Shown here: positions 1 through 64,000 of the stretch, one piece after another
Layout: each line of letters starts with the position of its first letter
How positions within the stretch are numbered: position 1 is the stretch's first letter
IMG/VR virus record: IMGVR_UViG_3300037851_000671
Span: 154,773-218,772 of that record
DNA from: a virus
Lineage: Duplodnaviria > Caudoviricetes
Strand: one strand, 5' to 3'
Length of the DNA stretch: 64,000 nt
The notes under the pieces: generated by a model
Database searches by the model: none
What the model saw: only the letters and a program-made list of their open reading frames with translations
What the model was told of the DNA's origin: nothing
Made by a program: the position numbers and the translations under genes

Positions 1-41
1 TCACACCGCCAGCCGGTCCCTTCACATATCCATGAGGGTTC

Positions 42-908
42 ATGACTTATTCAACCTTGACAACAAAAGATGCTACAGTGGATGATGGATTGAAATTCTA
101 TGACACTCTTTTCCATTGTCGTGGCAATGGCACTAACGGATCCACTACATTTACAGATATAAGCCCAAATGAAATATCATTGGTAGCATCTGGTCACGCA
201 CAAGTATCAACTGCCGTTACAAAATTTGGCAACGGATCTTTATATGTAGATGGTTATACGGTTGCTGACGGATATTCTTGTGTAGAAGGTGACAACGGAG
301 CTGCTCAAATATACGTGGGTAATTCTGATTATTGTATGGAAACGTGGTTCTATCTAAACTCATGGGGGGCATTTCTTATGGGGGCTGGTTTGGATAGGGA
401 TGGCCAAGGCACCGTATTACACGTTGATGCTGGTGGAACTCATCAGCTTTGCACCACATACCACATAGGAACAACCGGATCTGGTTACAGTTTGTTCGAG
501 TGGAGTATTGCCAGTTCTATTGGTGTTACTTTAAATACCTGGCATCACGCAGCTGTTGTAAGAGATGGTGAAATGGGTGTTATGAGAGTGTTCTTGGATG
601 GTGTTCCTGGTAGTTACTATTCAATTGGAACAAATGAAATACATATGTTTGGTGGTAGACTTTGGTTGGGTGCTTGTCCATTTGGTAGAATCAGTACCAC
701 CATGAATGGTTATCTAGAGGAGATGAGAATCACAGTGGGTAGCCCAATGTATCGCGGTCCATTCACACCTCCAGCGGCCCCATTTTCTGGTAAACAAGCA
801 TATCCGGCTGATGGTGTTACAGGGGAGGTTAGAGATGGTACTATTGGAATGTACGTATGCGATTCCCCTTCGTACAAAAGATGGACACGATTGAATGTGA
901 TAAGGTGA
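42..908 (+). CDS. LamG/concanavalin A-like domain protein, probably tail/fibre associated
   Basis: 'GNGTNGSTTFTD', 'KFGNGSLY', 'WHHAAVVRDG..MRVFLDG', 'MNGYLEEMRITVG..Y..FTPP' are typical phage LamG-like motifs. Confidence 0.65.
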   Translation: MTYSTLTTKDATVDDGLKFYDTLFHCRGNGTNGSTTFTDISPNEISLVASGHAQVSTAVTKFGNGSLYVDGYTVADGYSCVEGDNGAAQIYVGNSDYCMETWFYLNSWGAFLMGAGLDRDGQGTVLHVDAGGTHQLCTTYHIGTTGSGYSLFEWSIASSIGVTLNTWHHAAVVRDGEMGVMRVFLDGVPGSYYSIGTNEIHMFGGRLWLGACPFGRISTTMNGYLEEMRITVGSPMYRGPFTPPAAPFSGKQAYPADGVTGEVRDGTIGMYVCDSPSYKRWTRLNVIR

Positions 909-911
909 AAT

Positions 912-1727
912 ATGACGTATCTTCCTATTGGTAAAAAAGACGCTGAAACGGAACCTCTATTAGACCATCTTTACACTAAGTTTCAACTAAGTGGTGATAG
1001 TTTTACAGATGTTAGTTTAAGTGCATTACCAATAAGCAATACAAGTGTAACCATTGATACTAACATAAAACAATACGGAAATAGCTCTTTGTATTTTAAT
1101 GGTGCGTCAAAACTGTTGATACAAAACTATGCAAAGAAGATTGTGTTTTCAACATATCCATGGACTATTGAGATGTGGTTACGTTGGGGGCAGCCTGGGC
1201 AATATGGGCCAATGATATTTACAGGGACTGGCCAACGTATGACTCCCAATGTGCTTGGTCAAGGAACTGTATTTAATTTCGCCTACACAGCTGCCAACGG
1301 CAATGTAACTTCATTTCTACAAACAACAGAATCTCAGAATGTTTGGTATCATTACGCAATACAGAGAGAAGAAAACAGAATTTACATGTATCTTAATGGA
1401 AATAGAGATTTGAGTAGTAACGCCACAAAGACGGTTGATCAGATTTGGCCGATACTTACAGAGGATGATTTTAGTATGGGTTGGGCACCATCATGGGGAG
1501 GTTTGAGCTGGGCGCATGCAGAGTTCACCGGATGGATTCAAGATTTCAGAATTACCATAGGAAAAAACAGATACACAGGACCCACATTCACCCCTCCAAC
1601 ACAACCATTGCCAATTCCAGTAGCTCCTCCATCAGATCAGATTGGTAAAGTAAAAACAGATCTTGATGGAAAGTTCTGGATCTATGGGCATCTAAACAAT
1701 ACGCAACAAGGATGGCGTTTACTTTGA
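912..1727 (+). CDS. LamG-like domain protein, paralog of 42-908
   Basis: 'KQYGNSSLYF', 'WYHYAIQRE..IYMYLNG', 'FTGWIQDFRITIGKNRYTGPTFTPP'. Confidence 0.65.
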   Translation: MTYLPIGKKDAETEPLLDHLYTKFQLSGDSFTDVSLSALPISNTSVTIDTNIKQYGNSSLYFNGASKLLIQNYAKKIVFSTYPWTIEMWLRWGQPGQYGPMIFTGTGQRMTPNVLGQGTVFNFAYTAANGNVTSFLQTTESQNVWYHYAIQREENRIYMYLNGNRDLSSNATKTVDQIWPILTEDDFSMGWAPSWGGLSWAHAEFTGWIQDFRITIGKNRYTGPTFTPPTQPLPIPVAPPSDQIGKVKTDLDGKFWIYGHLNNTQQGWRLL

Positions 1728-2000
1728 GAAGTCAACGTGTATGACTTTGCCATCGGCTGGTGTAACGCTCTCTACAACTTTCAGTATTGTTTGATAAGGC
1801 TTCTCAAAATTAATGCTAGCGGCAATCTGAGATGATGGTATTTTCAGATCGGTATCACAGGTTTTACACCACAAGTGCAAGGCAAACCCTGACTTGTGAC
1901 CAATGATGTTCCATTGTACTGCTTGTGCCTTGCAAGAGCATATTGGTTCTGAACATGTGATTGTGAAATCTGTAAGCATACCCAGATCTATATCCACCAC
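1719..2000 (-). CDS. hypothetical protein with Cys pairs (possible Zn ribbon)
   Basis: 93 aa ORF with CSEPIC and CKTC. Confidence 0.45.
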   Translation of the reverse strand: MVDIDLGMLTDFTITCSEPICSCKAQAVQWNIIGHKSGFALHLWCKTCDTDLKIPSSQIAASINFEKPYQTILKVVESVTPADGKVIHVDFSK

Positions 2001-2066
2001 AAAACAAAAGAGCCCCCATGAGGAGGCTCTTTCGGAGGAGGCTCTTTCGCTTGTTTGTTGGTTGCT

Positions 2067-2231
2067 TTACTTGGTATTAGCGCCGCCAACCTGGACAGAA
2101 CCAGCTACGCCGCCAGCTCCACCAAAAGACGCACCAGCTACAGAGGTAGCTGGAGCAACTGGGGCAGGAACGGTTTCCTGACATGCCGCAAACACAAACA
2201 AAGAAAGAACTAGAATCGCTATACTTTTCAT
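2067..2231 (-). CDS. small predicted lipoprotein, Gly/Ala-rich
   Basis: start at MKSIAILVLSLFVFAAC (signal peptide plus lipobox); directly downstream of two peptidoglycan hydrolases. Confidence 0.5.
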   Translation of the reverse strand: MKSIAILVLSLFVFAACQETVPAPVAPATSVAGASFGGAGGVAGSVQVGGANTK

Positions 2232-2244
2232 TTGAACAAACTCC

Positions 2245-2970
2245 TTAGTATGGTATTGCATTGGCATCGCTAATCGCTTGCTCAATGTCAACGTAATTTA
2301 ATCCGGCCGTGTCTATTTTGTTTCTTGTTAGATTGTAGTGGTTTACTATTCCACTATAACTTTCAGCGTCTGGTAACACTGTAGTAATCACATTGTCATC
2401 GGAATCGCGAGGGAATTTTGCAGGTACATTTGGGAACAGTTGAGTATACCCTGCAATCAATCGTACAAGAGAATTGATCTGTGCTTCTGTTGGAGTGAAA
2501 ACAAGCATCTGTTGACCATGTACTGTAGCCATTGCTGTTTCGTGTGGCTGTACATTGTACTTCTGTTGATTGGCTTCACTGTAGAGGTTTTTATTCTCCC
2601 ATGCTTGTGGCATGTAAGCAATCTCTACGCCTGATCCAAGGTTGTTGAAAACACCTCCCTGTGACCAGGCTCCATGTGTTATATCCAAACATTGATACAC
2701 TGTAGCATAATTGTTCACACTATCGTCATCTATGATGAAATTTACAGACAGGCCACGAGCCAACAGGCCTTGGAAGCAGCTTTTGGCAGTGTAAGTGACT
2801 GACCAATGAACAGCAAACTGCTTTATGGTATTCTGCAAATCTTCAAAGCTAAGGCTTCTTACATTGTATTTCTTTTTGGGAGTGAAGTCAAAACCACCAT
2901 CTTCATCCCACTTAATTACTGGACAACCTATATCTACAGATTGTTCTCCAGCGTATATGCTTGTTCCCAT
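2245..2970 (-). CDS. N-acetylmuramoyl-L-alanine amidase (Amidase_2-like endolysin)
   Basis: 'FAVHWS', 'LSVNFIID', 'SGVEI', 'IVNHYNLTRNKID' fit the Zn-amidase motif order. Confidence 0.75.
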   Translation of the reverse strand: MGTSIYAGEQSVDIGCPVIKWDEDGGFDFTPKKKYNVRSLSFEDLQNTIKQFAVHWSVTYTAKSCFQGLLARGLSVNFIIDDDSVNNYATVYQCLDITHGAWSQGGVFNNLGSGVEIAYMPQAWENKNLYSEANQQKYNVQPHETAMATVHGQQMLVFTPTEAQINSLVRLIAGYTQLFPNVPAKFPRDSDDNVITTVLPDAESYSGIVNHYNLTRNKIDTAGLNYVDIEQAISDANAIPY

Positions 2971-2973
2971 GCT

Positions 2974-3702
2974 TTATCCTTTTTTCTCTGGTTTGAAATT
3001 CCCTTTCACTATATCAGCCATAGTTATTGGGTATTGAAAATGATCTCTGTCCTTGAATCCGAAGCTACCGTCACCACCCCACTTCAATCCAAGATCCTGT
3101 CCAAATTTCCCAAGACTATCCCACCAGCTCTCTGGTTTTTTCCACGCCATCTGTTCTTTCTCTATCGGAACAACGTCAACGGCTAGACCAAAGTTGTGCA
3201 GTGAGCTTCCTGGTTTGGCGTTGGTAACTATAGTAAGAGCTTTGCCGTTTTTGTCTTCTTTTACGGTACGACCCTGGTCATACAACTCTTGCTGTCTGGC
3301 ATTGCTTCTATACCCTTCAACAATACGAAGCCTGACTCCAACTTGAGCCGCACTCTCCAACAGTTTCTTTACCATTGGTTGGAATCTTGAATCCAACTCT
3401 GACAGCCGTGACATAGACATGGAATCCACCTCAACTGGCGTTCCTGATCCGATGCCCTGGTGTTGAGGTTCTTCCGTTGCTGCCGGTGTCTTGGTGGCTG
3501 AAGAAACCTCTGGCTGCTGTTGTTGAGCAGGCGCTACCTCTGATTGATCGTTTATCGGAGGCGCACCTTGCCAAAACTGTTTCATCAGTGTTGAGACCTG
3601 TTTCTCAACATCAGACATACCTGTATCGGCGGTAGTAGTATTGCTGTCTAATGCGGCTTTATAGAAAGCTGTTGAGTATTGGTATAGGCGCTTAAAATCC
3701 AT
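2974..3702 (-). CDS. M15-family peptidoglycan peptidase (L-Ala-D-Glu endopeptidase-like)
   Basis: 'EGYRSNARQQELYDQGR', 'TNAKPGSSLHNFGLAVD', 'WGGD..F.DRDHFQ'. Confidence 0.87.
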   Translation of the reverse strand: MDFKRLYQYSTAFYKAALDSNTTTADTGMSDVEKQVSTLMKQFWQGAPPINDQSEVAPAQQQQPEVSSATKTPAATEEPQHQGIGSGTPVEVDSMSMSRLSELDSRFQPMVKKLLESAAQVGVRLRIVEGYRSNARQQELYDQGRTVKEDKNGKALTIVTNAKPGSSLHNFGLAVDVVPIEKEQMAWKKPESWWDSLGKFGQDLGLKWGGDGSFGFKDRDHFQYPITMADIVKGNFKPEKKG

Positions 3703-3725
3703 GACAAGATGCTAGAATATACGCA

Positions 3726-4049
3726 TCAACTTAGGGTTGAGGTTTTGTTTTTGCGCTTCTTCACCTTATTGCGCACCAAGCCTTTTTCCAGCCCTCGTTT
3801 GATGTGGTTCAACAGGTTATCAGGTATAGGTGATTTATCAATTGACTCGAAAGAAAAAGGGTACACACAGACAACATAGTCATCTGAATTGTACCCTGCT
3901 TCTTTAATCAGATCGTTGACCTCATTTGTCAGAGCTGTAAACATTGAGACCAGAGAGTGCCTAAGTTCTGTTTTGAACTCAAGCAATTCATCTGGCTTTA
4001 GAACGTCTTTGGTTTTGGCCACACACTCTTCCACAAGTTTATCAGCCAT
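3726..4049 (-). CDS. hypothetical protein
   Basis: 107 aa ORF packed in the minus-strand operon. Confidence 0.5.
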   Translation of the reverse strand: MADKLVEECVAKTKDVLKPDELLEFKTELRHSLVSMFTALTNEVNDLIKEAGYNSDDYVVCVYPFSFESIDKSPIPDNLLNHIKRGLEKGLVRNKVKKRKNKTSTLS

Positions 4050-4055
4050 ACTTTC

Positions 4056-4562
4056 TCATTCTGGAAGATCGTAGACCACAACATTGATATTGCGCTTGAT
4101 CAGTTCGTCATCAATTATTTGCTGAACCTTAGCCCAATCACCTCCAGCCAAACCGCAACCGATACGTGGCATGTGGGCAGTGCCGTTGTACTCGCTGATT
4201 TCATCACCGGCTTTGGACAGACACTTTTTCAGAGCCTCATAACGGATTGGTGGCTCGCCTTTTTCATCTTCACCAATGCCATGCTGTGCAATCATGTTGA
4301 TAATTGCAAGGTCACTGAGAACCTGAATAACCTGAATCTCTCCTAGCGGAATCTTTCCAAACTTCAGGCGCCAGAGGTTACGATACTCTGATTCGGCCTT
4401 TGGCCAGCGTTTTGCCAAAGCTCCTGAAAATCCGGCGCCATATCCGCCTACGTCATTACATACCTGAAGGATGTATCGCATGTTACTGCCCTGAGGCTGT
4501 GTTGCATCACCCTTGATGAACTTGAATGTACCCTGTGGGCCAAACTTGCTTGGTTTTCTCAT
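4056..4562 (-). CDS. macrodomain protein (ADP-ribose hydrolase, TARG1/DarG-like subfamily)
   Basis: 'IKGDAT', 'CNDVGGYGAGFSGAL', 'INMIAQ', 'HMPRIGCGLAGGDW'. Confidence 0.87.
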   Translation of the reverse strand: MRKPSKFGPQGTFKFIKGDATQPQGSNMRYILQVCNDVGGYGAGFSGALAKRWPKAESEYRNLWRLKFGKIPLGEIQVIQVLSDLAIINMIAQHGIGEDEKGEPPIRYEALKKCLSKAGDEISEYNGTAHMPRIGCGLAGGDWAKVQQIIDDELIKRNINVVVYDLPE

Positions 4563-4563
4563 T

Positions 4564-4791
4564 TTACTTTTTCCTGTATATTATACGACCCCTAGTCATA
4601 TTGTATGGATCTAATTCCACTTCTACAATATCACCGTCCACTATCTTTATGTTATGAGTTCTAATCTTACCTGACAATTGACATAGAACTATTGTCGGAC
4701 CTTTTTCTGTTTGAATTGAAACAGTAAAGAACCCATTACCTTTAGCGGCTTCTACTCGGCCGTCGAATCTTGGTTTATCATCTGAAGACAC
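4564..4791 (-). CDS. infA: translation initiation factor IF-1
   Basis: 75 aa S1-like: 'GNGFFTV', 'LCQLSGKIRTHNIKIVDGDIVEVELDPYNMTRGRIIYR'. Confidence 0.9.
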   Translation of the reverse strand: MSSDDKPRFDGRVEAAKGNGFFTVSIQTEKGPTIVLCQLSGKIRTHNIKIVDGDIVEVELDPYNMTRGRIIYRKK

Positions 4792-5330
4792 TTCAATTTC
4801 CTTTTTAAATAATCATCCTCAACGGGAACACCACTCACAAATACTTCGTTGAATATATCTTGTTCCAAAATCGGAATATGTTTCAATGACAGAGAGTTGA
4901 GTTCTCTTGCTTCGTTTTCAAGGTAGGATACAGTTACCATGTTGAGAATAACGTATCCCAACAGCAATGGACTGAAGTTGTATAGCCAACTCGACCCGAA
5001 AAGTGATGACCTGAGTAGACCATCATTTCCCAAAAACACCAATACAGATTTAGAAGAAGAGAAAAAACCAGCCATCCAATAACTATGTTTCATTATCTGG
5101 CCTGGTTTTGATTTCCTTAGGATATCACCCGTTTGATATAACACTGTTTTGGCAGGACAAACCACACCCATGCGATTTTTTGTCAATCGCAAACGGTTCC
5201 CCTCGGCATCCCTCCACTCCATCCACGAATCGTTCGGATGGAGCAAACACATATCAACGATCAAATCAAATGATTCGTTGCCTAAGTAAGCTTTTGCACT
5301 CGCTTTTTCTTTCGTGTATCTATCGCTCAT
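4752..5330 (-). CDS. hypothetical protein
   Basis: 192 aa ORF in operon order. Confidence 0.45.
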   Translation of the reverse strand: MSDRYTKEKASAKAYLGNESFDLIVDMCLLHPNDSWMEWRDAEGNRLRLTKNRMGVVCPAKTVLYQTGDILRKSKPGQIMKHSYWMAGFFSSSKSVLVFLGNDGLLRSSLFGSSWLYNFSPLLLGYVILNMVTVSYLENEARELNSLSLKHIPILEQDIFNEVFVSGVPVEDDYLKRKLKCLQMINQDSTAE

Positions 5331-6004
5331 CCTACCAACGATGTGTTATCACGTATAGGACAAAATGGTTTTGTCAGTGTCTTGTGCCTGGTTGCTTTCT
5401 CCCTGGCGTGCATCATAGCAATCTCTTCTTTCTGTATCTTGTTAAATGTGAACCAGTTTTGAGAAAGATGAGGCAATTGCTCAGATACAATCATACCAGA
5501 CTGAAACTCAATACACCAGTCTTGTGTGTATATTCTTTCATTGAATTTGTCTGTCCAAAGACCAGGCCACAGTTTCTCTGACAGATCTCTAATCTCTGAA
5601 TAATACAGCTCGTATATCGGAAGTATGTCAGTTAGTAAAGCTGATGTTTTTCTATAGCTCCTTGAATACAAACCCTGTGTTCTATCAATTAAACCAAGAA
5701 CAACACCTTGGTTTGCCTCTGCTATATTGCTAAGTTCAATAACTGTGAAATTGTCTTTTGCAATAATGTTGTTGCCAGAAGGGTATGTGTGTTTAAGTAT
5801 GTGTTCTGATTGAGTGTTAAAAACAGGCATCACCCCGATCTTGCCGCCAATCAGTTCTGTTGTTTTACAGGCGCAGTGCAATACAATAGCTGAGTTTCTA
5901 CTGCCATCAAAACCAACCACTAGTTTTTTGAGACCATATTTAGAGGTATAGTCTCCAATCCACTTGGCGATATGAAGGACCAATTGATCAGCGTCGTGAA
6001 TCAT
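5327..6004 (-). CDS. NAD+ synthetase (NadE)-like protein with degenerate PP-loop
   Basis: 'IAKWIGDY..KKLVVGFDGSRNSAIV' and 'DILPIYELYYSEIRDL' follow the NadE layout, but SGGxDS is not conserved. Confidence 0.5.
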   Translation of the reverse strand: MIHDADQLVLHIAKWIGDYTSKYGLKKLVVGFDGSRNSAIVLHCACKTTELIGGKIGVMPVFNTQSEHILKHTYPSGNNIIAKDNFTVIELSNIAEANQGVVLGLIDRTQGLYSRSYRKTSALLTDILPIYELYYSEIRDLSEKLWPGLWTDKFNERIYTQDWCIEFQSGMIVSEQLPHLSQNWFTFNKIQKEEIAMMHAREKATRHKTLTKPFCPIRDNTSLVG

Positions 6005-6270
6005 CGCTTTACATTCTTTAGCGCATTCTCAAGAATGCTTTTCAAATCGAGGCCCTTCATATCTGGAACCTCTGGTTTCTCAACTGTCTTGTATACCTTT
6101 ACGGCTTCCAAGGCTATAGTGGAAGCGTCAATTAACAGTTCATCTCTATTGGGGATGATAGCTCCACGTGCTTGAATGGCTGTGGTAAAAACATGGTACC
6201 AAACCTGAAACTCTTCGTATTTCATATTACCTTCATTTGAATGAAAGAAGCCTTTGGATTTCTCGACCAA
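6001..6270 (-). CDS. hypothetical protein
   Basis: short ORF in operon; true start may be the internal MKYEEF. Confidence 0.45.
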   Translation of the reverse strand: MVEKSKGFFHSNEGNMKYEEFQVWYHVFTTAIQARGAIIPNRDELLIDASTIALEAVKVYKTVEKPEVPDMKGLDLKSILENALKNVKR

Positions 6271-7153
6271 AACGGCTCAAGCCTTCTCCGCCGTGATTGA
6301 GCATAGGAGGCCACCACTTGTCGTCGAACACCCACGCAAACCAACTGTTCAATCCCATGGTGTAATCAAGCTCACGCTCGTACTTTGGATTGATACTCAT
6401 CATCTCTGGAGTCCATCCCGTTTCTGTAATCACAACAGGATGCTCCATACGGCATGTGCCAATCTGCTGAAATGTACGGAACTTGAAATCCGCTACTTCA
6501 CGCAGAAACACAGATTCTGAATTGGTAGGGTGCTCTGGTGGATAAAGGTGAGCTGTATATGCTATGTTTTCACCTTTGACAGGAATCATTATAGATGGAG
6601 ACAAATCATTGCACATAAGCGGTGTGCCAACTAACAACAACTTATCTGTCAGCTGTCTAATATCATATACCAATTCATTCATGAAAGGTATGTATTGGTT
6701 CCAGCTTTTTATCAGAGATGCTTTGACAATTGGCAGACAGTCAGCATTTATAGGCTCATTGAAAACCTCAAAAACTATATTTGGGTCTGTAAACTTTGGT
6801 GCAGCTTCGCGCCAGAACTGTTTAGCCACACCCAGGGTTTGGGCGTTCATATCGTGGATGATATGAAGGTCAATAACAACTTTCAAACCCAAACCAAGAG
6901 CCTCGGATACTATTGGTTCAAGCACCTTTTCAAGGTAGTTTGAATTTGGTTTCCAGGGGTTTGCTGATATGTCTTTGGTATCTTTTGATACCTGTGTGTA
7001 TACAGGCAGCCTAATAGAATTAGCTCCCATTAGGCGTATCTGTTTGATTTTGTCAACGGCATTTGTTTCCTGACCAATGTCCTTTAGGGACACGCCACGG
7101 AACAAGAACAAATCACCATCAAACAGTATGTCATTCTTTACTGTCCGAAACAT
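6233..7153 (-). CDS. glycoside hydrolase family 5 (cellulase-like)
   Basis: 'GANSIRLP', 'VVIDLH', 'FEVFNEP' (acid/base), 'YTAHLY', 'ITETG' (nucleophile). Confidence 0.82.
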   Translation of the reverse strand: MFRTVKNDILFDGDLFLFRGVSLKDIGQETNAVDKIKQIRLMGANSIRLPVYTQVSKDTKDISANPWKPNSNYLEKVLEPIVSEALGLGLKVVIDLHIIHDMNAQTLGVAKQFWREAAPKFTDPNIVFEVFNEPINADCLPIVKASLIKSWNQYIPFMNELVYDIRQLTDKLLLVGTPLMCNDLSPSIMIPVKGENIAYTAHLYPPEHPTNSESVFLREVADFKFRTFQQIGTCRMEHPVVITETGWTPEMMSINPKYERELDYTMGLNSWFAWVFDDKWWPPMLNHGGEGLSRFGREIQRLLSFK

Positions 7154-8141
7154 TTTTCGCCCTCACATATCTTCTCAGGTTGCCGAGGCGAACCTTTGGG
7201 TTCTGAAGAACAGGATCCTCTAGAACGTCTTGAAGTTTAGAGTGTTCTTTGTGGGCGGGCAGATGAACCTGGAACAGCTCTGTGTACTCGCAGCCAAAAG
7301 CAGCCCAATCCTCAGCCCTGTTGAAAAAGATATCATCAGCATTTAGATCAAGACACATTCTGACGAAATCGGGCATCTCATGATAGTTTGGCCTATAGAC
7401 TACGAAAGAAAACTTCAGGTATTCAAGCTGGCCACTTGACCTTAGACTAGATATAAACCTCAGGTTCTCTTGAAGAATCTCCCAAGAGAAACCGCGTCTT
7501 ACATCCTCGTATGTCTTTTTGGAAGCGGCATCTATTGACACCTCTATCTTCTTGGTTTTCTTTCTAATATCTTCTGGTAAAGAGTCCCAGCGTTCTTTGG
7601 TAAGCAGCGTTCCATTTGTATGGAACATGATTTTCTTCGCCGCTACATCCTCTGATTTCAACCAAGCTCTGACATGCGGGCTGGAGAAAGGATCCCCAGA
7701 CCCTATCATGATTATCTCTCCAATATCTCCCATGTCCTGTATTCGTTTCTTCAAGACATCGTGACGTTGGAAATTCATATCAACTATGATGTCTTTCCTA
7801 CAAGACACGCAGTAGAGATTGCATGTCATATCGTATGCAGCATTGACAATCTCTGGTTTGTTACGAACCGTTGGTGGTTCGTCTTCCATTGGAGATCCAT
7901 GTTCATCAGGTGAGTTGAGCCATGGACACTTCTGCTCACAACAGAATTTGTATGAACCATCAAGAATGCTATCACGGAATTCTTTGGCTTTTTCTCCGTG
8001 CCAAATTTCCAGACCGTCTTTAATCTGGAGGTTACCAACATAGGCTGTGTTCTCGTCTTTCAACCAGCCTTTTACACATAGGAATACATTGCCGTTGGTA
8101 GACACATCCATACGGCGGAAAGGCATGCTACAGTATTTCAT
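7131..8141 (-). CDS. radical SAM / SPASM-twitch protein
   Basis: CxxxCxxC 'CNLYCVSC', 'GSGDPF', 'TNGTLL', N-terminal 'YCSMPF..C' twitch motif. Confidence 0.82.
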   Translation of the reverse strand: MKYCSMPFRRMDVSTNGNVFLCVKGWLKDENTAYVGNLQIKDGLEIWHGEKAKEFRDSILDGSYKFCCEQKCPWLNSPDEHGSPMEDEPPTVRNKPEIVNAAYDMTCNLYCVSCRKDIIVDMNFQRHDVLKKRIQDMGDIGEIIMIGSGDPFSSPHVRAWLKSEDVAAKKIMFHTNGTLLTKERWDSLPEDIRKKTKKIEVSIDAASKKTYEDVRRGFSWEILQENLRFISSLRSSGQLEYLKFSFVVYRPNYHEMPDFVRMCLDLNADDIFFNRAEDWAAFGCEYTELFQVHLPAHKEHSKLQDVLEDPVLQNPKVRLGNLRRYVRAKNVSDSKE

Positions 8142-9039
8142 AATGTCCTGTTATACCAAGCTGTTTGGCTATTGACTCATCATCTATCGGCGCCCACTTG
8201 TCACGGTCAGGCCATTTTTTCATGATCTGGGCCGCACGCCATATAGCGGTGTTTACCATATCACCAGTCTCTCTTTTGATTTGGCCGATGACAGGTGACT
8301 CTTCCATATTAGACAGGTCAACCTTGACTGGCTCCATCAAACCATCACACGTACCATTTACAATATCAGGCTCAAACATACCTGACATAAAGAACATGTG
8401 ACCGCTGTTTCCAATCATGATTTCATTATCTGAAATCAACCATGTGTGCTTTGTATTTGGGTATCTGAAATAGCACCAATGATACCTTGATGTTCTGTAT
8501 ATCTTGGCACCATACCCGGCCATCTCACGCACCCATACAAGGTCTTCTCCCCAATCCATGTATGTAAACAGGATTGACTCTTTGACCCTTCCGGTAACGG
8601 TAGGGCCGTGTATGAATGGAAGTTCTGCTTCTGCGTTCTCTGGCCATTTGGTAAGACAATACAACCTACCATCTGTCAAACGCATGAAAGAAGATGTCTT
8701 ACCAACAATATCACCCTTATGTATGTTAGAGGCAATTTCTTCTAGATACACTGGGCCGTAGTAGTCATCATCATCCCAGGTGGTCCATATGTCATCACCA
8801 AAACCGTTGTCTTTCAGATAGAGCAAGGCTTCGTTTTTAGCATATGACTGATGTGGCCTGGATGTTAGAATGACATCAGGTTCAATTCCTGCTTTTTTGC
8901 AGGCGCCTACAGCCTGTCCATTCTCAACTATCAGAAGTTTTTTGTTATGATAGGTTTGAGATTTGAACAGGTCTACGACCCATTGAAGTTGATGTGGTCT
9001 TGAAAAAGGTACCACACACCAAATTGTAGGATTTTTCAT
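8128..9039 (-). CDS. glycosyltransferase family 2-like
   Basis: 'VVPFSRP', 'LLIVEN', 'WDDDDYY' DxD, 'GEDL'. Confidence 0.65.
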   Translation of the reverse strand: MKNPTIWCVVPFSRPHQLQWVVDLFKSQTYHNKKLLIVENGQAVGACKKAGIEPDVILTSRPHQSYAKNEALLYLKDNGFGDDIWTTWDDDDYYGPVYLEEIASNIHKGDIVGKTSSFMRLTDGRLYCLTKWPENAEAELPFIHGPTVTGRVKESILFTYMDWGEDLVWVREMAGYGAKIYRTSRYHWCYFRYPNTKHTWLISDNEIMIGNSGHMFFMSGMFEPDIVNGTCDGLMEPVKVDLSNMEESPVIGQIKRETGDMVNTAIWRAAQIMKKWPDRDKWAPIDDESIAKQLGITGHYEIL

Positions 9040-9659
9040 GGAGGAGGTGGCTCGTATAGGAATACTTCTACTGTTGTAAAGAAATCTTGATGACCGTCAG
9101 CTTGTAATGCTCCGCGTTGGATGGCAAAGCAAATCCTATCAGCGTTGAAAACCTCTTCATCAACACCTGGCATAATTGGTTTAACGCTAGCGCCGGTCGC
9201 AGGATCAGCAGTTGGGTCCTTGGAATTTTGATACCAAAATACGTATTCGCTCATACCCCATCCAAAACAATTTGGAATAGAACATGAACAACTAGGCCAG
9301 TATACACAGTTTTGTTCTACAAGCCTGATACTTGGCGTCAAAAACCCAGGATCAACTGTGGTGGGTTCTCTACCCGAATGATCACCAGGAGCATCCTGAT
9401 CAAGGTTTCTTCCAGTAAAAACAGCTGTACAACGAATGGAACCGCTTGATGACAGTCCAGCTTGATTGTACCAAATTGTAGTAAAATCAATTATGAATGT
9501 GCCAGCTGATATCCTTGTGCTCTCGAACGGTTTCGAGAAATCAAGAATGGTGTTCAGGTGTATCCCAGAGGTAGGTCCGTTGCCAAAAAGAAAAGGCAAC
9601 GGAGGGTATTGAATCCTGTCCTCGTAGGACTTCTTTAACATTAGCTTGTGCTTGATCAT
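9036..9659 (-). CDS. hypothetical protein
   Basis: 207 aa ORF overlapping the GT2 start. Confidence 0.45.
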   Translation of the reverse strand: MIKHKLMLKKSYEDRIQYPPLPFLFGNGPTSGIHLNTILDFSKPFESTRISAGTFIIDFTTIWYNQAGLSSSGSIRCTAVFTGRNLDQDAPGDHSGREPTTVDPGFLTPSIRLVEQNCVYWPSCSCSIPNCFGWGMSEYVFWYQNSKDPTADPATGASVKPIMPGVDEEVFNADRICFAIQRGALQADGHQDFFTTVEVFLYEPPPP

Positions 9660-9701
9660 ATTCTCTCACATGAAGAATGCTTTCCTCCATATATCGGAAT
9701 A

Positions 9702-10454
9702 TCAACCAAGCAGCTTCTTTATCCAGTTCTTGGTGTCATCTATACTTGATACTCTGACGTTATCAAGCCCAATTTCAACAGAAGCATAATCGCACCCTCC
9801 TTCAAATAATGAATCACCAACATAGACAATATCATCTTTTGATATGCGAAGCTGCTGCATCAGCTCGTCAATACCGAACTTCCGGCCACAGGAACGCGGC
9901 GTGAAATCGATGGAGGTCAGGCCAGCTACCTTTACCTCAAAGGTTGGCAATTCCTGCGCAAGGCGAGGCAACACAGCAAGGCGCTTCTTGGCTTCGGGAT
10001 CCCACTTGGCCTTCTCTTCCAGCGGGGCCTTCTGTCCAAGTGCGGAGAAGGTTACCTGTGTTTCGCGGTCTTCTACCTGCTTACCCCAAAGCTTCTCTGG
10101 AGTGAGTTCGGGAACCGCTTTCAACACTGACTCAATAACACGGTGAGCTTTTTCTATCTCCGTCTTTGTTGGGTTGGAATGATATTTAGCTATCCAACCA
10201 TATTTGGACCAAGTTTGATACAGGGCGCCACCAGATGACGCAAGTATGTAAAGGTTATTCAATAGCTTCGTATCTTCGGTACCTATACTTCCAAGGAACT
10301 GTTTCTGGATTGTCTTCCAAGAAAGGCCAGATATAACCGCAACGTTATATTTACCTGTCTCAAGTATTTTCCTTAGCAGTGATGCCATCTCCTTATCGAG
10401 GGGCTGCTTGGACTCAGTAAGCGTACCATTCAAATCAAATACGATTGTTTTCAT
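9702..10454 (-). CDS. HAD-superfamily IIB hydrolase (phosphomannomutase-like)
   Basis: 'IVFDLNGTLTESKQ', 'VAVISG', 'AGLTSIDF', 'YVGDSLFEGGCDY'. Confidence 0.8.
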   Translation of the reverse strand: MKTIVFDLNGTLTESKQPLDKEMASLLRKILETGKYNVAVISGLSWKTIQKQFLGSIGTEDTKLLNNLYILASSGGALYQTWSKYGWIAKYHSNPTKTEIEKAHRVIESVLKAVPELTPEKLWGKQVEDRETQVTFSALGQKAPLEEKAKWDPEAKKRLAVLPRLAQELPTFEVKVAGLTSIDFTPRSCGRKFGIDELMQQLRISKDDIVYVGDSLFEGGCDYASVEIGLDNVRVSSIDDTKNWIKKLLG

Positions 10455-10577
10455 ACTTTGTGCATTTAATTGTGCATGATGTTATTGTTGTTTGAACGGC
10501 CTGTTATCTATCAGGCAGATCAATATCATATGCGTGCCGGGTAGGTTTCTCGACCGGAAAGTTTCTAGCAAGGCCTT

Positions 10578-10620
10578 AAAAGCAAAAGGCCCGTCCGACC
10601 GAAGTCGAGACGAGCCTTTG
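10578..10620 (-). terminator. probable intrinsic terminator ending the Y-RNA/tRNA cluster
   Basis: interrupted hairpin AAAGGC..CGTC.CGAC-cgaa-GTCG.GACG..GCCTTT followed on the minus strand by TTTTGCTTTT. Confidence 0.55.
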
Positions 10621-10641
10621 TTGGTAGCGTGTGTAGTAAAT

Positions 10642-10712
10642 GACAGCGAAAAAAAAGATCCGACCTTTTATTTGGTTTTGAATTCGAGATGAAAGATCGG
10701 TTGCGCGCTGTC
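10642..10712 (-). ncRNA. modular Y-RNA-like element E1 (minimal, no tRNA cargo)
   Basis: GACAGCG-CG..CCGATC-TTTCATC..GGTCGG..TTTTTTTT-CGCTGTC; ends complementary. Confidence 0.75.
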
Positions 10713-10715
10713 TAG

Positions 10716-10788
10716 TCGGGCGGGAGGGATTCGAACCCCCAACTATTCGCTTATGAGGCGACTTTTCTAACCGTTGAAATACCACCCG
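10716..10788 (-). tRNA. tRNA with CAT anticodon (elongator Met or Ile2)
   Basis: acceptor CGGGTGG/CCGCCCG, anticodon loop CTCATAA, T-loop TTCGAAT. Confidence 0.85.
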
Positions 10789-10792
10789 AAAC

Positions 10793-10909
10793 GGCAACGA
10801 AATTATGTAGACAATAGGCCGGCTTTTTACACCGTTTCCAAAGCCTCCGATGGATTCGAACCACCTAGCGCCAATTGATGATAGATGAAATGTCTACGAG
10901 CGCGTTGCC
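10793..10909 (-). ncRNA. modular Y-RNA-like element E2 (T-arm plus hairpin cargo)
   Basis: GGCAACG-CG..GTAGACA-TTTCATC..GGTGGTTCGAATCCATC..TGTCTAC..TTT-CGTTGCC. Confidence 0.75.
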
Positions 10910-10919
10910 AGAAATTAAA

Positions 10920-11054
10920 GAGTAACGAAAATTGCAGGACCACTGTTTTTTGTGCTACAATTACAACACATCCAGCCTTTCGACCGGAGCTGGGATTCGA
11001 ACCCAGACCTCTTAATTCTCAATTTAGGATGAATGATCCCACTGCGCGTTACTC
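10920..11054 (-). ncRNA. modular Y-RNA-like element E3 (circularly permuted tRNA cargo)
   Basis: GAGTAACG/CGTTACTC closing stem; T-arm CTGGG-TTCGAAT-CCCAG; acceptor TCCGGTC/GGCTGGA capped by GAAA; D-arm-like segment follows. Confidence 0.85.
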
Positions 11055-11212
11055 GGTGCTTCGTTCTATGTTTCCACAGAATGAAACGAGAGCGTAAAGT
11101 AAACCGAGAATATTGATAGATTCTCGATTGGGGTTTCTGCACGATGCCTGCTTTTTTGGAGGCAAACGCATATTCTCGGATTGTCTTTGAGACAGTTGAA
11201 AGGTGTTAGAGG

Positions 11213-11413
11213 GTGAGAGCTATGTTTCAGCAATGTACAGCAGTTTCAGATTGTTCTTCTGAAAAAGAGTTAGCCGATTTAGATTCCCACATTCAACAGC
11301 TTAACTTTCGCCTCAGACGTGTTTTGAAGAATGTCAAGACAGTCAGAGAATCTTGCAAAACCACTGCCCAAGTTATTGGTGAGATAAATGGCCACTTCGA
11401 AAACCACAAATGA
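11213..11413 (+). CDS. small coiled-coil hypothetical protein
   Basis: 66 aa ORF overlapping the start of 11388. Confidence 0.35.
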   Translation: MRAMFQQCTAVSDCSSEKELADLDSHIQQLNFRLRRVLKNVKTVRESCKTTAQVIGEINGHFENHK

Positions 11414-12122
11414 TCTTTTCTTAGAGAGACTTGCAGAGGGCTTGGATTCAACATCAAAGCTTACTCATGCTTTATTGTCTGAGATCAGAGATTCTGAAGC
11501 GGATTTTGCCTCCATCAAAACCGAGCTGTCAATACTAAGAGAGAACGTTAAAGGACTGTCAGAGATTGTCAGGGAAGGTAATGGAGCCACATCTATTCTC
11601 ACACGTATTGCGCTTATTGAGGCGCGAATACAGAACATTGAGAAGTGGATGGAAACCCACATCGATCTTCATCAGGAGGAAAACGCTGACGTGAGCAAGG
11701 CTCAGGAACAGCTGAAAGACCTCGATAAGAAGATCGCCGCGTTAACTTCAGTTGTCAATGAACTAAAATCTCACGCCGATGATATTGAGAAGAAGAGGCG
11801 CGAGAGTATAGACCGCGAGCTAGAGCTTCAGCACGAGGACAAGAAGAGCAAGATAGGGGTAGCTGCCGAAAGACAGCAGACCATTATCAAAGTCCTTGGT
11901 GCCCTGTTGTTGGCCGTGCTTGGCGCTGCTGGTGGCTATTTAGCGAATTCTTGTCATGGGACCGCCGGAGCGGCGCAGCCAAGGAGCGTTATTGTTGCCC
12001 CCTCGGCTGCCCCTATCCTAGCTCAACCGGCCGAGCCGATCAAGGAGAATCTGACTCCTCAACCGCCGTCACAGCCGCTTCTTCAGCCTTCGGTTTCTGC
12101 TGTTGCAAAACGAACTCGTTGA
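11388..12122 (+). CDS. coiled-coil protein with C-terminal transmembrane segment
   Basis: heptad-rich body; hydrophobic 'IIKVLGALLLAVLGAAGGYLA'. Confidence 0.55.
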   Translation: MATSKTTNDLFLERLAEGLDSTSKLTHALLSEIRDSEADFASIKTELSILRENVKGLSEIVREGNGATSILTRIALIEARIQNIEKWMETHIDLHQEENADVSKAQEQLKDLDKKIAALTSVVNELKSHADDIEKKRRESIDRELELQHEDKKSKIGVAAERQQTIIKVLGALLLAVLGAAGGYLANSCHGTAGAAQPRSVIVAPSAAPILAQPAEPIKENLTPQPPSQPLLQPSVSAVAKRTR

Positions 12123-13686
12123 GATCAAAATCCCTGATCGCCTTGACAATGTTGATACCAACATACTCAAGGTTCTTGAACAGTGCCGGTGTCATAGTCT
12201 GATACACGGTGACACTACGATCACCGAAATCAGCGCTGTGCCACTGGTAGTTGCTGGCATTGATAACCCAAAGCTCTGCCTCTGGGTTGACCTTCTTGCG
12301 ATACTCAGCCCAAGCCCTTGTCAAAGGAGTGCCAGCGTTCTGCTGCTCATCAGTGATCAAAACCATCAAATCAAGCTTACGCTTGCTGTTGGTTGCGTTC
12401 TCGATTGCCAGAGAAACCGTAGTTCCACCGGCAACCCTGAGAGCCAACAGATTCTTAACCTGATTCTTGCGATTCAGGCCAGTGATCCTTGGGCACATAC
12501 CGCTAGCGTAGCCGTAACGACCTCCGTGACCCTCCTCATACAAGGCGTTATCAAAAGTTGTGAACCAAAGGTTTGTAGCCTTTAGGAATGGCACTGCCAA
12601 CAGACCAGCAGTCTGAAGAGGCTCCCCGTTCATAGAACCAGAGATATCAACAGACACACCAACTCTCTTACCTTCAATGGTAGGCATTGGTACGTCCAAT
12701 GTTGCAACCATTGCATCGATAAGAATGTCCTTGACCTTTTCGTGCTTGGCGAAAATGTATGGCTTTGCAAAGTCAAGCGGAAGAGAGCGGCCATTCTGAA
12801 CCTCTCCCATCTTTAGCTTGAGCGCGGTCAGTCCATCCGTGGTGTCGAAGACATTGCGCTCTTCGAGAGAACGGATGTTGAGCAACAGAGCTGTCAAACC
12901 CATCTGAGTCATCGAGGCCATTGCAAGAGGACCCTTGAGTCCCGCAAAACCCTTAACAACATCCCATGGGATTTCATTTTCCAGCATCATATCAGCGATC
13001 TTCTTTGGATCACTGAGCTTCTTCATCATCTCAACAGCAACCTGCTTGGAACCGGTTGCCTCGGCCTTACGACCGTCCAAGACATACAGAATGACGTTTG
13101 CACGACCGTCTGTATAACGTGGGTGAACCAAACGAACGAGCTGATTCAAAGCAGTTGGATACTTGAGCGTGAAGTTTTCAAGCTTCTTATATCCCCACTT
13201 CTCCATTGCCGCGCGCACCCACTTCTGAGCACGCGAACCAAAACCACGACCCAACTGCTTGCTCTTGCACAGCTCCACGAACTGGATCAATTGACCAGGG
13301 TGGAATGTGCTAAGCAATGCAATAGCTGCCTGCTTATTTACAGGAGAATCCAAGAACTGCTCGTTTGCAGATCCGGCAATGGCAGCAAGAGCTACCTTAA
13401 CCATACCTTTCATATGGCTATTGCGGGCAAAGCAAGCCGCCTTGAGCAGGTACTCAGGGTCCAGCTTCGCGCGGTCAATGAGCAACGGCAGAGCTTCTTT
13501 TGCCGCGTCATCAACAGAGCGATAAAACTGGTTCTTAAGAATACCAGTCAAAAGAACACGAGCAACCGAATCTTCAGGAAGCTCATTCTTGGACAGATAT
13601 TCCGTCTTGGTCACAACCTTCTCAGGCTGACCCAACAGAGCCTTAACAAAAGAAGTGGACTTAACCTTGTTTGTTGTCTTATTCAT
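12040..13686 (-). CDS. rsr: Ro60/TROVE-domain RNA-binding protein with vWA domain
   Basis: 548 aa; TROVE-like helical N-part ('DPEYLLKAACFARN', 'LVRLVHP', 'IPWDVV', 'LTALLLNIRSL'), vWA MIDAS 'VDISGSM', 'GGT', 'LITDEQ'. Confidence 0.88.
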   Translation of the reverse strand: MNKTTNKVKSTSFVKALLGQPEKVVTKTEYLSKNELPEDSVARVLLTGILKNQFYRSVDDAAKEALPLLIDRAKLDPEYLLKAACFARNSHMKGMVKVALAAIAGSANEQFLDSPVNKQAAIALLSTFHPGQLIQFVELCKSKQLGRGFGSRAQKWVRAAMEKWGYKKLENFTLKYPTALNQLVRLVHPRYTDGRANVILYVLDGRKAEATGSKQVAVEMMKKLSDPKKIADMMLENEIPWDVVKGFAGLKGPLAMASMTQMGLTALLLNIRSLEERNVFDTTDGLTALKLKMGEVQNGRSLPLDFAKPYIFAKHEKVKDILIDAMVATLDVPMPTIEGKRVGVSVDISGSMNGEPLQTAGLLAVPFLKATNLWFTTFDNALYEEGHGGRYGYASGMCPRITGLNRKNQVKNLLALRVAGGTTVSLAIENATNSKRKLDLMVLITDEQQNAGTPLTRAWAEYRKKVNPEAELWVINASNYQWHSADFGDRSVTVYQTMTPALFKNLEYVGINIVKAIRDFDLNEFVLQQQKPKAEEAAVTAVEESDSP

Positions 13687-13706
13687 GGTGAATTTCTCCT
13701 ATAAAC

Positions 13707-13861
13707 GCGCCCTGATAAACAGAGCGAAATGAGCCGTTTGCAATCGCCCAACGGCGACGGATTGCTCGCAAACTCTGAAATGGTCACAGCCACTGGAATC
13801 AAACCAGTGTCGGTAAACCCTAGCCATTAACAATAGGTAAATCTATTGTTAAATCAGGCAC
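13707..13861 (-). ncRNA. structured RNA with T-arm-like hairpin immediately upstream of the ro60 gene
   Basis: closing helix CCTGAT/ATCAGG; 10-bp hairpin TTAACAATAG/CTATTGTTAA; ACTGG-TTTGATT-CCAGT; further stems. Confidence 0.6.
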
Positions 13862-13887
13862 TGTGTGTATATCGAATATGCAGTCGA

Positions 13888-14196
13888 TTACTTGCGTTTT
13901 TGACTCTTTGACTTGGACTGTTTAGCCCTTGCCTTCATTGAAGAGTCTTTATCTTTGGCCACATTTCCCTTCGGGGTAGCTCCCTTGGGAGGAGTGGGGC
14001 GCTGCATTTCTAATCTTGGAGTGTTATCCCCACCGAGCCCGAGCATAGCTGGAACCACGGACGGAGGCAAGCCATTTTCCTTCGCCTTGCGCCTTGCGGC
14101 CTTGCGCTTGTTTCTGGCTTGGCGGCGCTTGGTTTGCTGCGCCTCCAATTCAGCAGAAGCTTCACGTATCAACTGATCTACAAGTACGTTGCTCAT
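13888..14196 (-). CDS. basic hypothetical protein
   Basis: 102 aa K/R-rich ORF. Confidence 0.5.
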   Translation of the reverse strand: MSNVLVDQLIREASAELEAQQTKRRQARNKRKAARRKAKENGLPPSVVPAMLGLGGDNTPRLEMQRPTPPKGATPKGNVAKDKDSSMKARAKQSKSKSQKRK

Positions 14197-14236
14197 CTTA
14201 CCTCAACATTCAATTCTGTAGTATGCCCATAACGAT

Positions 14237-14899
14237 TCAAAAATCGTCCATCTGATCTGCGAATTTCGTAATTAGGTTTGACAGGGTATGAGGCTCACGT
14301 TTAATGAGTGCTACATATTCTGTTTTAGAGTTCACAAGCCAGTTCACAAGATCTACTGTGTTTATCGCATCAATCTCAGCAGAGTGCGCCCCAATCTTTG
14401 GAGTTATTCCAATACCAATCAGGAAGTTATTGAGACCAAACTTTACCTTTGGCTCTCCTTGAGCTGCTGCAATTTTTTCAGCAAGTCCATGTTTCTTGAC
14501 AGCTAATTGTGCGTACTGTTTTGTACACAACCAAAGGTCTGCCGGAAATTCTTTGTCACATGACTTCCAGGCCGCGTGACAGAACTTCCTATCAAAAGGT
14601 GCGTTGTGAGCGTAGATACATCTATGCGCTCTGGTTTTGCCATCCTCTTCAAAAAAGGCATCGATTATGTCAATGGCCTCTTTCAATGGGATGCCAACAT
14701 CAAGGTCATCGACAATTTTACCCTGTATTTCGAGGGCTTGTGGACTTGCCCGCTCAGGATTATCAACCTTTATGTCTACTGATAGCTGCTTTCCTGTAGA
14801 AAGTCTTATGACAGAGAATTGGTTAATTTGATGCCATTCACATTTTAGACCAGTTGTTTCAGTGTCTATAATGTAGTATTCTATATCATTCGCGGCCAT
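14237..14899 (-). CDS. DEDDh 3'-5' exonuclease (DnaQ-like)
   Basis: 'IIDTETTGL', 'AHNAPFD', 'HSAEIDA'. Confidence 0.85.
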   Translation of the reverse strand: MAANDIEYYIIDTETTGLKCEWHQINQFSVIRLSTGKQLSVDIKVDNPERASPQALEIQGKIVDDLDVGIPLKEAIDIIDAFFEEDGKTRAHRCIYAHNAPFDRKFCHAAWKSCDKEFPADLWLCTKQYAQLAVKKHGLAEKIAAAQGEPKVKFGLNNFLIGIGITPKIGAHSAEIDAINTVDLVNWLVNSKTEYVALIKREPHTLSNLITKFADQMDDF

Positions 14900-14950
14900 T
14901 GACTATCAACTTTCTAACTTTGAATTGGTTGTCAGACACAACCTCTCGAC

Positions 14951-15214
14951 TCAAAAATTCTTTACGAGCTTGATTAATGAAGATGGGAATTCTTTTACAG
15001 TTGTTTTTATCTTTCTCAACTTTGGCATTGAGAATTCTGGAGGCTGTCTAAGTTTGGCACTTCCTTGCTCTGATATCTTGAGGGCTTCTTTCTCATCCTC
15101 TGCAATAACATCCAAGGTAAGTCTAACAGGAACAATCCCCTCAACAACAACCGTGTATTGCTTTTTCTCTTTGGGTTTATCTTTTGGTTTCTCTTCTTTT
15201 TTCTTTGCGGCCAT
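14951..15214 (-). CDS. hypothetical protein
   Basis: 87 aa ORF in operon. Confidence 0.5.
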   Translation of the reverse strand: MAAKKKEEKPKDKPKEKKQYTVVVEGIVPVRLTLDVIAEDEKEALKISEQGSAKLRQPPEFSMPKLRKIKTTVKEFPSSLIKLVKNF

Positions 15215-15220
15215 GCAAGA

Positions 15221-15607
15221 TCATATACCCCTGGTTATCAGAAAGTTGTCTATTAGATTGGTGAATTCTGAATTGCCGGTGGCTATTGACCTATCTCTGA
15301 GCTGTTGAAGCAGACCAAGATAATGCTTATTCTTTTGCCACTTGTCAGAAAGAAGGCGAAGCTCTTCCTTGAGCTTTCGATTCTCTCTATGCATTTCAAC
15401 AACTGTTTCAAGAGCATCCATCTCTAGTATGTTTAGTTCATAGCAGATGCTTTTTAGTATTGGACCAGCAGCTTTATCATAGTTAGATAACTCATAGTCA
15501 ATAGCCTTAAGCTCTTCTGAGATGGCGTTGTAGACATCATCTCTGACATTTTTCAGAGATTGCTTTGTTACCCTTCTTATTCTTTCCAGTATATCTTCAC
15601 TGATCAT
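15221..15607 (-). CDS. hypothetical coiled-coil protein
   Basis: 128 aa ORF overlapping the thyX stop. Confidence 0.5.
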   Translation of the reverse strand: MISEDILERIRRVTKQSLKNVRDDVYNAISEELKAIDYELSNYDKAAGPILKSICYELNILEMDALETVVEMHRENRKLKEELRLLSDKWQKNKHYLGLLQQLRDRSIATGNSEFTNLIDNFLITRGI

Positions 15608-16566
15608 TTTGCACCGTCCACCGAAGGAATAAACTGTTGGGCAAGGTCAGCAAAATACTCTGGTGTCTTGGCTGTGCTCATGTCCAACTTGAACTTTGGT
15701 TTTTCTATACTGTTGTAAATCTTTTCTCTGAACTCGTCTTGTTCACGTTTACCAAGAACAGGCAAATCAACATTACTAGGCCTATTTTGCTCAAGCTCAA
15801 ATATCATAGTTTGAAGAATTCTCATTTCTTGATAAGAGAATGTACGGGCACAGTAAGCCTGATCCAGCCATCCTTCAAACGCCATTGGAAAACAAATCTT
15901 AACCATGGCCGCCATCACATTGGCAAACTCACGTATCTCCCATTGCGCATGAGAATCGGCACGCAAACCCAACATGTGCAAAAGGTTATGAAGGTCCATC
16001 TTCCAATACCACTCAGTATAGGTCGAAAGAGGAAGATCAATCCTGGCAAGTTCCCTAGCTACTCCACCCTCTATAGCTAAAGAGTACATATCGGAAACTT
16101 CCTTGCGGACGTAAATTGAATCTTCATAGAAATCGTTTATGACATCGTTGCCCAACTCACCATCACGCCCTTGTTTATTACTCTTGCTTTGAGCTTTCAG
16201 ATTCTCTACCTGGGGTGTATAGAACTGAAGTGGCATTACAGAATAACGCCCAGAGTATTCATTCAAGCTTGCTGTTCTATGACGCACAAGCTGTCTTGCA
16301 ACAAAGATAGGAAGCCTCATGTGGAATTTCATTTCCACTTGCTCAAGAGGAGATGTGTGACGGTGTCTAATCAAGTATCTGATGAGTTTTTCATCATCAC
16401 TTGTTGTTTTGGTTCCGGCTCCGTAACTGCAACGAGCCGCCTGAGCAATGGCAGCATCATTGCCGCAATAATCCAGAAGAGCGCAAAAACCGTAATCTAA
16501 TACTGGAAAGTATTTGTTTAGTAAACTTTCTGCTCCTGGGGAGATTGGGCGCAAAGATTCACACAT
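15604..16566 (-). CDS. thyX: flavin-dependent thymidylate synthase
   Basis: 'RHRHTSPLE', 'ARQLVRHRTASLNEYSGRY', 'RELARIDLP', 'HAQWEIR'. Confidence 0.93.
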   Translation of the reverse strand: MCESLRPISPGAESLLNKYFPVLDYGFCALLDYCGNDAAIAQAARCSYGAGTKTTSDDEKLIRYLIRHRHTSPLEQVEMKFHMRLPIFVARQLVRHRTASLNEYSGRYSVMPLQFYTPQVENLKAQSKSNKQGRDGELGNDVINDFYEDSIYVRKEVSDMYSLAIEGGVARELARIDLPLSTYTEWYWKMDLHNLLHMLGLRADSHAQWEIREFANVMAAMVKICFPMAFEGWLDQAYCARTFSYQEMRILQTMIFELEQNRPSNVDLPVLGKREQDEFREKIYNSIEKPKFKLDMSTAKTPEYFADLAQQFIPSVDGAK

Positions 16567-17326
16567 GATTCCACGTCCTTCCATATTTGATATCAGAAAT
16601 TGTACTTGGTGATACGTTGTATTTTTTAGCTAGCATAGGGACCTTGTTTTGTATATCTTGTTTTATAGACAAGACAATGTCTTCGTTTAGTTTTGCGTTG
16701 TGGTGTTTTGAGCCATTTCGCGAGAATGGTTTTATGTGTAGCGTATCAGTGATATGAGTCCAAGAAACTCTTCCAATAATTGAGTGTACTACGGAAATGG
16801 TACACCCAATTTTTTTTGATATGTTTTTTGCGTTTTGCTCACAGTTCCACATATTAACAATTTCTACCACATCATCATCTTTAACAGAAGCGCAATGATG
16901 CTTTTCTCCAGTTTGTGATAGTCCAATTTTGTTTTTTGTAGCCTGTGATAATTTTCTACCAAGATATCGTTTAGATTGCAGATCTCTTCTTTTTTGTGTC
17001 CATGGTATACAATTTGGTGTGTTGGCTTTTTTGCTTGAGTTGAATCCGATTTTGTTATCGTATACTTTAAGGTGGTCTATCCAATACTGCTCCCTATCAA
17101 TTAGGTATTTTGGATCGTTTACCACCTCTACTTTCTCAAAAGTGAAAGAAGCCTCACCATATTTATTCCATGCTCTTTGAAGCCGTATGCAATGATGTTT
17201 GTTTTGTCGTAAACACCTTCTATGCTCATACCATCGTTTATACATGTTTTTAGAAGAGCCAATGTATATTTTACCATTGGATGAACATGTGATCCTGTAC
17301 ACCGCTACAACTCTTGAATTTGCCAT
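16559..17326 (-). mobile_element. GIY-YIG homing endonuclease with NUMOD-like C-terminal repeats
   Basis: 'VYRITCSSNGKIYIGSS', 'EQYWID', 'GEKHHCA', 'GSKHHNAKL'; start taken at MANSR. Confidence 0.85.
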
Positions 17327-17348
17327 ATACCTATGGCAAAATATTACA

Positions 17349-17471
17349 TCAATCAACAAGGCTTACAAATCCATAATCCAATACAGGGAAGTACAGACCA
17401 AACAAAGGCTCTGCAAGTTCGTTCTTACGGAATGTTTTAGCTCTAACATTTGCTATTTCTAACTCAGTCAT
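17349..17471 (-). pseudogene. 40-aa thyX N-terminal fragment
   Basis: translates MTELEIANVRAKTFRKNELAEPLFGLYFPVLDYGFVSLVD*, matching 'KYFPVLDYGFCALLD' of the intact ThyX. Confidence 0.78.
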
Positions 17472-17473
17472 AT

Positions 17474-18502
17474 TCAAACTCCAATCGTTACAACGTCATG
17501 AGGCTTGCTCTCAACAAAACCTGAGTTACTAATCTCAATGAACTCAGGGTTTAGTTTCAAATCTTTCAGATTGTCAACACCTTGATATGACATACCAGAT
17601 GTGATTCCGTCCAAAAGTTTCTCAATCACTTTTTCAGCACTTCCGCGATATGGAACAAGACCAGCAACACCTTCAACGTGTGATGTCTTGTGGGTAGAAC
17701 TCCCTGCGTATTTCTTGTATGATTTGCCATTCAATGTAATGATGTCACCTGGAGCTTCATCAGTCCCGGCTAACAAATTACCAATCATACACAAATCAGC
17801 AAAACACATGGCCTTGACACAATCTCCGCCATTACGAATGCCACCGTCAGCAATAAACATTGGCTGTTCAACATCATCTCGTAAAGCATACCCAATTGAA
17901 TTAGCAACATCATCAAGCGCCGAGAGCTGTGGAACGCCATTGCCAGTTTCAATACGAGTTGTGCAAAGGCTACCGGGCCCAATGCCAACCTTTATTATGT
18001 CAGCTCCAGCTTTCCAAAGGAAATTGGCCCCCTCTGCTGTTGCAACATTACCAGCAATGATTAGAATGTCTTTATGGTTGTCTCTTAGTTTTGAGACAAA
18101 CTTTCCAACACGTTCATGATGACCATGAGCCACATCAACACAGATGATACGACAACCTTTTTCTATGAGCTTGTCTGCAAGCAACTCATCATTTTGCTGT
18201 ATACCAACGGAACATCCTATGTTATTGGTATGGACACCACCATTAGATGCAACAAGCCAGTTTTGAATTATTTCCTGTTGTGTATCAAACCTGTGAAGAA
18301 GCGCTAACCCACCAAGACAAGCGATGGTTTTAGCCATAGAAACCCCAGTAACAGTCTTCATATTGGCAGATATGATTGGTATCCTCAGACCAAAACCTCT
18401 CGGAAGTTTTACTGAAAGATCAACATTTGATCGTGATGGTACACTGCTCTTCTTTGGCTTCAGAAGAACATCATCGAACGAATAGCTTTTAGTAACTTTC
18501 AT
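17474..18502 (-). CDS. guaB: IMP dehydrogenase / GMP reductase family protein (no CBS domains)
   Basis: 'SFDDVLLKP', 'VDVAHGH', 'IAGNVAT', 'KVGIGPGSLCTTR', 'IADGGIR', 'EGVAGLV'; IMPDH vs GMPR cannot be resolved by eye. Confidence 0.8.
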   Translation of the reverse strand: MKVTKSYSFDDVLLKPKKSSVPSRSNVDLSVKLPRGFGLRIPIISANMKTVTGVSMAKTIACLGGLALLHRFDTQQEIIQNWLVASNGGVHTNNIGCSVGIQQNDELLADKLIEKGCRIICVDVAHGHHERVGKFVSKLRDNHKDILIIAGNVATAEGANFLWKAGADIIKVGIGPGSLCTTRIETGNGVPQLSALDDVANSIGYALRDDVEQPMFIADGGIRNGGDCVKAMCFADLCMIGNLLAGTDEAPGDIITLNGKSYKKYAGSSTHKTSHVEGVAGLVPYRGSAEKVIEKLLDGITSGMSYQGVDNLKDLKLNPEFIEISNSGFVESKPHDVVTIGV

Positions 18503-18515
18503 GGCGCTCCAAATG

Positions 18516-18553
18516 AAACGAGGTCGTAACCAATGAAGGCCACGACCTCGTTT
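18516..18553. repeat. 12-bp perfect inverted repeat upstream of guaB-like gene
   Basis: AAACGAGGTCGT-14 nt-ACGACCTCGTTT. Confidence 0.7.
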
Positions 18554-18569
18554 GCTCGACGGGAAACTG

Positions 18570-19853
18570 TTACATCTGCCTACCAGAACCCTTCTTCCTT
18601 AAACTTTCAGCCTCTGGCATCAACTCTCCATCGGCCATTTCTTTAACAAATATCTTTGGAAAATCCCATCTACCATGGTGTTTCTTTCCCTTTTGTTCCC
18701 ATACAATATCAACATCTGATAGTTTTCGTGATTCAATCTTGTCACCACGTACATATTCAGTGACCTCGGCTTTATCAACAATGCCAACATCACCATCAAC
18801 ATGATGAACTCTCATTCCTTTGGTAAAGTTTTCCAAAGGGTAATTGCTAAGTGGCACAGCAGAATCTCTAACAGACCAAGCAAAGGCAGCCCTTACAGAT
18901 GCATCTTCTTCGTGTCTGACACCAACCACTCCGCCATTGAAACTCATTGGATACATTTTGCCGTAGTAGTTCCAAACGAACGGAGCCTCACTCATGCCCT
19001 TTGGAAAATTACCACCAGTAATCCAGTGAGATGAAAAGTCCATTTTCTTGTCATCTGTTAGGTATGGATAGAAAGCAAGTATATGACCATTGATGAACGG
19101 CCCTCCGCTTCCACCACCATCATTATAGAAACCTTTCCAGAAATCAGTATGATCTTTTCCTTGAGCAGCGGAAACAAACTCATCAAGAACAGGCTTTAGT
19201 TTATCTGTCCACCAAGACAGGCCAAGCTCATCAAAAACATTCACTCTATTGCGTATGTTTTTCCAGTCTTCTACAGAGCCTTCAAGGGTTACTCTTGGAA
19301 TACCACAACGGGTTGACATGCCATAGTCAAAATAACTCTTCATTGCGTCCATCAGAGTTATCTCGCTAGCAAGCTTGGCTAGAGGTGTAGTTGTTGAGAA
19401 ATCAGATACTATAAGGTCACGTTTCTTTCCAATGTATTTTCCAATCCTCTCAGAGAATTCAGGGAAAGTATCCTCCCATGGGTTTTGACCACCTTTTACA
19501 AAGTTATCTCTAGATATCTCAATGAATACTTTGCCATCAAAATCAACAAAATGCTTTCTAAGCTCCTCGGCATTTAGATTGATATGTGTGGCAAGTCCTT
19601 TGGTTATGGTCAGCCAAATAGCGTCAGGATCTAGTATTAGCGGGTAGTGACAATCAAATGAAGATTGCACAACGCTATACAGGCCCTGCGTGGACCAGCG
19701 GCGCACCAGCTGATCGGGAGTTGAACAGGCCTCAAGCGCAAACCTGTAATTTTCCTTTAGAGACTCTTTGACGGTACAAAGACTTGTCTTTTCTATTTGT
19801 GTATTGGTTTTGAATGAGCTGTTCTTTTCACAGACTTTGAATGTTACGGTCAT
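18570..19853 (-). CDS. DUF4419-like protein
   Basis: 'HYPLILDPDAIWLTI', 'DFSTTT', 'CGIPRVTLEGSVEDW', 'INGHI'. Confidence 0.65.
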   Translation of the reverse strand: MTVTFKVCEKNSSFKTNTQIEKTSLCTVKESLKENYRFALEACSTPDQLVRRWSTQGLYSVVQSSFDCHYPLILDPDAIWLTITKGLATHINLNAEELRKHFVDFDGKVFIEISRDNFVKGGQNPWEDTFPEFSERIGKYIGKKRDLIVSDFSTTTPLAKLASEITLMDAMKSYFDYGMSTRCGIPRVTLEGSVEDWKNIRNRVNVFDELGLSWWTDKLKPVLDEFVSAAQGKDHTDFWKGFYNDGGGSGGPFINGHILAFYPYLTDDKKMDFSSHWITGGNFPKGMSEAPFVWNYYGKMYPMSFNGGVVGVRHEEDASVRAAFAWSVRDSAVPLSNYPLENFTKGMRVHHVDGDVGIVDKAEVTEYVRGDKIESRKLSDVDIVWEQKGKKHHGRWDFPKIFVKEMADGELMPEAESLRKKGSGRQM

Positions 19854-19892
19854 GATGACAAATCATGACCAGCCTTGTGTTCTCGACCTATT

Positions 19893-20084
19893 TCAACCAG
19901 TTTTACCAATTAAAGCGCTAAGCCAAAGATCGTACAGAGCTTGTTTTCGTTTCTTGAGCTTTTTCTTTCGCCTTACTTTTTCAGGCAACGCTTTGAAGTC
20001 TTTTGTTTTAGATGCCCACTCTTTCGCCATCTCAGGATCGTTAGCGAACATCCACCTCACTTGTTTTTTACTTTGAAATGGCAT
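19893..20084 (-). CDS. small basic phage protein
   Basis: 'MPFQSKKQVRWMFANDPEMAKEW' resembles a common small phage ORF family. Confidence 0.55.
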   Translation of the reverse strand: MPFQSKKQVRWMFANDPEMAKEWASKTKDFKALPEKVRRKKKLKKRKQALYDLWLSALIGKTG

Positions 20085-20610
20085 CTTTCTCCAATACTGC
20101 TACAAAATCATCATACCATTTATTTACCTGACTACGGAAAGGCCACATCCAACCATATTGACCAGTAGTAAAATGATCCAACATGTTCTCTTTGAAAGAT
20201 GGATTTCTCAACATTTCAACACCGTATTCTTCTGCAATACAGCGCATGGTTTCCTGGTATGCCTCCCACTCCAGTTGCGCACGGTACCAGGCCAAACCAA
20301 ATGGTAATGGTATCAGTAAATATAACAAAGAATACAGAAGCATACCGTAACGTTTTTGCTGGAGGAGGTGGACCCGTTCATGTCTAAGAACCTCACTCTT
20401 CAGATTATCATGCCAAGTATACCAGGCATCTGGCACATACATTGTACTACCAATGGTGGTGATGAAGTTAGTCATGAAATCACGATTGAAAAAAAGCAGG
20501 TATGATATGACAATCATTAACCAGCTCTTGGTTTTCTGCTCTACCTTAAATCCAGGGAACTCTTTCTGAACATCACCCAGCAAATCGTCATATGTCATAA
20601 TTTCTCCCAC
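20068..20610 (-). CDS. putative zincin-like metallopeptidase
   Basis: HExxH 'HERVH' and downstream 'EWEAY'. Confidence 0.55.
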   Translation of the reverse strand: MGEIMTYDDLLGDVQKEFPGFKVEQKTKSWLMIVISYLLFFNRDFMTNFITTIGSTMYVPDAWYTWHDNLKSEVLRHERVHLLQQKRYGMLLYSLLYLLIPLPFGLAWYRAQLEWEAYQETMRCIAEEYGVEMLRNPSFKENMLDHFTTGQYGWMWPFRSQVNKWYDDFVAVLEKDAISK

Positions 20611-20628
20611 CTATATTTACCTAATTAT

Positions 20629-21429
20629 TCACTTCCATTTATAAATCATACTATCTACTGGGCATTTCCCAATTACATCAAAAAAGTGTTGAGATTTGGA
20701 TTGTGAAATGCCTATGACATATCCAGTACCACTGTTTGTTTTCTTCAATGACATACCAAGCTCGAAAGACTCGTTGAACAGTGAGCAAAGCATTTCTTGT
20801 TCTGTTTTAGTAAACGATTGTGACGACATGGTTATTGTAATCTGTTTTGTTTTTGACTCCTTTCTCCTGTGAGATGACGATCCGTCATCAAGAAACCAAT
20901 GAAGAAGTGTGGTGGTTGTAACACACACGTTATTTGGAACAACCTTCTTACCAGCCGGATACCAATCTTTGTATAGAGCGTCAAGATTTTCATTGGCAAA
21001 AGATGATAGTTTGTGATATGTAAAAGACTTGCCATTGATGATGTTTGTGTCATCAACAATCCTGTCAGAAACATTGCAATCAAATAATTGATTAGCTACG
21101 AACTCAACATGATCGTAGTTTTTGTTTTTCTTGTAGAAATATGGCATGCTTAGCTGACTGCGCGGGTTAGACTTTTTCAACCCACCATCACCAAGCAAAC
21201 AGCCATGCAACACCTCAAGGTTCAGACGAAACCCATCTGAACGTTTGTGTGTCTGCGCTTTACTTCTATTTCTAATCGGTATGCTGAATCGGGCAAGCGC
21301 TTGACGAACGGAGTTACCAGTCGGAGCACCTATAGACCTTGCGATGTCTAGTGTGCTCCGACCATTGTCTAGGTACTCACGGACAAGCCAGTCCCGATCA
21401 TTTAAGCAAGCGTATTTTCTTGACTCCAT
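20629..21429 (-). mobile_element. LAGLIDADG homing endonuclease with N-terminal HTH
   Basis: two motifs 'LHGCLLGDGGL' and 'LLHWFLDDGSS'. Confidence 0.85.
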
Positions 21430-21458
21430 GCCTAAATGGCATGGTATTAGTATACGGA

Positions 21459-22985
21459 CTATACAATCTCAAGAAGGTAACGTATTCCAGACTGGTTGTT
21501 TGAATCATTGAAATCATATGTAATCATTTCATCATTCCTCAATGTCCCACCATTCATATCGGAGCCGGCTTTTCCGTACACTGAATGGTATCCGTTTGGA
21601 GGACATTTGAAAAACTGAGATCTGTTAGATTTGTGTTGCTTACCCATAGACACATCAAGCAGAAACATGAAACGAGATGAAATTGAACGGTTTCCACCTG
21701 TCCAATAACCTCCGTCGCAATAGTTTAGAGATTTTGTTGACTGCCAAGCAAAATATTTTCCATCACCAAACAAAGATCCAGTGTATACAGCTCCAGTGGG
21801 ACGAATCATCAGACCGCGCCTGGTGATACCAACCAGATTGGCGCTCCTGGTACCGTGCCAGCAAAGCCAGACATTGGCATCGTTGTAGAGCTTGACCAGT
21901 GGCTTATCCAAATCTGGACGCTTCTCAGGAACCCAAAGCTTGCTCTTGTCATGAGAAAGACTCTCGGTTTCGCTGGCAAACGTATGCCTCCCGTTTTCCT
22001 TACCAATACGCTCTGTGGTTTTGATGAAGGCGGCTTCTTTGGCATCCTTGCGCTTCATTGACCAGATGCGAGCTACTTTATTGGCGTCGTATCCATGGCC
22101 ACGAACCTTGGTGTCATTGAAATAGCCAGACAAGAACTTGAACAGGTCGGAAGTGGGATCGACAGTATCAAAGTCACAGTTGAGACTGAGATACTTGTCA
22201 TCAGAGCTGGAGTCCGCCTTGAGCACAGCGTTGACTTGCTTGGCGTCAAGTAGGGTATCCAGGTCCCCTTCTTTGGCAACGATCTTGTCCAGAGTATCCA
22301 GCAACAAATGACTCATCTGACCACGCGCGCCGGCCCCTAGATTGTGGGGAATGGTAGCGTAGAAAGTATTGGTCAGTGCAAGGATCTCTTTTGTATCGTC
22401 AGAAGACAACCTTTTGTTGCCATTGACAATTACCTTGGCTTTATCCAGGGCTTCACGTCCCTTATCAATCTGCTCGTTTGAGAGCTGACCCAAAGGGCAT
22501 TTTAGAGTCTGTGCAACGAAATTGGCCTGAGCACCGAAGAAGATATCTACAATGCGGCGCTGACCTTCGTTGAGTGAGCTTTTGGGTGCTGCATCCAAGT
22601 GTTCGGCATTCTTGAATACCACTGGCTTGGTAATCTGCTTTGCACCATCGCTACCAATAGCACGCTGGGCAACATCAATTCTCGTGTACCCTTTCTTTTC
22701 CTTGCTCTTGATGATCTTGTCCATTTCTTTCTTGGCTTCATCAAAACTGGAAAAACAGCGATACTCACGAGCTTGGACCTTACCAGTGGGGCCATACATC
22801 GTGAAGAGCTGAGCACGCCCACCGTTCTTTTCTACCTGCAACTCGGCATGATAGAACTTATTACTAGTACCTTTGGTGTTTGCCTTCTCGCCGGTCATGT
22901 CGAAGAAATTGAGTTCAACAACCTCTTTGACATCATATGAACCCTCATGAAGGATTGGGGTGTTCTGGCACTTTGCGGCAGCCAT
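21459..22985 (-). CDS. poly(ADP-ribose) polymerase-like protein (WGR + regulatory + catalytic domains)
   Basis: WGR-like 'NKFYHAELQ..LFTMYGPTG', 'CPLGQLSNEQIDKG', 'FYATIPH', catalytic 'WHGT', 'FGDGKYFA..KSLNY', 'NDEMITY'. Confidence 0.88.
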   Translation of the reverse strand: MAAAKCQNTPILHEGSYDVKEVVELNFFDMTGEKANTKGTSNKFYHAELQVEKNGGRAQLFTMYGPTGKVQAREYRCFSSFDEAKKEMDKIIKSKEKKGYTRIDVAQRAIGSDGAKQITKPVVFKNAEHLDAAPKSSLNEGQRRIVDIFFGAQANFVAQTLKCPLGQLSNEQIDKGREALDKAKVIVNGNKRLSSDDTKEILALTNTFYATIPHNLGAGARGQMSHLLLDTLDKIVAKEGDLDTLLDAKQVNAVLKADSSSDDKYLSLNCDFDTVDPTSDLFKFLSGYFNDTKVRGHGYDANKVARIWSMKRKDAKEAAFIKTTERIGKENGRHTFASETESLSHDKSKLWVPEKRPDLDKPLVKLYNDANVWLCWHGTRSANLVGITRRGLMIRPTGAVYTGSLFGDGKYFAWQSTKSLNYCDGGYWTGGNRSISSRFMFLLDVSMGKQHKSNRSQFFKCPPNGYHSVYGKAGSDMNGGTLRNDEMITYDFNDSNNQSGIRYLLEIV

Positions 22986-23001
22986 TGGTTAGTTGACCTT
23001 T

Positions 23002-23229
23002 CTATGCTTTGGCAAACACTTGCCTATTGATCCAGAGGATCTGATCAAATTTCATCTGGTAAGAACAAGTATCGCACTTGTAAGATTTAATCTTGCTCGG
23101 TATGAATGGCATTTTACAGGCCGGACAGGCGGCGAGCATAGAACCCTCTTTAGACATCCTAACAAGCTCTATCCCAACCTTTTGTAATTGATCTGCGTTA
23201 TCTGTCATCAACAATGGATATACCATCAT
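23002..23229 (-). CDS. small Zn-ribbon hypothetical protein
   Basis: CPAC..CDTC. Confidence 0.45.
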   Translation of the reverse strand: MMVYPLLMTDNADQLQKVGIELVRMSKEGSMLAACPACKMPFIPSKIKSYKCDTCSYQMKFDQILWINRQVFAKA

Positions 23230-23257
23230 ATAGAACCGAATATTCCGGAATTAGCGT

Positions 23258-24226
23258 ATGGACAGAGAATTCAGAATAGCTGCCTTTAACCAACTGCGAA
23301 AGAATGCCGCAGATCCTATACCTTCATCCAACTCATTCGCGGAGACGGACTGGTCTGCTGTCGATTGGTCGAAAGCCGGAATCCTCGGAGATAAGATCCG
23401 TCAACAATTCGCAGACAACAAGTTCAAGTACAGTGGGGCTGGAATCGGGCTGAGTGTACCGAACACGCAAGTAATCTGGCCAGGACCACAGTGTATCCAT
23501 CCTGACGGCTCTGTCAATATCCTTTTCTTCTTTCGTGGAGGAGGAGCGGACGTAATGAGCAAATCTTCGACCAATGCAATAGTAGTGATGGCAGATGCTG
23601 GAGGTATTGGTGGAGGAGCTAGTGCTAATCAATTCGGAAATGCTTCATTCGTAAATAGTTCAGTGCAATCAATCATAGCTCAACTAAAGAACAAATTTCC
23701 AGACAAGAATATTCATCTCGGTCATCTTGGTTTCACTGGCTGGTCTGGAGGCTACGCGCCCATTGGAAGAATACTATCCTCTGGAGGTCTAGTGAAACAA
23801 CCAGATCACGTCAGTGTTCTTGACGGCATTCATGAAGGGGATCTTCACAAACCAAATGGGGCATCACTAGACAAGCAATGGAAAGGTATCATTGACGCAG
23901 CAAAAGACGGCAAAACAGAATTCACGTTTGTACACACAGCGGTGAACCCTGGATCTTATGCAAGCACAACTGATGCGGCCAATTACTTCCTGGCACACAA
24001 CAATATGTCACGCCAACCAGTTGAACAATGGGATGGCAAAGGTAAAAAACCGGATTCAATAGCTTCGGCTGGTAACTTCAAAGTGGTGCAACTGTACTCT
24101 GAAGAACAGCCTTATATGGTCAAAGACCCTTCGGGGCAAAACAAACCTAACATACCTGGAACTGCCGGTTATCAGCACATACAGGCTAGAAACTCTGCCC
24201 CGGACTATCTTCCTAACTGGGCTTAA
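23258..24226 (+). CDS. alpha/beta-hydrolase-like protein
   Basis: GxSxG elbow 'GFTGWSGGY', 'VLDGIH'. Confidence 0.5.
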   Translation: MDREFRIAAFNQLRKNAADPIPSSNSFAETDWSAVDWSKAGILGDKIRQQFADNKFKYSGAGIGLSVPNTQVIWPGPQCIHPDGSVNILFFFRGGGADVMSKSSTNAIVVMADAGGIGGGASANQFGNASFVNSSVQSIIAQLKNKFPDKNIHLGHLGFTGWSGGYAPIGRILSSGGLVKQPDHVSVLDGIHEGDLHKPNGASLDKQWKGIIDAAKDGKTEFTFVHTAVNPGSYASTTDAANYFLAHNNMSRQPVEQWDGKGKKPDSIASAGNFKVVQLYSEEQPYMVKDPSGQNKPNIPGTAGYQHIQARNSAPDYLPNWA

Positions 24227-24432
24227 TTAGGTAGGTCATCGTTATCTGGGATGTGTTCGCTTGAGACTGCATGAATCTCAACATCCAAATCATCGTTGAT
24301 AAATTCACAAGTAATCTCTCCCTCAAAGTCTTCGGGTAGATCCCTGACCATTATTGCCCATGCGATAGTAGCTAAAGCCTCATCCCTAGTAAGGGTCTTT
24401 TTAAGTATTGACATCTCATAGGGATATATCAA
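24223..24432 (-). CDS. small acidic hypothetical protein
   Basis: 69 aa ORF; likely start at the internal Met. Confidence 0.4.
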   Translation of the reverse strand: MIYPYEMSILKKTLTRDEALATIAWAIMVRDLPEDFEGEITCEFINDDLDVEIHAVSSEHIPDNDDLPN

Positions 24433-25088
24433 CCTCGTTTTAGCGATTCTATAATTGCTTGCGCTGCCATTTCACCATTTTCGTAGTCATTCAAGTTGAA
24501 AAGTGTTGGCCGCATGAAGCCGCTCATTCTGGCAGCTTCCACGTTCTCTGGCCTGTCATCAAAGAACGGAACGTCAGTCCAGCCGTGAGACAGGAAGAAA
24601 CTCTGAAAATACAACGCCTGAGGTTTCCTAGCTCCAACCTCACATGAAAAATGACGTATGCAATCCGAGAATTCAGGAATCATATGCATCAGCAAACTAG
24701 CATGATCTGTTCCAACGTTGGACAACAAACAGACCACAGTACCGTCTGATATCAAAGATTCAACCATGTTTATCATTGGTTGACATGGCTTTACTGTGTT
24801 CAACCAAGCCTGTTGAATAGTGAGTATGTCAGATTCAGATGCATGTGGTATGGCAGTCAAAATGCACTGCTTCATATTCACAAGTCCCATATCCTGGCTG
24901 GCTTGTATGGAGGAAAGCCAATCGTAGGCGTGCAATATAGTAGGCCACCTGCTCGGATACTGTTTTACAATGGTAACCAAGAACGAATCAATGTCAACAT
25001 AACACAGTACATTACCAATATCAAAGGCAACAACTTTAGCTGAGAATTTCTTCGAGGTATTCATGTAACAATTTTCCTTTTTCAACAA
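24429..25088 (-). CDS. HAD-superfamily hydrolase (YihX-like)
   Basis: 'VAFDIGNVL', 'LLSN', 'ARKP', 'FFDDRPENVEAA'. Confidence 0.8.
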   Translation of the reverse strand: MLKKENCYMNTSKKFSAKVVAFDIGNVLCYVDIDSFLVTIVKQYPSRWPTILHAYDWLSSIQASQDMGLVNMKQCILTAIPHASESDILTIQQAWLNTVKPCQPMINMVESLISDGTVVCLLSNVGTDHASLLMHMIPEFSDCIRHFSCEVGARKPQALYFQSFFLSHGWTDVPFFDDRPENVEAARMSGFMRPTLFNLNDYENGEMAAQAIIESLKRG

Positions 25089-25857
25089 CCAATGGCTTGG
25101 TGGTTGTTTCTTCCGATTTATCTCTTATCCATTTTATTGATTTTGAACTTCCAAAATCAACACCAATTTTAAATCTCTCAACCAATAGACCATTAAGCAT
25201 TGTCTCGATATCTGGTGATGATCTGGTTATCATAGGCACCATGCCACTTGAAACAATATCAGCAACGAAACTAGTTTCACCAGTTGTCAATCTCTCGTTG
25301 CTTTTCAGGACAAGGTCATCGAAAACAGGATCGGGAGAAGAGTAACATAGCTGTGTATTGTTTGTCTCTGTGTATGGTGTAACCAGATCGTATCCATCTT
25401 CCAATCCAATGAATGAATAGACAAAATACCTATCAGCTTTAGGAAGTTTGCTAAGTAGTGTTTTTTGAGAGCGAAAGATTGGCTGGCTAACGCTTTTCAA
25501 CAGAAACAATGGACTACAGTATATCAAAGGCTTGCCAAGTATAGCCGCCATATTTGCTGAGAAGAACTCAACATCACTGATGACAATGTCTGGATCCCAA
25601 TCTATGATGTCGTCAATTATGAACTTTGACAGTTTCTCTGATACGGATGGTGAAAAGAGTCCAAAGTTTTTTCTGAAAAACCCACCAGTCTTAACGTCAA
25701 AGACAGGATCTAGCGCCCAATCTATCCACTGGATATATTTGGAGCGCCTATAGAAAGCCAGTATCTTGACATCGTGTTGGTGTTTGATGTGTGGAAGAAA
25801 TCTCCCACCAAAGATATCAGACCCAGGTCTATCATTGATCCCTAGAAGTATCTTCAT
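25036..25857 (-). CDS. glycosyltransferase-like protein (GT-B, divergent)
   Basis: 'WDPDIVISDVEFFSANMAAILGKPLI', 'GETSFVAD'. Confidence 0.45.
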   Translation of the reverse strand: MKILLGINDRPGSDIFGGRFLPHIKHQHDVKILAFYRRSKYIQWIDWALDPVFDVKTGGFFRKNFGLFSPSVSEKLSKFIIDDIIDWDPDIVISDVEFFSANMAAILGKPLIYCSPLFLLKSVSQPIFRSQKTLLSKLPKADRYFVYSFIGLEDGYDLVTPYTETNNTQLCYSSPDPVFDDLVLKSNERLTTGETSFVADIVSSGMVPMITRSSPDIETMLNGLLVERFKIGVDFGSSKSIKWIRDKSEETTTKPLVVEKGKLLHEYLEEILS

Positions 25858-25861
25858 GTCA

Positions 25862-26506
25862 TCAATAACAATCAGAGAACTTTTCTTGAATCAAAGGCTT
25901 GAAAACCTCAATGATTTTCTCGAACAGGTCTTTGGTCATTTTCACGTCACCATCAGCTCTGTGTGCTTGAGCTTTTGTGATTCCAAATGACTTCACCAGA
26001 GAACCAAGGTTGTATCGTCCGCGATGTTTACCAGTGCATACATCTATGATTCTTACAAGGTCTATCGTATCCAATATCATAGATACGTTTCTCTTGGTTC
26101 CATCCTGATTATCTATCCAATAGCCAAATGGGAAATTGTCTATATCGCCAGAACGTTCCCAGAGTTTCAATAGGAATGAATGATCGAATTCTGGATTTTG
26201 TCCGATGAATATTCTATCTTCGGCGGCGGCACCATCGGCCATGAGCCACATCTCTATGTCTGGAAGAACCTGAGATGGATGGAGATATTTCTCTTTGCCT
26301 GCGGCTGTTTTGTGTAGGATGTCTTCTTTCTTGTGTCCGTTGATTTGAAGGGCTTTATCTTCAATGTTAGCGGCACTTAGTGGTGATAGACACCATGTCT
26401 TGCTTTCTGGATCGCCTATACGCCAGAAGCAGACCTCAATTATGTCATGCTTGTTAGGGTCAGTGCCTGTAGTTTCTGTGTCAATGACGTACTCTACATA
26501 GCTCAT
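25862..26506 (-). CDS. DEDDh 3'-5' exonuclease
   Basis: 'VIDTETTG', 'GQNPEFD', 'HRADGD'. Confidence 0.85.
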   Translation of the reverse strand: MSYVEYVIDTETTGTDPNKHDIIEVCFWRIGDPESKTWCLSPLSAANIEDKALQINGHKKEDILHKTAAGKEKYLHPSQVLPDIEMWLMADGAAAEDRIFIGQNPEFDHSFLLKLWERSGDIDNFPFGYWIDNQDGTKRNVSMILDTIDLVRIIDVCTGKHRGRYNLGSLVKSFGITKAQAHRADGDVKMTKDLFEKIIEVFKPLIQEKFSDCY

Positions 26507-26521
26507 GTGTTTAGGCTCCTG

Positions 26522-26770
26522 TTAATCGGTGGAGCCCTCCCACCCTGATGTCTCGACTGCTTTTTCCTGCGGGGATAGCCTATCAAAATACAGAAGGAAC
26601 ATGGCACATGTATTGCTCTCTACAGGAATCTCTACAACTGATTTGTACTCATTCTCAAAAATCAAGAAAGATTTTCCGCTTACTATCTTTGTGCCTTTGA
26701 ATAATATCATTTTTACTCCTTTGTTATCTTGTCTGCGATATTCCTTTTGAATTCTGCTATCGAGCGCCAT
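26522..26770 (-). CDS. hypothetical protein
   Basis: ORF in operon; likely starts at internal MILFKG. Confidence 0.4.
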   Translation of the reverse strand: MALDSRIQKEYRRQDNKGVKMILFKGTKIVSGKSFLIFENEYKSVVEIPVESNTCAMFLLYFDRLSPQEKAVETSGWEGSTD

Positions 26771-27087
26771 CCAACTCTAAATCCTTCAAGCAAAAAAGAC
26801 ATACCTACAGATGTTTTCATGAAGTCTTTTTCTTTTGATGTAAACCTTGAGCCCTTTATATTGAGTAGTATTTTGTTATCGTTATCAAGAACATTCCAAT
26901 CTTCAAGAGCGCCGCCTTTTTCTACTGGAACGCGTTTGATTCTTAGGACTTTTCCTGGCTTGTTATCATCGTCGTTGAACAGTTCGGTATCATGCTTTGA
27001 TAATGAGTTACCAACCTTACCAGCAGAGCTTCCCTCGTCATATACAAACTCATCATTTTCAACAATGTATTTCTCGTAATTCTTCAT
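26713..27087 (-). CDS. hypothetical protein
   Basis: 124 aa ORF in operon. Confidence 0.5.
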   Translation of the reverse strand: MKNYEKYIVENDEFVYDEGSSAGKVGNSLSKHDTELFNDDDNKPGKVLRIKRVPVEKGGALEDWNVLDNDNKILLNIKGSRFTSKEKDFMKTSVGMSFLLEGFRVGWRSIAEFKRNIADKITKE

Positions 27088-28379
27088 TTCAAGGCTCCAT
27101 CTACAGCTAACACTCCCATAATACCGGCAGCAGCAATACCCTTTATACCGGCGCTTTCACCAGCTACGAACAAACCTTCAACTTCAGTTTCCAAATTAGA
27201 TGCTATGTTTATCTTGGTGGTGTTCGTATCCACATCAGGTACATGGAAATAACCACGGGCAGATAGATTTGGAATGAATGTGTTGATTATCTCAACAGCC
27301 TCTGGCAGCCAAGCGTACTCTGGAAGAAGAGATATCTGATCTGTTTTCTTCAAGAAGCTTTTCAATTTTTCTCTGCCAACCCTATCTCCAGACAGCAGAT
27401 ATGACAGTTTAGCTATTCTATCTGTTTGCTGCCATCCCTCCCCATCTTGTTTGATTTTCTTTTTGATAGAGAAGAACGCCTTATCTGTTTTCCATCTATC
27501 TTCATTTGACCTGAATGATGCGATTGTAACATCAGCATGGTCCTCTTGAATTATAGAACCAAACCAATTTATAGGCCCAACAGATAGACCATCAGAGACA
27601 AACGAACAATGTGACTTGTTGAACTCTTTGAGAGTAGAGGCTGGTAATTCTGCTCTGATTCCGTATGAGGTATAATCGTTCTCAAGCAGTATTCCAAAAC
27701 TTGAGTACAGTTTGTTGACCCATCTCCATCCACTTCTTCCAACACAAAGAATGAGTTTCTTGCAGGAAAAATCACCTTGTGACGTGACAACCTTGAATGA
27801 TTTGCCAGTCTTCAAAATAGTGAAAACATCGGTATCAAACGACAACACGATGTTTCCGGCTTCCTCAATCTTGTCAGCAGAAATCTTTGACAACTGGTGA
27901 ATCATCTCAGGAGACCACTGTTGATATGTGTGGTGTATGAAAGAGAAACCCTCTTCTTCGGCTTTTTTCTTGACTGTCTGGTTTGGCAGCTTTGTCTTGA
28001 TCAGTTTGTCTGTATTGATCTCCTCTATCTGTGACGAGAAGAACTTGGTTGCCATCTTGACCTTGCGACCATCAGCAACCTCAAGAACCTTGTTGGCATC
28101 TTCCTCAACATAAACCTTTCCATCTCCGGTAGGAAAACAGCCAAACCAACCTTCAAGTTGGCGGCGTCTACGTTTGATGTGAATCGGATCTTGACGTAAG
28201 CAGTTTGGAGGAGGTGGACCAAACTCGAATACAATGCTTTTTAAGTTTTTGTGTTTCTCTGCCAGTCTCAGAGCAGCAAAAACACCAGATACCCCCGCGC
28301 CGATTATACCAATATCATAAGTTGAAGCTGTTGTCATATTGTCCTGTGTAAGATTTAACAGCTTTGATATAACGAACAT
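27084..28379 (-). CDS. FAD/NAD(P)-dependent oxidoreductase
   Basis: Rossmann 'YDIGIIGAGVSG', 'LCVGRSG', 'GLFVAGESAG'. Confidence 0.8.
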   Translation of the reverse strand: MFVISKLLNLTQDNMTTASTYDIGIIGAGVSGVFAALRLAEKHKNLKSIVFEFGPPPPNCLRQDPIHIKRRRRQLEGWFGCFPTGDGKVYVEEDANKVLEVADGRKVKMATKFFSSQIEEINTDKLIKTKLPNQTVKKKAEEEGFSFIHHTYQQWSPEMIHQLSKISADKIEEAGNIVLSFDTDVFTILKTGKSFKVVTSQGDFSCKKLILCVGRSGWRWVNKLYSSFGILLENDYTSYGIRAELPASTLKEFNKSHCSFVSDGLSVGPINWFGSIIQEDHADVTIASFRSNEDRWKTDKAFFSIKKKIKQDGEGWQQTDRIAKLSYLLSGDRVGREKLKSFLKKTDQISLLPEYAWLPEAVEIINTFIPNLSARGYFHVPDVDTNTTKINIASNLETEVEGLFVAGESAGIKGIAAAGIMGVLAVDGALK

Positions 28380-28389
28380 TGGACGGCTT

Positions 28390-28421
28390 AAAAGAAAAAA
28401 GCCAAGAGGTTATCTTGGCTT
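28390..28421 (-). terminator. intrinsic terminator after the Ser tRNA cluster
   Basis: AAGCCAAG/CTTGGCTT stem followed on the minus strand by TTTTTTCTTTT. Confidence 0.75.
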
Positions 28422-28425
28422 AGGG

Positions 28426-28514
28426 CGGAAGTGGCAGGATTTGAACCTGCGGTGGGCTGTTAACCACACGACTGTTTAGCAAACAGTTACAATAAGCCGC
28501 TCTGACACACTTCC
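28426..28514 (-). tRNA. tRNA-Ser(GCT)
   Basis: loop TTGCTAA, long variable arm, G73. Confidence 0.9.
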
Positions 28515-28527
28515 ATATGAAAATTTG

Positions 28528-28613
28528 CGGAAGAAGAAGGAGTCAAACCTTCAAGACCTTTTGGGTTCGCCGGAGTTCGAAGCCGGTGCCATCATCTATT
28601 GGCTTGTTCTTCC
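28528..28613 (-). tRNA. tRNA-Ser(CGA)
   Basis: loop TTCGAAC, long variable arm, 31-39 mismatch. Confidence 0.8.
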
Positions 28614-28619
28614 AATCAG

Positions 28620-28707
28620 CGGAAGGTTGCGATCCCGCCTCGCAGTCCATTTATTTGGACCCTTCAAGTTTCCAACTTGAGCTGGTGCCTTGCCCAGTTA
28701 ACCTTCC
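28620..28707 (-). tRNA. tRNA-Ser(GGA) with non-canonical T-loop GGCGGGA
   Basis: acceptor GGAAGGT/ACCTTCC, loop TTGGAAA, variable arm, T-stem TGCGA/TCGCA. Confidence 0.78.
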
Positions 28708-28722
28708 ATTCTATATGCTGCA

Positions 28723-29160
28723 TTATTCCAACATCCAGTGAATTGTCATCTCTGCCAATTCTTCTACTGTTCTTGCTGGGTATAGCTGATGCTCATGAAA
28801 CATCAACCATTCTAGATACTCATTATCTTTAGACTCCTCTATACCTAGAAATATTCTCTCTGTTGTAAGCCAACGTCCAAAATCAACATAATCATGACGA
28901 TTTGTGTAGTTTTTTGGGAACCAGAAAACAATACAGGTACTGAGGGCCATAGCCTCTCGTTCCCAAAGATAATGCTCTGGTTTTCTATCGGAGATAAAAA
29001 GTGTCAGTGTTACTTTTCTTTTGGAACAGTAGGAGCGGAATTTATTTACCCATCCTGTATTAGGTCCGGCTAAAAATATACTTCCAAGTCCATTACTGTA
29101 AATTGACTCAGAAATCTCACTGCCTGCAATACAATCTCTGATGGTCATTGAGAAACCCAA
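28723..29160 (-). CDS. nucleoside 2-deoxyribosyltransferase-like protein
   Basis: 'SIFLAGP', 'WEREAM', 'IVFWFP', 'DFGRW..IFLG'. Confidence 0.6.
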   Translation of the reverse strand: MGFSMTIRDCIAGSEISESIYSNGLGSIFLAGPNTGWVNKFRSYCSKRKVTLTLFISDRKPEHYLWEREAMALSTCIVFWFPKNYTNRHDYVDFGRWLTTERIFLGIEESKDNEYLEWLMFHEHQLYPARTVEELAEMTIHWMLE

Positions 29161-29241
29161 ATTGGTAAAGGGAGCTAGATTGTAATCCGGCTCCCTTCGG
29201 TTTCTCGACTTGTTGCTTCGGTTGAGAAGCTATTTGAAAGC

Positions 29242-30249
29242 TTACTTCTTCGAGTTGCCTTGATTTGTGATTGCTTGCTGAACTGCATCGAGGGCCGTCT
29301 TTCCAGACTGAGCCTGCATCGATACCACAGCAATCTCACGAACCTCTTCTTGTAATCTCTTCACATTTGCTCGGAGATCTGTGTTCTCTGCTTCCTTTGC
29401 GATCAATGCACGCTTCAGTGACTCCAGCTCACTTTGGGCAAGCTTGAGTTCCGATTCGCTTTGCATCTTGGCAAACTTCAACTCGTTATCATGTGACGAC
29501 TTCATGTTAGCCGTCACTATCTTGAGAACCTTATCAGCCTCAGCCTTTACGGTTGCGTCAAAGGAATCCAGTTTGGCCTTCCCTTCAGCAACAATTGCTT
29601 CGGCTTTCTTGAGCGCCTCTTCACGAATCTGCCACGTCTTCTCCAAATCCTCTTCGGTCTGCTTACGCTCGCGATCTCTCTGAGCCACCTTCTGACGATA
29701 GGCTTCCTCATCATTCCTGCGAGCAACCTGCTTCTGGAAAACATAGTCATCATCTTCCCGCTGACGGGTTTTGAGGACTAGATCATTGCGCTCACGAACT
29801 GCCGTGAGATGATCCTGCTCTTCCTTCTGCCAGGCTTTGCGAGCTTCTTCCTGGGCTACAGCAAAAGCAGCTTTCTTTTCCTCGTACTCACGCACAAGGT
29901 CAGCCACTGCCTGGGCCGCAATCTCTTTTCCATGAAGCTCTTCTAGCTCAGTGGTCTTGAGATCAATGGCGTCTTTCAACGTCTGAAGCTCAGCTATCTT
30001 TGCTTCGAAGATCTCTCTGACACTGTTGATTGATCTGGAGATGTCAAGATTCAATCGGGTGAGACCTGTTGCAACCTTCTCAACCGTCAACTCTGTTGCA
30101 TCTTGTTCGATCTTTGCATCCCGTGCCGCTTTCAACGCTTTCGCATTGGCATCGGACTTGTCTTGGCCAGCCGCTGCTACTGCTGCGGTCACTTCGCCAA
30201 TGTTGGATGGGGTTTTTGAACTCGTTGTTGTCTTCTTTTTTGCTACCAT
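29242..30249 (-). CDS. long coiled-coil protein
   Basis: 335 aa E/K/A/R-rich heptads. Confidence 0.6.
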   Translation of the reverse strand: MVAKKKTTTSSKTPSNIGEVTAAVAAAGQDKSDANAKALKAARDAKIEQDATELTVEKVATGLTRLNLDISRSINSVREIFEAKIAELQTLKDAIDLKTTELEELHGKEIAAQAVADLVREYEEKKAAFAVAQEEARKAWQKEEQDHLTAVRERNDLVLKTRQREDDDYVFQKQVARRNDEEAYRQKVAQRDRERKQTEEDLEKTWQIREEALKKAEAIVAEGKAKLDSFDATVKAEADKVLKIVTANMKSSHDNELKFAKMQSESELKLAQSELESLKRALIAKEAENTDLRANVKRLQEEVREIAVVSMQAQSGKTALDAVQQAITNQGNSKK

Positions 30250-30375
30250 TTGTTACACTCCTATTGTCCTAACGGCCGCTCTTTTTCTCAGAGCATTATG
30301 GACATTTTGTTACACGAAACTATTGCTCAAAAGCGGCAAATACCGTTGTTTTGGTTTGGCCGCTCGCGTACAAGA

Positions 30376-30923
30376 TCATATATCAAGCTGGCTCGGTTTG
30401 ACAAGAAAATCAATCACTCTTTGGGTGATTTTTCTATCAAGACCAGAGCTGTCATCTGTCAAAAACAACCACGATGGACTGGTTGGAAAGTTGTATGGTT
30501 CGTCATCAATGGCACAGAATTTATTGATTCTATGCTCTTCCATGAATGACAAAATTTCGGTTTGACGTGACGAATCTTCTCTTGGCAGGCACTCATCTTT
30601 TGGTAGGTACAACCACCCACTCATTCCAAAAAAAAATCTGGCGTTCTACCTATAATCCTACCCATCAGAAAGTCAAGTCTTTCCGGCGCATTATCGAGCA
30701 TGCATGCCAATCTGAGATGCGTCCAGAAATCGCTACCCGCGCCAATACCACTGATACGCCAAGAACTACTGACTACAATTTTGGCATCAGTTTGTTCACA
30801 GATATAGGCCAAGTTCCTGACTAACTCAGGGGCCATATCATGTCTTTTCTTTCTGCTTTCCGCAGTGTTTAGAACGCCATCAACATCAAGTGCTATGACT
30901 GGAAAATCATTGCTCATGACCAA
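30376..30923 (-). pseudogene. HAD 'Swiss-army-knife RNA repair-like' domain gene split at a T9 tract
   Basis: N-half 'IALDVDGVLN', 'IVVSSSWR', 'IGRTPD'; C-half 'KFCAIDDE', 'LFLTDDSSGL'; halves join if one T is added in the T9 run near 30628-30636. Confidence 0.65.
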
Positions 30924-31638
30924 GTTCTTTCAAAGCCTGCTGCAATAGGTATATGTGGCTTTCGCTGTCACTTGCTTGTGACATGATCAGATCATCAAGC
31001 CCAAGTGTAAGAGCATCCTTTTCTTTCAAGGCATCATACACTTTGCTTGCTACTGTCTGGAAAAGCTGCTCTGCGGCCAACGATGACTGAAGGTGTTTTG
31101 CAGGGTTACCCTTGTGCTCTTCAACAATGAACTGTGAGGCAATGTCACCAACCAACTCTTGATTGACTAGCTCACCACAAAGCCCCACCACTCTCTCGGC
31201 GGCATCATCAGCCATTTCTTGAACACCCTCGTATAGGCGCTGAAGAAGAAGGTGATGTTCATAACCAGCAGTTTCAAGATGGTTTTGATGATGTATCAAA
31301 TACATCGCACGAAGAACAGCAGCGTATACTGAAAGCATCTCACAATCATCATTGTCAAGTTTGCTTTCACCACGCTCGGTGCCAATGAAACCGTCAAGGA
31401 TACCTTCTGCAACTACAACAAGCGCACGTCTCTCTGAAGCTTCGCAACGGCATTTCCAACGCCTGAGCGCTTTGTTAATACAACTGTCAGGGTCCTTCTT
31501 AGTCTTGGACTTTGTGTTCTTCTTTTTATGGCCGCACATCCTATCGCAAAATGATTTCTGCTTAGGAGAACCTACAGGGGCTTTCTTTGTCCCTTCACAT
31601 TTTTCAGCGGCTTTGACTAGTTGTTCTAAGATATCCAT
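30907..31638 (-). CDS. ferritin/Dps-like domain fused to a Cys/Lys-rich N-terminal domain
   Basis: 'HHQNHLETAGYEHHLLLQRLYE..DDAAER', 'ESHIYLL'; N-part 'KQKSFCDRMCG..DPDSCINKALRRWKC'. Confidence 0.6.
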   Translation of the reverse strand: MDILEQLVKAAEKCEGTKKAPVGSPKQKSFCDRMCGHKKKNTKSKTKKDPDSCINKALRRWKCRCEASERRALVVVAEGILDGFIGTERGESKLDNDDCEMLSVYAAVLRAMYLIHHQNHLETAGYEHHLLLQRLYEGVQEMADDAAERVVGLCGELVNQELVGDIASQFIVEEHKGNPAKHLQSSLAAEQLFQTVASKVYDALKEKDALTLGLDDLIMSQASDSESHIYLLQQALKELGHEQ

Positions 31639-31673
31639 ACAAGGATCTCAGAATATGCAGTGTATGTATGTTG

Positions 31674-31745
31674 AGTCGAGAGCCCGAATCGAACGGGCGA
31701 TCTTCTAGTTTGCAGCTAGAGGCCTTACCACTTGGCTACCTCGAC
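31674..31745 (-). tRNA. tRNA-Cys(GCA)
   Basis: loop CTGCAAA, U73. Confidence 0.92.
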
Positions 31746-31747
31746 GT

Positions 31748-31822
31748 TGGAGCGGATAGCGGGGCTCGAACCCGCAACATTCTCGTTGGCAACGAGGCAT
31801 TCTACCATTGAATTACATCCGC
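31748..31822 (-). tRNA. tRNA-Gly(GCC)
   Basis: loop TTGCCAA, encoded CCA. Confidence 0.92.
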
Positions 31823-31828
31823 ATGTTT

Positions 31829-31968
31829 TCAGGCAAGATTGGGAATCGACCCACAGTTTGTTGCAAAACTTTTGTGTGGCTGGCCGTGTCACAGCCCTTT
31901 GGACTCACTCCGGTTTTGTTACTCAACAAACCCATTCACGAGATGTTTGGGCATCTCTTGCTTCCTGA
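31829..31968 (-). ncRNA. unassigned multi-hairpin RNA with 3' T-arm-like hairpin
   Basis: ends pair TCAGG..CAAGA / TCTTG.CCTGA; internal hairpins; TGGG-TCGATT-CCCA before the 3' strand. Confidence 0.55.
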
Positions 31969-31969
31969 G

Positions 31970-32041
31970 AGCGGGGTACCGGATTTGAACCGGTGACATC
32001 AAACTTGGAAGGATTGCGTTCTACCGCTGAACTAACCCCGC
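31970..32041 (-). tRNA. tRNA-Gly(TCC)
   Basis: loop CTTCCAA, acceptor GCGGGGT/ACCCCGC. Confidence 0.88.
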
Positions 32042-32050
32042 GTGTATTTG

Positions 32051-32944
32051 TTATGCTACGATATTACCATCTCTCGACATGTATTTTTCCTTGAGATAGT
32101 TTAGATAGTAGTTCCTATCTTCGTTATTTGCTTCTATATCACCAGATTCAATCATCTGCTCAAGAAATTCTTTCATCTTGCCGATTTCTCTACCATCGGA
32201 AACACCAAGCTGTTCCATGATATCATGGCCAAAACCCTTTGGAAGTTTTGACTTTGATTTCTCATCTTCTTCAGCAATGGTTTTGATTCTGTTTCTTAGG
32301 TTTTCAATACGAGCAAGGATAGCGTTTTTCTTTGAGAGATGCTTAGTGGTTATGTCAGCAGCAGAAAGCAGAAGAATATCATCAAGGTATTCTCCCATTT
32401 CTTTTGCGAACCTACGAACCGCAGAGTCAGTCCAAGAAGGTTCGTATCCTTCAATGTACCCAAGATTGTACACAAGAAATTGGATACGCTTGTACAGACC
32501 AGGAGAAAACAACTTGGTTCTAAGAGAGAACTCTTTGAATATCCTAGCGCTGATGTGTTCATGCTGGTGAAACGTTACCTTTCCATCTTTGATTGAAAAG
32601 GCTTTGGCTTTGCCCATGTCATGAAACAAAGCAGCCCAACGAACCGCTAAAGATTGCGGAGCTTGTGACATAACCTGCAACGTGTGAGGCCAAATTTCCT
32701 TGAACTGTTTCTCAGCGCGAAACTCTACAACTTCTTTCAGCTCAGGAAGAAGAGGATATAGGAACCCGCTTCTTTGCAGAGCAGAAAAAACCAGATATAC
32801 GTGAGGTGACAGGATTATCTTGTGGAGTATTGTAAGCTTTTCATGGTCCAAAGACAAAACGTCTTCAGCAGAAGATACAGATTCCAAAACCCCATCAAAC
32901 TTGCCACGCTGAGCAAGTTGGAGTGCCTGTTGAAGAATCTTCAT
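32051..32944 (-). CDS. stand-alone HD-domain protein resembling the C-terminal part of CCA-adding enzymes
   Basis: 'GFLYPLLPEL', 'IWPHTLQV', 'WAALFHDMGK', 'FHQHEHISA', 'GREIGK'; no N-terminal NTase DxD domain seen. Confidence 0.75.
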   Translation of the reverse strand: MKILQQALQLAQRGKFDGVLESVSSAEDVLSLDHEKLTILHKIILSPHVYLVFSALQRSGFLYPLLPELKEVVEFRAEKQFKEIWPHTLQVMSQAPQSLAVRWAALFHDMGKAKAFSIKDGKVTFHQHEHISARIFKEFSLRTKLFSPGLYKRIQFLVYNLGYIEGYEPSWTDSAVRRFAKEMGEYLDDILLLSAADITTKHLSKKNAILARIENLRNRIKTIAEEDEKSKSKLPKGFGHDIMEQLGVSDGREIGKMKEFLEQMIESGDIEANNEDRNYYLNYLKEKYMSRDGNIVA

Positions 32945-33016
32945 ATAACTTTGATTACTTTTGCTGTTTTGTTTGCTATGTCTTCAATCTTAGTATCCAT
33001 CCCAACATAAAACACC

Positions 33017-33730
33017 TTAAGGAAGCATAGATGATATTCTCTTCTGACCAGCTGTTGTCTCGAAAAAACAACCTATCCAGTTGTTAGCGCTTACGAAATC
33101 TTCGGCAAAATCGAGACATTTTTCTGCCATACAAATATCAAAGGCAAACCCGTCCTTTGGTTTGAATCCTTGCAAACATACCCAAGGACTGTCTTTCTCT
33201 TTGGTGAAGTTTTCTTCACTCCAATCAACTATTTTAAACGCACCCTTTTCTGATGGATCCAAAGAAAGTATATCGACTCTTAGATGCTGGTCTTTGATGA
33301 ACTTTGCTATTGGACTATCAGAACTTGGCACAGCTAACACAACATCTTTGTTGATTAGCCTAAGCGCTTTGAGAAGCGTGCCTTTCTCAATTGCTTTATC
33401 GGAAATCAGATCTATTCGTAGCCGGCGAAGGTGGTTCCATAGGTCCGGCCACTCGGAACGCAGGCTGAGAGAGCCACGCCCAAATATGTCAGATTTCCAG
33501 CTGCCGTGCAAGTTTCCTAGCAGCCTTAGTTGCTCCGCATGGCGCAACAGCCCCTCCACCCACGCCAGCGAGCGGTCATCCGGATTTAGATCAATACACC
33601 ATTCAACAAATGGAAATCGTACTGATAGATCTACCAAATCTTCCGGTGATACACTTGCGTCAGCTCCGCATATTGTTACTGTAGAAACCATCTCATTGCA
33701 ATACTTCAATATGCGTGTTGTAATGCCCAC
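33017..33730 (-). CDS. hypothetical protein (possible TIM barrel)
   Basis: 237 aa ORF, 'VTICGAD..RFPFVEW'. Confidence 0.5.
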   Translation of the reverse strand: MGITTRILKYCNEMVSTVTICGADASVSPEDLVDLSVRFPFVEWCIDLNPDDRSLAWVEGLLRHAEQLRLLGNLHGSWKSDIFGRGSLSLRSEWPDLWNHLRRLRIDLISDKAIEKGTLLKALRLINKDVVLAVPSSDSPIAKFIKDQHLRVDILSLDPSEKGAFKIVDWSEENFTKEKDSPWVCLQGFKPKDGFAFDICMAEKCLDFAEDFVSANNWIGCFFETTAGQKRISSMLP

Positions 33731-33794
33731 AAAGGGAATCGAACCCCTATCTCTTCCTTACCAAGGAAGCCTTCTACCATTAAAATATGTGGGC
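33724..33794 (-). tRNA. tRNA-Thr(GGT)
   Basis: loop TTGGTAA, acceptor GCCCACA/TGTGGGC. Confidence 0.85.
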
Positions 33795-33998
33795 TTATAT
33801 GTCTAGCATGTCATCAGCAATCTTGATCCATACGTGTTTATCTGGTGCGTGATCAAAATCACCACCATCAAATGGTTCAAGAACGCTCGGCATAATCCCA
33901 GTATCATCTTCTATACGGGCATCACGTATACCATGCAAATAGTATTCGCGCAGTTTTTCTGCCACAATATTTGTAATTGCCTGTTTTACAGTGATCAT
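33795..33998 (-). CDS. hypothetical protein
   Basis: 67 aa ORF. Confidence 0.45.
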   Translation of the reverse strand: MITVKQAITNIVAEKLREYYLHGIRDARIEDDTGIMPSVLEPFDGGDFDHAPDKHVWIKIADDMLDI

Positions 33999-34024
33999 AC
34001 CTATATGCCGGCATATGCGCGAGT

Positions 34025-34342
34025 TTAGCTTTGGTAACGTTCGATCTTCTCTTCTATTTTGCGCCGAAGCATTTCAATTTTGGATTGAAGCACCGTATCT
34101 ATAATAATTCCTGCACTCTCTGATCCTTTTGACTTCAAATCAAGATATGCTCTTGCAGCAAATGTTGTAAGGTGTTCATCTGTATCATTGAGAATATTAC
34201 CAATGAATTCATCAGCTAGGTCTTCGTCTCGTTTTTGAAGCCTGCCACTTATCTCTATGATTTTGCAGGGGTTAGGTATATTTGCGCTCATATCTTTTTC
34301 CGATACATTCAATAAGCTTCTTTGGATCATACTCTTTACCAT
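34025..34342 (-). CDS. hypothetical protein
   Basis: 105 aa ORF. Confidence 0.45.
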   Translation of the reverse strand: MVKSMIQRSLLNVSEKDMSANIPNPCKIIEISGRLQKRDEDLADEFIGNILNDTDEHLTTFAARAYLDLKSKGSESAGIIIDTVLQSKIEMLRRKIEEKIERYQS

Positions 34343-34595
34343 TTTCTTTCAACCAATCTAACCATTCATGATCTGGCGATTTTAGAATGTATGTGCTTCC
34401 AGAAGCGGTCTTCACAATAAAACCGTCAACGGCTACGATTCTCGACGTAATAACGTGAGAGACTTCACCAGGGTGTGTTGGCCGGTTAAATACATCGCCG
34501 GCCAAACACAACTCTCCGCGCTCAGGTGCTTCGTATTCATTCTTGTACCTGAGTACCGTTGACCAATTGTCTATCTCGAAAACCTCTCCTTTCAT
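34272..34595 (-). CDS. hypothetical protein
   Basis: 107 aa ORF, 'ITSRIVAVDG..VKTASGSTYIL'. Confidence 0.5.
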   Translation of the reverse strand: MKGEVFEIDNWSTVLRYKNEYEAPERGELCLAGDVFNRPTHPGEVSHVITSRIVAVDGFIVKTASGSTYILKSPDHEWLDWLKENGKEYDPKKLIECIGKRYERKYT

Positions 34596-35824
34596 ACCTT
34601 TGCCATAATTGCTTTTATTTCTTCTTTACTATGTGACAATATCATCTTATGCAATTTTCCCTGGTCAACATGTCTAAGAACACGAAATACACAAATCTTT
34701 TTCTTTTTGTCAGATATTTTCTCTGAGAACATAAGATCAAGAACCTGCGCTGGCTCTAGCTGCTCTACAACAGATTGGAAAACAGAAACAGATCTATCAT
34801 TGATGAATTCCTTGATTTTCTCTGACGGAAGGAAACGCATCATAGATTTACGCACATGAGCTTTAGCACCTTTTATCAGGTACATCATATCATCTGTGTT
34901 TCGCAACACTGCCGCAATATCCAGCCGAAGCTGATGATACATTCTATCGTCTTTGGCTGCTGTAATGAACTTTGCCAGTTCAACAACCTTTTCCCTCGGA
35001 ACATTTGAAATGTACCTACGATAGGAATAGTTGCAGAAGAATTTGGCAAGCTCCCCAATAGGCTTGTCAAGACAAAGCAAATCAGGACGCCTCTGCTCAA
35101 CGAAATTCTTGGTTGTCTTAGGCTGAGCTTCCAACCATTCTTTGATTTTTTCAGGCGCAATTTGCTCAAGATTATGACAAATTATCCTGAGCATGTTCTT
35201 CGGAGGTTTGTCAGCAACAATGGCTTGAACAACGCGCCTTAGAGCATCACCCTCTTCTTCCGAGAACTCTCTGGCATAAGAATCTTTGTCATCATAAACC
35301 TCAAATGACAAAAGACCACGCCTTACAACTGCATACTTCTTAGTACGCATCTTTGCATTCGGGGTCTTTCCAACAACTATGTAGAACTCATTGCCATTAG
35401 CAACATAATCCTCATAGTATGTGGCATCTTCCATGGTTGTACACCAACGAGTTCCAGAGCCATAAATGATCATGGCTTGCTTGGTGTCCACACGCATCAC
35501 AAGGAAATCATCATCCTCGAATATTTTTTCAGCGCCATCTTTTTTCTCTTCTTTCTCTTGGCGCTTTGATTTACCCATCTCTTTGATTATGTCTTCAAGC
35601 TCGGTAACAGTCTTGTACTTGAAGATGTCTTTCACAGAGAAACGATCAATGTTCTCGTGAAAGAACTTAAGAGTGGGTGCGATATTTTCTGGTGTCTGAC
35701 CTTCTTTCAACTGTGAGGCAATCCATAGCAGATACTTATTCTTGCCACAGCTAAAGTCTTCAATGGCTAAAGCCTGATCGGCAACCTCGGGGAATTTCTT
35801 GAGCAGGATTTCTTTGCGATTCAT
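34592..35824 (-). CDS. hypothetical protein with 'GTRWCTT' motif and helical C-terminal region
   Basis: 410 aa ORF; WCT motif is common in large-phage proteins. Confidence 0.55.
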   Translation of the reverse strand: MNRKEILLKKFPEVADQALAIEDFSCGKNKYLLWIASQLKEGQTPENIAPTLKFFHENIDRFSVKDIFKYKTVTELEDIIKEMGKSKRQEKEEKKDGAEKIFEDDDFLVMRVDTKQAMIIYGSGTRWCTTMEDATYYEDYVANGNEFYIVVGKTPNAKMRTKKYAVVRRGLLSFEVYDDKDSYAREFSEEEGDALRRVVQAIVADKPPKNMLRIICHNLEQIAPEKIKEWLEAQPKTTKNFVEQRRPDLLCLDKPIGELAKFFCNYSYRRYISNVPREKVVELAKFITAAKDDRMYHQLRLDIAAVLRNTDDMMYLIKGAKAHVRKSMMRFLPSEKIKEFINDRSVSVFQSVVEQLEPAQVLDLMFSEKISDKKKKICVFRVLRHVDQGKLHKMILSHSKEEIKAIMAKV

Positions 35825-35872
35825 GGAACGTCCTCGTTGGATTTGAACGAGAACGCTACCGGTTGCTCGACC

Positions 35873-36136
35873 TCAACTTGCGTGGACCATCTTCAAATTT
35901 ACCCTCACCCGACGCATCGCTGCTTCCTCGGTTATCCCGCTGCTGATGATATTGTGATCGTCTCTCCAATACACACCAACAAATACTATCCCAGGCTCGT
36001 CCGCAATCAGTTCACACTTGGCCCAGCTAGATAGAACATCATTGGATTGACAAGCTATTTCGTCTGGAACATTCAAAGACGAAATATACCAGGCCCCACC
36101 CTCTTCACAAACAATGAAATCTATCTTACCTACCAT
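35873..36136 (-). CDS. hypothetical protein
   Basis: 87 aa ORF. Confidence 0.4.
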   Translation of the reverse strand: MVGKIDFIVCEEGGAWYISSLNVPDEIACQSNDVLSSWAKCELIADEPGIVFVGVYWRDDHNIISSGITEEAAMRRVRVNLKMVHAS

Positions 36137-36138
36137 GC

Positions 36139-36537
36139 TTACCTTAAGTCAAATGTGCATATGATGTTATTGCTGAACCTTGTTTCATCAAAACGATACT
36201 GTATACCAATTCCCCAGCTGACGTTGTTGGCCATGTTTATCTGTATGTTTCCAAATACAAATAAACGCGTATCTATATCATATATAATTGGCTGAAAATA
36301 GACCAGACGAGAAAGTAGTATAGGACCGTTTACAATGGTGAAAGCCTGATTCCATTGGTTATTACTATACTGAAGATCAATGTATGATGATCCAAGAAAC
36401 AGTGACCAGTATCGATTCTTGACCGGCTCTATTCTCCAAGCTTTACCACCAATTGTATTCTTCTGACCATACGCATGAATACATAACGTAAGCAGAAAAA
36501 CAATCGTCAGAATAATGTATCGTATTTTTGAAATCAT
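36139..36537 (-). CDS. secreted/outer-membrane beta-rich protein
   Basis: N-terminal signal peptide, alternating aromatic beta pattern. Confidence 0.45.
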   Translation of the reverse strand: MISKIRYIILTIVFLLTLCIHAYGQKNTIGGKAWRIEPVKNRYWSLFLGSSYIDLQYSNNQWNQAFTIVNGPILLSRLVYFQPIIYDIDTRLFVFGNIQINMANNVSWGIGIQYRFDETRFSNNIICTFDLR

Positions 36538-36540
36538 TGG

Positions 36541-36616
36541 TGGTACGCCTGGTAGGGCTCGAACCTACAACCTCAGCTTTAGGAAAGCTGCACTCTATCC
36601 ATTGAGTTACAGGCGC
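36541..36616 (-). tRNA. tRNA-Arg(CCT)
   Basis: loop TTCCTAA, encoded CCA. Confidence 0.92.
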
Positions 36617-36621
36617 AAAGT

Positions 36622-37425
36622 TTACTTTCTTGATGCTCTCTTTACTGTCTCTGACCGTTTCAAGAGAACAGGATCAACTACCGAATCTGGAGGGAAAGCC
36701 ATAAGCTGGGCAATCTCTTTTCTATCGCTCATCTTTCCAAACTCAGCCAAATCCTCTCTCCTGTAAATGCCAAAAGAATGCCTCATTCTCTTGAAATTAT
36801 CAACATTACTTTGTCTGATATCTTTCATTGGGTAGAATTCTGTACGAAGACCATCACCATGAGGTATGCTGTGAATGTTGGCAGCATCTATACAAACAAA
36901 CTTGAACTTGTGCTTTCCGTATAGCCGCAAACGATACTCAAGATCCTCAGCTCCCCAATTTACAAACTTCTCATCAAATCCACCAGATTCAACATACATA
37001 TCTTTTGATAAGACAAGAAATCCAACCAGATCTTTTTTCTCTTCACATGGCGAAACTATTATGAAATGCTCTTTAGAAATGTGTTCTGATATCGAATCCC
37101 AGAAGCCTTTTGAAACGAGAGTATCAGCATCGAAATACAAAAGATAATCAGCGCCAAGATCAATGGCTTTTTTGGCACCAGCATTCAACGCTACTGTTTT
37201 TCTGAACACATCATCATAAGGTGTCATCAACAAAGCATCAACACGGCCAGGAAACATCTTAGATAGTTCGTCTTTTACCCACTGACCTGTTTTCTGTGGA
37301 CAACCGAAATCAACAAGCAAGTAGTGAACGTTATCCGGTGTTCCCTTCAGAAAAGCCACCGATGTTAGTTTCACATGCTCAAGTCTTCCTTTGCATGTTG
37401 AAATACCATAAACAATATCGTTCAT
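36622..37425 (-). CDS. glycosyltransferase (GT2 / galactosyltransferase-C-like)
   Basis: 'CKGRLEH', 'LLVDFG', 'FDADT', 'GGFDEKFVNWGAEDLE'. Confidence 0.8.
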   Translation of the reverse strand: MNDIVYGISTCKGRLEHVKLTSVAFLKGTPDNVHYLLVDFGCPQKTGQWVKDELSKMFPGRVDALLMTPYDDVFRKTVALNAGAKKAIDLGADYLLYFDADTLVSKGFWDSISEHISKEHFIIVSPCEEKKDLVGFLVLSKDMYVESGGFDEKFVNWGAEDLEYRLRLYGKHKFKFVCIDAANIHSIPHGDGLRTEFYPMKDIRQSNVDNFKRMRHSFGIYRREDLAEFGKMSDRKEIAQLMAFPPDSVVDPVLLKRSETVKRASRK

Positions 37426-37433
37426 GTTGGTAT

Positions 37434-37685
37434 CTATATCCGCTTTCCAAATACCACTGGTCCTTCAACTGGATCGAAAATAACAAATGGTTTCCTTCCA
37501 TTTCTGATTGGCCTGGCGGAACGAGAAAGAATAGGCGCCTGATACCCATCCAGCATGACCGGCATAGGCTCCTGCTGCCGCGCATGAACTTCACTCTCTT
37601 TCGGCTTTTCTTCCGAAGAGGATTCAATACCCAGCATTACTTTAATCAAGTCAATATCAACGCCATCAGTTTCATTATACAACAT
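37434..37685 (-). CDS. hypothetical protein
   Basis: 83 aa ORF. Confidence 0.4.
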   Translation of the reverse strand: MLYNETDGVDIDLIKVMLGIESSSEEKPKESEVHARQQEPMPVMLDGYQAPILSRSARPIRNGRKPFVIFDPVEGPVVFGKRI

Positions 37686-37731
37686 GAAAGATCATGGCTG
37701 TTGCTAAAGATTCTCGACTTGATTTTGAGAC

Positions 37732-38397
37732 TCAAGTGGGATTTAGTCTCAGTTTTTTAAGCCTTCTTTTTACCGAGTTACCGCTAACACCAATAACACG
37801 ACCGGTAGCAGAATATCCGCTGGCTTCAACCATTGAAACAAGATCATTATAACTAGGCCAAGCAATCTTACTTATGACTTTAAATTTCTTTTTGCATTCC
37901 GGTGTACAAAAGAAATGCTTAGCTTTGTTTGATGCGAATTTCCTAACCTCAATACCACACACCTCACAATTAACAATAATTGGTGGTTTTGCTTTGGTGA
38001 GTGGAACAAACTCTCTTAGTTTTGTTTGTTTCTCTATAAACAATGTCTCTGTGATTTCGTGGTGTAGCTCTGCATGACAATTACTACAAACCAAATCACA
38101 TTTGTCAATTTCTGTTTTTACTTTTTCCCACGACCTTGCCACAGAAGATGATATATGAAAATCCTTTTTATCTGGGTCTGTGTGGTGAAACTGTAAAGCG
38201 GCAACACACTTGTCATAACCACAGTGTATACACTTTCCGCCTTTATACTCTACAGCTTTTTTCTTGATATTTCTCCTGTACTGCGATACTGATACGCTGT
38301 TGTACAGGTTTCTTGCATTTTTTACTGGCATGAACCAATGCAAGATTATGCATACATACAACGTAAACCGTTGAGCTTTTGAGTCACGCACTAACAC
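37732..38397 (-). mobile_element. HNH homing endonuclease
   Basis: 'GGKCIHCGY..ALQFHH..KCDLVCSNCHAELH' plus Zn ribbon and C-terminal HTH. Confidence 0.85.
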
Positions 38398-38405
38398 TAT
38401 CTATA

Positions 38406-39230
38406 TCACTGGTTTTGTTTATCTATCAACGTCCAATGTATTTCCCTGCCGAAAGTTGGAGAAGATTTTACAAACCCTTCATTCTCAAAGCTTCTTAGCC
38501 AATAGTGGCATTTTGCCTGAGAACGATTAGTCTTTTCTTCGCCCATATACTTCAGTATATCTGTAACTGATTTGGCTCCGCCCCTCAAAGCAACCAGAAG
38601 TTTTTGCTTGAAACTTGGTTCCTCTGCCGGCTTTTCCACCTTCAGCACGAAAGGATAACGCTGATTCTTATCCACCCTCATGCTTGAATGACCAAGCACT
38701 CTCATCCTGTTGTAGAATTGAGATAGAGCAAGTATTTTGGTTTTTGAACTGTTGCACCATTCAACAAAAGCCACATATAGCTCAGGTGGCTTTACACCAA
38801 ATTGCTTCGTTTCCTCTGGCCCAAGATACTGAGCCTTCTCCTTCAGGAACATAGAAACAATGTCAACTTCTTTCACGGTGGTAGTGGCTGAGTTCTTTAG
38901 ACTATCAGCTTCATCCTGTGTTAGAGTTACATTGGGTATGTCTGGCTTCAATCCTTGAGCCTTGAAAATCTCTGTGTGCAAAATTGCATACACCAAACCA
39001 AGGACGGTCTTTTTGTACCACTCCAAAAACTCAGGTGAATTTGAGCACTTGTCTATAAATACAGCTTCCCAAACCTGATATGGTGCGGTTTGAGCGCCAT
39101 CAGGTGTTAGGTATGCTTCAGTACCCTCTCGAAGCTTTTCCCATATTTTGTTTGTGGTATCATCGGTCAACAGCAAAGGAGATGATGCCAGAAAGAACTC
39201 ACGAAGATTATTGGCTTCTTTGGTATCCAT
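38406..39230 (-). CDS. hypothetical protein with winged-helix-like C-terminus
   Basis: 274 aa; 'ELYVAFVEWC..LSQFYNRM' resembles primase/D5 C-terminal wHTH. Confidence 0.45.
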   Translation of the reverse strand: MDTKEANNLREFFLASSPLLLTDDTTNKIWEKLREGTEAYLTPDGAQTAPYQVWEAVFIDKCSNSPEFLEWYKKTVLGLVYAILHTEIFKAQGLKPDIPNVTLTQDEADSLKNSATTTVKEVDIVSMFLKEKAQYLGPEETKQFGVKPPELYVAFVEWCNSSKTKILALSQFYNRMRVLGHSSMRVDKNQRYPFVLKVEKPAEEPSFKQKLLVALRGGAKSVTDILKYMGEEKTNRSQAKCHYWLRSFENEGFVKSSPTFGREIHWTLIDKQNQ

Positions 39231-39233
39231 AAC

Positions 39234-39893
39234 TCAATCATCCACCATGTGTTGAGAGGTGTAGTCTTTCAGTATGCACACAAGAATCTGAGAATCAGTC
39301 AGGTCATCCCCATACTCATCCTTGGCCATAGAAATGGCCTCATGAATGATGCCGGCCTCTCTATGGGATACATCAAAAGAAAGACGGTTTTGCTTTTTCT
39401 TCTTCTTGGTTTTTTTGGGCCCGCTAAGAACCGCTTTAATCTCTTCTTTGGTAGCGTTTTTAGCAGCAGAAATCATTGCATCTAGATTATCAACACTGAC
39501 ATGCTTCATCAGCAATATCATCTTGTTGATATCTATGCTGTGTTTCTTTGGATCAAAAACACTAGCTAGCTCAATATAGTATTTGGAGTATACATCAGAC
39601 CACTTGCGGGCTCTCTTATACAGAATCCCAAGGTCCTGTGTGACATACTCTTCCCATGAATCATATCCACAGTAGGCAAAGAAAGGAATGGTTGTCCTAC
39701 CATCCTCTATGAATGCTACCCTGGTGTAGAACAAGCGCTGACACATCTCAAGGTCATTGCCAATATTTTCAGCAACAGCCTTTCTGATTTCAGAACGAAG
39801 ATTTTTGGCCTGACTGCGGGGAAGAGTCTCTTTGACAGGATCTAGAATCTTTTCACACGCTGACATGTTCTTGTTCTTTCTTTGAATCGCCAA
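39234..39893 (-). CDS. hypothetical protein (possible DNA-binding)
   Basis: 219 aa ORF. Confidence 0.5.
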   Translation of the reverse strand: MAIQRKNKNMSACEKILDPVKETLPRSQAKNLRSEIRKAVAENIGNDLEMCQRLFYTRVAFIEDGRTTIPFFAYCGYDSWEEYVTQDLGILYKRARKWSDVYSKYYIELASVFDPKKHSIDINKMILLMKHVSVDNLDAMISAAKNATKEEIKAVLSGPKKTKKKKKQNRLSFDVSHREAGIIHEAISMAKDEYGDDLTDSQILVCILKDYTSQHMVDD

Positions 39894-40548
39894 GCCAATT
39901 ACTGATCGCCGGAATGTGAGTGGCTAACAATATCCCTATGGATAGAAGACACCAAATTGCAGGTTGTTCATCCTTGTTACTTGATAATAGAAACATCAAC
40001 AAAGGTCCAAACAACGCGTGGTATAGTACAACCCTCCACGCCCCGTAAAACAACGGCACCACAAATGCCACAAAGATATAACTGAAATAATGCGGGTCTA
40101 GGTTTGATAACTGAAGCATCCAAGCTATGTGCCAGTTACCATGATAGGAACATGTCACCGCTCCACATATAGTCTGATCCGGTGGGCTACAGTTTGCCGG
40201 AAAACCAGGAAACATTAGCATTGACAACATAACCATCGTTGACAATGTACATGCCGATGCAATCATTCCCCAATGCTTCCATGCTTGAGGTTTGAATGAT
40301 AACGCAAACATATTAATGAAGAATGGCTGGAATGCAATGTGTATGTAACTTAGGATTGTCAATACGGTATTGTAGTCATTGCCGCATTTCCCAATCCACA
40401 TATAAGTAAACCCTTGCAAAGCTTCCATGCAGGAGAAGTATGCAAGGGGTAACCAACGGGCCGTGGGATGTTTGTAACGCGCTGAAAGATAAGCTCCAGC
40501 AAATCCAACTGTAGCTAGAGTGAAAGAAGCTTCACCTGACCAACACAT
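39853..40548 (-). CDS. multi-pass membrane protein (DUF5765-like)
   Basis: 'MCWSGEASF', several TM segments. Confidence 0.6.
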   Translation of the reverse strand: MCWSGEASFTLATVGFAGAYLSARYKHPTARWLPLAYFSCMEALQGFTYMWIGKCGNDYNTVLTILSYIHIAFQPFFINMFALSFKPQAWKHWGMIASACTLSTMVMLSMLMFPGFPANCSPPDQTICGAVTCSYHGNWHIAWMLQLSNLDPHYFSYIFVAFVVPLFYGAWRVVLYHALFGPLLMFLLSSNKDEQPAIWCLLSIGILLATHIPAISNWLGDSKKEQEHVSV

Positions 40549-40550
40549 AA

Positions 40551-40886
40551 TTACCTGGCAGATTCTTCAGCAGCTTTAATGAACTCTTCGTCAGTCGGTT
40601 CATGTAGGCCTGTCTTACCGGCTTGATCATATTTCTCTTTCAACTCATCGATATGATAGCAAATTGGAATTTCGTTTTCTCGCTCTATAATTACACGAGG
40701 GAGAGGGCCGCAGTTTTCATTGCAGCCAACATACTCGTATACCCTGATGAAAGAGATGTTGTTCTTTTTCAACAGTTCACATGCTTGTTGTTCAAGCGGT
40801 GTCATTGGTAACCCCGCCCGGATTCCAACCGGGACGCCATTTCTGGCGGCTGATTTTAAATCAGATGCGTCTGGCAATTCCGCCAC
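40551..40886 (-). CDS. hypothetical protein
   Basis: 111 aa ORF. Confidence 0.45.
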   Translation of the reverse strand: MAELPDASDLKSAARNGVPVGIRAGLPMTPLEQQACELLKKNNISFIRVYEYVGCNENCGPLPRVIIERENEIPICYHIDELKEKYDQAGKTGLHEPTDEEFIKAAEESAR

Positions 40887-40899
40887 GGGGTCATACTGT

Positions 40900-41331
40900 T
40901 CAAAACATCACTGTTAATGATGTCACAGGATTGCTTTTGTCATGGTTAACAGCTGAAATTTGTAACGTGCCATTTATGAAAGATTCGGCAAGCCACACAT
41001 TACCATCCTGATCGGTTAGGTTTTTGCCAACAATGTCATCGGTGGTTTCTGCTTTTAGAAACTGCCGCGTGCCAAAAGAACGGCTTTCAATTACCTTTAT
41101 CATTGGTGTATACTTCTCCCATTTAGGAACAATCTTTGGGCGATGTTCACAGTCCCAATTTTCACAAGGACCAGTAGTTACTCTTCCGAACTTTTCCCTT
41201 TGACCATCACAACAAACATCATAGGCGTAACACACATCACAGATCCAGCGTCCGTCCTCAGTCTTGGCGTGTGATAGATAGGAAGCTCCATCTTTACACG
41301 TATCACAAGGACAGAAATCGCAGAATCTCAT
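40900..41331 (-). CDS. Cys-rich hypothetical protein
   Basis: multiple CxxC. Confidence 0.45.
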   Translation of the reverse strand: MRFCDFCPCDTCKDGASYLSHAKTEDGRWICDVCYAYDVCCDGQREKFGRVTTGPCENWDCEHRPKIVPKWEKYTPMIKVIESRSFGTRQFLKAETTDDIVGKNLTDQDGNVWLAESFINGTLQISAVNHDKSNPVTSLTVMF

Positions 41332-41347
41332 GATGTCTTTTCTTGGG

Positions 41348-41421
41348 TGGGACCGGTGGGCTTCGATCCCACGACCTTGGAGTTAAAAGCTCCCTGCTCT
41401 GACCAACTGAGCTACGGACCC
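41348..41421 (-). tRNA. tRNA-Lys(TTT)
   Basis: loop CTTTTAA; T-loop ATCGAAG; one acceptor mismatch. Confidence 0.82.
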
Positions 41422-41509
41422 TAAATAGATCCGTAGTAAAAAAACCTCACGGATCTATCGTAAGTCAGGTTTCAAACGTTTGTAGAGAGCTATAATCATG
41501 TTAACCATT

Positions 41510-41585
41510 TGGTGCTGGAGACTGGCTTCGAACCAGCGACCGCACGCTTACAAGGCGTGTGCTCTACCAACTGAGCTACTCCAGC
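41510..41585 (-). tRNA. tRNA-Thr(TGT)
   Basis: loop CTTGTAA, encoded CCA. Confidence 0.92.
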
Positions 41586-41609
41586 ATATAGTTATGTGTG
41601 TTTATTGAC

Positions 41610-41684
41610 TGGTGTGGGATAACAGGATCGAACTGTTGGCCTCGGATGTGTAAAAACCGCGCTCCACCGCTGAGCTAATCCCGC
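41610..41684 (-). tRNA. tRNA-Val(TAC)
   Basis: loop TTTACAC, encoded CCA. Confidence 0.85.
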
Positions 41685-41881
41685 ATGTGTGATTTTTTGT
41701 GTGCAACGGAAACAATCTCTCGACCTATTTCGCAATTGACACTTGAAAATATACAGACCTATTAGTAGAAACCGATTATTTAAACGCCCTTCTCAAAAAC
41801 AAACCCAAGCCTCCAAGCAAAGGCAGCAGCATGGGGAGATTCATGAAAGCATCATGAAGAGGATTTCCACAGCAATGCATT

Positions 41882-42325
41882 TCAATCTAGACCATTCTTT
41901 TTGAGTTGGTGTGTTTTCCTGGCCCACTGGAAATATAGAAGAACCCAATGCCATTCTTTTGAATCGAAGCCAGCCTTGTCATCGATAAGAACGGAGAAGT
42001 ATGGTTTCACATCAAAACAACCAGTAAGCGTATTTTTGACCGGCGTTTCATTTACGCTCTTGAAATTCACACCAAGAGCAGATAGTTTGTCAGTATATTT
42101 GGGATAGTCTTTCTCATAGCAGCAGGTCCAAAGAACGAGATGAACCTCTGGCATTTTGGATAGCTCGCGCAAAGTGGCGATAGCTTGAGGATAGAAAATA
42201 ACCTCGGCATCTTTGTACGTTGACTCGGCTATTGTATCATGGACATCAACCATGACATAGATGGTATCCCAGCCACGGTCAACGGCGGTCTTATACGCTT
42301 TCTCTATAGATCGTTCAAGACTCAT
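41882..42325 (-). CDS. HAD-like phage protein
   Basis: 'VDVHDTI', 'LVLWT', 'LIDDKAGF'. Confidence 0.6.
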   Translation of the reverse strand: MSLERSIEKAYKTAVDRGWDTIYVMVDVHDTIAESTYKDAEVIFYPQAIATLRELSKMPEVHLVLWTCCYEKDYPKYTDKLSALGVNFKSVNETPVKNTLTGCFDVKPYFSVLIDDKAGFDSKEWHWVLLYFQWARKTHQLKKNGLD

Positions 42326-42332
42326 AATTTAG

Positions 42333-42416
42333 TGCGCAAGGTAGGATTTGAACCTACACGCCCTTACAGGCAGCGAGTTTTGAGCCCGCCGCGTCTGCCA
42401 ATTCCGCCACTTGCGC
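42333..42416 (-). tRNA. tRNA-Leu(CAA)
   Basis: loop CTCAAAA, long variable arm. Confidence 0.92.
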
Positions 42417-42428
42417 TTTGTGAAGAGA

Positions 42429-42674
42429 TCAACTCTTGAGTTTTTCTTTCAGCTCTTCTACCCTTGAGGTCAGTGTTTTTATTACTTCTACAGAGGCCGC
42501 TTGAGCCATTTGCAGCTGCTCAATTTTTTCCACCTCAGGCTTCTCATTGTACACCTGATTAAGACATTGGCAGAAGTAGTTGGTATCAGACGGCAGGATA
42601 CGCTCCCCCGTCTTATTGTCAACGATGACTTTCTTACCGTCAACCACAATCACGGAGAAGCGATCCACCATCAT
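42429..42674 (-). CDS. hypothetical protein
   Basis: 81 aa ORF. Confidence 0.45.
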   Translation of the reverse strand: MMVDRFSVIVVDGKKVIVDNKTGERILPSDTNYFCQCLNQVYNEKPEVEKIEQLQMAQAASVEVIKTLTSRVEELKEKLKS

Positions 42675-42688
42675 ATCATACCACCTTG

Positions 42689-43084
42689 CTACACAGCCCG
42701 CTCAACAGCTACTTCATTATCGAACTCAACATCACGCAAACCATAGTTGATGATCACGGGCTCGCTGTATGTGGTTGATTTCATCCACTTAGGAATATAT
42801 CCCTCATGGTTTGAAAGAAGAAGCTGAAGTGCCTTGTTAAAAGCCTCTCTGATATGTCCACGCATATCAAATGTAACTTTGACGGTGCGAAGGTGGGCCA
42901 ATCGCTTCTCGGCAATCATACGCCCTTTAGCTTTGACAAACTGGTCTACAGGAGAGCAGAAAGAAAAAGCAGCTACATGCGTCTGAGGATTGGCGTCTTT
43001 ATTGGGACGCAACATCGCCACTGTTACATACCCTAGACGGTCATAGCCAGGAACAATCACCCTGAAATATCCAAACTTAGTCAT
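42689..43084 (-). CDS. hypothetical phage protein
   Basis: 'FSFCSPVDQFVKAKGRMIA' motif. Confidence 0.5.
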   Translation of the reverse strand: MTKFGYFRVIVPGYDRLGYVTVAMLRPNKDANPQTHVAAFSFCSPVDQFVKAKGRMIAEKRLAHLRTVKVTFDMRGHIREAFNKALQLLLSNHEGYIPKWMKSTTYSEPVIINYGLRDVEFDNEVAVERAV

Positions 43085-43121
43085 GTTGATTTCTCTTTGT
43101 TGTTTCTTTGTTGAGGGTTAG

Positions 43122-43192
43122 AATCCACTGTCAGATTTGAACTGACATCTTCACCAATACCATAGGTGGCTCTACCGTTGAGCTAAGTGGAT
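43122..43192 (-). tRNA. atypical tRNA, probably Thr(GGT)
   Basis: good acceptor, D and T arms; anticodon arm lacks position 26 and has a 4-bp stem. Confidence 0.55.
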
Positions 43193-43503
43193 GTGAAATA
43201 AGTAAACCACAAGCTTTCTTTTACCAGATTTCTTGCATGTTCTGTCACACGATCTGCAAAACCCTGGATAACTTTCTCGTCAAATGATTCGGCTGGCACA
43301 AACTCACGGATAGTAAGTAGTGGACCGCTCCAGTCAGGTATTTCAGATCCAAGAAGTTTTAGAGTACATGCCACTCTAATTCTCTGTTCATCGTATCGGC
43401 TACTCTCTATGAAACACTCGAAAGGAAAACGCTCTGCATGAGCTTTTAGATAATCACCATTACCTTTGAGTGGTATTTCTTTTCCAAATACAGTTATTGT
43501 CAT
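43183..43503 (-). CDS. hypothetical protein
   Basis: 106 aa ORF. Confidence 0.45.
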   Translation of the reverse strand: MTITVFGKEIPLKGNGDYLKAHAERFPFECFIESSRYDEQRIRVACTLKLLGSEIPDWSGPLLTIREFVPAESFDEKVIQGFADRVTEHARNLVKESLWFTYFTST

Positions 43504-44261
43504 TTTAGTCTTTCAACCATGAGCTGATAATACTCTGGTTCTTTCTCTACCATAATGTATTTACGTCCAAGTTTCTTTGCAGCTAGGGCAGTGCTTCCGC
43601 TACCAGCAAAGAGGTCTAATACATATTCCCCAGGCATGGAGTGTGTCTCGATCAGAATCTCACTCAGTCTGATAGGTTTTTCAGTGGGATGAACTTTGCC
43701 ACGCATTATTTCGGTGACATCTGTCCACACATTTGTTCTGCGCTTGAATTCAGACTTTGCCGGGTATTTTTTATTGTAGCCTGGGTAACCTCTCTTTTCT
43801 TCTAGGAGAGGGATGTTGAACACTCTTGGTTTCTCACCGTAAACAAGCCAAGCCAATTCTTCTCTGGTGAAGAGATAGTCATTGCTTTTTCCGTAGGCTC
43901 GTTTTTTGGACCAAGTGATTACGTTACGAATTCTTAGGTGAGTTTCTTTCTCAACTTTAGAAAGAAACTCAAACCATACACGGTTCATGTGTGTACCAAT
44001 GCCGCCCCACATGAACGCGCTACCACCATCAACCAGTAAGCTTTCGCATAGAGCTGCCCATTTGATGTAGTCTTGGGCAGTGACATCTTTATCCCAATCC
44101 TCGTCTACAATATCGCCGTATGGAGGATCGGTCACAATGAGTTCAACACGTTCTATACCAATTAGTTCTTTGATGAGATCGCGAACATCATTGTGAACGG
44201 TAGCATCACCATTTATGATGAGATTACCGTCATAGTTGGTGTAGTCCATCTTCTGCCACAA
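43500..44261 (-). CDS. DNA N6-adenine/N4-cytosine methyltransferase (beta type)
   Basis: 'VTDPPY', 'HPTEKP', 'VLDLFAGSGST'. Confidence 0.9.
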   Translation of the reverse strand: MWQKMDYTNYDGNLIINGDATVHNDVRDLIKELIGIERVELIVTDPPYGDIVDEDWDKDVTAQDYIKWAALCESLLVDGGSAFMWGGIGTHMNRVWFEFLSKVEKETHLRIRNVITWSKKRAYGKSNDYLFTREELAWLVYGEKPRVFNIPLLEEKRGYPGYNKKYPAKSEFKRRTNVWTDVTEIMRGKVHPTEKPIRLSEILIETHSMPGEYVLDLFAGSGSTALAAKKLGRKYIMVEKEPEYYQLMVERLK

Positions 44262-44664
44262 GCTCTTTTCTAATATCCATCAATATACGGCCGAGATAGT
44301 TTGAGCCTTTTCCGTTACACACTCCCCAGAATGTATCGTTCCATTCATTGAGTTCAACCAGCTCTTCATCACCGATATCGAGGAGCTTTTGCTTCAGTTC
44401 GGGGATTGCGAATTTCAGGCGCAGAATATTTCTCATTACATCAAGGCGTATTGCTGTCCAATCATCTCTAACAGCAATGACCTTACCAAGACGTTTGGCG
44501 TCTGAGGCTGTTTTGGACAGTCTTATACGTTCTCTATCAAAGTCATCTACGGCTTTGGCAGCTTGAAATGCATGTTCGCTGGATTTGTACTCAAGCCCAT
44601 TGTACACCAAAACGCATGGGTAGAAGTTTGAAAGGAAAAATAATTTGCCAGAAAAACTTCCCAT
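44230..44664 (-). CDS. NADAR-family protein
   Basis: 'FLSNFY', 'SSEHAFQAAK', 'AKRLG', 'LRLKF', 'WNDTFWG', 'NYLGRILM'. Confidence 0.9.
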   Translation of the reverse strand: MGSFSGKLFFLSNFYPCVLVYNGLEYKSSEHAFQAAKAVDDFDRERIRLSKTASDAKRLGKVIAVRDDWTAIRLDVMRNILRLKFAIPELKQKLLDIGDEELVELNEWNDTFWGVCNGKGSNYLGRILMDIRKELVAEDGLHQL

Positions 44665-44713
44665 ATAGGATGTCCACTTGTACCTTTTGAGGTGCCCACT
44701 CGCACTTGAAAAG

Positions 44714-44786
44714 TGCCCACTATTGGATTTGAACCAACAATCTCATCTTTACGAAAGATTTGCGCTACCAATTACGCCAAGCGGGC
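44714..44786 (-). tRNA. tRNA-Thr(CGT)
   Basis: loop TTCGTAA. Confidence 0.87.
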
Positions 44787-44795
44787 ATGAGAGTG

Positions 44796-45122
44796 TTATA
44801 CTTTTTTGTATATGTTAGGTGTTGTATTTAGAACACCATCAGCGGCGGCAAGAATGCCATAATCACCATTTGGCCATGTCACAACTATGAGGCGTATATC
44901 ACAATCATCTCCCATAATTGATTTTACCGACGTGACAGCAGAAGCCTTGGAGTTCTCTAGATTTTTGTCATGAATTCTGGTAATAAAAACAGTGTTATCA
45001 AATACTCTTGTTTCGGGAAGCGATGAAATCGTCACAAAAGGCTCAGGCATATCTCGTGTGAAAGAGATCACCTCATCATCAGCGATATTGATGTTTGTTT
45101 GATTTACAATTGTTTTGTGCAT
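44796..45122 (-). CDS. hypothetical protein
   Basis: 108 aa ORF. Confidence 0.4.
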   Translation of the reverse strand: MHKTIVNQTNINIADDEVISFTRDMPEPFVTISSLPETRVFDNTVFITRIHDKNLENSKASAVTSVKSIMGDDCDIRLIVVTWPNGDYGILAAADGVLNTTPNIYKKV

Positions 45123-45197
45123 GGCATCCTGGGAGGGACTTGAACCCCCAACGTTCGATTTAGAAAAACGATACTCTATCCATTGAGCTACCAGGAC
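45122..45197 (-). tRNA. tRNA-Arg(TCT)
   Basis: loop TTTCTAA, encoded CCA. Confidence 0.87.
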
Positions 45198-45201
45198 GTT
45201 G

Positions 45202-45283
45202 CACCCCCGGCAGGATTCGAACCTACGGTGAGTTTCCTCGGAAGATTAGAAATCTTCTGCCTTATCCACTAGGCTACGGGGGC
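45202..45283 (-). tRNA. tRNA-Arg(TCT) with an extra variable-arm hairpin
   Basis: loop TTTCTAA; variable region contains GAG-GAAA-CTC. Confidence 0.8.
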
Positions 45284-45291
45284 GTTGTCTT

Positions 45292-45681
45292 TTACAGTAT
45301 CAGACCGCTTTTTGGAGGCGGTGGAACTTTTCTTGCTATCGTCAGGCCTTCTTTATTGGCCCTGTTTTGAATCATCTGTTCTTGAATCTCTTGAATCATG
45401 GCATCATACTTTCTGCCACGATCAGGCATGTCATTGAAGAACCTGACGTTATCAATAGCGACAGTAACGTCTACAGCGTCCTCTTCGGCATCCACAGGAA
45501 CCATGGTGTTCTTGTGCAAACCGATGGGCCCATTCTGAGTCATTACCATGAACATATCACAGCGCAACTCATAAGCTTTTTCAACTGTCACGACCGTATT
45601 TGGAACAGCGCCATCAGGAACCATTCCAACAAGACGACGATTTCCAGAATTTACAATTGCCATCATTTTATCTTGAGACAT
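45292..45681 (-). CDS. hypothetical protein
   Basis: start taken at MSQDK because the longer track ORF runs into tRNA-Ser. Confidence 0.5.
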   Translation of the reverse strand: MSQDKMMAIVNSGNRRLVGMVPDGAVPNTVVTVEKAYELRCDMFMVMTQNGPIGLHKNTMVPVDAEEDAVDVTVAIDNVRFFNDMPDRGRKYDAMIQEIQEQMIQNRANKEGLTIARKVPPPPKSGLIL

Positions 45682-45696
45682 AACATATACCTTTCG

Positions 45697-45783
45697 AGGA
45701 AGGCAGTGGTCCCGCCCCACAAACCCGTTAAGGTTCATTCGGTGTTCAAAGCCGATCCAGTGCGCTTGTCTGGTTTACCTTCC
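45697..45783 (-). tRNA. tRNA-Ser(TGA) with non-canonical T-loop GGCGGGA
   Basis: acceptor GGAAGGT/GCCTTCC, D-stem CCAG/CTGG, loop TTTGAAC, variable arm AACC/GGTT. Confidence 0.7.
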
Positions 45784-46249
45784 ATGTTCATTTTCTTATG
45801 TTCTACTGTGTGACAATTAGGACAAACAAGTCTAAGGTTTTCTAATTCATCTGATCCTCCGTCACAGCGCCTAATAATGTGATGTATTTCTAGTATATCA
45901 ACATTATCAAGTTTACAAAACTCACAGAGCGCGCCCCCTTTCTGTTATCAGCCTTTGTTTAAGAATTCTTCTTGTTACAACCTTGTTTTTTGTTGGTGCC
46001 CCTGCGTTATTGTATTTGATACCTATTCTTGATTTGTTAGCACAAGCCCTGCTACACGTGTTTTTGTTCAGCCCTTTTTTGAACTGTGTACCGCATATAG
46101 CACATGAAACCATGATTGTGCGGCTTTTGCCATAACAAGCTTTGCTACAATAACACTTACCACTTTCAAGTTCTTTGCTTCGTTTGTAGGTTGGCTTACC
46201 ACAAAATTTACAAGTGCAATTGGGGTTTTCTTGTAAATTTTTCTGGCAT
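45735..46249 (-). pseudogene. HNH endonuclease with two frameshifts
   Basis: pieces MPEKFTRKP / NCTCKFCG..CSKAC..CAICG..CSRAC / CEFCK..LEIHHI..NLRLVCPNCH lie in different frames. Confidence 0.75.
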
Positions 46250-46277
46250 TGGACTCGGTCAACCTTCCGTTATCATA

Positions 46278-47321
46278 TCAAAGACCTACCCTTATGCCTA
46301 GATATAACCCGATGTCTCCATTAAAACCAGCAGAAACGGATGGTCCTACTTGTAAATTCTGGATTAGTGGTATGTTGGCATCATGTAGGTTGTAATTGAC
46401 AGGGGATAGAAAAACAGTCCCTTCTTTGGTTTGAGTTGCGTATCCAAGGCCAACAGTCAAGAAGCTGAACGTTGGATTAGCCTTTGTTTTCCCATAGCTT
46501 AGAAGACTAATACCCAAACCAGGCATTAGCTCAGCCGTCCATTTGTTGGCAACCAACCCTACATCTGTAGAGAGGTAAAGCCGAGGATCAAAACGGAAAG
46601 CAGAATCCGGATATTCTTCTTTGAGCTGTGCCTGAATCGGAACAGAATAGGTTTTATCGCCAACCTTGATGTTGAATTTACTATAGGCGAAGTGGCGGCC
46701 CTCTTCGTCCTGGCCAAGCACTGTAACAGACTGGTAGCTGCGAGGCAAGATCTGAAGCGTCCAAGGCTTCTCGGCCTTCACGTCAAAGCCAACCTCTCCA
46801 AACGGCACTGCTGTCTTGTCACTCATCGGTTCGTCAAGGCGAAGATACTGAATGTTAGCCAGATAATCTTGGGGAACCTGACAATCTCCGCAAGGTATAT
46901 TAACAAATGTTGGAGGTTTTACAGTACCACCATTGTTGGCGCCCACTCCAGAAGATCCGTTATTCACAACAGGTCTTGGGCCTTGGTTTGTGGAAGCAAT
47001 ACCAGTCCCATTGAACCCTGGTGTATAGGCCGTAACAACATTTAGAGCTTTTACATCAGCTCCAAGAATTGCCATATCGTCTTTGATCTTCTTAAGATCA
47101 AGACCATTTTGTTTTATGATTGTTTCAAGGTCCTTCTTTGTGATGTAAGAAGCCTGAGAACGAACCAAGTTATCACCGAGGTCTTTGCTTTCAACAACGC
47201 TCTTCTCAATTACCCGAAGGCGCGCAATCATATCGTATTGTACCTTGATAATAACTACAAGGATTGATAGTACAAGAATTACAACACCACCTATAATTGC
47301 TTTGGTTTTCCAAGAGTCCAT
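46278..47321 (-). CDS. membrane-anchored protein with coiled coil and beta-rich C-terminus
   Basis: N-terminal TM segment; C-terminal beta-strand pattern. Confidence 0.5.
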   Translation of the reverse strand: MDSWKTKAIIGGVVILVLSILVVIIKVQYDMIARLRVIEKSVVESKDLGDNLVRSQASYITKKDLETIIKQNGLDLKKIKDDMAILGADVKALNVVTAYTPGFNGTGIASTNQGPRPVVNNGSSGVGANNGGTVKPPTFVNIPCGDCQVPQDYLANIQYLRLDEPMSDKTAVPFGEVGFDVKAEKPWTLQILPRSYQSVTVLGQDEEGRHFAYSKFNIKVGDKTYSVPIQAQLKEEYPDSAFRFDPRLYLSTDVGLVANKWTAELMPGLGISLLSYGKTKANPTFSFLTVGLGYATQTKEGTVFLSPVNYNLHDANIPLIQNLQVGPSVSAGFNGDIGLYLGIRVGL

Positions 47322-47681
47322 TTATTCTTCATCTTCCTCTTCAATGATAGGGGTTCCGAACGGCGGAGATGGTTTGGTTGGAATATCCGAATATCGAAAA
47401 GTATCCCTATCAAAGAAATCTACTTCAGTATCTCGCTTGCTATTACGTGATGTTTTTCCAACAAGGTTTCTCGACGACAAATCTCTTGGCAACAGAGGAG
47501 GCTTTGGCAGAGGGGGAGGTTTCAGAGCCTCCCCTTTCTGTTTTTTAAGTAGAGCGATAACCGCATCAAGAAGATCTTGCTCTTCAGGCCGAAGAGTACC
47601 ATCAGAATCTCTAAGTATTCTTCTGGCCCATCTATCAGCGGCAACAAGAACATTATGCACCAGCCTTACATCATCGCCCAT
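47322..47681 (-). CDS. hypothetical protein
   Basis: 119 aa ORF. Confidence 0.45.
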   Translation of the reverse strand: MGDDVRLVHNVLVAADRWARRILRDSDGTLRPEEQDLLDAVIALLKKQKGEALKPPPLPKPPLLPRDLSSRNLVGKTSRNSKRDTEVDFFDRDTFRYSDIPTKPSPPFGTPIIEEEDEE

Positions 47682-47695
47682 ATATCAATACGACA

Positions 47696-48415
47696 TCATT
47701 CCTCTATGGCTAATAGATGATCTCCAATATAGTTATGATTCAAAGAGAATTCAGGAATTTCAAAATCTTCCTTTATTCCATCGCCCTTGCAGAATTTCAC
47801 ACACCATCCAACCTTCTGCCATGTAGGCATCGGCCCTCGGTGAATTCCTTTATCAGCTAACATCTGAACCATTTCTGCCTGGTTTTTCTTGTGTAATTCT
47901 TTATGAGAGAAATGTTTTTGAGCAAGGCTTGATATACCATTTCTAATAGCATCTTTCTGACGCCATACAAAATAGTTATTCACTTCTTCTTTTGGTAATA
48001 CAAAAGCTCTTGAATCAAATGTTGCAATTTTCTTGTGAGCTTTGTTGAGTTGCAACATGGCGTGATTGAAAGCAGCTGTAGCGATACTTGCGCTCACGCT
48101 CACAATTTTCTGTAGGCTCTTGTCAAACCAAGCCTGTGTACTGAATGTTTCGTAGTCATTGATAAGAATACTGATCTCGTCTGACTGTATGTAAGCTACT
48201 TTTGCACCGCTTATATTCTTGATTAGTGTTTTTGCTGCCTCGGTCATTGCCTTGTGCATTGTTGGATCGAAAGGCTTATCCAGACCTCTTGTGTAGGTGT
48301 GGAAATGGCATCCGTCCAAACGAATAATTAGCGGCGTTCTTGGGGTCAAATGAATCCTTGGAATGTTTTCGTAGGATTTCATTCTGTTTCCAAGGCTATC
48401 TTTTTCGGGTTTCAT
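47696..48415 (-). CDS. thg1: tRNA-His guanylyltransferase Thg1-like protein
   Basis: 'LGNRMKSYE', 'IIRLDGCHFHTYT', 'YIQSDEISIL', 'FDSRAF', 'WRQKDAIRN'. Confidence 0.92.
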   Translation of the reverse strand: MKPEKDSLGNRMKSYENIPRIHLTPRTPLIIRLDGCHFHTYTRGLDKPFDPTMHKAMTEAAKTLIKNISGAKVAYIQSDEISILINDYETFSTQAWFDKSLQKIVSVSASIATAAFNHAMLQLNKAHKKIATFDSRAFVLPKEEVNNYFVWRQKDAIRNGISSLAQKHFSHKELHKKNQAEMVQMLADKGIHRGPMPTWQKVGWCVKFCKGDGIKEDFEIPEFSLNHNYIGDHLLAIEE

Positions 48416-48451
48416 TTTGTATCTCCTTTGGGAATCTTCTGGTATTGAAGC

Positions 48452-49318
48452 ATGAGCGATATTGACAGGTATGCTACAATTTTTGTAACAGCAGCCTCAA
48501 GAACTATTCAAGAGAGCCTTGAGATTGCCATGGCTCGCCATATGTCTAGCTTGGAAAAAGACCTAGCCAAATCAATGAAGCGTATTGGCTACAAACCAAC
48601 TGTCATAGGGAACATAGAAAATACATTCGCTTCTGAGGATAGTGTACTTCCAATAACGCTATACACGAGAGAGAAGAAAGTTGACGGTCCAACTCTTCTT
48701 GTTGTGGCTGGTTTCCATGGTGATGAACCAGCCGGACCACTAAGTGTTCTCAGTTTTATCGAGAACAACCCAGACTATATATCAAAGGCAAACCTATCGT
48801 TTCTTCCTATTGCTAATCCATTTGGTTGTCTGAAGCTTCGCAGATGGGGTCTGAAAGAGATGGATCCAAATAGAGGTTTCTGTAGAAAGAAAGACAAGAT
48901 CTCAGAAGAGGGTATCGCACTAAAGGCTAGACAAGCTGACTGGGCCGAACTTGCAAAGGATGGATTGATAGACCTTCACGAAGACCCTGATGGCAAAACA
49001 GCTTTCGTATACACATGGAACAGAGGTCCTATAAACAACCTAGCCAAAAGCATGAGCAAGAAACAGAGTATGTTTTTCAATCTTGCTCCTCAATCAGATA
49101 TGAGAAAGAAATCAAATTGGGAAAGTGTTAGCAAGGGAATAATACACAACATGAAAAACGGCGGGTTTGAGGATTGGCTATTTTCAAGCGGTACAGTTCC
49201 TCACATAATCACTACAGAAACACCAGGACTACAGCGTATGAATGAGAGAGTTCAGTGCGGTGCTGAGCTTATCAAACACTTCATAGACTATCACATAGAG
49301 AATAAGGGAAAGATATGA
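48452..49318 (+). CDS. M14 metallocarboxypeptidase/deacylase-like
   Basis: 'AGFHGDEPAG', 'NPFG', 'DPNRGF', 'IDLHED', 'TTETP'. Confidence 0.82.
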   Translation: MSDIDRYATIFVTAASRTIQESLEIAMARHMSSLEKDLAKSMKRIGYKPTVIGNIENTFASEDSVLPITLYTREKKVDGPTLLVVAGFHGDEPAGPLSVLSFIENNPDYISKANLSFLPIANPFGCLKLRRWGLKEMDPNRGFCRKKDKISEEGIALKARQADWAELAKDGLIDLHEDPDGKTAFVYTWNRGPINNLAKSMSKKQSMFFNLAPQSDMRKKSNWESVSKGIIHNMKNGGFEDWLFSSGTVPHIITTETPGLQRMNERVQCGAELIKHFIDYHIENKGKI

Positions 49319-50211
49319 CAGACACACCAGAATATGTATGCGATTTGGAAGAAAGCCAGATACCAGCTTCTGAATGGATACCAACACTAAAAACCAATGG
49401 TGATCACTATAGCGGAACAACCCTTGAGGGAGAGTCCAGGGATCAGCAGGTGATTGATGCCGCTGGAAACACCCCAACATGGCTAAGACGTTGGATACCT
49501 GTGACATGGGAAGAGAACGGACATACGATTACTGTATTTACTCTTCCTGATTACTTCTGTGTTGGAACGGATGTCGATTTTGTGTATCCGTCAATGAATC
49601 CAGTATCTGCTGAGACATTGGGAGCACATATCAAAGCGGTGCTACCAACTAGGAAAATTGTCAATCAGATATACGCAGCGGCAGATAAAAGGGAAGAGGG
49701 CCACCCAATGACGCCAGATCAAGGATATCCATACGATGATAGTATGAGGTATACTTCACGCTGGGCAATCAATGCTGCCAAAATATGGGAGAGCGTTAAT
49801 GCATCTCCAGGTATTTTCCTTCGTGGTCATAAGAAGGTGATGGTGGTCAGTCACGGGCTGGAGAAGAAGCCATCAACGAAGGTCCCATACCAGCTATACA
49901 AGCTCGGATTCTACGGCTGGAGCAAGTCCGGTCAAGCACCTGCACAGCCCTTGGTGAACGGTTCCTGGGCCATTCAGGGCCCTACTGTTGGTGGCAACAT
50001 GATCGCCCATGAGTGGTGGTATGATGATTATGCTCATGCAGCCGAATTCATCCATGAAGATTGTGTGATCGATGATGTTGTCATGAAGGTAAGAGATGTA
50101 ACCAAAGATCCAGAACTGTATAAGTTGGTTCTAGATCCTCCAGGTTGGGAATACCAAGGCTCACCAGATAAGCCTCTTATGTTTTCCAGCTATCACGATC
50201 TACTTCCATGA
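49315..50211 (+). CDS. hypothetical protein
   Basis: 298 aa ORF coupled to the M14 gene. Confidence 0.55.
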   Translation: MTDTPEYVCDLEESQIPASEWIPTLKTNGDHYSGTTLEGESRDQQVIDAAGNTPTWLRRWIPVTWEENGHTITVFTLPDYFCVGTDVDFVYPSMNPVSAETLGAHIKAVLPTRKIVNQIYAAADKREEGHPMTPDQGYPYDDSMRYTSRWAINAAKIWESVNASPGIFLRGHKKVMVVSHGLEKKPSTKVPYQLYKLGFYGWSKSGQAPAQPLVNGSWAIQGPTVGGNMIAHEWWYDDYAHAAEFIHEDCVIDDVVMKVRDVTKDPELYKLVLDPPGWEYQGSPDKPLMFSSYHDLLP

Positions 50212-50246
50212 ATCGGGCAAAGAATCGGGCAATGATAGCCCGATTC

Positions 50247-51398
50247 TCACAAGCTGGTCCATGTGTAAGGTAGCTTTCTGTTCAATGCTCGTAACGCGCT
50301 ACTAACACCCTCTGTCGCTGGCTCGGGCATTATGACAGTGGGAGCTGTTGTGGCTGTTAAAGCAGCTCCAGGTGATTGCTTGCGTTCGTATACTTCAACA
50401 GCATAGAGCCAGGTCTTTCCAGCCTCAGACAATGGGAAACCTTTGTTCTTTGCTTCTTGGAATACAACAGGATCAATCCTTTCACCAGTTGCGCCCTTCA
50501 GATCATGAGGAGCAACACGCAGCTGGTATTCTTTACCATTCCAGTTGACTATCTCTGTGTAACCAACTGGCTTCTGACCAATCCATTCACGTTGCTTTGT
50601 CCTAGCAAGCTCACTCACAGACTGATGATCTTTCACTGGAACAAATTCATTGGATAGAGATGGAGCTGCCGGGGTAACAACCGAATCCTGAGGTGCATCG
50701 CTTGGTTGCCAATTTGGATTTGGTTCAGAGAATGGTGGTGTAGCTTGTCCTTGAATTGATTGTATCGCTTCATCAATCTTGGACTTGATGCCACTTGGAG
50801 GTCCGTTAGCTACCATTGACCTTACCTTGTCTGGCATGATTCTTCCGCCTTCAGCCAAACCAGAGTTCTGTTTGACTGCCAAATCCTGATACTGTGGATT
50901 TTTGAACACCGCCTCTGGGTGTTGTTTCTTGTAGGCTTCTTGGAAAGCGAGAGAGGCATATATTGAACCATCAGGGTTCTTGTACCCTCCAAAGTTCATG
51001 AGATAGATATCACCAGCAGTTTTGTTCTGTACAGGGAAACGCTGAAAGAACTTCTCGGTCCACTTCAAAGACTCTGTTGGCGGAAGGAGATAGAAATTCT
51101 CCCAAAGATGATCTGTGATACCAAGCATTTGAGCTGTTTTCTTGATAAGCTGGTTGAAACCTTGAGCAATGATTTTCCCGCCCTGAATATTACGAGCAGC
51201 AGGATCGAAACCTGATTCATTATTGATAACAGCAGCAATGTTGTATGGGTTAGCATTCAGACGTTGACACATCTGAACAAACTGAATCCAGAACTCTGCT
51301 GGCAAACCAGACCCCTTAGGACCTGAAGAGGAACTAACGGCTGCTTTGTAGAACAGCTCAGAGTGTATTGCTGCTATAGAAGCTTTTCTCATACACAT
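50247..51398 (-). CDS. lysozyme-like / lytic transglycosylase domain protein
   Basis: 'AAVINNESGFDPAARN', 'AQGFNQL', 'DIYLMNF'. Confidence 0.72.
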   Translation of the reverse strand: MCMRKASIAAIHSELFYKAAVSSSSGPKGSGLPAEFWIQFVQMCQRLNANPYNIAAVINNESGFDPAARNIQGGKIIAQGFNQLIKKTAQMLGITDHLWENFYLLPPTESLKWTEKFFQRFPVQNKTAGDIYLMNFGGYKNPDGSIYASLAFQEAYKKQHPEAVFKNPQYQDLAVKQNSGLAEGGRIMPDKVRSMVANGPPSGIKSKIDEAIQSIQGQATPPFSEPNPNWQPSDAPQDSVVTPAAPSLSNEFVPVKDHQSVSELARTKQREWIGQKPVGYTEIVNWNGKEYQLRVAPHDLKGATGERIDPVVFQEAKNKGFPLSEAGKTWLYAVEVYERKQSPGAALTATTAPTVIMPEPATEGVSSALRALNRKLPYTWTSL

Positions 51399-51408
51399 TT
51401 ATGGCTTC

Positions 51409-52626
51409 TTATGCCCTAAGAGCAAGTGACAGCTCCCTGAACGTGTTTCTGAAAGATGTGCCTCTAACATCATCAAAACAATTAGCTTCATTCAAGAAAT
51501 TCTGCACTCCAACATAGTAAGGGTTCCTTAACATGTTGATTACACCAACCAAATCAGAAACCTTTGTGGTTTTCAATTCTTTGTGAGCCATGTAGCTTTC
51601 AATCTTGGCAGCAGCCTTTTCCCTGACATGTGGAGTAAGAGCAACTGGAGAGATTGACTCTCTGTGGTACACGATCTCAAAGTTTAGGTAGTAACCGCGC
51701 TCTTCACACCAATCAACCATTTCAGTAACATTGAAAACATTGAAAGCACAGATGGTGTGGTAGATCTTTCCAAGTTTATGTTTGAAAGAGTCAATGTTGC
51801 GTTCTATTACATCAAACTTGCTTGGGTATCTGATGTAGTCATTTACAGGACCAATACCATCAAGGCTGAAGTTTATGGTTGCGCTGGTAAGCTTTTCAAC
51901 AGCTTCTCTTGCTCTTGGTGATATTGATGTACCATTGGATAGAATGTCAAAATGAACTCTTGGTATTGAGCCAATGCGTTCCAGCAAAGGAACAAACATT
52001 TGGTTGGTAAAAACCTCTCCGCCGCTTATCCACACACTCATACCGAAAGCCTTAGAAGACTCTATTATTGTGCGAATGATCTCTTCAATGAGAGGTTCGT
52101 TTTCAGGCCAAGCCAGATTACCAATAGCAGAGGTACCAGTTAGTATGAGTTTGCCACTATTATCTTTGGCAAAGTTGAAAGTACCATGGCTACGTGCCCA
52201 TTCTGGTATCTTCTGCAACTTGTTCATTTGCTCATACCAACCAGTGCTTGAACTGGGGCTGCACATGACACAAGCTATGTTGCATTTGTTACCAAGAATC
52301 AGATTCATGTTTGTTGGCTTTATGTCTGTTTCACCATCTTCTTTGGTATGAATCTCACATATGTCTTTTGTGGCCCATCTGTTGACTTGTCTTTGGAACT
52401 GTCTTAACGATGGAGGTCCACCTTTCTCTTCAGCGTTCCAGCAATAAGAACATGTGTCAGGTTTCTCGTTGTTTAGAAACTGAAGCCTAACCTTTTTCTT
52501 CTCCGGATGGTTATGGTCTATGTTTTCATACCCAAGAGATGCCGTTGACCTACAGCACAGTTTGTGAGCGCCGTTATTGTCTATGAATGTTTGTAGCCAT
52601 GGAACCGGGCAAAATGAGTCTTCCAT
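51409..52626 (-). CDS. radical SAM / twitch-domain protein
   Basis: 'FCPVPW', 'NKCNIACVMCSPSSST', 'ISGGE', 'SLDGIG..DYIRYPS'. Confidence 0.85.
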   Translation of the reverse strand: MEDSFCPVPWLQTFIDNNGAHKLCCRSTASLGYENIDHNHPEKKKVRLQFLNNEKPDTCSYCWNAEEKGGPPSLRQFQRQVNRWATKDICEIHTKEDGETDIKPTNMNLILGNKCNIACVMCSPSSSTGWYEQMNKLQKIPEWARSHGTFNFAKDNSGKLILTGTSAIGNLAWPENEPLIEEIIRTIIESSKAFGMSVWISGGEVFTNQMFVPLLERIGSIPRVHFDILSNGTSISPRAREAVEKLTSATINFSLDGIGPVNDYIRYPSKFDVIERNIDSFKHKLGKIYHTICAFNVFNVTEMVDWCEERGYYLNFEIVYHRESISPVALTPHVREKAAAKIESYMAHKELKTTKVSDLVGVINMLRNPYYVGVQNFLNEANCFDDVRGTSFRNTFRELSLALRA

Positions 52627-53840
52627 TATCTGCGCCTCTGAATTGTTTCATTTACAATGAAACCATACTTACGTAACTCTATGTAAAGCTCACTAAACAC
52701 ACGTTTGAAAGATGTTCCACGAATGTCATCCAACAACTTTGCATATTTTAGAAATTCTTTCGGATCTCCGTCACCAGGAGTTACCAAAGATCCATAAAAA
52801 CCCATAACATTTTCCTCAGATATTATATTTGGTTTATTTGTATTGTAATAGTCCAAGATTTTGTTAGCTGCCTTTTCTCTGATAGGAAGCGGCAAAACCC
52901 TTGGTGAATATCTATTAAACCCAAATGCGGGATTTATGTTTGCTGAAAAATCATTGGCATTGCACCACTCAAGAACATCAGAAACATTGAAAACATTAAA
53001 CGCTGTAACCGTTATAAATACCTGTTTCACCCACGGCTTTACAAGTTTGGCCGTATTCTCAACAACATTCCATTTACATGGATATCTTTGATATTCAATA
53101 ACATCTCCAACGCCATCTATACTAAGAATTAACTTTACGTTAGTTAATCTACCCAAAAGATCAATTTCTTTTTGGTGTATAGATGTGCCGTTAGAGAAAA
53201 CTTTAACATATACATTTGGAATATTTCCAAAACGCTCTAACACGTATAAAGCGTCTTGGCGCAAAAAAAATTCACCACCAAGAAGTTTAAGGTCCAGTCC
53301 TTTATGCTGAGCCGCAGCCTGACTAACCATTACAAATACTTTTTCTTGTATTTCTGGGTTATCAAACCAATCTGTTCCAATAACCCTCATTTTGTTGTTT
53401 ACTTTTTCAGCAAAAACACCAGTTTGACCAAAATCCCATTTAGATATATGTTCCCAATCATTAGTCCACCCTGTTGAAGATGGTGGCCAACACATAATAC
53501 AAGCAAGATTACATTTATTCCCAAGTGTCAAATCTATACTTTTAGGAAAATATGTAGTATAACCATCTGCTTGTGTTTGTTCCACAAACATAGTTTTTGA
53601 AAATCCTTGTAATAATGTTTGACGAAGAGAAAAACCACCATTATCTTCTATCTCAAAACACTGACACGCCTCTGGAGTTTCATTGTTCAAAAACCTTAAT
53701 CGAAGTTTTTTTTTATTATCGCTATTATGATCAATATCAGCACCCAAGTGCTGTGTTCTATAAAGGCAACATGGTATATGCTTACCGGTTGACTCTATAA
53801 ATGTAGTTGACCACGGCGATGGGCAAAAATTATCTTTCAT
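52626..53840 (-). CDS. radical SAM / twitch-domain protein, tandem paralog
   Basis: 'FCPSPW', 'NKCNLACIMCWPPSST', 'LGGE', 'SIDGVG..EYQRYP'. Confidence 0.85.
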   Translation of the reverse strand: MKDNFCPSPWSTTFIESTGKHIPCCLYRTQHLGADIDHNSDNKKKLRLRFLNNETPEACQCFEIEDNGGFSLRQTLLQGFSKTMFVEQTQADGYTTYFPKSIDLTLGNKCNLACIMCWPPSSTGWTNDWEHISKWDFGQTGVFAEKVNNKMRVIGTDWFDNPEIQEKVFVMVSQAAAQHKGLDLKLLGGEFFLRQDALYVLERFGNIPNVYVKVFSNGTSIHQKEIDLLGRLTNVKLILSIDGVGDVIEYQRYPCKWNVVENTAKLVKPWVKQVFITVTAFNVFNVSDVLEWCNANDFSANINPAFGFNRYSPRVLPLPIREKAANKILDYYNTNKPNIISEENVMGFYGSLVTPGDGDPKEFLKYAKLLDDIRGTSFKRVFSELYIELRKYGFIVNETIQRRR

Positions 53841-54688
53841 ACTCTCCTTATGTTTTTTATATGACGTTTCCTAATTCTTCCATTTCTATCACGAGGATAA
53901 TATTCCCTCATTGAATCTGGAATATCAGGTCTGGTGAAAAATTCTTCATCGGTCACTCTTGGCAGCCAGTCCCAATCTTTCGGCCATACAGACACGTGGC
54001 CATAATCAAGCCATCCTATTGCAACATTGTCAGGGTTATAGGTAGTGTCATCAGTAAGGTTTAATCTCAGATAGTTTCCAGACAAGTGTATGTCTTTATT
54101 ATAGGTCCTAATCTCTGATGCGTGTACGTGGAAACTACGAACCAACTTGGATGGATTTACCGGTAAGAGCCCTGAGTTCATTAGTTCGTATGCAAACCTA
54201 TTATCACAACCTAGCACTCCAACATGAAAATCTACATTAGAAACACTCAAGGGCGTCTTGAACACATAGGTATCAAATGACAGGTTGGCAGAACTACCGC
54301 TCCACCACTTGGCTTGTGCAATTGTATCGCTATTATCTATGTCAATTGGAGGATCCCATCTTGTCAAACAATAGCACATCAATTTGGATTGAAAATCAAG
54401 CAATGACAGTGTATCATCGAAGAATATGTCAGAGTTGGTAAGCGCTACAATAGTATCTGGTGGTATGTTCGCACCAATGTAGTCAACCAGTGTCTTGAAA
54501 GTTGGCCGCTGATCTGTGATGTTTATATGTGTTTTGGGGCTTTTAAATGACAAAACCCTGGAATCCTCGGTGACAATGTGAACCGAATCAACCAGAGGAT
54601 TGTTCAAGTTCTTTGTCAAAGCGTAGGAGAACTCATCGTTCCTACGCTTGTTTTCCGAGAAAGCCAGGGATGTTACTAGATGAACCAT
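53837..54688 (-). CDS. glycosyltransferase-like hypothetical protein
   Basis: 'LTNSDIFFD', 'LTRWD', 'GVLGCDNRFAY'. Confidence 0.5.
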   Translation of the reverse strand: MVHLVTSLAFSENKRRNDEFSYALTKNLNNPLVDSVHIVTEDSRVLSFKSPKTHINITDQRPTFKTLVDYIGANIPPDTIVALTNSDIFFDDTLSLLDFQSKLMCYCLTRWDPPIDIDNSDTIAQAKWWSGSSANLSFDTYVFKTPLSVSNVDFHVGVLGCDNRFAYELMNSGLLPVNPSKLVRSFHVHASEIRTYNKDIHLSGNYLRLNLTDDTTYNPDNVAIGWLDYGHVSVWPKDWDWLPRVTDEEFFTRPDIPDSMREYYPRDRNGRIRKRHIKNIRRV

Positions 54689-54707
54689 ACCTTATGGCAT
54701 ATATCAT

Positions 54708-54896
54708 CTAGTCAGCATCATCCATTTCGTCCAAACTTTTCTTCCAATGCTGCCGTTGTTTCTTGGAGGTTTGGCGCTTGTATATTCTTCTAGCTTCGCG
54801 AGCTTCTTTTTTAGTCTCAAAACGTTGATGGCTCTTTTTCTTTAGCCATTCAATATCTTTCTCCAACTCGTCCATAACAGACCTCTGTGACACCAC
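54708..54896 (-). CDS. small basic hypothetical protein
   Basis: 62 aa ORF. Confidence 0.4.
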   Translation of the reverse strand: MVSQRSVMDELEKDIEWLKKKSHQRFETKKEAREARRIYKRQTSKKQRQHWKKSLDEMDDAD

Positions 54897-54917
54897 CGCA
54901 CATGCTGAATATCTCCG

Positions 54918-54990
54918 TCATCCCACCCAGATTTGAACTGGGGATCTTTTCGATGTCAACGAAACGATTTAGCCGCTAATCTATGGGATG
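54918..54990 (-). tRNA. tRNA-Val(GAC)
   Basis: loop TTGACAT, acceptor CATCCCA/TGGGATG. Confidence 0.82.
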
Positions 54991-54999
54991 TTCTTTTGG

Positions 55000-55074
55000 T
55001 GGTGAGCCGAAAGGGAGTTGAACCCTCAGTCACAGGGTAAGAACCTGCTGGTTTAGCCATTAACCGACCGGCCC
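55000..55074 (-). tRNA. tRNA-Lys(CTT)
   Basis: loop TTCTTAC, encoded CCA. Confidence 0.82.
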
Positions 55075-55079
55075 GAAAT

Positions 55080-55204
55080 AGCAACGAAAGAATCGAAGAC
55101 CTTGCTTGTCGGCTGCTCTACCACTGAGCTATGTGGCGGGAAACCACAGCAGGACTCGAACCTGCGACCCGCTGATTAGGATGAAGGATCCTCTACGCGT
55201 TGCT
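55080..55204 (-). ncRNA. modular Y-RNA-like element E4 (circularly permuted tRNA cargo)
   Basis: AGCAACG/CGTTGCT; GATC-CTTCATC; T-arm GCAGG-TTCGAGT-CCTGC; acceptor TGTGG/CCACA closed by a loop; D-arm GCTC-AGTGGTA-GAGC; GGTC. Confidence 0.9.
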
Positions 55205-55207
55205 TTG

Positions 55208-55279
55208 TCGGGGTGGCCAGGATCGAACTGGCGACTTCTAGTTCCCAAAACTAGCGGACTACCGCTGTCCTACACCCCG
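55208..55279 (-). tRNA. tRNA-Pro(TGG)
   Basis: loop TTTGGGA, C1-G72, A73. Confidence 0.9.
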
Positions 55280-55789
55280 TAAATCTAAATCATGTCCAGC
55301 ATGTAATGCTGCGTGACAGTTTTTGCAAAGAAGAACACATGTTTCAATTTCAGTTTTAACGTTTTCCCAACACCAACCTCTTGAATATTTGAAATTAGGA
55401 TCTTTTTTGGAAGGATCTAGATGATGTATATCTAAAGCTGCTTGATATTTATCATATCCACACGCTTTACATTTACCTCCAAGAAACTCCCTGGCTCTAT
55501 TTTTATTTTCTTGGCCCAGTTTAGTGGTATATTTGTTGTGACACCTACCACAAACTGTTGTTTTGTTACCATAGAATTTTTCTGGATTTGTTTCTCCACA
55601 ACTACATTTACGAGGGCGTGGTATTTTTGAGTCCTTGTTTTCTATTTTCCCATGTGGCCCACGTAACAAAACAAGTTTTTCTTTTTGTACCCAGTATCTA
55701 ATTGTTGTTTGTGAACATTCTAGTTCTTTTGCAAGTTCATTTGTACTATATCCATTTTCAACTAGTTTTTTTAGTTTCTCGATATCCAT
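55259..55789 (-). mobile_element. HNH homing endonuclease with N-terminal HTH
   Basis: 'GGKCKACGY..ALDIHH..CVLLCKNCHAALH'; stop codon lies in the tRNA-Pro D-loop. Confidence 0.85.
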
Positions 55790-55808
55790 AGTTCAATATG
55801 GTGTTGGA

Positions 55809-55932
55809 AACGAACGAAAGTTTTGAAGACCAACGCCCTCCGAAAGTCATGTTTCCTTGGGCCTAAATGATGCCCGCCAATTTAGGACATCGCACTGTCA
55901 TATTGATGAAAGATCTTCGTGACGCGTTCGTT
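55809..55932 (-). ncRNA. modular Y-RNA-like element E5 (non-tRNA hairpin cargo)
   Basis: AACGAACG/CGTTCGTT; GAAGATC-TTTCATC..GGTCTTC; internal CCTAAAT/ATTTAGG stem. Confidence 0.8.
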
Positions 55933-55944
55933 ACATGTATCTGT

Positions 55945-56448
55945 TTATATCACGTGATATGCCGTGAAAGAAGAAAATCTTACGAAAGCTCCGAACGTAT
56001 TTGCAATGGTTGTAATAACCCCAGTGTACTCCTGGTCCATACATCCAATCAAGTCATTGTCACCAAGATAGTCAAGTACCACAATCGAAGTACATTCACA
56101 CATATGACTAAGCTTGTTTTCCTTGAACTTCTTGTTGCAAACCAAGCGCCTGTGATGATGTGGTACTTGCTTTATTTTGTTTTGGGTTCGCCCAATAAGA
56201 GTACCAAATATTGTGCTGAAAAACTTGTCCATAGTATATTCTGGATTGTATTGTTCTGTGGGAAACATCTTAAGAGTAACCCTAGAATTTTCTGTTGGAC
56301 ACTTATCAAACCACACAGGAGATTCTGCATTCAATACGCAAATGTCATTAGAGAAGTCACCAACATCGTAGATTGGTGTAATGGCGGCTGGATCATGAAC
56401 CAGTAACCACTTAGCAGCTTCTCCATACATTTCGTGTTTGTATTTCAT
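55945..56448 (-). CDS. hypothetical protein
   Basis: 167 aa ORF between two elements. Confidence 0.45.
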   Translation of the reverse strand: MKYKHEMYGEAAKWLLVHDPAAITPIYDVGDFSNDICVLNAESPVWFDKCPTENSRVTLKMFPTEQYNPEYTMDKFFSTIFGTLIGRTQNKIKQVPHHHRRLVCNKKFKENKLSHMCECTSIVVLDYLGDNDLIGCMDQEYTGVITTIANTFGAFVRFSSFTAYHVI

Positions 56449-56470
56449 GCGGATACTTATATCAAGAAAT

Positions 56471-56622
56471 AAGGAACGAAAAAGCGAAAGACCAGTTTTT
56501 TCGCGCTCTACCAGACTGAGCTATATGCTGATGTTGGGCTTTATGAGCCTTGTCAGCATAGTTGGATTCGGACCAACGACCTCGATCTCCTAAAGATGAA
56601 TGATCTTTCTAACGCGTTCCTT
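56471..56622 (-). ncRNA. modular Y-RNA-like element E6 (circularly permuted tRNA cargo)
   Basis: AAGGAACG/CGTTCCTT; GATC-ATTCATC; T-arm GTTGG-TCCGAAT-CCAAC; acceptor TATGCTGA/TCAGCATA with inserted hairpin; D-arm GCTC-AGTCTGGTA-GAGC. Confidence 0.9.
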
Positions 56623-56624
56623 TG

Positions 56625-56699
56625 TCAGGGTGAGAGGAATCGAACCTCCAGCCTCCTGGCTCCAGACCAGGCCGTCTACCAAATTGACATTACACCCTG
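56625..56699 (-). tRNA. tRNA-Pro(TGG) with atypical loop (C33, A37)
   Basis: acceptor CAGGGTG/CACCCTG, A73, loop TCTGGAG. Confidence 0.72.
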
Positions 56700-56703
56700 A
56701 AAT

Positions 56704-56771
56704 ACTAACGAAAATAGCGATGACCTTGGTTTTCAATGTTCGGTTGATGAAGGATCATCTTGCGCGTTAGT
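56704..56771 (-). ncRNA. modular Y-RNA-like element E7 (minimal)
   Basis: ACTAACG-CG..GATGATC-CTTCATC-20 nt-GGTCATC..TTTT-CGTTAGT. Confidence 0.8.
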
Positions 56772-56845
56772 TGGTTGTGGTACCCCGATTCGAACAGGGG
56801 AAAAGACCTTCAAAGGGTCCGGTTATACCGCTTAACTATACCACA
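56772..56845 (-). tRNA. tRNA-Gln(TTG)
   Basis: loop CTTTGAA, encoded CCA. Confidence 0.85.
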
Positions 56846-56859
56846 GAATATATCATTTG

Positions 56860-56932
56860 TTAGGGCAGATGGAGTTGAACCATCAGTATTTGCGGTCAGA
56901 GCGCAACATTTTGCCAATTAAATTATGCCCTA
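56860..56932 (-). tRNA. tRNA-Gln(CTG)
   Basis: loop CTCTGAC, acceptor TAGGGCA/TGCCCTA. Confidence 0.85.
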
Positions 56933-57063
56933 GTATAATGGAACGTTTACTGGTGAATATTACTCTTTCCAGATCGTGTCCCTAACGTTTTTGGCAGCGT
57001 TTTGTTGATTGATCTTCAGGTTACAGCGGAAACCTGAATTATCTAGGCAAGTCCTAGCACCAG

Positions 57064-57136
57064 TCGGATATCTGAGAGTTGAACTCAGCGCAAAAATCTT
57101 ATCAGGATTTCCAGGGCAACCGTCCCGTCCTACCCG
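57064..57136 (-). tRNA. tRNA-Ile(GAT), atypical D-arm
   Basis: loop CTGATAA, T-arm CTGAG/CTCAG. Confidence 0.65.
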
Positions 57137-57197
57137 CAATCTAGTAATATCTTGATATATCTCCGAACATAGGTCTTTCAGTTATCGGAGGTATAGT

Positions 57198-57881
57198 ATG
57201 AAGTTCGAAAAGAGACAGAAAGCTAGAGAATTAAGAATTGGTGGAAAATCAGTACCTAACATAGCAAAAGAGCTTGGTGTGGCTAAAAGCAGTGTGAGTA
57301 TGTGGGTACGTGACATTCAGCTAACAGAGGAACAAAGAAAAAACTTTGGCACCAATCAGGGTAAACATTTGTTGGCATTTTCTCAAGAGAGAAAAATTTC
57401 TAGTCTGAAGTTACGACAGAAATATCAAGAAGATGGACGTAAAAGAGCTGCTGAACATGATTTACTACATTGTATGGGCTGCATGCTATTTTGGGCAGAA
57501 GGTACAAAAGATAAAAACACAATAACGTTCACAAACTCAGATGTACACATGTTGCGTATTTTTTTGAGGTTTCTACGAGAGTGTTTTCATGTGACAAACA
57601 ACCAAATCACGGTAAGGATTAATTGCTTCATAAAACATGAAGCAGATTGGGAGTCGGTCAAGCTATACTGGAAAAATGAGCTTGGTATAGATGAATCAAT
57701 GTTTAGAAAACCGACGACTAAAGTTACTGACGTTGTTGAAAATTATGGTGTTTGTGCTTTGACTGTATGCAATACTGAACTAGCCCAGCAAATATATGGA
57801 TCTATTCAGGAGTATGGCGGTTTCAATAACGGAATGTGTTTGGAAAACAAAAGAACAAGACGCTCTAACCAGATGAGCTAA
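57198..57881 (+). mobile_element. HTH + single-motif LAGLIDADG-like endonuclease
   Basis: 'KSVPNIAKELGVAKSSVSMW' HTH; 'MLFWAEGTK..ITFTNSD..LRIFLRFL'. Confidence 0.7.
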
Positions 57882-57887
57882 GGTCCG
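57856..57887 (-). pseudogene. orphan tRNA 5' half (acceptor strand + D-arm)
   Basis: CGGACCT-TA-GCTC-ATCTGGTTA-GAGC-G-TCTTG; no matching 3' half found. Confidence 0.6.
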
Positions 57888-57894
57888 TTTACTA

Positions 57895-58107
57895 TCACTC
57901 TTGCTGTTGTTGCGCTTTCTTAATCAGCTGCACCTCTTTATATGACAAGGACAATGGAATTTCAGACTTGCAACCATCACATATACAATATGCAATAGTT
58001 TCCAATCTCACATCATCATAGTCAAGTTTTACTATTGAAGCGCAACTCGAACATGTAACAAGTTTTCCAAGTTTGCTCTGCTTTGAGCCTTCTTTTACAA
58101 TCTCCAT
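57895..58107 (-). CDS. small Zn-ribbon protein
   Basis: CSSC..CDGC. Confidence 0.5.
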   Translation of the reverse strand: MEIVKEGSKQSKLGKLVTCSSCASIVKLDYDDVRLETIAYCICDGCKSEIPLSLSYKEVQLIKKAQQQQE

Positions 58108-58139
58108 ACCAACAGATATACCGAGAGAATCGTAGAGTT

Positions 58140-58289
58140 AGATAACGAAAAGGGCTCAGACGAAGTTTTTTCCAGCGTCCAGCCGCCGCATGTTGCCCGG
58201 TTTTACCCAGGTGGTGCGGCGCAGGGAAATCGAATCCCTGTCGTTTGAATTATCGGTTCAAGATGAATCGTCCAAAAAGCGCGTTATCT
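58140..58289 (-). ncRNA. modular Y-RNA-like element E8 (permuted acceptor with encoded ACCA)
   Basis: AGATAACG/CGTTATCT; GGACG-ATTCATC..CGTCT; T-arm AGGGA-TTCGATT-TCCCT; GCGCCGC-ACCA-insert-GCGGCG. Confidence 0.82.
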
Positions 58290-58327
58290 GGCGATGCTGT
58301 AAACACCCAAGCTTACAGCGTCATTTG

Positions 58328-58651
58328 TCACCAGTCCCCAAGATTGGAGACCTTTATACCAAGCCTTTCGAAGGCGCTAACAAGATCTGCGTTGTCCATA
58401 AAGGTATTGAAGTTGTACCTATCATCTTCCTCTTCCATTTTCCAATCTTCAATGCATTCTGGATGAGAGCATGTATTACAGTAAACCGGATTGCCATCTT
58501 CATCAAGATCTTCATTCGCTCTCTCACATTCATTTGTGTACGTTTCTGCGTAGTTCTCAACCAAAGCCTTCTGCTCTTCGGTGAGGTCTTTCTTGTACAC
58601 AACGAAAGAACAGCTTGATGAATTTGATACGAAACCTGTTCTTGTCTTCAT
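58328..58651 (-). CDS. hypothetical protein, MKxRxGFVSNSSS family
   Basis: N-terminal 'MKTRTGFVSNSSSCSF'. Confidence 0.65.
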   Translation of the reverse strand: MKTRTGFVSNSSSCSFVVYKKDLTEEQKALVENYAETYTNECERANEDLDEDGNPVYCNTCSHPECIEDWKMEEEDDRYNFNTFMDNADLVSAFERLGIKVSNLGDW

Positions 58652-58657
58652 AATTAC

Positions 58658-58993
58658 CTAGCAGTCACATCCAAGGTTCTCGACCTCTATTCCTTGCGCC
58701 TTGAAATAAGAAATCATATCAGAACTATCACACTCAACTCTATCTCTGTCAGCTGTAAAGACGTAAGCTGGTTCCGCATCACTATCATTTTCTACTCCAA
58801 AGTAAGGGTAATCACCAGAGCCTGGAACATATGAACGCTCGGCACAATCCCAAGAATTCAGATTATAGCACTTACCTTTTAGTTCTAGTTCAAAGTTCTT
58901 TATGAACCCAATCTGTTCATCTGTTAGTCCTTTCTTGATAATAACAAAGGAGCAGCTTGATGAGTTGGAAACGAATCCTTTTCTTGTCTTCAT
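58658..58993 (-). CDS. hypothetical protein, MKxRxGFVSNSSS family (tandem paralog)
   Basis: N-terminal 'MKTRKGFVSNSSSCSF'. Confidence 0.65.
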   Translation of the reverse strand: MKTRKGFVSNSSSCSFVIIKKGLTDEQIGFIKNFELELKGKCYNLNSWDCAERSYVPGSGDYPYFGVENDSDAEPAYVFTADRDRVECDSSDMISYFKAQGIEVENLGCDC

Positions 58994-59189
58994 AATGTCA
59001 CCTATCTTTCTTGAATGCTTTTACCTTGGCCCCTCCAGCTTTAACTTCTCGACGCCAAGCCGCCAGTCTTCGCTCAAGTTTTTTGAAATACTCGTCTGCA
59101 TGCTTTCTGGTTCTTGCGCTATCGTATGCTTCTATCCAAATCCAGTTATGGTTCATTCATCTCCATTAGATGTGATATATACGCGTTTT

Positions 59190-60194
59190 ATGACGAGAGT
59201 TCTACTTACAGGCGCTAGTGGTTTTGTTGGTTCACACATTCTTGAGCACCTTTTACTGAATACAGATTGGCAATTCGTTTGTCTTGCCGCTTGGAAACAC
59301 AAAGGCACACCAGAACGTATCGAAAGAGCTATGAGAGATAACAAGGACCGTGTAACCGTGATTACACACGATTTGGTATCTCCTCTAACAGAACACACAG
59401 TAAATAGGCTTGGCAAGATAGATTACATATTGAATGTTGCGGCAGAGTCACACGTAAACCGTTCAATAGATGAGCCTGTTAGATTCGTTGAGAATAATGT
59501 ACATATCGCACTAACCATGCTTGAACTTGCTAGAAAACTTCAACCATCCAAGTTTTTGCAGTTCTCTACTGATGAGGTTTATGGAGTGGCCCCAGAGGGA
59601 GTGAACCACAAGGAGTGGTCATCTATCATTCCTAGTAATCCATATTCAGCTTCCAAAGCCGCCCAGGAGGCAATCGCTATCTCATACTGGAGAACTTATG
59701 GGGTTCCTCTCATCATCACAAACACCATGAACATCTTTGGTGAAACTCAGGATGGTGAGAAGTACATTGCACAGCTTATCAGGAAGATATCAAATGAAGA
59801 GATTGTCACTGTTCATGGCAACGAGAACAACATTGGATCAAGGTACTACCTACATGCCAGAAACTGTGCTGATGCCATTTTGTTCATCGTCAAGAACATT
59901 GAACCAAGATTGTACTCTGACAGTTCAGAGGTTTTGGTTCCCGAGAGATTCAATATCGTTGGTGATGTTGAGCTGAACAATTTGGAAGTTGCCAACATGG
60001 TAGCCAAGATACTCGGTAAACCATTGAAATATGAGTTGGTTGATTTCCACAAGGGAAGGCCAGGACATGACAGGCGTTATGCTTTGGATGGAACCAAACT
60101 GAGAGAGGCTGGTTGGGCTGCTCCTATGTCATTTGAACAATCTCTTGAGAAATACATTGCGTGGACGTTGAAGCATAAGGAGTGGTTGTTGTGA
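59190..60194 (+). CDS. NAD-dependent epimerase/dehydratase (dTDP-glucose 4,6-dehydratase-like)
   Basis: 'VLLTGASGFVG', 'AAESHVNRS', 'STDEVYG', 'NPYSASKA', 'GRPGHDRRYALD'; start at MTRVLL. Confidence 0.9.
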   Translation: MTRVLLTGASGFVGSHILEHLLLNTDWQFVCLAAWKHKGTPERIERAMRDNKDRVTVITHDLVSPLTEHTVNRLGKIDYILNVAAESHVNRSIDEPVRFVENNVHIALTMLELARKLQPSKFLQFSTDEVYGVAPEGVNHKEWSSIIPSNPYSASKAAQEAIAISYWRTYGVPLIITNTMNIFGETQDGEKYIAQLIRKISNEEIVTVHGNENNIGSRYYLHARNCADAILFIVKNIEPRLYSDSSEVLVPERFNIVGDVELNNLEVANMVAKILGKPLKYELVDFHKGRPGHDRRYALDGTKLREAGWAAPMSFEQSLEKYIAWTLKHKEWLL

Positions 60195-60263
60195 CCCCAG
60201 CGGGATTCGAACCCGCATTGAAGCGCTGAGAACGCTCTCGCCTAACCATTAGCGGATGGGGCC
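60192..60263 (-). tRNA. tRNA-Glu(CTC)
   Basis: loop TTCTCAG. Confidence 0.88.
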
Positions 60264-60269
60264 AAAATC

Positions 60270-60360
60270 GTGATGACATTTGCCAGCGCTGGTCATTTGT
60301 CATCACTAAACCTGGTTGTGGATTCGAACCACTATGCGCGCCTGCCTGCCTGGCTACAGA
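60270..60360 (-). other. tRNA-like fragment (D-arm + T-arm, no anticodon arm) followed by a long hairpin
   Basis: TAGCC-AGGCAGGCA-GGC, GTGG-TTCGAAT-CCAC, then GTGATGACA/TGTCATCAC. Confidence 0.45.
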
Positions 60361-60364
60361 TCTG

Positions 60365-60446
60365 TGCAGATAGTGGGTCTCGAACCCACATGTCCTTAAG
60401 GACTCTACGCTCTGAACGTAGTGCGTTTGCTTTTCGCCATATCTGC
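60365..60446 (-). tRNA. tRNA-Leu(CAG)
   Basis: loop TTCAGAG, long variable arm. Confidence 0.88.
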
Positions 60447-60636
60447 AAAAACCGGGGCTGCTCTATCCATTGAGCTAATCAACTTGTATTCAAACATTTC
60501 TTCGAACGGCACCTTCGCAAAGTGATATCCCTTTGCACTCCAGGCTTTAGCTTTCGCGTAACGTTGAGAGGAAATTGCCTTTGCAGGACTGTCATACATG
60601 TTGATATTGGATTCGAACCAATAACCAACCCCTTAG
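60447..60636 (-). ncRNA. circularly permuted tRNA-like RNA P1 with ~125-nt insert at the acceptor end
   Basis: GGGGT-TGGTT-ATTGG-TTCGAAT-CCAAT-ATCAAC-[insert]-GTTGAT-TA-GCTC..GAGC-A-GCCCC. Confidence 0.75.
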
Positions 60637-60680
60637 GGTGACCAGTTGGTACCGCCCCAACTACGACAGAGCCACAATCT
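60637..60680 (-). tRNA. 3' half of split tRNA-His(GTG)
   Basis: AGATTGTGGC-TCTG, T-arm GTTGG-GGCGGTA-CCAAC, acceptor strand TGGTCAC, C73. Confidence 0.75.
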
Positions 60681-61155
60681 GCCCGCTCACTTCTTGCGTT
60701 TGGTCACATTTAAACTGACGTGCTAGTTTATGTACATGGAACCTTGTGATCCCATAAACCTTACTGATTGATACTGCACTTTCTCCATTTTTGTACCTTT
60801 CAACAATTTCTGTTTTCACATTTGGTTTTAGTGTTTTTCTTACAGGGTTGTAACTATTGATAGCTAGATTTATTTGCTCTTTTCTTCTTAGTCCCATGTG
60901 AGGTTGAAGCTCTTTCATAAGAACCACAGCCCTACCTCCTTTAAGTGCTGTGGCATATGGTGTTTTGTGATGTGCCTTTTGCTTTTTACACTTGCGATAA
61001 GTAGAGCCAAAAAGCATAGCAGCTTTTGCAACAACATCTTCATCAGTCATCATCAATGTAATAGCTGGGCAATTTGGCCTGCTTGGTGGTGATTTTAGAA
61101 AAGAACCCTCACCTTCTAAAAGCCCTGCAAGCCAAATCAAATCGTATTCTTTCAT
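60661..61155 (-). mobile_element. LAGLIDADG homing endonuclease inserted in tRNA-His
   Basis: 'IWLAGLLEGEGSF', C-terminal HTH; last codons read through the tRNA-His anticodon arm. Confidence 0.88.
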
Positions 61156-61195
61156 GAATAATCATATATCAAGCTCAACGACTTATTACAACTGG

Positions 61196-61233
61196 GCCAC
61201 AATCTAGTGCCTTAACCATTAGGCTACGATCAC
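61196..61233 (-). tRNA. 5' half of split tRNA-His(GTG)
   Basis: GTGATCG-TA-GCCT-AATGGTTA-AGGC-A-CTAGA-TTGTGGC; acceptor strand pairs 7/7 (with GU) with 60638-60644. Confidence 0.8.
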
Positions 61234-61235
61234 AG

Positions 61236-61317
61236 TGCTCATGAAGGGATTCGAACCCCCAAGCCCGAAGGCGGCAGTATTTGAAGCTGCTGTGTATACC
61301 AGTTCCACCACATGAGC
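61236..61317 (-). tRNA. tRNA-Leu(CAA)
   Basis: Leu-type D-arm and variable arm; loop TTCAAAT; C31-A39 mismatch. Confidence 0.8.
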
Positions 61318-61336
61318 GTAAGTTTCTGTATCTTTG

Positions 61337-61417
61337 TAGCACCGAAGGGATTTGAACCCCCACGCCCGAAGGCATCAGCTCCTAAGGCTGACGTGTCTGC
61401 CGTTCCACCACGGTGCC
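61337..61417 (-). tRNA. tRNA-Leu(TAG)
   Basis: loop CTTAGGA, variable arm. Confidence 0.9.
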
Positions 61418-61459
61418 ATATTTGTAATTTTGCACATATGCATATTTGCAGATTTACAT

Positions 61460-62401
61460 ATGAACCTAGAGAAGTATATCGTGTTACACGGCAGCCCTAT
61501 CAAGCTGCCCAAGCCTCATGCAGATTTTGTTGACTTTTACTACAACAACATGATGCATGATAAGAAGTTCGGAGTTATCCATATGCGAAAGGCCAGACAG
61601 GTTGGTTTTACCAGTTTGAGTCATGGGCTTTCGTTAGCTTTGGCCATGGAAGAGGTTGTTAGGGTTTATCACCTTCATCCTACTATGGCTATGGCAGCAC
61701 AGTCAGCTCAAAAAATAAACGATATGATTCTTGATGCCCCAAGAGGAATGACCAAGAAGCGCAATGGCCTTCTAAAATCTGTCATTGAAGAAAAGTTGAA
61801 ATGGGGTCCTCAATGCGATACCAAAACCAGAAAAGAGTTTGAGAATGGAAGCTCAATCCTAACAGAGTCAACTGGGAACAATGCCTGCCGTTTGAGGGGA
61901 GGAAGCTGTGACATTTCTTTTTTCCATGAGTCACAGCGCATGGAGCCAGAAGCTATGAGGAACGCAAGTCATCTTTCATCCCATTCACAATTCGGTGTGC
62001 TTGGTCTTGGTGTTCAGACTTATATGTTCACACCACAAGAGGAAGATGATTATTCCGATCATATGTGGAAAGATTCAGACCAGAGGAGGTTCCACTACAG
62101 GTGCGAGAACTGCTCCTGTATGTTCCCAATCATGCAAAGCAATTTCCGTGAGATTTGGTTGTATGGATTTACCATCCGTTGTCCAGAATGTCACAGAGAG
62201 CAGGACAAGAGAAACGCCATGAAACGCGGAGAGTGGATAGCTACAGCAACCGAGTCACATGTTGCTGGATTCCATATGGACCAGTCTACCATGGAGTTTT
62301 TTAGCCGTGAGTCAATTGATGCGTGCTATAATGACAGAACCATGACGGAAAGGAATATCGCTAATGAAGTATGGGGAGAGTCTTTTCCGAAAGAACAGTA
62401 A
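61460..62401 (+). CDS. terminase large subunit (GpA-like) ATPase-domain protein, nuclease domain absent
   Basis: 'MRKARQVGFTS', 'RLRGGSCDISFFHE', Zn ribbon 'CENC..CPEC', 'VAGFHM'; start at MNLEKY. Confidence 0.65.
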   Translation: MNLEKYIVLHGSPIKLPKPHADFVDFYYNNMMHDKKFGVIHMRKARQVGFTSLSHGLSLALAMEEVVRVYHLHPTMAMAAQSAQKINDMILDAPRGMTKKRNGLLKSVIEEKLKWGPQCDTKTRKEFENGSSILTESTGNNACRLRGGSCDISFFHESQRMEPEAMRNASHLSSHSQFGVLGLGVQTYMFTPQEEDDYSDHMWKDSDQRRFHYRCENCSCMFPIMQSNFREIWLYGFTIRCPECHREQDKRNAMKRGEWIATATESHVAGFHMDQSTMEFFSRESIDACYNDRTMTERNIANEVWGESFPKEQ

Positions 62402-62402
62402 T

Positions 62403-62650
62403 AAAACGGGGACTGCTCTACCAATTGAGCTAATCCAACTTTGTTCGATAACTAACGCCTCTTCAAACTCGCACCGTGTGGAAATCGCGTTTTTCCGTGA
62501 CAGGCTTTAGCAACAAGCCATGCAAGACATCCCCTCGCGAGGGAGCTAACACGGACTAACAGTTGCGTAAGAGTTGATAGGAGACAGTCTTATGAAGCAC
62601 TGTTACTTATCGAGTCGAATGCCGGACTCGAACCGGCAACCTTCCCCTCA
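62403..62650 (-). ncRNA. circularly permuted tRNA-like RNA P2 with ~175-nt structured insert at the acceptor end
   Basis: GGGGA-AGGTT-GCCGG-TTCGAGT-CCGGC-ATTCGAC-[insert]-GTTGGAT-TA-GCTC-AATTGGTA-GAGC-AG-TCCCC. Confidence 0.8.
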
Positions 62651-62651
62651 G

Positions 62652-62724
62652 TCCTGATAGCAGAAGTCGAATCTGCAACATCCAGCTTATGATGCTAGCG
62701 CTCTACCAATTGAGCTATATCAGG
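62652..62724 (-). tRNA. tRNA with CAT anticodon (elongator Met or Ile2)
   Basis: acceptor CCTGATA/TATCAGG, loop ATCATAA. Confidence 0.82.
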
Positions 62725-63085
62725 GAATATCATTTTTAGCTTCTTTCAACGCCTCTCTTCTATTCTTGACCTCTTGTCTTTCGTGTTGTACCCTTTTCCA
62801 CTTGAGCGCTCCATGGCCTCTACGATGTTTCAAGTCTCGTCTTACCAAGAATGGAACGTTACCATGTTTTTCAATGTGCATGTTCCAATAGCGTGTTAGA
62901 CGTTTCTTGATACGTGGTATCTTGTTTTCTCTTATGTGTGGCATAGAGAGAAAATCAGACATCAATTCTTCAAGAGTGTTGTATGTATCCTTCAAATAGT
63001 ACATAGTGGCCTCTAAAAAGTAAGTAGAAGTGATGCCATTCCAATTTGGCGGAGATGTCTCTTCGTAAAGAGCAATCGGCATCAT
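62720..63085 (-). CDS. basic hypothetical protein
   Basis: 121 aa ORF in the tRNA array. Confidence 0.45.
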   Translation of the reverse strand: MMPIALYEETSPPNWNGITSTYFLEATMYYLKDTYNTLEELMSDFLSMPHIRENKIPRIKKRLTRYWNMHIEKHGNVPFLVRRDLKHRRGHGALKWKRVQHERQEVKNRREALKEAKNDIP

Positions 63086-63089
63086 ACAT

Positions 63090-63166
63090 TGGTGACCCCA
63101 GTCGGATTCGAACCGACAATAAGCTGCCTGAAAAACAGCCGTCCTGAACCGTTAGACGATGGGGCC
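63090..63166 (-). tRNA. tRNA-Glu(TTC)
   Basis: loop TTTTCAG, encoded CCA. Confidence 0.9.
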
Positions 63167-63175
63167 ATTGAAAAG

Positions 63176-63271
63176 AGGATAACGAAAATTGGTTGACCTT
63201 TTGCCTTACGGCACATTACGTTTCGGTTTTTATTACTGATGTAGATGAAAGATCAAACCTGCGCGTTATCT
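63176..63271 (-). ncRNA. modular Y-RNA-like element E9 (short non-tRNA cargo)
   Basis: AAGATAACG/CGTTATCCT; GGTTTGATC-TTTCATC..GGTCAACC. Confidence 0.8.
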
Positions 63272-63350
63272 TGGAAGCGGGTCTTGGATTTGAACCAAGG
63301 AAACTAGGCTTATGAGACCCAGGAGTTAGGCCAGACTACTCTAACCCGCG
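63272..63350 (-). tRNA. tRNA-fMet(CAT)-like
   Basis: C1-U72 mismatch, loop CTCATAA, encoded CCA. Confidence 0.8.
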
Positions 63351-63359
63351 ATAGTGAAT

Positions 63360-63517
63360 AAGCAACGAAAAGATTTGAGACCCTGCCTTTCGGCTCTGTT
63401 GTGTATACCAATTCCACCATACCGGCGTTTCCACGTTTCCACCGATAGCGGGACTCGAACCCGCAAACGTATTAGGTGACAGTTTTACAAGATGAAAGAT
63501 CTCGGATCGCGTTGCTT
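63360..63517 (-). ncRNA. modular Y-RNA-like element E10 (permuted tRNA-Leu-like cargo)
   Basis: AAGCAACG/CGTTGCTT; GAGATC-TTTCATC; long variable region, T-arm GCGGG-TTCGAGT-CCCGC, Leu-type D-arm GGTGGAATTGGTATACAC. Confidence 0.88.
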
Positions 63518-63519
63518 TG

Positions 63520-63607
63520 TGCCGCCGACAGGATTCGAACCTGCATGAACGTTTTGTGTTCCTCACGCTCTCAACGTGATATGTATACCAAATTCCATCA
63601 CAGCGGC
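63520..63607 (-). tRNA. tRNA-Leu(GAG)
   Basis: loop TTGAGAG, long variable arm. Confidence 0.9.
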
Positions 63608-63609
63608 AA

Positions 63610-63791
63610 AGGATAACGAAAGATTGTCAGACGGGTTTTTCAACACCAGTCTGCCCATTGTTTTCAGAAGAATTGAGACTTGTTTTTACCGGCACAACCA
63701 GCATCTCAATTTGGCGGGCAGCTAAGGAATCGAACCTTAATGTCTATACGTTGGAAATATTAGATGAACCATCTAACTATGCGCGTTATCT
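63610..63791 (-). ncRNA. modular Y-RNA-like element E11 (permuted acceptor with encoded GCCA)
   Basis: AGATAACG/CGTTATCC; AGATGG-TTCATC..CCGTCT; T-arm TAAGG-TTCGATT-CCTTA; GCTGCCC-GCCA-insert-GGGCAG. Confidence 0.82.
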
Positions 63792-63869
63792 TGGTTGCGG
63801 AGAATTGGATTTGAACCAATGACCTTCGGGTTATGGGCCCGACGAGCTACCTGACTGCTCTACCCCGCA
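63792..63869 (-). tRNA. tRNA-fMet(CAT) with C33
   Basis: anticodon stem TCGGG/CCCGA, loop CCCATAA, encoded CCA. Confidence 0.85.
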
Positions 63870-63875
63870 ATAATT

Positions 63876-63994
63876 AGCAACGAAAGGAGCGAGACCCTAC
63901 ATGCCCACATGGGCGATTCCCCAGTGAAAAGAACCCGAAGGTTCGGTGGGGAATTAAGTTTCGAGCTTAGATGAAAGATCCCTAACGCGTTGCT
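63876..63994 (-). ncRNA. modular Y-RNA-like element E12 (multi-hairpin non-tRNA cargo)
   Basis: AGCAACG/CGTTGCT; GGGATC-TTTCATC..GGTCTC; internal TTCCCCA/TGGGGAA and GAACC-TTCG-GGTTC stems. Confidence 0.82.
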
Positions 63995-64000
63995 GGTCCC

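What the first reader, a model, noticed from the sequence alone, without database searches (positions are those of the whole stretch)
62403..62650. Permuted tRNA-like RNA P2 carrying a ~175-nt highly structured domain
Seen: it begins 1-2 nt after tRNA(CAT). A perfect T-arm and D-arm appear in permuted order with a 7-bp acceptor ATTCGAC/GTTGGAT and anticodon stem GGGGA/TCCCC. The insert is closed by TCGATAA.TAAC/GTTA.TTATCGA and contains nested helices: ACAGT/ACTGT, CTCTT/AAGAG, CGCA/TGCG, CCGTG/CACGG (two alternative partners), TCCCT/AGGGGA and GGCTT/AAGCC. Inference: a complex folded domain (aptamer, ribozyme or protein scaffold) mounted on a tRNA elbow. Together with P1 this forms a second ncRNA class that no standard annotation explains.
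Basis: partly seen in the sequence, partly recalled or inferred. Interest (0 to 1): 0.8.

Follow-up and report, generated by a model that had tools for sequence, protein, structure and literature searches.

The report
Permuted tRNA-mimic RNA of giant phage
Inside the tRNA gene cluster of a giant freshwater phage lies a small RNA that folds like a tRNA with its parts in rotated order and carries a conserved three-armed domain on its acceptor arm. It most resembles the tRNA-mimicking Y RNAs that partner with Ro60 proteins, and it is not a working tRNA.

Summary
On the minus strand, 62651->62403 reads: CUGA tail, anticodon-stem 3' strand, variable loop, T arm, 7-bp acceptor strand, 175-nt insert, acceptor 5' strand, U8/A9, D arm, anticodon-stem 5' strand. 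It starts right after the discriminator of tRNA-Met(CAU).

It belongs to a small family. I found four copies in three related giant phages (P1 and P2 here, one each in IMG/VR contigs G001 and G004). Near-identical pieces of P2 also occur in four pond, freshwater and sediment metagenomes.

On the four-sequence alignment, 35 pairs are 97% paired and 12 show compensatory changes.

The conserved part of the insert is only about 45 nt. It is a tight three-way junction whose long arm ends in a bulged helix, UCAAC / GUU(C/U)GA-AG. That helix looks like the CGAA-type Ro60-binding helix of Y RNAs. The other ~105 nt of P2's insert is a lineage-specific cap.

Rfam gives nothing above threshold; the YrlA model hits the tRNA-like module of the G004 copy weakly.

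Best reading: a circularly permuted Y-RNA-like tRNA mimic, cut from the tRNA operon by tRNA-processing enzymes. It is not a ribozyme and not a permuted pre-tRNA. Ro60 binding is inferred, not shown.

This scan has noted similar permuted tRNA mimics in other giant phages.

The parts
62652..62724 (-). tRNA-Met(CAU) with no encoded CCA. Its 3' processing would create the 5' end of P2.
   Evidence: ARAGORN; Rfam tRNA 65.6 bits; sequence.
62648..62651 (-). 5' tail CUGA. The family has CUA, CUAA or CUGA directly after the discriminator of the upstream tRNA.
62643..62647 (-). Anticodon-stem 3' strand GGGGA. It pairs with 62409-62413.
   Evidence: The pair at alignment columns 10/246 is G-C in three copies and A-U in G004.
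62621..62637 (-). T arm GCCGG-UUCGAGU-CCGGC, preceded by variable loop AGGUU (62638-62642).
   Evidence: orphan T arm; Rfam tRNA 3' part, truncated; three compensatory pairs in the T stem.
62614..62620 (-). Acceptor 3' strand AUUCGAC. It pairs with 62433-62439.
62602..62613 (-). Closing helix of the insert, 5' strand UCGAUAAGUAAC. It pairs with 62445-62456. Its last pairs, A-U and C-G, are kept wherever both columns carry a letter (A-U in 3 copies, a gap in G004; C-G in all 4).
   Evidence: alignment columns 53-54 with 200-201.
62586..62601 (-). Side hairpin Ha (AGU(G)C-UUCAUAA-GACU). The stem position is conserved; the loop varies (6, 6, 4 and 7 nt).
   Evidence: columns 56-61 with 66-69; two compensatory pairs.
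62573..62585 (-). Hb 5' strand GUCUC, internal loop CUA, Hc 5' strand UCAAC.
   Evidence: Both helices are in P2's MFE fold.
62469..62572 (-). Lineage-specific cap of Hc, 104 nt. It corresponds to 54 nt in P1 and 12 nt in G004, and is replaced from 62546 downward in pond-metagenome variants.
62457..62468 (-). Hc 3' strand GUU[U]GA with a bulged U, then A, then Hb 3' strand GAGGC. This is the family motif (G/A)UU(C/U)GAAG.
   Evidence: Motif compared with the literature.
62440..62444 (-). Unpaired ACAAA directly 5' of acceptor position 1, a leader-like bulge found only in P2.
62409..62439 (-). tRNA 5' half: acceptor GUUGGAU, U8 A9, D arm GCUC-AAUUGGUA-GAGC, A26, anticodon-stem 5' strand GUCCC.
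62403..62408 (-). 3' tail CGUUUU. In a pond-metagenome variant the tail is GUGUUUUUCAU and runs straight into tRNA-Leu(UAG).
   Evidence: joint 61419 to 62409.
60447..60636 (-). P1, the paralogue of P2 in this window. It is flush between the split tRNA-His and tRNA-Leu(CAG).

Best explanation
P2 is a non-coding RNA of a small phage family of circularly permuted, Y-RNA-like tRNA mimics.

How it is made. It is transcribed with the minus-strand tRNA operon. Its ends would be made by the enzymes that mature its neighbours. The 5' end would come from the cut behind the discriminator of the CCA-less tRNA-Met(CAU). Ancestrally the 3' end would come from RNase P cutting at the next tRNA.

How it folds. 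It folds into an L-shaped tRNA core: T arm, D arm, acceptor helix, and an anticodon stem that holds the two termini. There is no anticodon loop. The acceptor helix runs on into a helical rod. That rod passes through a tight three-way junction (side hairpin Ha), a 5-bp helix Hb and a 3x1 internal loop. It ends in helix Hc, 5'-UCAAC-3' / 5'-GUU(C/U)GA-3', which has one bulged pyrimidine and is followed by AG. In P2 a non-conserved ~105-nt domain caps Hc.

What it likely does. By sequence, bulge position and orientation, Hc looks like the Ro60-binding bulged helix of Y RNAs (GGUC[C]GA; CGAA core). The RNA then reads as a Y RNA whose natural ends are closed and whose tRNA-like module is opened in the anticodon loop. 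It most likely acts as such RNAs are thought to act: one module docks a Ro60-type protein, here the phage's own (window 12040-13686), and the tRNA-like module engages tRNA-binding proteins.

Shown: the family, the fold, the flush boundaries, and the conserved core versus the variable cap.
Inferred: the processing enzymes, Ro60 binding and the tethering function.
For: Fold and family:
- Four copies in three phages whose portal proteins are 71-73% identical.
- 35 pairs are 97.1% paired, 12 have compensatory changes, and 0 of 500 shuffles reach this.
- RNAalifold finds the same helices.
- Hb column 71/199 is A-U, G-C and U-A in the three lineages.

Selection:
- P1 is 92.6% identical between G000 and G001, while the flanking tRNAs are 56-70% identical.
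- An ORF through the P1 insert is broken by a stop codon in G001, so the region is not coding.

Boundaries:
- All copies start 3-4 nt after the discriminator of a CCA-less tRNA.
- P1, P1_G001 and P_G004 end 5-7 nt before the next tRNA or tRNA-like gene.
- A pond-metagenome contig shows P2 directly followed by tRNA-Leu once a 989-bp insertion is absent.

Y-RNA link:
- The YrlA model RF02553 aligns positions 23-86 (closing stem, T arm, AS stem, D arm) to P_G004, with the 64-nt cargo as an insertion in the AS loop. The score is 18.3 bits, E 0.1, below threshold.
- YrlA has the same arm order. M. smegmatis YrlA, with a 7-bp acceptor, is cut by RNase P and receives CCA (PMC4201824).
- The Ro60-contact motif is GGUCCGA / GNCGAAN0-1G. 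The bulged 9th nucleotide is critical (PMC11277228). A CGAA motif was used to find phage Y-like RNAs that bind a phage Ro60 (PMC12135203).
- The phage encodes a protein with a Ro60 vWA domain; G001 has a 71% identical one.
Against: - No binding or expression data exist. No RNA run holds the sequence.
- The motif is short. P2 itself has U, not C, in the bulge (UGAA instead of CGAA).
- G004 (91% complete) has a P element but no detectable Ro60-like gene.
- The phage already has 12 other Y-like elements with a different end-stem, so P may serve another partner.
- The consensus fold costs P1 6-10 kcal/mol relative to its MFE.
- There are only three independent lineages, and I derived the structure from the same sequences. 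The slid-partner control is therefore biased in my favour.
- The rod length between elbow and Hc varies (7 to ~19 bp before the junction). This argues against a fixed geometry.
Confidence: 0.5

Rival explanations
1. A Ro60-independent tRNA mimic or natural 'tRNA scaffold'. The permuted tRNA core only ensures precise excision from the tRNA operon and stability. The conserved three-way junction binds some other, unknown protein or RNA. The likeness of Hc to the Ro60 site is chance.
For: - G004 has a P element but no detectable Ro60-like gene.
- P2 has UGAA, not CGAA.
- The phage's other Y-like elements use a different end-stem; the Hb/Hc descriptor hits only the P copies.
- This scan noted a permuted tRNA-like RNA between tRNAs in another giant phage with no Ro gene nearby (unchecked).
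Against: - The match covers sequence, bulge position and strand orientation relative to the tRNA-like module.
- It lies in the most conserved part of the cargo.
- The genome encodes a Ro60-type protein.
Confidence: 0.3
2. A decaying remnant. Two tandem tRNA copies lost their outer halves, or a recombination scar was left by the many homing-endonuclease genes in the array. The RNA has no function of its own.
For: - The array is heavily rearranged: a split tRNA-His with a LAGLIDADG gene and a 989-bp insertion next to P2.
- The acceptor helix is degenerate in G001 and G004.
- Fold z-scores are unremarkable.
Against: - Compensatory changes keep helices between the two halves and inside the insert.
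- P1 is far better conserved than its neighbours.
- Boundaries are flush in three phages.
- P2 pieces at 95-99% identity occur in four other metagenome studies.
Confidence: 0.1
3. A true circularly permuted tRNA gene, as in Cyanidioschyzon merolae or Thermofilum. The ends are ligated to form an anticodon loop, and the insert is then removed by RNase P and RNase Z, giving a working tRNA.
For: - The 3' half lies before the 5' half.
- P2 has a canonical 7-bp acceptor with G1-C72, an unpaired leader and a position-73 base.
- The ends made by RNase Z and RNase P would be 5'-P and 3'-OH, which an Rnl-type ligase can join.
Against: - The two tails add up to 8, 10, 11 or more nt and share no 7-nt loop with U33 and a purine at 37.
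- There is no bulge-helix-bulge motif.
- The leader side is a tRNA, not a pairing partner.
- Acceptor helices in G001 and G004 have mismatches or a bulge.
- The lineage is bacterial-phage (portal nearest to Bacillus phage G).
- No RtcB or Rnl2-type ligase is found in G000, G001 or the 91%-complete G004. The T4 Rnl1 family search rang nowhere, its controls included, so it says nothing either way.
Confidence: 0.04
4. A two-piece (permuted) tmRNA-like gene, or another RNA with a coding or tag function in the insert.
For: The gene order (T arm and acceptor 3' strand, intervening segment, acceptor 5' strand) is that of permuted tmRNA genes. P2's insert holds a 7-codon AUG...UAA frame.
Against: - ARAGORN finds no tmRNA and Rfam finds none.
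- A full D arm and anticodon stem are present, unlike tmRNA.
- The mini-frame is in the non-conserved cap and is absent from P1 and G004.
- There is no encoded CCA.
Confidence: 0.01

Closest known systems
YrlA (Rfam RF02553), the tRNA-like Y RNA of bacteria and actinobacteriophages (Chen et al. 2014, PMC4201824)
   Same: - Same module order: closing stem, variable region, T arm, acceptor-like stem, U8/A9, D arm.
- Near-identical D-arm consensus (UAGCUCA..GGUAGAGC).
- An intact T loop.
- Occurs in phages that encode Ro60.
- M. smegmatis YrlA has a 7-bp acceptor like P2 and is cut there by RNase P.
   Different: - P RNAs have no long terminal Ro-binding stem and no 5' GNCGAAN0-1G motif at the termini. 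Their ends sit on a 5-bp anticodon stem and are set by the flanking tRNAs.
- The acceptor-like stem is not capped by a small loop. It carries a three-way junction and the candidate Ro60 helix.
- The Rfam model scores far below threshold (18.3 against 69 bits for G004; nothing for P1 or P2).
Animal Y RNAs and Deinococcus radiodurans Yrn1 (Ro60-binding bulged helix GGUC[C]GA / UUGACC). The partner strand is from my own knowledge. The 5' strand and the bulge are from PMC4201824 and PMC11277228.
   Same: - Hc has 4 (or 3) pairs, one bulged pyrimidine, then 2 pairs: 5'-(C)GUU[C]GA-3' with 5'-UCAAC(G)-3'. hY1 reads GUCCGAAG.
- The 3' end of the motif strand points towards the tRNA-like module. As in Yrn1, the helix hangs on the acceptor side.
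   Different: - The helix is internal and capped, not formed by the RNA's 5' and 3' ends, so it is a circular permutation.
- GGUC is GUU or AUU.
- P2 has U in the bulge.
- Binding is untested.
Circularly permuted tRNA genes of Cyanidioschyzon merolae and Thermofilum pendens (from my own knowledge; the papers found mention them)
   Same: The 3' half is encoded upstream of the 5' half, and an intervening sequence lies between the acceptor strands.
   Different: There is no BHB motif and no anticodon loop that can be rebuilt. The 'intervening sequence' is large and partly conserved. The setting is bacterial-phage.
Permuted tRNA-like RNAs noted by this scan in other giant phages (notes e1-3433005 and e1-5362084; AI notes, unchecked)
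   Same: A rotated tRNA core between tRNA genes, closed by an anticodon-like stem. In one case, tRNA look-alikes carry a Y-RNA-like two-helix arm as an insert.
   Different: These are different genomes. I could not compare the sequences. The acceptor cap there is a tetraloop, or the arm sits elsewhere.

Membership tests
YrlA / bacterial Y RNA (RF02553) | tRNA-like module in the order T arm, acceptor-like stem-loop, D arm, with conserved tRNA tertiary nucleotides | tested here: met
   The YrlA CM aligns positions 23-86 to P_G004. U8, A9, A14, GG in the D loop, G46 and UUCGA in the T loop are present in all four copies.
YrlA / bacterial Y RNA (RF02553) | Terminal stem formed by the 5' and 3' ends, carrying the GNCGAAN0-1G Ro60 motif near the 5' end | tested here: not met
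   The termini pair only in a 5-bp anticodon stem, with 3-4-nt and 5-7-nt tails. A CGAA-type motif exists but lies inside, on the acceptor side.
YrlA / bacterial Y RNA (RF02553) | Scores at or above the Rfam gathering threshold (69 bits) | tested here: not met
   No YrlA hit for P2 or P1 at E<=10. P_G004 scores 18.3 bits.
YrlA / bacterial Y RNA (RF02553) | Encoded within a few kb of, and on the same strand as, a Ro60 (TROVE) gene | tested here: not met
   The Ro60-vWA protein gene is at 12040-13686(-), about 49 kb from P2. G001 has the gene. G004 has a P element but no detectable homologue.
YrlA / bacterial Y RNA (RF02553) | Bound by Ro60/Rsr | not testable with these tools
   Needs EMSA or co-immunoprecipitation.
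Circularly permuted tRNA gene (C. merolae / Thermofilum type) | 3' half upstream of the 5' half, with complementary acceptor strands | tested here: met
Circularly permuted tRNA gene (C. merolae / Thermofilum type) | Leader and trailer form a BHB motif, and joining restores a 7-nt anticodon loop | tested here: not met
   The leader is the upstream tRNA itself. The tails sum to 8-11 nt and have no common U33/R37 register.
Circularly permuted tRNA gene (C. merolae / Thermofilum type) | A splicing endonuclease or RNA ligase is available | tested here: inconclusive
   No RtcB or Rnl2-type ligase in G000, G001 or G004. The Rnl1 family search rang nowhere, controls included, so it is uninformative. 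The host is unknown.
Canonical tRNA (RF00005) | Contiguous cloverleaf with an anticodon loop | tested here: not met
   ARAGORN makes no call. Rfam tRNA matches only the truncated 3' part, 13.1 bits.
Two-piece (permuted) tmRNA | Tag reading frame with a stop; tRNA-like domain without an anticodon stem; encoded CCA | tested here: not met
   ARAGORN finds no tmRNA. There is no conserved frame in the insert and no CCA after position 73.
Small self-cleaving ribozymes (hammerhead, twister, HDV-like, hatchet, pistol) and group I introns | Match to the family covariance model | tested here: not met
   No such match at E<=10 on P2, P1 or P_G004.

The most novel reading that the evidence does not exclude
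P RNAs are a new wiring of the Ro60/Y-RNA system. The Y RNA is circularly permuted and embedded in a tRNA operon, so that RNase Z and RNase P release it in step with the phage tRNAs. [quoted passage not shown] That would give a two-piece, possibly chargeable tRNA mimic still tethered to a Ro60-binding arm. Such an RNA could bring Ro60 to the translation or tRNA-processing machinery of the host.
Probability: 0.12. Interest if true: 0.85.

Novelty: new variant of a known kind. Interest (0 to 1): 0.62.

Why it matters
The function of the tRNA-like module of bacterial Y RNAs is still unknown. This family keeps that module under clear selection but wires it differently. The termini lie in the anticodon stem and are set by neighbouring tRNAs, and a candidate Ro60 helix hangs on the acceptor arm.

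If the Ro60 link holds, it shows that the two modules of a Y RNA can be joined in more than one topology. It would also show that giant phages produce such RNAs through the tRNA-processing pathway. That gives a simple handle for experiments, because the ends, the cleavage sites and the binding motif are all predicted.

The finding also flags sequences that tRNA finders and Rfam miss inside phage tRNA arrays.

Tried and rejected
- **Rfam.** I searched at gathering scores and at E<=10 on 4 kb and on each element alone. There is no family for the insert: only a truncated tRNA 3' part, a weak YrlA hit on G004, and a sequence-only chance hit of HTH-XRE RNA on P1.
- **Close relatives in INPHARED phages.** blastn found none.
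- **Exact and degenerate DNA patterns and neighbouring proteins in IMG/VR.** These returned only G001 and G004/G002. One pattern had a wrongly set D-loop gap and returned 50 ordinary tRNAs.
- **Metagenome scan.** It gave 3 hits, all chance matches inside coding sequence.
- **Genome scan of 185,579 species.** It gave 67 hits. None has the TCAA motif or the fold.
- **Signature search in five more distant relatives, two of them complete 447-kb genomes.** Nothing found.
- **Homologues of the neighbouring 121-aa ORF.** None.
- **Coding reading of the insert.** The 64-aa ORF through P1 has a stop in G001.
- **TTCAT in P2's Ha loop as a link to the E-type elements.** Rejected: it lies in a variable loop and is absent from P1 and G004.
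- **A 'go-back' joint in a pond contig that looked like a normal-order version of P2.** It is an ordinary tRNA with a different acceptor that shares 21-nt stretches of the D and T arms.
- **Promoter and terminator scan.** It found nothing in or next to P2.
- **Ligation model.** See the rival explanations.

Full report
**Context.** The window is the last 64 kb of a 218,772-bp IMG/VR viral contig. CheckV rates it about 51% complete, and the source is a freshwater metagenome. The portal protein is closest to Bacillus phage G (32% identity) and to cluster-C mycobacteriophages. IMG/VR holds relatives with 58-75% portal identity, and the complete ones are about 447 kb. All 31 tRNA genes that ARAGORN calls lie in this window on the minus strand. 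The phage encodes a protein with a Ro60 vWA domain at 12040-13686(-).

**The observation.** Read on the minus strand, tRNA-Met(CAU) (62724-62652) is followed by these parts:
- CUGA tail
- GGGGA
- AGGUU
- T arm GCCGG-UUCGAGU-CCGGC
- acceptor strand AUUCGAC
- a 174-nt insert
- acceptor strand GUUGGAU
- UA
- D arm GCUC-AAUUGGUA-GAGC
- A, then GUCCC(C), then GUUUU

The minimum-free-energy fold returns exactly this permuted cloverleaf and the closing helix of the insert. Its energy, however, is not better than that of shuffled sequence (z -1.29). ARAGORN does not call it, and Rfam sees only a truncated tRNA 3' part. No ORF of 50 aa or more covers it.

**A family.**
It lies flush between the discriminator of a split tRNA-His and position +1 of tRNA-Leu(CAG).
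- nhmmer with the P1 insert found an orthologue in IMG/VR contig G001. There it sits between a tRNA-Met(CAU) and a tRNA-Leu(CAA).
- A scan for T arms that begin 13-14 nt after a called tRNA found a fourth copy in G004 (and in G002, a fragment of the same phage). It lies between tRNA-Phe and an odd tRNA-like gene, and its insert is only about 55 nt.
- Every copy starts with CUA, CUAA or CUGA directly behind the discriminator of a tRNA that lacks an encoded CCA. Three copies end 5-7 nt before the next tRNA.
- For P2, a Logan contig from a pond metagenome joins 61419 to 62409. The 989-bp segment carrying the plus-strand ORF 61457-62398 is therefore an insertion, and P2 was originally followed by tRNA-Leu(UAG).
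- Pieces of P2 at 95-99% identity, including the junction with tRNA-Met, occur in runs from four other studies. In three of them the sequence departs from ours at 62546, inside the insert.

**Selection.** P1 is 92.6% identical between G000 and G001, with four changes in the 124-nt insert. The flanking tRNAs are 56-70% identical and the portal proteins 73%. The only ORF through the P1 insert has a stop codon in G001. The conservation is therefore at the RNA or DNA level.

**Structure.**
- On the four-sequence alignment A3 I specified the anticodon stem, T stem, five acceptor pairs and D stem. In the insert I added two closing pairs, a side hairpin Ha, a 5-bp helix Hb and a helix Hc with a one-nucleotide bulge.
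- Of 139 cells, 97.1% pair. Twelve of 35 pairs have changes on both sides. None of 500 shuffles reaches these values, and sliding the partners gives 30-47% paired.
- RNAalifold, given only the alignment, predicts the same helices except the acceptor, which MAFFT misaligned.
- Hb and Hc are in the MFE fold of P2 and of P_G004. For P1 the consensus costs 6-10 kcal/mol more than the MFE.
- Caveats: there are only three independent lineages, and I derived the structure from these same sequences.

**Anatomy of the insert.**
- The closing helix ends in A-U and C-G pairs that are kept wherever both columns carry a letter (A-U in three copies, C-G in all four).
- One A leads into Ha, one nucleotide leads into Hb, and Hb's 3' strand runs without a linker into the closing helix. 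Hb probably stacks on the acceptor rod, although no 3D model was made.
- After a 3-4 x 1 internal loop comes Hc: 5'-UCAAC(G)-3' paired with 5'-(C)GUU[C]GA-3', followed by A and G.
- The tip of Hc is 12 nt in G004, 54 nt in P1 and 104 nt in P2 (62572-62469). This is the part replaced in the pond variants.
- The '175-nt highly structured domain' is therefore a ~45-nt conserved core plus a lineage-specific expansion. A descriptor for Hb/Hc finds only the P copies among the arrays I fetched.

**What it resembles.**
- The order T arm, acceptor-like stem, D arm is that of the tRNA-like module of YrlA Y RNAs. These are widespread next to Ro60 genes in bacteria and phages. M. smegmatis YrlA has a 7-bp acceptor and is cut by RNase P and extended with CCA (PMC4201824).
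- The Rfam YrlA model aligns its positions 23-86 to P_G004, with the cargo as a 64-nt insertion in the AS loop. The score is 18.3 bits, far below the 69-bit threshold.
- The conserved motif (G/A)UU(C/U)GAAG in Hc contains the CGAA core of the Ro60-contact motif. That motif is GGUCCGA in animals and GNCGAAN0-1G in YrlA. Its bulged nucleotide is critical for Ro60 binding (PMC11277228). A CGAA motif was used to find two Y-like RNAs that bind the Ro60 of Thermus phage phiLo (PMC12135203).
- From my own knowledge of animal Y RNAs, the helix GGUC[C]GA/UUGACC has the same layout as Hc: pairs, one bulged C, then two pairs.
- The 3' end of the motif strand points towards the tRNA-like module, and the helix hangs on the acceptor side. 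This is what one gets by closing the ends of a Yrn1-type Y RNA and opening its anticodon loop.
- All of this is a resemblance, not a test. P2 has U in the bulge, and G004 (91% complete) has no detectable Ro60-like gene while G001 has one.

**What it is not.**
- A permuted pre-tRNA matured by ligation is unlikely. The two tails sum to 8-11 nt with no common loop register. There is no BHB motif. The acceptor helices of G001 and G004 are imperfect. G000, G001 and G004 have no RtcB or Rnl2-type ligase, whereas the more distant G011, which lacks P elements, has both. The Rnl1 family search rang nowhere, its controls included, so it is uninformative.
- No ribozyme, intron, tmRNA or riboswitch model matches.
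- A mere relic is hard to square with the compensatory changes and the conservation.

**Distribution.** Pattern scans of IMG/VR, of JGI metagenomes and of one genome per prokaryote species found no further members. So far the family is confined to this subclade of giant freshwater phages. This scan's notebook lists similar permuted tRNA mimics in other giant phages. Those are unchecked AI notes that I could not compare by sequence.

**Verdict.** P2 is a real member of a conserved family of permuted tRNA-like RNAs that is neither annotated nor in Rfam. I rate the fold and the family at about 0.8. I rate the Y-RNA-like, Ro60-linked reading at about 0.4-0.5. A working permuted tRNA I rate below 0.05.

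Noticed in passing
window 61420-62408 (ORF 61457-62398, + strand): A 989-bp segment between P2 and tRNA-Leu(UAG) is absent from a pond-metagenome variant. It encodes a 314-aa paralogue of the ATPase domain of the phage's large terminase (31-36% identity on both sides of the terminase's intein; Pfam GpA_ATPase). It has no nuclease domain and runs opposite to the tRNA array.
   Followed up: partly
window 60637-61233 (-): tRNA-His is split by a 164-aa LAGLIDADG-type ORF that runs into the 3' half. Only ~40 nt separate the 5' half from the start codon, so there is no room for a group I core. The T loop of the 3' half is non-canonical (GGCGGUA).
   Followed up: partly
window 63176-63991, 55080-58290, 10640-11050 (-): About 12 inter-tRNA elements share the ends NNAACGCG..GAUCWUUCAUCY and GGUCU..UUUCGUURY. 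Many contain a permuted tRNA-like module. tRNAs followed by these elements encode CCA, whereas tRNAs followed by P elements do not.
   Followed up: partly
window 60264-60363 (-) and L083:12436-12536 (-): The 100-nt spacer between tRNA-Leu and tRNA-Glu(CUC) is 80.6% identical between the two phages. It folds into a T-arm-like hairpin (GUGG-UUCGAAU-CCAC) inside a closing stem, plus a long hairpin GUGAUGAC..GUCAUCAC. It may be another small tRNA-derived RNA.
   Followed up: partly
genome G000:C1:4876-7833 (L001:77-3034): The large terminase gene carries an intein with a LAGLIDADG endonuclease domain.
   Followed up: no
L084:4916-4989 (+), G004: The gene after the G004 P element is called tRNA-Phe(GAA) by ARAGORN but has a non-canonical T loop (AUCGUAA) and an 8-nt anticodon loop. 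It is probably another tRNA-like RNA.
   Followed up: no
G011 (IMGVR_UViG_3300036715_004471), 8546-9850, 41171-41536, 76774-77316 and 335796-336278: A complete 447-kb relative without P elements encodes RtcB and three Rnl2-family RNA ligase domains. The P-bearing relatives G001 and G004 have none.
   Followed up: no

Follow-up and report, generated by a model that had tools for sequence, protein, structure and literature searches.

A putative Y-RNA-like gene of a huge freshwater phage with a circularly permuted tRNA-Leu(UAA) body

Results

A handle RNA gene between two tRNA genes

The window, as we call the whole 64,000-nt stretch of DNA analysed here, is the last 64 kb of a 218,772-bp IMG/VR viral contig whose completeness is estimated at about half and whose source is a huge freshwater phage. 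It holds 31 tRNA genes, on the minus strand in every case and separated within the array by spacers of 2 to 18 nt. Within the tRNA arrays lie 12 further elements (E1-E12), all on the minus strand, that have a two-helix stem in common, which we term the handle; further handle copies were sought in the remaining 155 kb of the contig and none were found. The element studied here, E10, lies at 63358-63519 on the minus strand (63360-63517 in an earlier reading made from the letters alone, hereafter the sequence-only reading). Directly upstream is a tRNA-Leu(GAG) gene (63519..63607, minus strand), whose 3' end touches E10, and directly downstream a tRNA-Met gene (63272..63350, minus strand).

Read in the direction of the tRNA genes, with all positions on the minus strand, E10 begins with the handle. 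The 5' strand of the outer helix P1, AAGCAACG (63510..63517), pairs with the 3' strand CGUUGCUU (63360..63367) with pair probabilities of 0.86-1.0, and the 5' strand of the inner helix P2, GAGAUC (63498..63503), pairs with GGUCUC (63377..63382) and includes a conserved U-G wobble. Between the two helices lies an internal loop with CGAUCC on its 5' side (63504..63509) and AAAUCUUUU on its 3' side (63368..63376), and P2 is followed by the single-stranded motif UUUCAUC (63491..63497) and then UUG.

The body that follows consists of the parts of a tRNA in permuted order. It starts with an anticodon remnant, UAAAA (63483..63487; U34 A35 A36 A37 A38 of tRNA-Leu(UAA)), which aligns with the CUUAAAA loop of canonical tRNA-Leu(UAA) genes with nt 32-33 missing, and continues with the 3' strand of the anticodon stem, CUGU (63479..63482; nt 40-43), where canonical relatives have UCUGU and U39 is deleted. 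An unpaired variable region of 14 nt (63465..63478) leads to the T arm, GCGGG-UUCGAGU-CCCGC (63448..63464), and to an acceptor stem of 8 bp, UAUCGGUG/CGCCGGUA, with a closing loop of 12 nt, GAAACGUGGAAA (63420..63447; pair probabilities 0.64-0.88). The discriminator position (A73) is a G, which pairs with C and lengthens the acceptor stem. Then come a Leu-type (class II) D arm, TGGTGGAATTGGTATACACA, with nt 8-9 and 26 (63400..63419), and the 5' strand of the anticodon stem, ACAGA (63395..63399; nt 27-31). An extra GNRA hairpin, GCC-GAAA-GGC (63385..63394; pair probability 0.98), stands between the tRNA part and P2; it resembles the variable-arm hairpins of 2 of the 113 canonical relatives described below, which we note as a weak lead.

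Some of these parts had been seen in the sequence-only reading, which named a D arm like those of the neighbouring Leu tRNAs, the anticodon-stem remnants ACAG (63396-63399) and CTGT (63479-63482) with TAAAA ahead of the latter, and a long variable region. The D arm and the remnants are there as described, TAAAA being the anticodon UAA plus A37 and A38. The variable region has class II length and no longer forms a hairpin: the same region in canonical relatives consists of hairpins of 11-19 nt, one of which starts CACC-GAAA-GGU (compare CACC in E10), and ARAGORN draws it in E10 as an open loop, so that it is best described as a decayed class II variable arm. CUGU can pair with ACAG, and folding gives this pairing a probability of only 0.03. 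RNAfold alone misses both the D stem and the anticodon stem (probability 0.03) and favours another pairing, of the variable region with a D-stem strand, at -47.9 versus -41.6 kcal/mol. The class II D arm and the conserved tertiary nucleotides are present in E10, but it departs from a functional tRNA-Leu in that it has neither a 5-bp anticodon stem with a 7-nt loop nor A73, its variable arm is unpaired and its acceptor ends are joined.

The handle family

The 12 window elements share the frame NNAACG-CG(C)-N-GAUCnUUCAUC, variable insert, GGUC-N-UUUU-CGUUNN. RNAfold gives all 12 of them P1 and P2 with an asymmetric internal loop between the helices, and nUUCAUC after P2 is invariant across their alignment. 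We extended the comparison to 46 elements from five phage genomes, namely E10's phage and the related huge-phage contigs G001-G004. P1 measures 6-9 bp, with the inner end AACG/CGUU in the 46 elements, and comes in 31 different outer sequences, a variety that is partly circular because the scanner demanded P1 pairing. P2 was not demanded by the scanner and yet pairs in 46 of 49 candidates, with 30 different outer sequences and with compensatory variants of its inner four pairs (GAUC/GGUC, GACA/UGUC, GACG/CGUC, GAGA/UCUC). The internal loop starts with CG on its 5' side in 44 of 46 elements (family consensus CGC...) and ends in UUUU on its 3' side in 31 of 46. P1 and P2 covary, and the handle is a genuine conserved structure. 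On the plus strand the conserved U-G wobble of P2 would turn into a C-A mismatch, so the RNA is read from the strand that encodes the tRNAs.

What the handle carries varies. tRNA-like inserts recur on it in many phages, and it also bears non-tRNA inserts (E5, E12) or none (E1, E7, E9). By handle comparison E10 is nearest to E4, E6 and E12 on the 5' side and to E12 and E4 on the 3' side, at 66-79%; given its shortness and strong conservation, the handle does not allow a phylogeny to be resolved. A first scan of viral contigs with the handle pattern gave mostly single chance matches in coding DNA, only the contigs with multiple matches being genuine, and a scan of metagenome contigs with a loose pattern gave, among the matches listed, chance matches.

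Leu(UAA) ancestry of the E10 body

The D arm of E10 is identical in 19 of 20 positions to that of the resident tRNA-Leu(CAA) (61291-61310). When the D-arm string was sought in the window at up to 3 mismatches, this 1-mismatch site was the only other match, with a chance expectation of 0.01, and in edit distance the arm is 1 away from three Leu tRNAs, with no non-Leu tRNA within distance 2. We then compared the elements with 142 tRNAs of the phage and its relatives, each split at the anticodon, requiring the match to the 3' half to lie upstream of the match to the 5' half. The top five partners of E10 were all tRNA-Leu, scoring 39-31, where shuffled elements reached at most 20.

The highest score belongs to a tRNA-Leu(UAA) from locus L121 (12763-12846) of the related phage G003. 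The de-permuted insert is 84.6% identical to this tRNA over 52 columns; for five putative orthologous tRNA-Leu pairs of E10's phage and G003 the identity is 66-90%. The two sequences agree in 6 of 7 positions of the acceptor 5' strand (GCCGGUA in E10, GCCGUUA in G003), are identical in the D region except for one indel, and differ in the T arm mainly by one compensatory pair. The anticodon region reads UUUAAAA + ACUAU in G003 and (G)UAAAA-CUGU in E10. Given the de-permuted E10 sequence, ARAGORN draws a cloverleaf in which the anticodon loop has 6 nt and the variable loop is open. With the resident Leu(CAA) and Leu(GAG) the E10 insert shares about 75% identity, with E4 57% and with E6 43%. The idea of the sequence-only reading that the donor was a resident tRNA gene gains no support from these values, the resident Leu genes standing at about 75% versus 85% for the G003 tRNA-Leu(UAA). 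A canonical copy of E10's tRNA-Leu(UAA) type is absent from the contig; another tRNA-Leu(UAA) lies at 40806-40892.

Counterparts of the unpermuted gene were found in public metagenome contigs. A contig of metagenome run X5 matches the E10 copy of the 5' half up to ACAGA (63395), continues with 23 other letters, and then matches E10 again from 63466, shortly ahead of the T arm. On the tRNA strand these 23 letters read CUUAAAA-UCUGU-CGGCGUGAGCC, and they complete a perfect 5-bp anticodon arm, ACAGA-CUUAAAA-UCUGU, together with a variable-arm hairpin that is absent from E10. By its sequence, this contig carries a canonical gene whose halves match those of E10 in swapped order, the direct signature of a circular permutation. 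A similar canonical gene with a swapped-order match comes from metagenome run X3.

The arm ACAGA-CUUAAAA-UCUGU together with the same D arm proved common: an exact 22-nt pattern matched more than 120 viral contigs, from which 113 full tRNA-Leu(UAA) genes were parsed. Beyond the columns of this pattern, the 113 relatives show conservation of at least 95% in 21 columns, and E10 has the family letter in 20 of these; the sole exception is the discriminator, A in the family and G in E10. Within the pattern itself E10 is without nt 32, 33 and 39 only. The ACAGA strand is identical to the stems of the X5 gene and of more than 113 viral contigs, and T arms identical to that of E10 occur in canonical tRNA-Leu(UAA) genes of viral contigs. 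The alignment puts the break between nt 31 and 34, in the 5' part of the anticodon loop, with the handle in place of nt 32-33, so that the break at the anticodon proposed in the sequence-only reading can be endorsed; decay is limited to the anticodon loop, the variable arm and the discriminator. We take these comparisons as demonstrating, at the level of sequence, that a phage-type tRNA-Leu(UAA) gene, copied in circularly permuted order and partly decayed, makes up the body of E10. A search of viral contigs for the Leu D arm together with the handle 3' motif matched G001 alone, so that no E10 orthologue was found in these contigs beyond near-identical strains.

Other inserts and the question of one origin

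The other tRNA-like inserts of the family differ from E10 and from each other. E4 and E6 have class-I GCUC/GAGC D arms, as the sequence-only reading had stated, and, having the YrlA-like order of parts, score 42.5 and 37.8 bits against Rfam YrlA, below the gathering score of 69. By edit distance of the D arms, G001, L136 and L140 each have one insert of the same Leu type as E10, and G002 has one that belongs there more loosely; E4, E6 and five further inserts are of a generic class-I type; a Glu/Gln-like type is represented by orthologous copies in G001 and G002; and a few inserts fit no group. The Leu-type inserts of G001, L136 and L140 carry no anticodon remnants, the anticodon and anticodon-stem remnants being found in E10 only. 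One G002 insert is alike in about 25 of 26 nt to tRNA-Thr(UGU) over acceptor stem and D arm.

The sequence-only reading had suggested placing the de-permuted inserts in a tree with phage tRNAs. Such a tree, built from 17 de-permuted inserts with full T, acceptor and D arms and 140 tRNAs and limited to the acceptor, D and T regions (51 columns), puts E10 beside the G003 tRNA-Leu(UAA), within a set of 19 Leu tRNAs, three inserts and one tRNA-Tyr supported at 95/99. One clade for all de-permuted inserts, the outcome that the sequence-only reading had named as speaking against it, was rejected by the AU test (p-AU 0.019, at a cost of 127 lnL units), and one clade for the four Leu-type inserts was not rejected (p 0.15). 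The tree is noisy, another Leu-type insert being joined to tRNA-Gln with high support, and because it is weak away from E10 we use it for the placement of E10 only.

The nearest relatives of E4 and E6 are inserts of other phages, at 81% and 75%, so that both are inherited lineages rather than fresh captures. Sequence comparison and tree show that the insert of E10 was acquired separately from the class-I inserts of E4 and E6, and the handle inserts as a group have differing tRNA ancestries, E10 being of Leu and the G002 insert of Thr type. The different ancestries proposed in the sequence-only reading are thereby upheld, but fresh capture does not extend to E4 and E6, which fit descent or duplication.

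A Ro60 homologue encoded in the window

A 548-aa ORF (12040..13686, minus strand) is the predicted protein partner of the handle RNAs. It matches Pfam vWA_Ro60 (PF25045) with 30.1 bits, at a cut-off of 27.7, gives a weak PDB sequence match to human Ro60, and has 94 homologues, some of which are named Ro by JGI and one of which carries TROVE; a six-frame search for TROVE (PF05731) in the contig and five relatives gave no match. For the AlphaFold model of the protein (pLDDT 80.7), the 13 best Foldseek matches in the PDB are all Ro60/Rsr, over the full length (best 2nvo, E 9.5e-14, TM 0.69/0.76). Judged by its modelled fold, the protein is a Ro60 homologue, and it also matches the Ro60 structures of Thermus phage phiLo (PDB 9KOP, 9L5Y).

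Ro60 homologues are encoded in G002, G003 and G004 as well (60-72% identity), each followed by handle elements, and in the window E1-E3 lie 1-1.4 kb downstream of the Ro60 gene, with E10 about 50 kb away. G001, a complete 169-kb genome with 11 handle elements, gave no match to TROVE, to vWA_Ro60 or to the homologue, and the Ro60-binding motif GNCGAAN0-1G (CGAA) is absent from the handle in all 12 window elements. Gene linkage and analogy with Y RNAs suggest that the handle is likely the binding site for the phage Ro60 homologue.

Presence and turnover of E10

Parts of E10 recur at about 98-99% identity in contigs of three other metagenome runs from two other studies, and its occurrence in independent runs means that E10 is not an assembly artefact. 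A 163-nt X5 contig joins tRNA-Met (to 63349) to tRNA-Leu(GAG) (from 63519) through a single A, without E10; this empty site, at a depth of 3.6, comes from a relative of another strain with tRNAs 91-95% alike. In G003, the closest syntenic relative compared, E11, E12 and their flanking tRNAs are collinear with the window, and the slot of E10 is filled by an unrelated E2-type handle element. We also observed a local duplication of a segment made of a handle 3' end and tRNA-Met. The E10 3' handle with tRNA-Met is 88% identical, mostly in the tRNA, to an E12-like 3' handle with tRNA-Met in G003.

A slot that is empty or differently filled in relatives indicates that its content turns over on the time-scale of strain and species divergence, and E10 would therefore be either a young acquisition or a recently lost one. 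An ongoing capture of tRNAs, as the sequence-only reading had it, is no more than suggested by a single young and polymorphic case, E10. None of the public sequencing runs listed with the E10 locus is an RNA run.

Discussion

Y RNAs combine a Ro60-binding stem with an effector-binding body, and the bodies of YrlA RNAs mimic tRNA and are recognised by tRNA enzymes (PMC4201824). YrlA (RF02553) is known from Salmonella, Mycobacterium smegmatis and mycobacteriophages and is bound by Rsr/Ro60 (PMC4201824; 10.1101/312249). E10 resembles it in having a stem formed by its 5' and 3' ends that emerges at the position of the anticodon arm, in the module order of variable region, T arm, closed acceptor stem and D arm, and in the presence of a Ro60 homologue in the same genome. 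Unlike YrlA, it has a handle of the form AACGCG...GAUCnUUCAUC / GGUC...UUUUCGUU without a GNCGAA motif. Further differences are a D arm of the class II Leu type, a variable region of 14 nt, the remnants of anticodon and anticodon stem, and membership in a set of at least 12 handle RNAs whose bodies differ. An Rfam search of 63000-64000 at E values up to 10 returned neither YrlA nor another relevant family for E10. Its place in a tRNA array is some 50 kb away from the Ro60 gene, whereas the YrlA genes of Chen et al. lie within 4 kb of a Ro60 orthologue (PMC4201824). The missing CGAA motif, the lack of a YrlA match, this distance and the presence of handle elements in G001, where the searches found no Ro60, all speak against a plain assignment to the known Y RNAs. 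A second point of comparison is Thermus phage phiLo, in which a phage Ro60 likewise goes together with phage Y-like RNAs, Yrl1 and Yrl2, and binds both these RNAs and the host PNPase (PMC12135203; PDB 9KOP, 9L5Y). Unlike E10, the phiLo RNAs are stem-bulge-stem structures with a CGAA motif that adjoin the Ro60 gene (PMC12135203), and they are not known to have a tRNA-derived body.

Compared with the canonical phage tRNA-Leu(UAA) family, E10 keeps the D arm, both anticodon-stem strands, the anticodon, the T arm and the acceptor pattern, and is 80-85% identical when de-permuted. It departs from the family in its swapped halves, in the joining of the acceptor ends by a loop, in the unpaired variable arm and in the change of the discriminator from A to G. 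As the window encodes a Ro60 homologue, a Y-RNA-like tRNA mimic is the most likely interpretation of E10, rather than a decoding tRNA. We regard it as probable that E10 is a Y-RNA-like small RNA gene made of a putative Ro60-binding handle and a separately acquired, permuted tRNA-Leu(UAA) body.

Placed between two tRNA genes, E10 is probably part of the array transcript, from which tRNA-processing enzymes would free it. Its 5' and 3' ends would fold into the handle, with P1, the asymmetric internal loop, P2 and the single-stranded UUCAUC, which would bind the phage Ro60, and the body would present a tRNA-Leu-like elbow and acceptor arm. With these parts intact and the anticodon loop opened, the RNA would mimic tRNA-Leu and yet be unable to decode. 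In the manner of YrlA, it would link Ro60 to a factor that recognises tRNA, or serve as a gate or decoy for one.

A tRNA origin of bacterial Y RNA modules was proposed by Chen et al. in 2014, who gave no intermediate (PMC4201824). For E10 the likeliest route, though a speculative one, would be the insertion of a tandem tRNA-Leu junction (the 3' part of copy 1, the spacer and the 5' part of copy 2, reaching from one anticodon loop to the next) into the apical loop of the handle, whose apical part it may have replaced. This route is plausible because tandem tRNAs imitate the YrlA order, as was noted by Chen et al. (PMC4201824), and because the acceptor loop (12-14 nt) has the size of a spacer. 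As a side observation, the GCC-GAAA-GGC hairpin that follows ACAGA weakly hints that copy 2 once extended past the anticodon arm.

Permuted tRNA genes with the 3' half upstream of the 5' half and a break in or near the anticodon loop exist in the red alga Cyanidioschyzon merolae, where they mature to working tRNAs via a bulge-helix-bulge motif and the splicing endonuclease. E10 likewise encodes a tRNA 3' half upstream of the 5' half, and it retains UAA as anticodon, a complete acceptor stem and four pairs of the anticodon stem in a contig that has no canonical copy of its type. One could therefore ask whether the handle brings the ends together, so that cutting and re-ligation at the anticodon loop and a cut in the acceptor loop would yield a working tRNA-Leu(UAA). 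We consider this highly improbable, because the same handle, the helix that flanks the tRNA part, bears non-tRNA inserts or none in other RNAs, because variable arm and anticodon loop are defective, and because the discriminator is G versus an A conserved in the family. Unlike the C. merolae genes, E10 shows by inspection no bulge-helix-bulge at the junction, its termini forming P1, internal loop and P2 instead, and it is without nt 32-33, nt 39 and variable-arm pairing; re-joining would give a 6-nt loop and four stem pairs with an A-A mismatch. A profile search for RtcB (PF01139) over the 218 kb found no match, and another tRNA-Leu(UAA) is available at 40806-40892. The losses in the tRNA part (unpaired variable arm, missing U39 and nt 32-33, changed discriminator) might rather speak for a by-product of rearrangement in a dynamic tRNA array, that is, a handle gene disrupted by a piece of tRNA-Leu tandem, functionless and decaying. 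One relative has an empty slot and G003 a different element there, the duplication of handle 3' end and tRNA-Met attests to array turnover, and minimum-free-energy folding disfavours the tRNA-like fold. Against this reading, which we think unlikely, the conserved nucleotides of the D arm, the T arm and the tertiary contacts are intact (20 of 21 columns beyond the search pattern), the acceptor stem is retained with 8 pairs, and the differences from the G003 tRNA in the T stem and anticodon stem are compensatory; decay is found only where a Y-like mimic has no need, and tRNA-like inserts recur on the handle in many phages.

It is also quite unlikely, in our assessment, that all tRNA-like inserts go back to a single YrlA-like ancestor, E10 having gained its Leu character through later gene conversion or convergent mimicry. 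Such a history would be in line with the handles of at least three further phage contigs (G001, L136, L140), which bear Leu-type D arms but no anticodon remnants, with the single clade of four Leu-type inserts that was not rejected, and with the shortness and functional constraint of D arms. The similarity of E10 to tRNA-Leu(UAA), however, spans both halves and includes parts with no role in mimicry (6 of 7 acceptor positions, the anticodon, an identical anticodon-stem strand); conversion would require two tracts in swapped order, and the clade of all inserts was rejected.

The reading of E10 as a Y-RNA-like gene with a separately acquired body could be extended to the family, with handle RNAs as a platform that repeatedly recruits tRNA pieces. 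Huge phages would then keep generating isotype-specific mimics (Leu, Thr, Glu-like and generic class I) that aim Ro60 at isotype-specific tRNA enzymes or host anti-phage tRNA nucleases, or act as decoys for them, and E10 would be the youngest product seen; we offer this extension tentatively, as a possibility that we would not ourselves expect to hold.

We believe that E10 represents an unusually clear case of an intermediate between a tRNA and the tRNA-like module of a Y RNA. Its donor family can be named, the phage tRNA-Leu(UAA), the break can be located with single-nucleotide precision, between nt 31 and 34, and the parts that were kept (elbow and acceptor arm) can be told from those that decayed (variable arm, anticodon loop and discriminator), in an element that is present in some close relatives and absent from at least one. 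Together with the Thr-like and Glu-like inserts, E10 shows that the tRNA mimics among Y-like RNAs descend from more than one tRNA and include class II forms. The handle inserts may thus serve as a test set for what the body of a Y RNA is selected for, and for which proteins a Ro60 particle targets during infection by tRNA-rich huge phages.

Possible protein partners of the handle RNAs

Handle elements, the small RNAs within tRNA arrays that share a stem of P1, an internal loop and P2, are also found in a genome with no detectable Ro60 gene. The related huge-phage contig G001 (IMGVR_UViG_3300035208_002255; loci L001, L058 and L117), a 169-kb genome classed as complete, with inverted terminal repeats, carries 11 of them in its tRNA array, and a search of this genome for the Pfam domains TROVE and vWA_Ro60 and for the Ro60 homologue of the window gave no match. 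The handle may therefore rely on a host Ro60 or on another protein. In the window itself, the Ro60 homologue has a 3'-5' exonuclease gene of the RNase T / DEDD type two genes upstream, on its own strand (14237-14899, minus strand; 220 aa; PF00929, E 4.6e-09). 3'-5' exoribonucleases are known working partners of bacterial Rsr.

tRNA genes and permuted tRNA-like RNAs

More than 120 viral contigs of IMG/VR, of many different sizes (L264-L383), carry a canonical tRNA-Leu(UAA) whose anticodon arm is exactly ACAGA-CUUAAAA-UCUGU and which has a GGUAUACAC D loop. Among phage (or attachment-site) tRNA-Leu types it is very widespread. Leu-type tRNA-like inserts, with D arms one to three edits from those of Leu tRNAs, are also borne by handles of another sequence (...AGAAAUUCAUC... 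/ ...GGUCUAUUG...) at L136 (about 10930-11090, plus strand), where a 6-bp hairpin stands in the place of the variable arm, and at L140 (about 9380-9510, plus strand).

Two permuted tRNA-like RNAs of the window lack a handle (60440-60640 and 62400-62655, both minus strand). Both combine a T arm with a long structured element inserted at the acceptor position and with a D arm of class I, TAGCTCAAT(T)GG(A/T)AGAGC, and in both a run of T comes after a short GGGG/CCCC closing stem; their closest tRNAs are a generic class-I mix. At 45201-45283 (minus strand) lies a tRNA-Arg(UCU) of 83 nt with about 13 nt in its variable region, which is unusual in a class I isotype; 3 nt downstream of it is a second tRNA-Arg(UCU), of normal length. 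At 28528-28613 (minus strand), immediately upstream of a tRNA-Ser(GCU), Rfam reports a weak tRNA (31.3 bits) but ARAGORN calls none.

Within the acceptor loop of E10, a handle with a circularly permuted tRNA-Leu(UAA) body, the 8-nt string TGGAAACG is repeated exactly and in tandem (63428-63443, minus strand), a duplication that looks like replication slippage. Large hairpin inserts occupy this loop in the handle elements E11 (63609-63793) and E8 (58138-58291), both on the minus strand and neither with a clear D arm. In both, CCA-like letters come after the acceptor 3' strand of the tRNA-like part (E11, GCTGCCC-G-CCA; E8, CGCCGCA-CCA), and cutting there would give both RNAs a tRNA-like 3' end.
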